Positions 1 to 35,848 of a stretch of 35,848 nt of DNA are shown one piece after another. Made by a program: the position numbers and the translations under genes. The stretch is taken from contig JALMLS010000428.1 in NCBI GenBank assembly GCA_038496445.1, positions 1 through 35,848 on the forward strand. Direction: 5' to 3'. Under the pieces are notes generated by a model that had not been told where the DNA came from, searched no databases, and saw only the letters and a list, made by a program, of their open reading frames with translations. This stretch comes from Trichosphaerium sp. ATCC 40318 (taxonomy: Eukaryota; Protista; Tubulinea). Within the stretch, counting starts at the first letter, position 1. The number at the start of each line of letters is the position of its first letter.

Positions 1-1320
1 TTCACGAATGAATTTCAGCACCTATTGGGTAGAGGTTAAGACACGTGAAAAATAAAAAAACTCTAAAAACAATCCGTACACGAGATGTTGGTTTGTTTCC
101 TGCTGTATCTAAAAATAAATCACTGTAGTCGTTATAGTCACCAATAGCAATGATTTCATCATTTGGAAATTCTTTAGCGTGTTTTTCAATTACACCACGA
201 ATAACTAAAGATTGTGCTTCACGCTTGGCGCATCTGTCAGCAGTTGTTGGGAAAGCCTAAAAAAAAACTAAGAAACTATTGAGAAAAATTTCAAAGAAGT
301 ACCAAAAAATGAAACCCAATGAGAAATATATTAACATCTACACCTGTCAAGTGAAATCTAGTAAATACATGTTTTGAAACACCATAAGTTCCCGAATTTC
401 CATTGTAACTAATGCGCACGTTAGGATTTTTTTTCTTACTTTTTTACCAAACGTTTAACTTTTAACGTACTTGCATGTGTTTCCGGAAACAGGATACTCA
501 ACTCTATCAGCTGTGCGTTCTAGGTCAACAAGTGGATCCACTCTTGTCATTATACCAACGTTTTGCATTGTTGCTGTATCAGTACCCTTCAAAGTCAAAT
601 AGTTAGTTTGCTTCACATGGAAGAAGTAAAAAAGACTTTGATTTAACCTTAAGGACGTAGCCCTTGTATCCCATTCCTGGAAGTGCGTCTATCAAGTATT
701 CTAATACATAGCAGTCCTCTAGTTCAATCTAGAATTATAAGACATTACAACGAACTAAGTTTGAAAAGAAAACGCACAAACACAATAATGTCAGCATTCA
801 TAGTTTTCATAAAGCCGGCTATTTCCTTCAAATGCTCCACAGCAATCGTCTGATTCTCCCATTTACATCCAGTACCAGGACAACGCTTAGTAGGATCACC
901 TATTAATAACACGTGGTTAGCACCGTTACACAAAAGCAGATACAACAAACTGCCGTAAAAAAACAAAATCTTCACGTTGGAGGGTAATACGAATCCACGT
1001 GATTAACAAAAAGTGTCCAAGTCTGACAATTCTATTGAACTTTTTTAGATAATGTTGCTACCGCACCTGGTTCTTCTAGAAACAACCATTCAACGTTAAA
1101 CTCAACCTGTAAGCAAACTGTTAGCCATTTAATTATTTTCTTTTTTTTTTTTGCTTTGACATACAACACGAAGCGCTCTTTTGTTTGTTCTACGATCTTC
1201 AGGTGTTCTTGGTGCCTCAGGGCAGAATTTATTTGTAATGCGCTGTTCTGGAAAATGTATAGCATACACCAAACATAGGCATAGTGCTACCATTAATGGA
1301 ATATACGCAGACATGCTCAT
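1..1320 (-). CDS. Secreted endonuclease/exonuclease/phosphatase (EEP) family protein, multi-exon, 3' end runs off the window
   Basis: ATG at 1320 with hydrophobic signal peptide. Spliced reading gives RALRV|VEFNVEWLF...CPGTGCKW...NADIIVF|EIEDC...GTDTATMQNVGIMTRVDP...FHFL|AFPTTADRCAKREAQ...IAIGDYNDY. The N-terminal xxN motif, D-x-x-x-x-x-E segment and GDxND motif are EEP hallmarks. GT-AG introns were placed by eye. Confidence 0.8.
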
Positions 1321-1709
1321 TTTACGGTATTATTTTGTTAAAGTTGAACAACAAAACAAGTTAAGGCGTCTTTTGTCAATCCCGGTTACGCCTTAATCTG
1401 CTGTCAGTGTACGGTTCAACCTACTTATATCAATACTAGAAACTCGTGTATGGGAACTACGGTGCTCTCACTTGTCTACAAACAACAATGTCGAGTGCAA
1501 CTCGCGTTTTAAGCATTTAAAAAATCTTTGTACTATCACGTGATGCTTTGTTAATTGCAAGGTAATCGATTTTATTTAAAAGAATTTGTTTCGCTTTTAA
1601 TGTTCCACGTAGAATTCTTGAATAAACTAAGCAATCGTTGCCGTTTCTTTGCTTTTTTTTTTTTTCGCAAGACTTTGTGTCACTTAACACTATTTCAGGT
1701 TTAGAGTCG
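1321..1709. promoter_or_regulatory. Probable bidirectional promoter between the EEP gene and DHX15, containing the palindrome ATCACGTGAT (1535-1544)
   Basis: Head-to-head start codons about 390 bp apart with an E-box palindrome in the middle. Function is inferred. Confidence 0.4.
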
Positions 1710-5129
<3,420 letters not shown>

Positions 5130-5312
5130 ACAACAATGTAAAAAAAAAAGGAAAAAATGAAATGAAATAAAAAAAAATGTAACTGCCACCGACCCCTCAA
5201 ACAAGTCCAAGTTAAAATATCTCTGCAAAATCTTGAAGAGCAAGCAATGTTGCATAACATTAATCTGTATGGCGGCAGCTACAGAACGTATCTTGAAAGA
5301 AAACTTCAAACA

Positions 5313-5847
5313 ATGAATCAACTAATGAACACGAATTTGTTTCAAAAACTGAGACACTCTGTCTATTGCATCCAGTTGAAATATAGCTTGATTATCAAGT
5401 TGGACATTGGTTCATACGTGTTGGCCAATGCCTTCAATGCAGACAGCAACAACTACACGGTATGATAGTGACCAAAAACAGCATGGAAAATGGGGAAAAG
5501 AAACGACCTCCTTGTTTGTCAGTATGTGGTGTGTGAATCTGGTATTGGATATGCAGTGTAACTACATTACCAACAAGCAAGAAGGGGAGCCCAAGTGCTG
5601 GAGTGAAAATGGCCAGTTGAAAATACAGTATAACTACCTTAACAACAAGCGAGGAAAAGGGTAGTATGATAATGGTCAATTGATGGAGCATTGCAGATGT
5701 GTTAATGATAAAAAGAAGAACATGCAGTGTAACTACATTGATGATAAACAAGAAGAAGAAGCCAAACGGTGGTTTGCTAATGGAAATTTAAGGCTAAAGC
5801 GTTTTTACAAGAATGGTATAAGAGAGAGGGAGTTTACAAGTAAATGA
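5313..5847 (+). pseudogene. F-box + MORN-variant repeat pseudogene, paralogue of 32811-33962
   Basis: Fragments across frames (LHPVEI*LD, WPMPSMQTATTTRYD...GKW, KQEGEPKCWSENGQLKIQYNY, AKRWFANGNLRLKRFYKNG) match LPAEIQLD / WPLLSKHAAMSTRYNYDMKKTGKW / MORN units of the intact gene, but with stops and frameshifts. Confidence 0.8.
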
Positions 5848-5884
5848 CAAAAGAGTAGATAATGCGCATTTTTATTTACTAATA

Positions 5885-6993
5885 TTAGGCTGCTTCTTTC
5901 CATACAATAATGTTGTCACGTAGAATTTGAAGAATTTTGGTTGCATCTGTGTATGTATCATCACTTACTTTATCAAGGTAACTTATACCATCATCAACAG
6001 CTTTCTGTGCCATTTCAATAGCTTCATTCTTATTCCCAATATAAAATTGTTTTCCGCTTTGTTTCAAATGAAAAGAAAGAACCATAGGAAGAACAGGAAC
6101 CATCTCTGAAATACAACCATAAATCTCATTTAATTCTTGGATAGATTGTTGTGTATATTCTTCTCTATCATTATCACGTGATATCTCAATGATGTATCGA
6201 TAGTAATTACTCTTAAGAGATGTGTAGGTTAATATACTTTGGTTGTCTTGACCTTCAATTGAGAGAATAGTGTCATGTGCTTTCATGGCACGTTTGCTTG
6301 CTTCTATGAGTTTACCTTCTATTTTCTTTCTGTAGGCTCTTACAACACGCACTTGCGATTCTTCTGAGTTAATAACTGCCTTACTAAAACCACATTACAT
6401 TAAGCATTGGTACAGAGAGGGGCAGCATCGCTTTTGAAACAGTTTCGACAATTACGAAATTATTAATTTTTGATATTTACATGATTTCGAGAATCTTTGA
6501 GACGTTTTTACTCACCTCAGAACCGGCTTAACCTTCAATAGCTATTATAAACATGTAGCTAGTATTCTATAGTTATAGGCACAAAAGTCATTTTGCGATT
6601 CGTTCATGCTGTACCGACGAAAAGTACCGACAGTCAAAGTAATTTTTTTGAAAAAATTAGACTTTTTACAAATAAAAATTTAGGAATTTCTGAAACTGTC
6701 TCATGCTGCCGCAGAAAACGTACTTTTCTACACCTTGTAAAATTCGCCAGGATGTCCTCAACGCACTTATAACATTAGAAAAGGCAACGGTAACAAGAAT
6801 TCTCTCGTTTTTTGATAATAACTCGCCATCTTCTTTTGCTATGGCCACTAGAGCTTCTATAGCCTCTACCATATCCTCATACTGCTCCGACTAATTTAAA
6901 ATGAGTAATTATCGTAATCTATTTAAAAAGCCGTTTAACCTCATCAGCAATACTTGCTTGGTACAATGCTGCTTCCCGTGCATTCATCGACAT
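5885..6993 (-). CDS. Divergent 14-3-3-like protein (about 3 exons)
   Basis: MSMNAREAALYQASIADE|SEQYEDMVEAI...LSKNERILVTVAFSNVISALRTSWRIL...YRKKIEGKL...KSNYYRY...YTDATKILQILRDNIIVW is colinear with 14-3-3 helices, including the LxxRDNxxxW signature. Confidence 0.9.
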
Positions 6994-7829
6994 GTTACAA
7001 GACTGATTACACAATTTGTTGTTGTTCAATGAACATAGCTAAGTTATGAGGTGTTAAGTTGGTGCTTTAACATTGGTAGCGGTATTGGAAATCACGTGCA
7101 CATTGCAACAATAGCGGGGTGGTTAACGGTGTAACAATACCAACAATGTCTCCACGATACGTGGTGACAAATGGAAATTTCAATAGGGCGCACAGCAAGA
7201 CACATGTGAATAGTATGAGTGTTTAATAAGACTGTTCATATCCAGTGCTAGTGGTACTAATCAATGCAATAAGCTAGTATCGAAAACATGCTTTAGTTGT
7301 TATTAGTTGCTAACAAACCGCTATATCCTTTTTTATTCTTGTTTTTACCAGTAGCCTTTCTTCAATGCTGATAAACAATTGAGTTTGTTTAGCATATTAA
7401 TGTCGATAAACAATCATCACTATTCAGACTTATATTAGTATGTTTAAAAGCTACCTCTTAGGTAGTAAACAATGCAGCACTGCTTGTAGAATAGAATAGC
7501 CTTACAGGGTAAAGGTACCTCTACTAGATGTCTGCCTTGTGTTTATTATTGATACTTTTTTACCATTTACTAAACGTCTAAGGTTGATATTGCGCTTACC
7601 ATTTTTATCTTATCTTTGAACTTCAACAATTAAGGATACAAGGCTATAGATTGTCATGAATTTAACAGGTCAGAGTGTACTCATGCATTTCTTGTTATCA
7701 GCAATTGGAGGAAATAATTGTATCAACTTGCAGATTTTAGAAGCTTGTGATGTACAGTCCAGCTAATATTAAAAATTTATTTACAAGTCTTTTTTTTTCT
7801 TTCTGTCTATAGTTTGTTCACCAGAAGAT

Positions 7830-8237
7830 TCATTGTCCTGTTGGCACTCTATTATGTTGATCTTCTACTACAGTTCTTATATAGTTTGCATATGATCTCC
7901 TGACGTTTTCTGGAAAGAAGCAAGTGTGAGGAAAAGGACCTCTTGTTAATACCATATCAAAAGCCTTGTGAACTGCTACTGCTGATACATCAAATTCTAG
8001 CTCTCCATCCTCGTTAGGTACTGTAGACGTAAGATAGTCATCTAGTGCGAATGATACGAGTATTCTCAAGTGTTTTCGTGAGTCTGGAAGGATAGACCAT
8101 TGTATTGATTTTAGCGTCTTTGAAGAGCTCTCCCACATTATGTCTAGAGTTTTAGATACTGTAATACGTTGAGCGAGGCCGTAAAAGTCGTTTTGATACG
8201 TTTTTGTCCCAAGATTGCTTATATTGTTAGAAAACAT
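7830..8237 (-). CDS. Hypothetical 135-aa protein
   Basis: Single ATG-initiated ORF with protein-like composition and AT-rich flanks. No motif recognised. Confidence 0.5.
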   Translation of the reverse strand: MFSNNISNLGTKTYQNDFYGLAQRITVSKTLDIMWESSSKTLKSIQWSILPDSRKHLRILVSFALDDYLTSTVPNEDGELEFDVSAVAVHKAFDMVLTRGPFPHTCFFPENVRRSYANYIRTVVEDQHNRVPTGQ

Positions 8238-8747
8238 TGTAGATGTATGTAAAAGTAAGTGTTTCGAGTTGTGATGACGAGATGAATTGTTTAGAATGAA
8301 TTACGAGTCGCTTTTTTACTTTTTTCTCACTTTTTCTTTGAGATACTGCGGATAGTTTTTTGCTCGTCAAAAAAATATTGTTACACATTGAGAAGGATTT
8401 CTACCCTTCAAAATCTCAATGTTGTCGTACCTTTATCTAGCCGCAGAAATACGTATTTTATGTATTGCACTTGTAACAAAAATCCCATCAGTACATGTAG
8501 GCAAGTTTTCGCCTATTTTTCTCATACATTACATGGTTTCAAATCTCAAGTGTACATTCAGCCATTTGCTACCTGTACTCTCACAGCGCATAACGATAAT
8601 GTTCTTTAATGTAGAATCTCATGAGGATGGAAGAATCGTCTTTACCCCTTGCGGCAGTAGACTTTTCATAAAAATGGAAGACAGAACTAGTACCATTTCT
8701 TTCCCGCCACACTGTCATATGAACAAATAAAAACTTGAAGCAAGCCA

Positions 8748-9218
8748 TGGATACACCATACGAACAGGAGTGTTATACATCTCCGGTAAAACCAATACCC
8801 TCAACACGAGTGCACCCTCAACAAAGACGAATGCAAATGTGTTTTTAATCTTGCCGTGTTGCTTCTCGAACTTTGACAGTTTAGCATGAAAGTTCTCCCA
8901 CGTGTTCTGGATGAGTTCTGGGCTAACTCTCTTGTTTTTTTTGTTAGGGCTTCCAGAACCGCCTCACGTTTATTGCTATCATTTATTTTCTTATCAACGA
9001 TCGTCATAGCATGCTTTAAGGTTACCTACCTCGTGTATACTCCATCTGCAGCACAAACTGTTGAAACGAATACACAAACCAATGTTGTTCCAGGACACCC
9101 AGTTGACGCTCCACAACAGCAATACTATGTTACCACATAACCAAAACAGAATTCTGTGGTGATGTACGACAACATCAATCCGAAATATCCACAGTTTTTT
9201 GTTAGCTACCCGGCGTAG
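8748..9218 (+). pseudogene. Possible degraded small membrane-protein gene
   Basis: Hydrophobic stretch followed by a T/Q/P/V-rich tail (AAQTVETNTQTNVVPGHPVDAPQQQYYV), interrupted by in-frame stops. No family recognised. Confidence 0.25.
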
Positions 9219-10827
9219 TTTTTCACAACTTTCACTGAATCGGTCGGTATGATTAAACCTGAACGGTTAACTGGTTTGTAACCGTAAAAGTAAGACCTTT
9301 AGTCTTGTTCTAAAGCTCAGACAGGTCCGGACTGAAAACCGATATCTTGAAACTGGACCGGTATCAGACTGGTATTTACCACCGCTAAATAGTGTATTTT
9401 AGCACAACTTGGATTACCTGGTATTTTGAACCTCATCTTCGCAGTTTTATTTGTAAATGTGCACCAATATTATAGAGAGCCTGTCTATAATGGTCAACAA
9501 TGCATCTTATCAAATATTGTAGTTCTTATGCGCTTAGAGACAATCGTTCTTATAACGATAGCATCTATTATCTTGGTACGAAAGACATTTATGGTGAAGG
9601 TCTTCTTAGGTTTTCCATAGCTCTCTGGCATAATCATTCTTGGCGTGTTGATAGATGGTACAATGAAAGACCCAAGCAAGGAGTTTAAAAGTACAGTGGA
9701 GCCATGCTTGGCCATACTAATGGTCCTTAGTGGTATAATCATGAGTGAGTTTTGAATATTTTGTTTCAGCTAACTGAAAGTAATAAGGTGTTGCTGTTAT
9801 AGTCATCGAATTGAGGAAAAACAAATGGTAATCACATAATCAATATAAAAACCGCTTAGACTTCTTCAACACCCTCGCAAGTGAATTGATAATAAACTTA
9901 TAAGACTGTTTTAAAGCGTAAGATTTTAGTGTACTGCTTTACAACCGACCAACAGCTTCTACCTGAGGAATCACGTGCCTTGTTCGCAAACACAGGCTCA
10001 TTTATAGCACAATAAGAAGCAAATTGTTAGAAAGCTTAGCAAACGGTCTATACTATGTTGTGTAGCTGAAGTATGTACCTCTCAATATGAATTACCAATT
10101 TTGGATAACACCACCAACCCTAATCATTTCGACTTTTCTGTTGTACATAGCGGATAAATGGAAGACGAAAAGTTTAGTGCGACAAAAAAAAAGATCAGAT
10201 AGCAGCTAAATCGCCAGAAAAACTCCAGTGACTTCGCTGAGGAATATCTCTAGCTAATGAAGGACAAGAGATTTCAATAGTGGAGTTGTATGTGGAACAC
10301 ATGTGATTTTATGACGTATGGAACAACAGCAGCTATTCCATGTTTGAAGTCGTGGTGCGTTTGGTGACTAACAAAGTTGTCTACAACCTCCATGTTCGTT
10401 ATTTGGAACTAGTTTTTGTTCATAGACGAAATATGTCAAGAGAAACAGCATTCTTGTGTGAAGTTGGACACTACAACATGTGCACTGAATGAACCCAAAG
10501 ATCTTTTTTCAAATGTAGTATTCCTTTTTGGGCTTTAACTTACTACTGAAAATCACGTTTCTTTGATTTGGAGGGATAATAAATTGCCACCTTGCTCTGT
10601 ACGTACGCTGTTTTATGCATGAGATCGGTTGTATCATTATTTCTCCCTTTTTTTTTCCTTCAATGCTTTGTGCAGCACCAGTAATCGACATGGTTAGTCA
10701 TTCGAACAAGGGCATTTTCTTAATCTCATGAAATACCACGTGGGTGCCTCACATTCAATAGCCAAGAAACTTGATACCTGAGTTATGCTCACCTACACAC
10801 AAACTTACACGTTACATTAATGTAACC

Positions 10828-10836
10828 TAGTGCAGG
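10828..10836 (+). repeat. Left TSD copy (TAGTGCAGG)
   Basis: Identical to 14779-14787. The match extends to 10 bp (CTAGTGCAGG), but a 9-bp TSD gives the ungapped TIR register. Confidence 0.85.
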
Positions 10837-10896
10837 GCAGACGACTAAAATTCTACTAAATGTGCACGAGAATCCACATCAGTGGATTCTCGTGCA
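10837..10896 (+). repeat. Left TIR containing a perfect 15-bp-stem hairpin (10863-10896)
   Basis: TGCACGAGAATCCAC-atca-GTGGATTCTCGTGCA, followed by a second imperfect hairpin at about 10901-10956. Confidence 0.85.
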
Positions 10897-10975
10897 TTTC
10901 TTGGTTTTGGGTTGCTAAAAATATCTTAGATTTTGTTGTTTTTAGCCCAAAACCCAATCACAAATACAACAACCA

Positions 10976-13900
10976 ATGCTAACACACGAAGTGGAGGTTG
11001 GTGACCTCCCTGACTTTTTTCTTCGGCCTACTCTTGGCATACTTCGGGTACGAGATTTTATCTAATTAGTGAATCCTAACAAGCGTTTAGTGTCAACTGG
11101 AACCGGTTCTGTACGGCACGGTTAACAAGAAACCATACGGTGTTCGCGCTGGACCAGGCACCAGAAAAATACCAGCACCTGGAGGACCACAGTTCTCCAA
11201 TCCGCGATTTGTTGGAGAGAGGTACCGAGATTTTTATGAGGTACCTGCCTCAAATTCTCTCTCCGACAGGTTTTTGTGCAAGGAGCGCCTGTGCTGCGCT
11301 TTAAAAAATGGCTGTGAACCAAAAACCTGCACTGTAAAGGTAACCATCATCATTTACTGTGCGAACCAGCACACGGCTGTTGTGTACATTGAAGGTTCAC
11401 ACAGTCCTGGAATGGTTCCTGGTTCACCTTTAACTAAAGTACAGTTTAAAGTACTTGTACGTCTTTTTTTTTTCTGTACTTACTTTTATTTTTTACTACT
11501 TACCTATTTTAGTGTCGGTTGCGTGCTATGGAAGAAGATGAGTTTGGAGTCACCAATCTTTTTGGTAACCTAAACGCTGGTTCTTTCGTACGCAACACTA
11601 TTCCAAAAATAAAGCGAGATTTGGTAAACGAAGGCCTCATGACTATGGTGCAAGCAACAAATTGGCGGATCTCATGCCAAATGGTTGCTACTTGGGGCAG
11701 AGCCAATATAACAACAATGAGGTACAAAAAAAAACAATATCAGAAAATAATTTTTATTTACATTAATTTTTTTTTAAGTACAGTCACCACAATAGATGAG
11801 GTGAATGCGTTTTTGTCAGACAAATCCATGGCACCATTCATTTTATACCCCAAGCACAAAGAAAACTTTCCTGTAGCCAAAGATGGTAAAGGAAACTTTG
11901 TGGTTGTATTGGTGTAAAATGCGTTTGGTTGAAAAAGAAAAATTAAAAAACAAAATTGGGGTTTTTTCTGAAAATGTATTACTAATTCGTACCTTTAGTA
12001 ATAAATACCCCGTGTGGGGTTTGGTATGTGAAGATGTAACTACTGGTTGCGGTTTCTTGGCTTCTCTGTGTATTGCTTCTTCTTCCCATGAAGAGAACAT
12101 CACAGCGTTTCTTACTGTGGTAAAGAGATGCATTGAAAGTATAAGAGGTAAGTTTTAGAAAATAAAATAAAATCACAACTTAATGCCTTACTTACCTAGT
12201 CGCGCATGTACACGTTTGGAGTCCGGTAGTGAAGATAGACAAAGATCCAGCTGAAAGGGCCGCTATAGTGCACGTCGGCTTTCGCTACATCTTATGCCAA
12301 TACCACTATCACTCCACATGGCGTCAAAAGATACGTGAGTTGTTCAGGGTAGAGCATCAGAACGCGTACGGTTTTTTTGGGGTTTGGGGAGATTTTTGTG
12401 TTGTGATTTTTTTTTCACAACACAATGCCGCTAACCATTTTACCAGTGCTATGGACCAGCTTATCAAGTTAGAGCGTGCAACATCCAAAAAACACTTAAA
12501 CCAATTGAAAAGTGATTTTTTGAGATGGTGCATCTCAAACTCAAACAATTGGACCACTGATGGAGCAGGTAAAAAGATATCTCCTGCAAACCAACTGTAC
12601 TTATACTTCAAGAAAAACTGGTACGTTTTAATAGTTTTTGGTTTTTTTTTGTTTATATTACGTACCTTTAATCCATACGTAGGTTTTCTGCCACTTGGGT
12701 TGATTCTTGGACTGATTATGGTCGTTTGTGCCGTATCGGTCTCTGGAATACGAACAACAAAATGGAGACACAATGGAGACAGTTTATTAAGGTATACGGT
12801 ACGTTTACACTTTATCACGTGGTTTTTTTTTTCCTTTTTTTTAAATCAACATTGCTCGTATTGTCTACACATTGAGTATTCTTCATGTAGCTATTCTCCA
12901 TTGAGTATTCTTCAGAGAATTGTACAAAGCATCTTTGGTTTCTTTTTAGTTCTTTTTGGTCATTGTTATGGCAAGTTTGTTGACTTTCGTGTACGTAGGC
13001 TTTGGTGGCTATCGTTTTGGACTTGCCAAGTGTTTGCGCATAATGCCTGCGATATTGCAGCAGCACTTGGTTGTACAACGTGACATCGAAGCGACAGACG
13101 GCAACATAATCCCAAAATCAAAGGCGCTGCGAAAGAGAGAAGAATTGGATGCACGTGCTCGCGCTCTTGTACTCGCCGACAGTGTACAAGCTTTGGAACC
13201 TCAAACTGGTGAAGATCGGTTTTTTATGGTTGAATCCGCTACAACTCAAGGTTAGTTTTTGACACGTTTTTGTAAGTATTAACACATCTTTTAGGTTTAA
13301 AATATCCAGTGGACATTATTGATGAAAAGTGTGGTTGTTTCTATTTTGCACAGCTTGGCAAAATATGCAAACATATCATTGCTGCTAAATTGTTTGTGAC
13401 GGGCCTAAATACCAGAGACATACGTGAAGAAGGCACTATTTCTTCTATTCACAGTAAGTATTTGGTTTTTTTAATTATTTTATTTTATTTTTTTTTAGAA
13501 GAAGCAGATGTTGCACCTGTGGCCAAATTACACGCAAAAAAACGACCAGTCAAGAAATCTAGAAGACCAGCTCGTATTTTGTATTCTAGTGATGACGAAA
13601 GTGAGTCGCAAAGTCAAAGTTCAACGTACGTTTACTTTTGTTTTAATTTTTGTGTATTAATTTTTTTTTAGTGGCTCTGTGTACGAACACCAATTACAAC
13701 ATCTCAACTAACTGTTAATAGATGCAATGCATTTGCTATTGCACCTACTGCCTCTGGAGAATCGTTCGCTCCATTTGCATCTCTTGAGTACACCTCTTTT
13801 CTTTTTTTTTTTTTGATTTTTTCTGATTAATAACGTGTTTAGTTTGGCGTCTATTGGTGATTCACCTAAAAGCAACAGTTCTAGTATTTCTTTTCCAACA

Positions 13901-14529
13901 ACAAACAGCCCAATGTCTTTGTTGAGTCCAGCATCAACACGAAGCCCATCTTCTATTCAAAGCATGGATTTGTGTATTAATGGCTCTCCAGTGATCTCGT
14001 TGAGTGATGACTCAATAATGACCTGGATTTCAGAGAGAGTGTTAAGTTTAAACTTGGACAGCGATAATGAAGCTGAGGTATGTTTTCTCTTTTTTTGTTT
14101 CTCACAAATTTACTTATTTTTAGGAACCGCCAACAGATGTTGTAGAACCAATAATACCACCTCACGCTGTCATACCTATGGCAACACATGTTGTACCACT
14201 TGAAGACAACAAGCCAAACTTATCTCGTGTATGTATTTTCGTGAATTTAATTTTTCTATTTTTTTTGAAGTATTAATTGTTTTCTCAAGTCCTACAACAC
14301 AAGAAGTAATGTAGTAGCACCTGATGCCTTTGTAATGGCGCCAATCATCAACAAGGTAACACCTGGATCTTGTTGGAATATTTTGTACGAAGGCATCTGC
14401 TACAACATCACTGTAATTCGCACTTCACGATTTTGGCCAAAATCTTTGATGGTCATTGTAGACTGGGGTGATAGGACGAGTTCTGCTGTCAAGTTCAATG
14501 AAAGCACCTGGTGTTTAGTCTCAGAATAG
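10976..14529 (+). CDS. MULE-family transposase with N-terminal Cys/His (WRKY-GCM-like) region, SWIM zinc finger, Ser-rich linker and C-terminal Tudor-like domain; more than 10 exons
   Basis: Spliced reading includes C...CTVKVTII...VYIEGSH; NKYPVWGLVCED...SSHEENITAFL; IDKDPAERAAI...ILCQYH (second Asp + CxxH motif of Mutator); WNTNNKMETQW (catalytic Glu); CGCFYFAQLGKICKH (SWIM CxC...CxH). Exon phases are compatible through the SWIM exon. Confidence 0.85.
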
Positions 14530-14723
14530 GTCAACTAATGCTAGCTCCGCATCACAATAGAGCATCAATAGACTTTGTAGCGTAGCGGAAAAATACAAAA
14601 AAAAAAAATTTGACAAATAAATCTTAACTACTTTTCCTAACTTGTGTCTCATGTTACTTTGTTTGGCTATGAGCCAACAAAATTTTTATTTACAGTGTAG
14701 TGGCGTGTTTGGAGTAACTGTAT

Positions 14724-14778
14724 CAAAATCTACTCAAGTGGATTTTGCTCCAGATTCAGTAGAATTTCTCATCCCTGC
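14724..14778 (-). repeat. Right TIR containing a 10-bp-stem hairpin (14724-14747)
   Basis: CAAAATCTAC-tcaa-GTGGATTTTG (one T:G pair), at the same distance from the end as the left hairpin. Confidence 0.8.
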
Positions 14779-14787
14779 TAGTGCAGG
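14779..14787 (+). repeat. Right TSD copy (TAGTGCAGG)
   Basis: Identical to 10828-10836. Confidence 0.85.
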
Positions 14788-15533
14788 TGTACAATACTTT
14801 AAAACGTGATTGATTTTACAAAACGCTAAGAAACAGTTTTCTCACTCACGGGTATGGTTTACCGGGCAGTAAGTTCAAAAAAGGACTCAAAAATCTTTTG
14901 TGTATCAAATTGTTTTTCTGTAGGCGTAATTTCGTAGTATTTCTCCTCGCTGTCAGTCCTTTTTTGTAGTTTATACGACTTACACGTCACGTGTAAATAC
15001 GTATTTCCTTATTAAAGATTAACCTAAACGAGTGAAAAGGGTCAGCAACTGAAGGTTACAGTGACAATCGCTTTCACTTTTCTGTTTTTTTCTTAGTGTT
15101 CTTGGTACTCAAACTCAAAAAACCGAAGAAATCGTTGTGTAGAACACGTGAAACTTTTGCGGGTAATCTGTTCCCGAATAAATCTTGCGTATCACAATTT
15201 ATAACCACGCAAGTGCGCTAGCAAAAGCTAAAACAAAAGAGTAATCCAAAGACAAACAACAGAACGAATGGAGTACTTTTTTCAAGTTTTTTTTTTAGGC
15301 GCTAGTAAAAGTTGCTTCGTCATGCCACTCAGTACGTACTTGCTTTATTTCTCCGCTCTTCTACTTACTACAATGGTACGAACTATCTATGAGAGCATAA
15401 AGCGAGATAGTGGTACACCAAGAAGACCCAAAAGTTTACACCAAATACGGTGATAAAATTGTGAATTTACTTCATATTTACAAGTTCTTCACATCAAACA
15501 CAACACTTCTATACTATCACACGTACACGCAAG

Positions 15534-18500
15534 ATGAAGCTATTAGTGTTCATTTTGGCATTATCGATAAGCGTATACGTACGTTTTAAAACGTAAAAAA
15601 ATGACATCGCGTCGAAACAAAAAAACGTGTTTGAGAACGAAACGTTATCTAATTTATGATGATATAGATAAACGCACAAACAGTAAACTCGCTTCGTATG
15701 GTATCATCCGACGATGGTAGCGTAATTAAGACAATACAGAACGGAGACATATTTAACACTCACATGGTCGGTGATGGACTAAATGTTGAATCACTAGTAT
15801 CTGGAGTAGGCTCTGTAGCATACGTACTCGATGGAACAATTAATAGACTCGAAAATGTTGCCGCATACTTTTTATACGGTAACTCTGGTCCTATACCTGA
15901 CCCATGGCCTGCTGCAAATCTATATGGTAGTCATACTTTAGCTGTCACCGCACACTCTGGTGCTGGCGCAACTGGAAGCAGTTCGGCAGTTTTCAACAGA
16001 AACTTTCAAAGCACGTGATTTTTATGACAAAATAATAATATTTACTTTCTTCTGGTCTTCTTTTACTGGATATATTTGATTAACACGTTTTCTTAGTTGT
16101 TAATACAATTGCTGGTTCCGCTCCAGGTAGAACTGAAGCTGAAGACTTCTCTGGGTTCTTTGATACAACTCCTGGTAACTCTGGTATGTCATAGATTCTC
16201 CCCGCATTTTTTTTTTATTTTATTTTTTTTCTCAGTTCACACAACATACAACAGTTGAACATTTGTTTCGAAAATAGACGTAGTATTTGGCGTAATAATA
16301 TTTTGTTAGGTGGACAAGCATGTGGCGCTAACCAAGGCGGCTCAAACCTTGTTGATTTACAACTAACAACTGATAATGGTGGCGGCTGTAATGTTGGTTG
16401 GGTTGCTGCAAACGAGTACTTGGACTTCGTTATTGATTTTTCAACAACTGGCGCGTTTAACCTCGATGCACGTGTAGCAGCAAACGGAAATACCGCAAAG
16501 TCAATTGACATCCTTGTTGATGGTGTTAACAAGGGTACAGTATCATGGACTGGTACAGGAGGTGAGTCCAAAGAAAGATAGTTTAGATTTTGTTCTTTTT
16601 TCTTTATCTGACTTTTTTTCACTTCAGGTTGGCAAACATGGCAAACACACTCAACAAATATCGGCACTGTAACTGCTGGTATTCATACAGTCCGTGTTTT
16701 ATTTACGTCATCTGGCTTGAACTTGAACTGGATCGATATTTCATCAACTTCAACACAACCTCCAGCTCCTTCACCTCCAGCGCAAGTTACAACTGATGGC
16801 AAACGATTCCATCCTGTTGTAGTACGTCATATTTTCTCCCTGTTTCTGCTAGAGGTATTTCTTATTGACTAACACTTTAGGTTACTTTCACAGGACCTTC
16901 AAGAAGCGAAACATCTGCCGCTACTTTTACCAATTTCAGACTTAACTGTGCTTTCACACGTGGTGGAACAACTTGGAATATTGCTGGTTTCTTTGCTGCT
17001 GATGGTAACGCTGAGGAGACATCTGCTACATCTGGTAACAAATGGCGTTGTATCTTTACACCTCCACTTGCTGGTACGCCCCTTTTTTAGTTTGTTCAAA
17101 TCTTGCTTTCTTTAGCATTTTCTGTTTCCACTTCATACTCTCTTTTGCTGATATCCTAATTCAGGTACTTACACTGTTACCGCTTCTTTCCGTACTGGTA
17201 CAGATGTTGCTTTGTCTACTTCCCCTACTGCTGGAACTGCGACTTCATTTGATGGAGTAAGTGCTTCATTTTCGATAAGTGGAGTTGGCACTGACAAGAG
17301 GTTCGTAAAGCATGCACATGTTTTGCTCTAATTTACTTTCTTAGGAATAACGGTATTCTTGAATATGTTGGAGAGCATTACATGAGATATTCAAGATCAG
17401 GAGACTACTTCATCAAGGGAGGAGCCGATTCTCCAGAAAACTTTTTGGGTACTTATTTTTTCCCTTTTTCCTTTTCACAAAGTTTTGTACTCTTTTATTG
17501 ACTTTGGGTTCGTAGCATACTGGGAGTTCGATAACACAGAAGACAAACATAGATACAATCCTCACGCTGGTGACTGGAATACAGGTGATCCTGTTTTTAA
17601 AGGAAACAAGGGTAAAAACATTATTGGTGCTGTGAATTACCTCGCTGGAAAGGGAATGAACTCAATCTATTTTGTAACAATGAACGCTCCTTTAGGAGAT
17701 GGTATGTCCTTTTTTTTGTCACCATTACCCTCAATACAATTGTTCTGAGCGTTTTCTAATCGATATAACTCAACAGGTAAGGATGTGTTCCCATGGATCA
17801 CTAAAACCGATCGTTTCAAATTCGATGTTAGTAAACTTGCTCAATGGGATGTCATTTTCACGCACATGGACACCAAAGGTACCTAGATTTCTATTTATAC
17901 TTGACACATATCTATTAATAACTAATGTCTTTATAAAGGTGTTATGCTTCATATTGTTACACAAGAAACTGAGAATGATCAACAACTTGATGGAGGTGCT
18001 TTGGGAAGAGAAAGAAAAGTTTACTACAGAGAACTTGTTGCTCGTTTCGGATACCATCTTGCTATCACTTGGAATCTTGGTGAAGAAAACACTAACACTG
18101 ATGCACAACGTTCTCAATTTACTGATTATATTGATGGATTAGATGCTTACAAGCATTTGATCGTATGTCATACATACCCAGGACAGCAGGTACACAACTT
18201 AGCACAACATAAGTTTCTACTTTTTTTTTTCTTGCTAACATTTTTTTCTCCTTAGGAACTACGCTACCGCGCTCTTATTGGAAAACCAAACTTCCTTGGT
18301 GCTTCTATTCAAATAAGTATTGGCAATACTGCTGGTGAAGTAAAGAAATGGTGGGAAGAAACAGTAAGTTTGAGCTTAATTGTTTCAAGTGTCTTAATGA
18401 CAAACTAATAGGAAGCTGTTGGACCAAAATGGGTTATCACTTCTGATGAAATCGGTCCTGCAAGTATTGGTGTGAGGCCTGATCCTCCAAATGCTAATCA

Positions 18501-19077
18501 TATTGAAGTCCGTACTAAAGTACTTTGGGGTACTATCCTACAAGGTAAGGAGCCAACCTCTCCAATATGAAAAACAGTCAATTACGTTTTTGAGAACTCG
18601 ACTAAATTTCCTTTGTACAGGTGGTGCTGGTGCCGAATATTATTTTGGATACCAACAACCTCATAACGATCTTAACTTGGAAGACTTCAGGTCACGTGAT
18701 TCTGTTTGGGGATGGACAAAACACGCCATTGATTTTATGGCTGGGTACGAAAAAAAAACCAAAACTATCACATTTGCATGGTCTCTTACTGTATTTCTAG
18801 CATACCTTTCGTTAGTATGGCTCCATGTGCCAACAACCTTGGAAGCGGTTACTGCTTTAAGAACTCTAACTTCTTCGTTGTATCTATGCCTACTGGCGGT
18901 ACACTGAATGTTAGTACAGAGCTCGGAACTGGAACATGGGTTGTACAATTCTTTAACCCAAGAAATGGCGCTTATAACTCTGTTCAAACAATTAGCGGTT
19001 CATCAATAACAGCACCTGATTCACAAGATTGGGTAGCTATTGTAAAACCACAAGGTTATAATATCCCTACAAACTAG
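15534..19077 (+). CDS. Secreted multidomain protein: signal peptide, beta-rich domain, CBM6, DUF5060 plus putative glycoside-hydrolase-like domain (bacterial type); many introns
   Basis: [15 protein letters not shown] signal; CBM6 motifs EAEDF...[11 protein letters not shown]...TGGWQTWQT...LNLNWI; [77 protein letters not shown] resemble bacterial DUF5060-containing proteins (recognised from memory, not searched). Confidence 0.82.
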
Positions 19078-20599
19078 ACTACACTAGAATCAAATACAAT
19101 GCAATAAATTTTTAGTCAATTCGAAAAAAAAAGTTATCCCTTTATCTCCTGACTCAAGACTAGAACCTAGCACATAGAAAATTATTTACGAATGTCCTTA
19201 CGGAATCAGTATACGCTATAAAAACATCAATTTTGTAAACATCTATGTTGAGTAGTAGTTGTATTGCCGTCGTTTTAGGCTAGAAAACTCTCATTTTTGC
19301 AACACTAAATACTTTGCAGCACCGCTCTGTCTTAAAAAGTGAATACTTGCAACAGTGTACTTTACCATAAAGCGATACTGACGCAGGAACGTGTCAGGAA
19401 ACGTTGCCTATACCCTGTCATAGGGCAACGAATGGTAATGTTGTCGTGAAACATAAATACAGCTTTCGGTTGTAACCTTAAGGCAAAGTAACAAAATTGT
19501 AATAAATCAGCATAGGAAGAAAACTTGATGCTCCCCCTTATTGTTACACGTTGAACAAAACAGAAACAATACTCCACAATATGAAGCCTGCTTCATTGAA
19601 TGTTGTTTAAGTCTTTAGTTTTTTTCTTGTTTTAAAGAGATATGGTTGACCTTGAATGGCGGGTAGTGCAACACCATGTAGAATTGCAACAAGGATTTGT
19701 AAAAACAGGCAAGCCTGCAACGGTACAAGAAGACCAAAATAAAAAATTAGCATAAACGGTTTCGTGCTTTGGTAGGAATAACACCAACAGCGTTTAAACT
19801 GCTGAGAACAGATACACCACTTGATTTTAGCCAATAGGCCGAGAAGTGGCCTATAATAATCTCAACCAACCCCTACCTAAATTTTTTTCAATGAAGAAAA
19901 ATGTCCAATGCACCAAAAATAACAAAAAGCACGTGTTCAATCAACACACGCTGTCCAACTTCAAAGTGGTTTTTGCTTAAAACTAACATTGCTAGCACAA
20001 TCATACTATACATGATGTATCAAATGTCAAATAAACACTGGATTACCACGTGTATTTGAAAGCGGTTATGCGTATTTTTATTCAAAGACATCTAACCAAC
20101 AATTACATACCATTAATTGCATACAAGATATAATTCCTCTAATAACCAAAAACGCGAAGCTACAAACTTGGCCCAAAATGTTGTAAGCTAATTCAAAAGT
20201 AAACTACTGCTAGCTTTATTAGGACTGTTCATTATTCCTAAACAGAAGTCGTAACTACTCTACCACCAATCAGCTGTTACAGTTCTAACACTCTCAGTTG
20301 ACTTTCTTCTATCAACTAACCAAGGAATACTAACTAAGACGATGTTGGGAGGAAGGCAAAATATCTTGTGGCTCTAGCGCAGTGCCAAGCATTTGTTATA
20401 TGATACAAGAACACTTGGAAAATAAAAGAAAGGTTGTTGCAGTTTTGAAAACAAATTGAAAAGGAAATTTTTGGGTGGGATGTGGGTGATTGCTGCTCGC
20501 CATGTTGTTTAAGCTTTGTCGGTAGTTGTTGTTTTATACGAAGTCAACTGAAGTTTACCCAAACGTTTGTAACGGAGTAAAACACGTATACAGCCATGA

Positions 20600-21090
20600 A
20601 ACTAGTATCTATGTGTCAATTCTTCTTTGACTCCTTTGTCTTCTGCTATTGCTCCTTTGGACAATGAGATGCTATAAGCCTGTGAGCGCAAGTGTTCTTA
20701 AACCTGCATCTGTTATTGATTTACAAGACCGCAAGCAAATAGTATGTACACCTGCCAATACCTTTAAGCCTTCATCTATTACATTTGTGTTTGACAAATT
20801 AATCTTATGTGCACCTGCCAATGATGCAATGCCATAATCTGTTTGATAAATCAATCTAATGTACACCTATCAAAGTGTAAGATATTGCAAGAACTATCAG
20901 ACCCGTAATATCTTGTCAGTTTTTGCTGTCAACTAAATCACATTTCAAACGTTGTATCTGCTATTTCTGTAAGAACTAACATAACTTGCAAGACTGTCAG
21001 ATCTGACTAAACACGAAAACCAACAGCCACAAACAACAAAAAATTTGCACAGTTTTGCAAACTTGAATGATACGGACAATATTAATTACA
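20600..21090 (-). pseudogene. Relic of the F-box/LRR family (paralogue of 27584-28474 and 31147-32466)
   Basis: GIASLAGAHKINLSNTNVIDEGLKVLAGVHTICLRSCKSITDAGL carries the same repeat consensus; the surrounding frames are broken. Boundaries are approximate. Confidence 0.75.
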
Positions 21091-21323
21091 AGGCATGTGA
21101 TATTGCAATAACATACGTATCTGCATTTACACGCGTCATACGTTTGCCTAGCTGTTTTATCATAGTAACACGTGATAATTCAAAACTTGACTCAATGGGT
21201 TGAAAGGCTTCTAAAATAAAATGCCAACAAAAAATCAATTTATTTATAGTTTGCTTAACACTAGCACTGAGATAGCAAGTCACATACAACATGCATGTGG
21301 TTACTATATAGATATACACTCGC

Positions 21324-21721
21324 TTAATCACATCTATAGCGGGATACTTTCGCATTAGTACCAATCGTCATGAAACCATTATAAGTATTACATCTTCCAG
21401 CACTAGGTGTTCTCTGATTGCATCGTTTACCGCAGTTTTTCTTGCCTGATATGTGGTCATACTATACTTAGAAGTGAGTCGAAAGTTGAACAGCGTAGAC
21501 AATGGAAAAGTGCGTACGCCGTCATAACTCGTTTTAGGGCAAGATCCCCAAATGTCAGAGCAAAAAGTTCCCGAACCTCCCTCAGTTTTTTCATACAGCC
21601 TTGAACACCATTTGCCTATGCACGCTTCTGCCTCTTCGTCATTTCCTGATACAGGACATGCGAACATAAAGACTACAAAAAGAATAGCCAAGGATAGCGT
21701 AGGTAAAGATAAGTTGCTCAT
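21324..21721 (-). CDS. Small secreted cysteine-rich protein (113 aa, 2 exons)
   Basis: Exon 1 at 21721-21518, a 56-nt GTACGC...TATAG intron, exon 2 at 21461-21324 (YDHISGKKNCGKRCNQRTPSAGRCNTYNGFMTIGTNAKVSRYRCD*). Signal peptide plus 8 Cys in the mature part. Confidence 0.7.
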
Positions 21722-23509
21722 TGTGAGTGATAATAATTTTTTGAGTGAAAAGGTGTAGAGAGTTTTTCAAGAGTTTGTCCGATGTAATCCCGATTTCACA
21801 TAACACGAAACTACACGACTCTCACGACTGTACACGAGGACCACAAACCTAAGGCAAAGGTTGCCTGTTGAAATAAGCCAAAACTGGTACAGCGAACAAC
21901 GTCAGCTGCCTGTTGTATTAAGGAATGTAACAACATCCGCAAAAAAGGTTGTATCTTTTTGTAGCACGTAGAGTATGTAGTAACTTTGGACATACAAAAG
22001 AGACCAACGCCTATTTGAGCGCTATAACCCAATCTTAATTGTCAACTTACAATGGCATTGCTTTTATTTACATTCCACGGATAGTATGCACCACAGTATG
22101 TATAATTATGTTAATCAAGCAAAGGGTGAATCGTGCAAAACATACAGAGTTGACTAGCACAATGTGAATGTATCACATGAGAAAGCACCTAGGCTAAACA
22201 ATAATTCGACAAAATGCGTGGTATGTCGCATAAGGTCCTGTCATACTCTAATATAGTGTACACACGTTCTGTATTGTCAGGAAGTTTTTTTCATTGGTGG
22301 GAAGAGCGTTTGTCAATTGTACTTAAAAAGAGTCAAAGCTGGCTTGTGGTTTATTTTTGTGATTGCTTTATTATGTACAGATGTACTAGATGAGGTGTTG
22401 AAGGCCTTGGCAAGTGTGTAACCTATTAAAACCCAGCGTCAATCAAAAAATGCGAGCTAGAAAAATGTACAGTCAATATAGAAATACTACATACACTACC
22501 TCTCTACTTTCGCTACCTTTTAGTAGCACTGTACTGGTAGTTTGCTCTCGCTTGCAAACGCCAAAGTGCCTTAAAATAGGCCCATACTATAGGTTGCTTT
22601 GTTGATTTGTAGTAGCAATAAATAGAGCATCAAACAACGACAGTAAGTAGTCGAGGAATTCGTGATTCATAGCAAGTCTCTGGTTTTTATCAATGGCAAG
22701 TATTTGCAAAATGCTATCAAGAAAAGGTGAGACTTTTTTTGTTAGAAAATAGTTGTTCTCAACTTGCTGATTATGAACGCGTGATATGTCCGAAGAGAAA
22801 AATCAAGCCGTTATATACCTACAGGCACTGATACGTGGATTACTTGTAAATATATAAACCGAGAAGGTTGAGAAATAGAGTTGTACATTAGAACATGACC
22901 AACTTTTTTTGTGGGATTCCAAAGGATAATGCGTAAATGTTAATACCCGCCCAATACTTCTATGTGTAAACGAAAGCCTAAACTGGGAGTTATCCAGCAG
23001 TGCATTATCATTTGAATACGAAGGACTAAGACCAACTCGCAACCTTATCACGACAGCAACAGGATAGCATAGTTGTATAAAAAATTTCCCAGTGTCCTTT
23101 TCTTAAACTCACATACGTGGTGTCAAAACACTTCCAGTACCTCCCTTTTTCGATTTTTTTATTTGACATTGTGTTGTAAATAAATCCTTGACGCTCGCTC
23201 TGCGCTCAAGCTATCTGTCAGGGACAGATATGTTCCTTTCCTCCCAAAGATCATCTAGCTGTCTCAGGTTGGTTGATTGAGGATGTGGTCTAAACACAGA
23301 CATAATTTCAAAGGGAAAAGCTATGTACGAATAAAATTTTAAGACGTAAAATGCGTACTTAAGTTTTTTTGCCAGGCAAAAACAAACTGCTTACTTTTTT
23401 CACAATGCAAGTTAAACTAACCATTTTTTATTAAACTTATACACAAGTACTGGCGCTGATCAAGTCAAAAATCCACCCAAAGCCTAGGTACTTTGTTATT
23501 CGCAATGCC

Positions 23510-25187
23510 TTAATAACCAGCCACATCTAGAGCTCTGGACACCATCACACTTTTGAAAACATCACATAAGTTGACAGAGAAGTGAAGAATTGAGTAGTAA
23601 TGAAAATATGAGTATGCTGTAGTCATTGTGCTGCTTCCCTCTTCATCTGTGACTGCTCCTTCATACATATGAGAAGTGAATAATAGCCGTAGGTACTCAA
23701 AAATAGAGTCCATTGTGTCTAGAAAGAAAGCGTTAGTTAAAGAGCTTGGTCCATCTCAAAATTCAAATAGAAAAGGGGTAAAGGATTACCTTCAGGGCAA
23801 TCTGGGAACTTCTCACAGAACTCACTAGGTACTATATGGTCATCTTTGTAGATAAATATAGCCATACTACAACCTTTAGTTTTATAAAGGATATTACACC
23901 ACAACGAGTACTCATGTATTGATCTGTGTAGTTTTGTGCCGAAGATTGGGTCATGTACACGGTATTCACCAAGTACAATTAGTTGTACATTATTAAACAA
24001 TCGTTTCCGTATGCAAGTTTATCTTGTATGACGTTTTGGAATAGTGTGTGAGACATTGAAGGGTACATAGTCAACCTAGGAAAAATATAAAGACCAATCA
24101 CGTGACAGTTTTTTTTTTTTCCACTTGTACATCATATCAGTACTTGACATATTACTAATATATTCAAGAGGTTTATCAGTATGTAGGAGTGTACAACACA
24201 TGTTTTCAATATGTTCTGGTATCACAGTGTATTCTTTATCCAGTATCATTGAAGCAGCTTTTTCGAAACTATCACATTGAGATTGTTAGTACTCCAAGAA
24301 AGGACAAAAAACCTGTACTATTTGGCTCGCTCATCATCTTCAACATCAATTGTTTCAAGGCCTTCAGCAATCAGTTCTTGAGCAATTGAGGACTTAATTA
24401 CCTCTGCACATTTACTCTAGGTATCACATGTAAGTTGTGGTGTAAGTGTAAGTTGTGGTATAAGCTAACAAAGGTGTTCTTCGATACCTCAGGATTGTCT
24501 TTTGATGCCTTCAAAGCAACAGAAAGTGTGTATTTTTGAATACATCTCTTGAACGGAGAAAAGTCTGGTGCCACTATTGACCTTGCAACACCTCCCACGC
24601 ACATGTGCATATTGTTTCCAAGGAAAAGGACATTCATTCGATACTGTTTTTTTTCCCTTTTAAGTATAGAGGAGATTTTTCGGTCAGGTAAGTTTTGATG
24701 TTTCATTCTTTTCTTCATGCGGTTTGTGTGCTTTCGCTTGGAGAGTGTCTTCTGAACCGTGTATGGATTCAAACCGGCTTTATAATACTTGTTTAAGAAT
24801 GCATATGTGCTAGCTCTGCTCTTGATAATCAACAGTAAGTCATAAACAGATAATAGTACAGCGTATCAAAAAATAGACCCAACTTACTCTACTGACTTCG
24901 AATAGCCACGTGAACTGACTCTGGCAATACTTCGAATACGGCTTTGCTGTTTGTGATATAGCAAGAATACATTTGGCATCTAGAAAGCTTATCACGTGCC
25001 ATACAATCTCGGTTGGGAGCTCTAAAGAACAAAGGAAAAAGGTTATTTCAAACATCAGAGAAGTTGTTGGAATCTCATTCATTACCTGTGAAGTTAGTGA
25101 ATGTCGTCACCTTGGCGTTTATGGAAGTGATGGCATTAGTAGAATTGGATCCACGCTTCTTGTATCGGAGTGATACGAATGGTTCAT
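23510..25187 (-). pseudogene. F-box fused to a degenerate heterotrimeric G-protein alpha-like domain; intron-containing, with a stop and frameshifts
   Basis: F-box ELPTEIVWHVISFLDAKCILAISQTAK, then G-alpha-colinear blocks: DRKISSILKREKKQYRMNVLFLG; LDKEYTVIPEHI; LGEY...TKLHRSIHEYSLWC...SMAIFIYKDD; FCEKFPD; IFEYLRLLF; DVFKSVMVSRALDVAGY*. In-frame TAG at 24318-24320 and apparent frameshifts near 25150, 24260-24300 and 23985. Confidence 0.68.
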
Positions 25188-25901
25188 TGTGAGAGACGAT
25201 GTATTGATGAACACTAAAAGTTCAAACGGTTTAATGTTTGCCCCATTCACAAGAAAACTGTAAAACCGCAAAAAACGCAACCAATGCGTTTGTTGTAGCT
25301 TTGAGAACAAAAAACGAGCGATAAGCTTCACATACTGTTGACATGCTTCCAATATAGATACAGACGCAAAATTAGGTCGTTTACTGACCCGCCAAGCCAA
25401 TATATCTTCAAAAACCTGTTTTTTCTAAACAAACGGCTTAGATCCAAGTCTAAAGTGCCAAAACAACCTTTCGCAATACCAAGATGTCGTACGCTTCCAT
25501 TACTTGACTGTGGTTTATGGTATTGACTTTATTTGTACACAAGATTTACTACAATTCTACTTCAATTTTAAGTTTTGTCTTTAAGGGTATTTGCGGCCCT
25601 TTGTAAATGCTTTATCACGTGATAAGCTTTGTTCGTAGAGTATATCGCACGTGTTCCTATAAAACATAAGTTACATTTATCGTACCGTTAAGGGAATGTA
25701 GTATCAACATCAAACTACCACGCAATACGTTCAACAACCTTGTAATTGTTGCTCTACCTTTGTGTGACTGGTGCCAAAATATAAGTTCATTGTTTTCACA
25801 CTGACACATTTGTAGCCACTCACACAACGTCGTGGTGTAGTAGAAATTGATCCGGATTTACTGTAAATTTTCAAGAGAAACACGTTTTTATTGTTTTGAT
25901 C

Positions 25902-26765
25902 TTAGTCTTGGGAAAGAACATGACCGAATAGTTTCATTTCGTTGGTTCTTGTCCATTCTACAAGACGTTCAACTTTATCCTTACGGTCTCCGCTCATTTC
26001 CAAACCGAGACGCTCAAGACGCTCATCAAGACCGTTGGCATCAAGGGTAGAATACTCCCAGATAAGTACCTAAAGAAGCAAACAGTAAGAGACAGATTCT
26101 GAAAAATTCAAGAAACTTTTAATCATCGCTTCTACTTCACGGTTGACGCGCAGAAATAGATAAAATGCACGCCAAGTATTACAGGGATATCAATCCATGA
26201 ATTACACGAGGGTAGGCGAAGAAGATTGAAAAGAAAAAAAAAAACTGAAAAGTTTTCTCCGTCTTCTTTTTGGACTTTGTTTTCGTACAGATTTTGGAGT
26301 TAAAAGAGGTTCTGATTGGTTAGGACAATCGTCACATGGACCAGCATCGACAGGGGAGCAGTTAGAAGTGTTTGTAGGTTGACCGCCGGACATAATCTAA
26401 AGAATATGAGCAAACAACGCTAAAGCACCCAGCGTAAACAAAGGGGCTGTTAATCTGGCGTTTTTGGAAAAAAAAATTTCAAATGGGAAAACGTAGTGTA
26501 CCTCCTTGCAGAAACAGATCCTTGGGAAACCGCAGGCATCTTCGTTACAGCTTGGTACCAAGCAACCAGAACCTATAAAGCAAGGTTAACGGAAAAAAAC
26601 GGACAAAAGTGGTAAAACACCGATTAAACGACTCTTTTAATACGTACCAGCGCCACAATGTTTGTTTTTGAAGCAAGAGCATACATTGTTTCCAAAGAGA
26701 CTGCATTCTTCAGCGGTTGCCAAAGCAACAAGAACGAAAAGAGTTATAGCTACTAGCTGTGTCAT
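25902..26765 (-). CDS. Secreted Cys-rich protein with a C-terminal SAP-like domain (4 exons, missed by the ORF track)
   Basis: MTQLVAITLFVLVALATAEECSLFGNNVCSCFKNKHCGA|GSGCLVPSCNEDACGFPRICFCKE|IMSGGQPTNTSNCSPVDAGPCDDCPNQSEPLLTPKS|VLIWEYSTLDANGLDERLERLGLEMSGDRKDKVERLVEWTRTNEMKLFGHVLSQD*. All three junctions are GT-AG and phase-compatible. Confidence 0.72.
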
Positions 26766-27583
26766 TTATGGTTTTAGAAATGTTGTAGTGATTTTTTTTT
26801 CACTTTAAGTTAACTACAGCTTAAACCAAGGTTAATCTATCGCTTTGGTCTTTAGTGGGTTCAGAAAAAAAAGTTTTGCCTGGAGGATTTGACTTGAAAT
26901 GCTATCCTAAGTTAGTGTTAACCCTACTTGTTAAAAAGCCACTCCCAATTTGTAGCAGACAGACATGCTAGAGTGTACCAAATCCACAAAATTGGGTTCT
27001 TCGCCGTTTCGTGCTTTCATGTTGAGCTCAAGTGTGAGCTATTTTTTTGTTATATTGTATAAAGGATTGTTAAAACAAATTGTAAGACTAAACTCGAAAA
27101 CCAAAAAAAGTTCAAACATAAAACAATATTGTAACGAAATTCAACGGATTTTCTGCTCAGGATTTTGGCCTTACTGATAAGGAGTTGCCGTTATCTGCAA
27201 CTAAGCAAAGCCTTATGGCTTATCTGAATAACTTGGGACGTGTCTAACAGTGCTTGTTCACTGATAATACTGGGTAGTTGCTACTTAATGTTTCCATTCA
27301 ACTCACTTTCAGAACGTTGGGAATATGAGACAAACCACTACTTCTTCTTTTGTGTTGCGACTATTGGTTATGTTAATATATACCACTTATAAAACAGGGT
27401 TGATTTTATACTGTCAATGGCGCGTTATAATAATGACGCGATCTCGAACTCCAGTATGGACTTTCTCATATTTTTATTGTTTTTGTTAGTATTGTAGCCA
27501 CTTCGTCCGAAGCGGGAGAGCTAAGTTCTGGAATGCAGGAAATTGGTTTATGGGTGTTTACTACAGTTTGTACACGTGTTAGT

Positions 27584-28474
27584 CTACCTACATACTGTAA
27601 CACCTCTTTGTGCCAAAGCAATTAGACACTTGTTTGTAATATTACAATTTTGTAATTGTAATACTTTGACGCCGGTAAGTTGATCAATCCAATAATCACT
27701 GGCACTAGTATACGATAATTTAACTTCATATGCGTCTGATATATCTTTCATACAGGATCCAGTTACTCCCAAACACCAAGATATATCAATAGTGTGCACA
27801 CCAGCAAGAGCTGATATACCTTTGTCGGTCACGTTTGTGCTACATAGGTATATTTTATGTACACCTGCCAATGATGAGATACCTTTATCTGAGATGCGTT
27901 TACAACCACTTAAATCGATTGTATGTACACCAGCTAATTTATGCAGTATGTCATCTGTAAGTATTTTCGATGATGGTAAACTAATACTCGGTATTCCAGT
28001 AAGAAAAAGTAACGTCAATTGATAATACCCTACATCTATCAGACAAATTGTTTTAAGATTTTTAACAAGTGGTCCTATTCCGAAATCTGTAATGCGTTTA
28101 CAATCTTGTAGTGTTAAAGATTGAACACCAGTAGCACGGTGTAACCCTCTATCGGTGATACCATGATTTGTACGAAGGAATAGCCTGCGAACACCTGAAA
28201 TTAGAGAAAGATCTGAGTCTGTTGCTTCTATGAAATCTCCAAAGTATATTTCCGTGTTTATTAGTAGTGGACTTCCTGAAAGACGTGAACAGTCTGATCT
28301 TGATTTAACAGAGATTCGTTTGTATCCCACGTGGTGTAGTATTATGGATGATAATCGTTTACAGCTTTGAGAAGCGGGGAATCTATAACTGCGGTCTAAA
28401 AAATCAAGCAAGTGCGCCAGTATCTCTGTCGGTATGTCTAGAAGTTCTATAGTTTCCCGTTCGTCTTTACTCAT
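27584..28474 (-). CDS. F-box/leucine-rich-repeat protein (296 aa, intronless)
   Basis: LLDIPTEILAHLLDFLD F-box, then GVHTIDLSGCKRISDKGISSLA-type repeats. Confidence 0.9.
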   Translation of the reverse strand: MSKDERETIELLDIPTEILAHLLDFLDRSYRFPASQSCKRLSSIILHHVGYKRISVKSRSDCSRLSGSPLLINTEIYFGDFIEATDSDLSLISGVRRLFLRTNHGITDRGLHRATGVQSLTLQDCKRITDFGIGPLVKNLKTICLIDVGYYQLTLLFLTGIPSISLPSSKILTDDILHKLAGVHTIDLSGCKRISDKGISSLAGVHKIYLCSTNVTDKGISALAGVHTIDISWCLGVTGSCMKDISDAYEVKLSYTSASDYWIDQLTGVKVLQLQNCNITNKCLIALAQRGVTVCR

Positions 28475-28790
28475 TAGGGAACTGTTTTTTTATGATTTGA
28501 GGCGTGTATTTCTTAGTAGTACAATGCCTATGAGCGTAGCGCCGGTTGAGGCTGTTGTGTAATATAAATGGATCTTACTCATTTTGACTCCAAGGATCTT
28601 TGCGAACCGCATTGTACTACTGGTAACCGTTTTTTTGTTCATTTTTCTTGTAATACAACACAACACGTGTCTAGAATTTAGGTGTCGGTTTTCGGTGTAC
28701 ACGAATAAGAAGGTATTTACAACTTTAACAAAAAAAGAAGACAAAAGAGCTTTATTTAAAGAGCTCTGTACAGTATATCGTTGTCATCAT

Positions 28791-30838
28791 CTACGGCTGA
28801 TATTCACCATCAAATACAGTAGTACCAGTATTTTCAGGATCTAACCATACATCCAAACGATCAGCATCGCTGGAACCAGCAGCCCATGAATAAGAGATCT
28901 AATACAAAATGTCAAAAAAACCACGACCCTTTTATTTTATTTTCTGTCTTCACGTGCCTTTCCGTATACATCGTAGTCAATTCTGTAGCATGAAGCGGCA
29001 CCTCCATGTAGTTGACCAACAACACGTCCATCCTGATCAAAAAGAGCAGAACCAGATGAACCAGGCTCAGTTGTACCGTCATCCCAGAAGTTTACTCTCC
29101 AATGAGTATCCCTGTATTGACCAGACCATTGAGAAGAAGTAACACGGTCCTTGTTTACAGCGATTTTCTAAAAATAAACACAACAGTATTAGCTGACAAC
29201 GAACAGAAAACAAGTTAAACAGATGTAATTATTCACGTGAATTTTTATCAAAAAAAAGTTACGTCACGTGACTTTTTTCAATTCGCAAAAAACCGAGAAA
29301 TCATTACCTTGATGTCTCCAGATGGGTGCGAGATACCAACAGTTGATACAGCAGGTACATTGACAGCAGACCAACCGGCAAAAAAGACTAAAAAGGATTA
29401 AACACAAATCATCTAAAAGTGCGCTAGTGATTGTTTACCATTGTATGATTTTGGAATTGCTTCACTAAGCTCTACCAAAGCAAAGTCTGAAGCAGCACCT
29501 CTAGCAAGAAGTGTACCACCTTGAATAGAATCAGTTTTTTGGCCAATATCACCATCACATGTTGGGGATTGGTAGTTGAATACGTAGACCTGAAAGAGAA
29601 CAGTTAGCACAAAAGCTCAAATAACTTTTCGTTATTTTTTTTATAAACTTCCAAAAGACGTACCCATGTGGAAGGGTTGCCCAAACAGTGGTTGGCGGTA
29701 AGGAAAAGAGGTTTGAAATCTTTTTTAGTATTGTGGAGAATACTTCCAGTACATACGGCATTACCGGATCCAGTGGTGATCAAAGCAACTGCTTGTGATT
29801 GATCTTGCCAATCGCTAAATTCGTTTAGAAAAAAACCTTGTTGAAAATATTTTCAACTCAAAACCGTACTCGGCTTCTGGGCAAGCAACGTTGATATTAC
29901 AGAACTCAGATGGTCCTCTAGTGAGCTGAGAAAATACTGGTCTGTAAGCGTGGACAATAGTAGAGATAGCAATCTCTCCCTTGAACGCTGTGTCGATCAA
30001 CTCATTGTACTATATAAACAAAGTTAACCATAAAACAACGCGAACCAAAAATATCAAAAAAAGAAAGGGTTCACAATAGATCACAGTCACGTGTTATGCG
30101 TATTTAAAAATAAAGCAATAGCGCAATAAAAATACGTACCTCAATGACGAGCTCTGTACCAGATATTGGTTGAATAGCCATCAAATAGTCGTTCTTGTTG
30201 TTGTCTTCGGTAAAAGCACCGAGAGTTGTTTTGAAGTCTGGGGTGTAGACATACAAGCTAGCTCCAGGAGGTAGTCTATAACGCGAGAAGACAAGATTGA
30301 TTGAATAAGCGTGATCACATTTAATAGCAAGACGCCAAAGTCTGTACTTTCCAGCTACAAAAAAAAACCAAAGTTAGTCCGTTTAACAGCGGAAAAATTC
30401 AATCACGTGATTTAAAAATTTTTCATTTTGGAGGTGACTTTTCTTTTGTAATTTTAATAACACGAAACGACATAAACATGATGATAATAAAGACGATACC
30501 TGTTCGCAAAAAAAAGAGAACAAACAAAAAAAAATTACGTGTTTTTACGTTCAAGTGGATAGAAATTGTTACTTACCTTTCTCTACTTGCCATACACCTG
30601 AGTTATCAGTTGTAATATTAACGAAGAAAGGATATCCGAAGCGGTATGGTAATTTTACATCAGAAACGCGGTTCATCTCATCTTCTTCCATCATGGCATA
30701 CGCATCAACGTGTCCAGTCTTGTAGACAGGTGTTTCTGCCAACTCTTTGATTTTGAAGCTTCTTGGGGTACCAGGCCTCGAAACTTGTGCTAAAGCACAA
30801 GCAAGTAAGATAGTGAATGTTACCAAGGTGATTTGCAT
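28791..30838 (-). CDS. Secreted trypsin-like serine protease of the bacterial lysyl-endopeptidase (Achromobacter protease I-like) type, about 8 exons
   Basis: Signal peptide, long pro-region (YRFGYPF...GVW...WRLAI...GAFTEDNN), CNINVAC, CTGSILHN, catalytic triad motifs FLTANHC, SDFALVEL and TEPGSSGSALF, plus HPSGDIK and GQLHGG. Confidence 0.9.
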
Positions 30839-31146
30839 CTTGTTAGGAACAGCTAAACTGAAAAAAGAAGTCAAATACCGTTGACTTTTTTGACGAAATA
30901 AATCAAAGGTAAAAATGAACCACAATCCCGCCTCCACTGTGCTAGCGTAGTGGTGTTGTTTCCATAGATGCAGTACCAGTGCTTATAATGCATTTCCGGA
31001 AACTAACGTCGAAAAAAGCAGTTTTGTTCGTATGTTGAACTGTGTAAGTTTGGCACGTGATTCTTTTTTTGGGTTGGCTTAATTTTTTTCGAACTTGGAA
31101 CCTTCCACTAGCGTAAATCAACTTATAGCGAGGTTGTGATTTTAAA

Positions 31147-32466
31147 ATGAACGCGCGTGAACAGCAAACGATAGAAAGTGGTTCAAATCACCAAACCTTC
31201 GACCTAATCGCGCTGCCAGTTGAGGTTATTGTGCATATTCTCAAACAAGGGACGTATACGCTTCGTACAGCCCAAACATGCCATCTTTTGCGAGATATTG
31301 TTCACAACTACGTTGGATACGAAAACATTGTCGTAATGAACGACAGAGAGCTGACTAGACTTTCGGGAAGCCCTCTACTTCAAAATACAACAATAACTTT
31401 ATCTAATATTGACGTCCATGCTACTGACAGCAACATGCTTTTACTTTCAGGCGTCCATACTATTAATCTTTTTTGTTCTGAAATAACAGATAGGGGTATT
31501 AAAGCATTATCAGGCGTGAACAACATTAATTTGTCAGATTGTCGAAGAATTACAGACAAGGGCATCAAACTATTATCTGGAGTACACGTGATTAATCTAC
31601 GGAATACAGACGTTACAGACAATGGATTAAAGTCACTGAAAGGTGTACATACTATAAACCTAGCACATTGTAAAGGAATAACAGATGAAGGCGTCAAAAA
31701 GCTTAAGGGTGTTCATACAATTGATTTAACTAATACAAGTGTTTCTGATGAATGTTTAAACGTGTTGAAAGGTGTACATACTATAGACTTAACTTGGTGT
31801 AAAAATATAACAGATGAGGGTATCAAGTTACTGAGCGGTGTGCATAAAATCCGTTTGTTTGGAACTAATGTTACAGGCAATGGTTTGAAGGCATTGGCAG
31901 GCGTACGTACGATCACATTACCTCATAAGCACATCACAGATGATGATTTGAAACCATTGAAAGGTGTCCATACCATTGATTTGGGTCAGTGCGTATTAAT
32001 TACAGATAAGAGCATCAAAACATTGTCTGGCGTACATATGATTGATCTACACTACACAGCAGTTACTGATGATGGTATCAAGGCACTAGCTGGTGTACAT
32101 ACTATTGATCTAGCATCAACAAAAGTTACAGGTGAATGTTTAAAGGCATTACAAGGAGTGCATGAAATTAACTTATCTCACACGAAAATTACAGATGATC
32201 ATTTGAAGTATCTAGCTTCTGCTCATACAGTCAATATCTTCGACTGTAAGCAAGTTACAGACTTGGGTATTGCAGAACTTGTTGAAGTTCATATTCTTAA
32301 TATTGATTCATGTTCAAAAGTAAAAGGTGAGAGCTTGTGTACACTCTCATATTTAAAGGAATTGAAACATAGTAGTACTGTCAACAAAGATATCATTTAT
32401 GATTTGAAAAAAATAGGTGTAGAAGTGTACCTTGTAGAACGTGGTGTCTATATTTATACTGATTAA
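31147..32466 (+). CDS. F-box/leucine-rich-repeat protein (439 aa, intronless)
   Basis: LIALPVEVIVHIL F-box; about 13 short LRRs; shares the RLSGSPLLxNTxI linker with 27584-28474. Confidence 0.92.
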   Translation: MNAREQQTIESGSNHQTFDLIALPVEVIVHILKQGTYTLRTAQTCHLLRDIVHNYVGYENIVVMNDRELTRLSGSPLLQNTTITLSNIDVHATDSNMLLLSGVHTINLFCSEITDRGIKALSGVNNINLSDCRRITDKGIKLLSGVHVINLRNTDVTDNGLKSLKGVHTINLAHCKGITDEGVKKLKGVHTIDLTNTSVSDECLNVLKGVHTIDLTWCKNITDEGIKLLSGVHKIRLFGTNVTGNGLKALAGVRTITLPHKHITDDDLKPLKGVHTIDLGQCVLITDKSIKTLSGVHMIDLHYTAVTDDGIKALAGVHTIDLASTKVTGECLKALQGVHEINLSHTKITDDHLKYLASAHTVNIFDCKQVTDLGIAELVEVHILNIDSCSKVKGESLCTLSYLKELKHSSTVNKDIIYDLKKIGVEVYLVERGVYIYTD

Positions 32467-32810
32467 ATATTTAATTAAATTTTGTCATTAACTGATATCC
32501 AACTTTTTTGTAGTAAACAATACAACCTAAAACACGTGATTGTTCATTGAGGTTTTTTAATTAAAGTTCTCAAGACAATGGTAGAAAAGTTCCCGTTTCA
32601 TACTTGAAAAATCATTTGTTGAAGTTAAATCAATCTAATCAGTTCACCATAATGAGGTCATAACATGGAGTCGCAATGTTTGTTATTCGTTAATGCCATG
32701 CCCACAATGTATTACATAATTTCCCGAGAGATGGGCCAAAGTGAAATCGAACAGGTTCTATATGAACAAAAACTGGCAAGACAAATATCACAATCTTTTT
32801 TATTTACATA

Positions 32811-33962
32811 TTAATAGAACAGTACATCAATAAAAAGCTTGTGCCATGATTTACTATACTTCTTTTGAAGTACACCATTCATAAAATAGTACTTTGATCT
32901 CAATTTACCATTATCATACCAAAGATATCTCTTTCCTTGTAGTTTATCTTCAACATAAAAACACTTTTCTTTCAAGTTACCATTTTCATACCACCACTTC
33001 TTCTCTCCTTCAAGCTTACTCTTGACAAAATTAGATCGACTCATTACTCTACCGTGATAATAATAGCATGTTTGAGTTCCTTCTATTCTACCTTTGACAT
33101 AAGAACACGTGCTCATCAACTGACCATTGAAATACCAAGTCTTTTTCTCTCCTTCTATTTTGCCATTAACGTAATTGCAATGCTCTTTAATTTGACCATT
33201 ACTGTAGTAGCATATTTTCTCTCCTTCAAGTTTACCATTATGATAATTCCTTTCAAACACGTGACCACTCCTATACCACTCTGTATGTTTACCATCTCGT
33301 ATACCGTTGATATAATACCCTTGCCTTGACAATTTACCATCCCAATGCCATCGTGTGTACTCTCCTTCTTTTTTACCTTTTACGAAGAAACACGTCTCTT
33401 CTATTTGTCCGTTATAATACCACTGCTCGAGTTTGCCATCAAGTTCGCCATTGGCAAAGCGAGTATGTCGGTGTAATGAACCGTTACTGTACCACTTTTT
33501 ATACTCTCCTTCTCGCTTATCGTTGATGTAATGACAGTGTTCTTTTAAGGTCCCATTTCTGTGCCATTTCTTAAACTCTCCTTCTTGCTTTCCGTTGACA
33601 TAAAAACTCTTCTTTAGTTGACCGTTCTTGTACCACTTCTTGATCTTGCCTTGTAGTTTATCATTGACGAAATACCCTTGTTCTCTCAATTGACCACTGT
33701 GGTTATACTTCAACCACTTGCCCGTCTTTTTCATATCATAGTTATACCGTGTTGACATTGCTGCATGTTTTGAAAGCAGAGGCCATTTTAAATAGACTTC
33801 GGGATCTAAATCGCAAATATCAAGCTGTATCTCTGCCGGAAGGCTAAATAGGTAGCAACCGCGATGAGCACTTGATGTTATTGAGGTTACAGATTTACTC
33901 TAGCGATGATAGTTAGACAATTATAAATAGTAAGAATTTAATAGTACCCGCTTTGATGACAT
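32811..33962 (-). CDS. F-box + MORN-variant repeat protein (2 exons)
   Basis: MSSKR, then a 48-nt intron (GTACTA...CTAAC...CTAG), then SKSVT...YLFSLPAEIQLDICDLD (F-box-like), continuing in frame into the tracked ORF with about 12 EGExKxWYxNGxLxxxxxYxNGK repeats. Confidence 0.88.
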
Positions 33963-34621
33963 TGTAGAATCAGAGACGTGGTGTGTTATTCGTTGTTTTA
34001 TGAATTAATTAACAAATAAATGCGTTCACGAAAGTGATGCGATGAGATCACGTGAATACACAAAATCCCCAAGTCTCACGACTTCAATTCTGAGCGGGGA
34101 ACACGTGAGGAAGGTTAAAACGTATTTTGGTGCATTATTCTTTGCCTACACTTGATAAGGTGATAATTAAAACTCACAAAGTATTCGTTATATCCTTGAA
34201 TATTCTGATATTTGTATCACGTGATACACGAGACTATAATTAACGGGGACTTTTGGTTCCACAAAACCGGGAAATATTTTTTCCCACATCAATTAATAGC
34301 GCTAGACAACGTGACAACTAGTACTAAAACTCTTACGCCATTGTAGACCGATATAGAAATACGCAAACGATCAAATCATTCGCCAAACTTCAGAACTTTC
34401 AAATTACTTTTGAACCTATTTTGTTACTGGTGATGTCTCACCCGTTATTCAGTGCGTGAGGAGTAGTTTTTACGCGGCTAAAGCCTGCTAGTTCTTTTTT
34501 TCGTTCAACGAATCTCAAAAGCGTTTTTAATAGACAAACCCGCATTTAAAACGTTGGGTTAGGTGTATTATAGTGGTATCAATATAAAAACAGTCAATAT
34601 TGTTAAACGGGTTTAAGATAT

Positions 34622-35200
34622 TTATTGATAGAGTTTCTGTTGTGTTTCTTCAACAGTACACACATGACAAAGAGTATACTCGAACTTAAAGCCAGAAAAC
34701 CATCCTTTCTTAACTGCAAACAACTGGCAAACTGTTTCGTCGTTATCTAGGTTGAACCTGAACATATCTTCATTACCACTTCCAGACACCTTAACTCTTT
34801 GACTGCCTCTGAAACTAGTAAACAACGGCTCATCAAATATTCCTTCAATAAGACGTTCCAGTTGCCACCATCGTCTTACTTCGTACTGTCTAGTGTACTT
34901 TGGATCACATTCGATACCGTCTGTGCAAATTCTAAAGTCAACTGCGCTGTCTGTGACGAATTCGCGGTCTTCGCCGGTTCTTCGTCTGAAATTCTCTCTA
35001 GGTGGGTCGTAGGTTGTAGAGTATTCTGAATACATGTTTGTTTCGTCGTAGACGATGTTGTCTCCTTTAATCAACCAAGCTTTGCAATTAAAGTCTTGAG
35101 ACGTCTTCATAGTAACCTTAGGTACTGGCCTATACCGTACTGCGTTGCACAAGACGACAATGCTCAGTAACAGTACTGAGAGGATATTAAACGTGCCCAT
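34622..35200 (-). CDS. Hypothetical secreted protein (192 aa, intronless)
   Basis: Signal peptide MGTFNILSVLLLSIVVLCNA; mature part has 6 Cys and several aromatic residues. No family recognised. Confidence 0.7.
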   Translation of the reverse strand: MGTFNILSVLLLSIVVLCNAVRYRPVPKVTMKTSQDFNCKAWLIKGDNIVYDETNMYSEYSTTYDPPRENFRRRTGEDREFVTDSAVDFRICTDGIECDPKYTRQYEVRRWWQLERLIEGIFDEPLFTSFRGSQRVKVSGSGNEDMFRFNLDNDETVCQLFAVKKGWFSGFKFEYTLCHVCTVEETQQKLYQ

Positions 35201-35848
35201 CGTTTGTTTATGCTTCTGGGTAATGCCACTCGTGTTGTTTAAACGAAATAAAGGTGAGCTAGAAAAGTGATCTTAAAAAGCTTGACTATTTCTTGTTTTG
35301 TACATACATTGCTCGTTTATGGTAAGCGCACTTCCTTTCCGTATTTTGGGTGTACAAAGCCCGTTTGTCGAATACTTGCAGTACTACCGTAGTTAAGATT
35401 ATGATAACGTTCAAGAAATTTCCTATTTTAGAATGAGTCAAGTTCGTAAAAAAGCTAGCTAAGTCGCACATCATTTGGATTCTATATAAACTTAGAACCT
35501 ACTCCTTTTAGTTTACAACACACTTCTAAGTAAGAGTTTGATATTGGATCATGTGGCTTGTTGCTTGAAAGATACATCGTTTAGTAGTGCCTTGCCATAG
35601 CTCCTTTGTATATTGCTGACATATACCAATTACGACCGCATTGCAATTTCATGTATTATATGCACCAAAATGGCCGAGTATCATGGGCTTATTTAGTCTA
35701 AATAGACAAAAATTTTGCTCGCAAAGTTTACACACAAGTGCAATTTGTGAGTTAACTTAAATCTATCTTTCACCTACTTAGAACCGATCAAAAGTCTTCT
35801 TCTATTTACCCATCCAATGCGATTAGCATTTTGGTAGCTTTATAATCA

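Follow-up and report, generated by a model that had tools for sequence, protein, structure and literature searches.

F-box genes of an amoeba with a most likely G-alpha-derived, eroded C-terminal region, and a probably broken copy

The window (the whole stretch of DNA that was analysed, 35,848 nucleotides) carries on its minus strand a locus in which an F-box seems to be followed by a region resembling a G-alpha subunit. This raises the questions of what protein such a gene would specify, whether the resemblance to G-alpha reflects descent, and whether this copy of the gene is alive. The reading that we prefer, with a probability of roughly 0.7, is that the locus belongs to an amoeba family of proteins of about 480 residues that combine an F-box with an eroded G-alpha-derived domain, the window copy being one broken member.

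The locus was modelled as a nine-exon gene that runs on the minus strand from 25500 to 23510, with eight GT-AG introns of 49-122 nt in the window copy. GT-AG borders are present at all eight introns in this copy and in the near-identical copies C375 and C187; in five C133/C453 copies seven of the eight introns were borne out, the intron-7 donor sitting elsewhere. The features are as follows, in window coordinates.

25468..25500, minus strand: exon 1, ATG start at 25498-25500, 11 codons; kept in all paralogues including C56
25336..25415, minus strand: exon 2, N-terminal head; frame open in all copies, GT-AG borders
25086..25213, minus strand: exon 3, remainder of the head of about 80 residues; ends in phase 1
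25022..25085, minus strand: intron 3, 64 nt, GTAATG...TTTAG; GT-AG in 8 of 8 copies
24888..25021, minus strand: exon 4, F-box (LPTEIVWHVISFLD...); Pfam and family-wide matches
24488..24820, minus strand: exon 5, post-F-box KYY..NP motif, basic linker, equivalent of the G-alpha N-terminal helix and beta1
24590..24625, minus strand: P-loop remnant FLGNNMHMCVGG; the G-alpha counterpart is LLGAGESGKS
24319..24416, minus strand: exon 6, at the helical-domain position; similarity not detectable (hhalign P 0.24)
24125..24268, minus strand: exon 7, equivalent of alphaF, linker 2, switch I and beta2-beta3 (hhalign)
24076..24124, minus strand: intron 7, 49 nt, GT-AG; contains an A12 run of copy-variable length
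23790..24075, minus strand: exon 8, switch II remnant, then equivalents of beta4, alpha3, beta5 and alphaG (PDB profile and hhalign)
23719..23789, minus strand: intron 8, 71 nt, GTAATC...ACTAAC...TAG; GT-AG in 8 of 8 copies, 50-88 nt
23510..23718, minus strand: exon 9, equivalents of alpha4, beta6 and alpha5, hypervariable (45-55% identity between subfamilies); stop codon at 23510-23512

An earlier note on this DNA had let the gene begin at 25187. The start is at 25500, with three further coding exons upstream, and the 5' part of what had been taken for the F-box exon (25022-25085) is intron. A GT donor directly follows exon 1. The boundary of exon 3 was set by the C56 copy, a paralogue of about 50% identity, in which the same exon leads to the F-box via a 43-nt GT-AG intron and no ATG precedes the F-box. 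A start at the ATG at 25082 and a 25-nt intron joining exon 3 to 25085 were both ruled out by this copy and by the GG 'donor' of five paralogues; the true intron 3 extends from 25085 to 25022, its GT donor at 25085 is present in all eight aligned copies, and the subfamilies differ within it by indels of 5, 2 and 8 nt. With these exons the frame is uninterrupted over 480 codons in C375 and 479 in C187. In the predicted transcript exon 4 is joined to exon 5, splicing being deduced from the comparison of copies, and the locus is probably one gene and not two because the KYY..NP motif and the G-alpha-like N-terminal helix both lie in exon 5. In the sister sequence C78 the F-box and the KYY motif are found within a single open frame. 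Metagenomes were scanned with a protein pattern and with the spliced exon 4/5 junction, and neither scan gave a match in a collection from which records of this organism may be missing.

The F-box itself was borne out, although just below the Pfam gathering level. Two Pfam profiles match exon 4 (window 24888-25021, minus strand), PF12937 (F-box-like) at E 8.7e-5 and PF00646 (F-box) at E 6e-4, and the gathering scores were narrowly missed (22.7 bits versus 24.3, and 20.1 versus 20.5). An LPxE(I/L) start is present in the exon, as is the hydrophobic helix pattern that spans about 40 residues; all 13 F-box sequences share P, E and D, and 12 of the 13 family and sister sequences match an F-box at E<0.01 (best 1.7e-5). 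A profile search of the PDB with the F-box exon gave weak matches to FBXW7, FBXL2 and FBXW24 (E 0.1-0.6).

Similarity of the C-terminal region to G-alpha is remote, and several searches did not show it. PF00503 was not matched in Pfam at E<=10 by any exon nor by a 245-residue frame of C187, and the contig of the window is not among the 150 listed of the genome's PF00503 matches (17 further matches lie beyond those listed). With the same frame, phmmer found no canonical G-alpha among 1.84 billion representatives, and exon profiles built from the family alone retrieved nothing relevant from the PDB. The structural check that had been proposed gave an unusable model: AlphaFold on a contiguous C187 frame (251 residues, including two translated introns, with alignment depth over exon 8 only) reached a pLDDT of 38.8, and Foldseek with this model returned nothing at E<0.3 (best E 0.3). 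A few Gi chains were present among the weak Foldseek rows. The single phmmer match among the 1.84 billion representatives was spurious and repetitive, and peptidase-C39-like look-alikes in the protein atlas, with sub-threshold scores, were disregarded.

Exon profiles were then compared by hhalign with an alignment of 24 G-alphas. Family-only profiles gave P values of 0.003-0.24 (Fisher sum about 0.002), and significance was obtained only after the addition of three more distant F-box sister subfamilies from the same genome. Columns 38-70 of the exon 5 profile aligned with G-alpha columns 8-41 (P 5.9e-4, a score reached by 0 of 150 column shuffles), exon 7 with columns 150-196 (P 5.6e-5, reached by 1 of 150 shuffles; P 0.062 at the same place for the family alone) and exon 8 with columns 212-292 (P 5.7e-4, reached by 0 of 150 shuffles). 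The best place of exon 9 was at columns 339-349 with a non-significant P of 0.16, and exon 6 gave P 0.24 at a non-colinear place. The best places of exons 5, 7, 8 and 9 are colinear on G-alpha, and the Fisher combined P over the five exon profiles is 2.1e-8. In a PDB set of 177,635 sequences that includes many other GTPases, the exon 8 profile had 99 matches at E<=10; every one of the 60 listed is a G-alpha, the best one (E 8.3e-4) covering residues 224-294 of the Gt/Gi1 chimera chain 6oy9_A.

The sister subfamilies connect to both sides of this comparison: the family matches the three of them at P 1.9e-12 (exon 8) and 3.2e-7 (exon 5), and they match G-alpha on their own at P 2.1e-4, 2.6e-5 and 1.3e-3. 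Two sisters, C41 and C78, retain the linker-2 signature 'DRI..(Y/F)IPT..DL', which we take to be G-alpha-specific. The family has about 70-80 residues from beta1 to linker 2, at the helical-domain position, where the sister subfamilies have a longer insert; in G-alpha-i1 the two elements are about 125 residues apart.

If the C-terminal region were instead an orphan domain, unrelated to G-alpha and resembling it in colinear fashion by chance or composition, the failure of Pfam, phmmer, family-only PDB profiles and AlphaFold/Foldseek to show G-alpha would be expected, and the sub-threshold peptidase-C39-like look-alikes would fit as well. We consider this very unlikely, given that three exon profiles fall on G-alpha at the expected colinear places (P 6e-4 to 6e-5, above 149-150 of 150 shuffles), that the PDB matches listed are G-alphas alone in a set rich in other GTPases, and that the sisters keep the linker-2 motif. 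These alignments make descent from G-alpha the most likely origin of the C-terminal region. The pairings first made by eye fared unequally. Colinearity held for exons 5, 7 and 8, but the similarity is far weaker than those pairings implied and needs the sister subfamilies to become significant; the pairings at the N-terminal helix/beta1 and at FP(D/E) were reproduced by hhalign and HMMER. The pairing of YKDD with NKKD lies inside the aligned region, but its register shifts by about 2 residues between methods, and that of the C-terminal helix is in the right place but does not reach significance.

Of the GTP-binding motifs, the P-loop position reads FLG-x-N-x-HMC-x-GG, with F, L, G, H, M, C, G and G invariant in 10 aligned copies; G1 reads GNNMHMCV and the GKS/T of G1 is absent. 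The DVGGQ position reads roughly YPSMS. As had been claimed, the P-loop and DVGGQ are gone, and this is so in every copy. The other G motifs look lost as well: the switch I Arg is aligned with Leu, the counterpart of NKxD is YKDD or IFIY, depending on the register, and that of TCAT is about SILH, by position only. The same substituted motifs are found in the intact C375 and C187 and in copies down to about 50% identity. Because the motifs are missing from all copies, the family is by sequence a pseudo-GTPase and would have been one before the window copy broke, which agrees with the proposal that motif loss preceded the death of this copy.

The window copy had been described as carrying a few frame lesions. 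All but one of these are introns (7 and 8), in which it differs from C187 by a 1-nt length difference and a 1-nt indel, respectively. The one real lesion, and the sole one across 1445 coding bases, is a 2-bp insertion of TA at 23980-23981 (minus strand), which in the assembly sequence creates a TAA at 23979-23981, at codon 349, together with a frameshift. The insertion is absent from C375 and C187, and under the exon model the codon-349 stop is found in the window copy only. Truncated at this codon by the insertion, the window copy is probably a pseudogene of young age, provided that the assembly is correct here. If the TA is instead an error of assembly or consensus, or belongs to only one allele at a heterozygous site, the copy would not be a pseudogene. 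The isolated nature of the lesion agrees with this, as do the 98% identity to C375 and C378, both intact and possibly alternative haplotypes, and a dN/dS of 0.46 between the window copy and C375, calculated from very few changes. Against it, the TA insertion lies outside any homopolymer and is thus not a typical consensus error, and further broken copies exist in the same gene family. We regard an error or a heterozygous site as rather unlikely and retain the young pseudogene.

A check for intact paralogues in the genome, suggested by the earlier note, was successful. At least 16 copies of the family, all with the same exon order, are present in the 70-Mb genome, among them the intact, near-identical C375 (480 codons) and C187 (479 codons). 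At least nine copies, which diverge by up to about 50% at the protein level, have open frames over all exons examined; C453a, C31, C55 and the window copy are clearly broken. The copies lie within 98%-identical duplicated blocks of 6 kb with dispersed repeats on their flanks. These nine-exon genes of an amoeboid protist form a family that is lineage-specific and has been duplicated recently. A weak match, C17:263608, was rejected as unrelated. Since the window copy is probably dead, its value lies in marking the family and the rapid birth-and-death turnover of its members.

The exons differ in their rates of evolution. The F-box exon (dN/dS 0.16-0.28) is under constraint, exons 1-3 have values of 0.36-0.71, and the last exon (exon 9, 0.6-1.9) evolves at a near-neutral rate. 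Gene-wide dN/dS is 0.35-0.79; values of 0.4-0.8 are relaxed, which counts against the reading preferred here. The values for the F-box exon and for the whole gene would nevertheless point to function in at least some copies. Relaxed values, up to 0.7-0.8 in some pairs and about 1 in exon 9, would also be found if the entire family were decaying duplicated DNA without present function, spread by segmental duplication beside repeats. The 98%-identical 6-kb blocks flanked by dispersed repeats and the stops or rearrangements in several copies are in keeping with such decay, and the search of 1.84 billion proteins found no family member, in a set that includes at least one protein of the organism derived from cDNA (P0002, JGI sample 3300016894). 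However, decay of the whole family is highly improbable in view of the copies that stay open at up to about 50% protein divergence, the constraint on the F-box exon and the conservation of splice sites among copies.

With a functional family preferred, the intact protein would have about 480 residues: a head of 80 residues, the F-box, the KYY..NP motif with a basic linker, and a putative G-alpha-derived domain of about 330 residues that has neither P-loop nor DVGGQ and in which the helical domain would be shortened. Such proteins may dock on Skp1-Cullin1 via the F-box, the dead G-alpha fold would act as the target-recognition module, and the fast-evolving C-terminal exon could direct different paralogues to different targets. 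We infer that the family could consist of decoy-type ubiquitin-ligase adaptors. A larger scheme is a ubiquitin layer over an expanded G-protein signalling system (more than 160 G-alpha profile matches in the 70-Mb genome), in which dead G-alpha scaffolds with cullin-RING adaptor modules, here the F-box, would mark partners of G-alpha for degradation. Receptors, G-beta-gamma and RGS/GoLoco proteins would be the docking partners, and the hypervariable end would give each paralogue its own target, the C-terminal end being the receptor-contact end in real G-alpha. We offer this scheme as speculative and unlikely as it stands.

Substrate binding is the task of the C-terminal domain in most F-box proteins that have been characterised, and a target-recognition end would be expected to show what is seen here, a hypervariable C-terminal exon beside a conserved F-box. 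Both points speak against another possible role, in which the family is functional but its F-box recruits no substrate: it would make the G-alpha-like protein short-lived or tether it to Skp1 outside SCF, the dead G-alpha being a scaffold or sequestering protein with regulated turnover. The same has been proposed for TbFRP, a FYVE-F-box-Ras-like GTPase of Euglenozoa, whose F-box has been connected with rapid breakdown of the protein by proteolysis, and which shares the domain order of an N-terminal F-box and a C-terminal GTPase-like part (PMC3593210). This role appears quite improbable to us, and target recognition by the C-terminal region is retained.

F-box proteins, pseudoGTPases and one F-box-Ras-like fusion, in trypanosomes, are already known. 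A literature search gave no description of an F-box protein whose C-terminal module is a dead domain derived from G-alpha. Should the intact paralogues act as SCF adaptors, they would couple heterotrimeric G-protein signalling to protein degradation in a new way, and they would be a natural case of a G-alpha fold retained for its contact surfaces alone.

Compared with G-alpha (PF00503), the family has colinear remote similarity at the N-terminal helix/beta1, at alphaF, linker 2 and switch I, and at beta4, alpha3, beta5 and alphaG, as well as an insert between beta1 and linker 2, at the place that the helical domain takes up in G-alpha. It differs by giving no Pfam match, by the loss of the P-loop and DVGGQ and the apparent substitution of the switch I Arg, NKxD and TCAT, by a helical-domain region of about half the size, and by having no N-terminal lipidation site, because the F-box and the 80-residue head precede the G-alpha-like domain.

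RhoBTB proteins, in which a Rho GTPase domain is fused to BTB domains, are Cullin-3 adaptors. They also wire an atypical or inactive GTPase-fold domain to an adaptor module of a cullin-RING ligase, but the module there is BTB/Cullin-3, C-terminal and combined with Rho, whereas here it would be F-box/Cullin-1, N-terminal and combined with G-alpha. Large, fast-evolving, lineage-specific F-box families occur in nematodes and plants; they too contain tandem or segmental duplicates and many pseudogenes, and combine a conserved F-box with a C-terminal recognition domain that diverges rapidly, but their C-terminal parts are FTH, DUF38, FBA, LRR or kelch and not G-alpha-derived as proposed here.

TbFRP was the only characterised F-box-GTPase fusion found in the literature search; it, too, is a single protist protein in which an F-box precedes a domain of GTPase fold, but it contains FYVE and a GTPase domain of the Ras-like kind, whereas the present family has no FYVE domain and a GTPase-like part that is probably G-alpha-derived, with its motifs lost (PMC3593210). 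The pseudoGTPase domains of p190RhoGAP (PMC5593906) and AAGAB (PMC12490416) are GTPase-derived domains with degenerate G motifs and presumed protein-protein contacts, as would be the case here; those are structure-confirmed small-GTPase-like folds, whereas in the amoeba family the parent would be G-alpha and the fold is a putative one.

The window, from a genome assembly of 70 Mb in 642 contigs, consists of AT-rich eukaryotic DNA with about 37% G+C. On its minus strand, from 25500 to 23510, it carries a nine-exon gene, whose exon borders were placed from open frames, from the DNA alignment of eight paralogues and, as a third source, from a less similar copy found on contig C56:

25500-25468, minus strand, exon 1
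25415-25336, minus strand, exon 2
25213-25086, minus strand, exon 3
25021-24888, minus strand, exon 4 (F-box)
24820-24488, minus strand, exon 5
24416-24319, minus strand, exon 6
24268-24125, minus strand, exon 7
24075-23790, minus strand, exon 8
23718-23510, minus strand, exon 9

Introns 1 to 8 measure 52, 122, 64, 67, 71, 50, 49 and 71 nt, and GT-AG borders are seen for all eight in three copies, that of the window and those on contigs C375 and C187. In the five copies from contigs C133 and C453, seven introns have GT-AG borders where the alignment places them, and the intron-7 donor is located elsewhere because exon 7 ends differently there. Whether these exons form one gene or two was weighed by comparative evidence (frames, splice sites, motif placement and recurrence). 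First, reading frames agree across all nine exons in intact copies, and splice sites are conserved among copies. Second, the KYY..NP motif that follows the F-box shares one exon with the G-alpha-like N-helix in the window family, and a single open frame holds both F-box and KYY motif in the C78 gene, one of three more distant F-box genes of this genome (sisters). Third, the architecture was found again in four subfamilies only 23-34% identical. An N-terminal head of 80 residues (exons 1-3, window 25086-25500) lies upstream of the F-box; all subfamilies of the family keep it, and the three sisters lack it.

Over more than 2.1 kb, the C375 and C187 copies match the window copy at 97-98% identity. 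Only five indels were found among the three within the gene: one of 3 nt, in frame, in exon 3; three of 1 nt, one apiece in introns 5, 7 and 8; and, in exon 8 of the window copy alone, an inserted TA at 23980-23981. Under the exon model, a TAA occurs at codon 349 of the window copy and the frame is lost downstream. Uninterrupted paralogues exist in the genome: C375 is open for 480 codons up to its final stop, and C187 for 479. The earlier note had counted a few frame lesions here; the intact C375 and C187 frames and the placement of the indels reduce these to a pair of introns and a single true lesion, the TA insertion in the assembly sequence. The window contributes a broken family member and a cleaner gene model.

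Six-frame searches identified at least 16 family copies in the genome: C319 (the window), C375, C378, C187, C281, C453 (two), C133 (four or five), C55, C31, C56 (two) and C509. Their proteins are 50-100% identical, and exon order is common to the copies retaining these exons, with the F-box exon directly upstream of exon 5. About nine copies have open frames in every exon examined; C453a, C31, C55 and the window copy are broken.

Exon 4 matched the Pfam F-box-like (E 8.7e-5) and F-box (E 6e-4) models at 0.4-1.6 bits below the gathering score. Pfam F-box matches were repeated in 12 of 13 family and sister sequences, and an F-box profile of these sequences recovered FBXW7, FBXL2 and FBXW24 as weak matches in the PDB. 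On this profile evidence, exon 4 is accepted as a divergent F-box.

The rest of the protein was searched exon by exon, joined frames being used solely to count stops and substitutions. A 245-residue frame of C187 also served as a query; its openness depends entirely on introns 7 and 8, which by chance contain no stop there and keep the frame. Neither this frame nor the exon pieces gave a G-alpha match in Pfam; phmmer with the frame against 1.84 billion representative proteins returned one spurious repeat protein, with no relatives and no G-alpha, and family-only exon profiles found no G-alpha in the PDB. The AlphaFold model of the C187 piece (251 residues, the sole contiguous reference, with two introns translated) had a pLDDT of 38.8, and Foldseek with this model gave no match below E 0.3.

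The family-only exon 8 profile matched the distant sister genes C87 (E 1e-5), C41 (3e-5) and C78 (0.03). In all three, the F-box comes first, followed by the shared 'KYY..NPW' motif, a basic stretch, a beta1-like '(V/I)xxxG' and an exon 8-like block. Two of the three retain the linker-2 signature 'DRI..(Y/F)IPT..DL', which is known as specific to G-alpha. The G-alpha-like body is less eroded in these genes (C87:45500-50500, L064; C41:93500-98500, L065; C78:89500-94500, L066), which have a full-size helical-domain region and 'GSKSKY' at the P-loop, and bridge the window family to G-alpha. With the sisters added, the exon 8 profile had 99 PDB matches at E<=10, of which the best 60 listed were all G-alpha chains; the best (E 8.3e-4) covered residues 224-294 of the Gt/Gi1 chimera chain 6oy9_A.

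Exon profiles were also aligned, with the sisters added, by hhalign to 24 diverse G-alphas. Exon 5 matched G-alpha columns 8-41 (P 5.9e-4), exon 7 columns 150-196 (P 5.6e-5), exon 8 columns 212-292 (P 5.7e-4) and exon 9 columns 339-349 (P 0.16), these four being in the correct G-alpha order; exon 6 fell in a non-colinear place (P 0.24). Fisher's combined P for all five exons was 2.1e-8. After column shuffling, 0 of 150 queries attained the real score for exon 5, 0 of 150 for exon 8 and 1 of 150 for exon 7, and the scores of reversed G-alpha profiles stayed at background. Matches of the family to the sisters had P 1.9e-12 (exon 8), 3.2e-7 (exon 5) and 0.009 (exon 7). Matches of the sisters alone to G-alpha had P 2.1e-4, 2.6e-5 and 1.3e-3 (hand Fisher sum about 3e-9), and the family alone matched G-alpha weakly (P 0.1, 0.062 and 0.003; hand Fisher sum with exons 6 and 9 about 0.002). 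The good support for descent of the C-terminal body from G-alpha thus comes through transitive homology, not through direct similarity.

At the P-loop site (LLGAGESGKS in G-alpha), every copy has FLG-x-N-x-HMC-x-GG, in which F, L, G, H, M, C, G and G are invariant. The DVGGQ position reads approximately YPSMS, almost invariant in the family; the switch I Arg is aligned with Leu; the NKxD counterpart is YKDD or IFIY, by register, and that of TCAT approximately SILH, by position only. Since intact and divergent copies share these substituted motifs, the family was, judged by sequence, a pseudo-GTPase lineage long before the window copy broke, as the earlier note had proposed. The H-M-C...G-G replacing the P-loop (window 24590-24625), invariant in all copies down to about 50% identity, looks like a new constraint rather than plain decay.

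Gene-wide dN/dS between copies was 0.35-0.79, and dS followed intron divergence. By region, dN/dS was 0.36-0.71 in exons 1-3, 0.16-0.28 in exon 4 (F-box), 0.31-0.60 in exon 5 and 0.6-1.9 in exon 9. This combination of a constrained F-box and a free-running C-terminal end resembles that of fast-evolving F-box receptor families. In some pairs, dS in exon 9 (window 23510-23718 versus paralogues) was 0.7-0.85, higher than elsewhere in the gene, suggesting either a mosaic origin of the 3' end or homogenisation of the 5' exons by gene conversion.

Judged from architecture and selection pattern, the family protein is most likely an SCF substrate receptor with a dead G-alpha fold as recognition module: the F-box would bind Skp1, and the G-alpha-like fold would recognise a target without binding GTP. 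As the chief functional alternative, the F-box may govern turnover of the family protein itself, as suggested for TbFRP, a FYVE-F-box-Ras-like GTPase protein (PMC3593210). TbFRP is the nearest described case; full-text literature searches found no F-box-G-alpha fusion.

Family copies reside in duplicated blocks of at most 6 kb, 98% identical and adjoining dispersed repeats. Immediately downstream of the gene lie two repeats through which the duplications may have arisen: one of about 330 bp (window 20262-20626; present in over 15 copies at 90-93% across many contigs) and one of about 1-2 kb (window ~20870-22850; 75-94% on C111, C68, C17, C565, C152 and C183). Window 19000-19500 is 100% identical to C378:12507-13007, and the gene block, 98% identical, lies 6 kb away on C378; the two contigs may be alternative haplotypes or reflect a recent tandem difference.

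The region around the gene is abundant in putative ubiquitin-ligase adaptors. Single-exon neighbours encode an F-box plus LRR_6 protein (27584-28474, minus strand), a 439-residue LRR_6 protein with an F-box-like start (31147-32466, plus strand) and a MORN_2 repeat protein (32811-33758, minus strand). Ordinary housekeeping genes are represented by exons of a DEAH-type helicase (Helicase_C; 1638-3644, plus strand) and of a 14-3-3 protein (5885-6352, minus strand). Pfam PF00503 (G-alpha) gave 167 exon-level matches in the 70-Mb genome, most above cut-off, which probably represent several dozen G-alpha genes, a very large expansion. A canonical two-exon G-alpha gene (C56:93799-97461, L054) lies about 8 kb from the F-box/G-alpha-like copy at C56:103879-104969. 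Its spliced 357-residue product is that of a 1329-nt contig of JGI sample 3300016894 (P0002); therefore, cDNA-like data of this organism exist in public collections.
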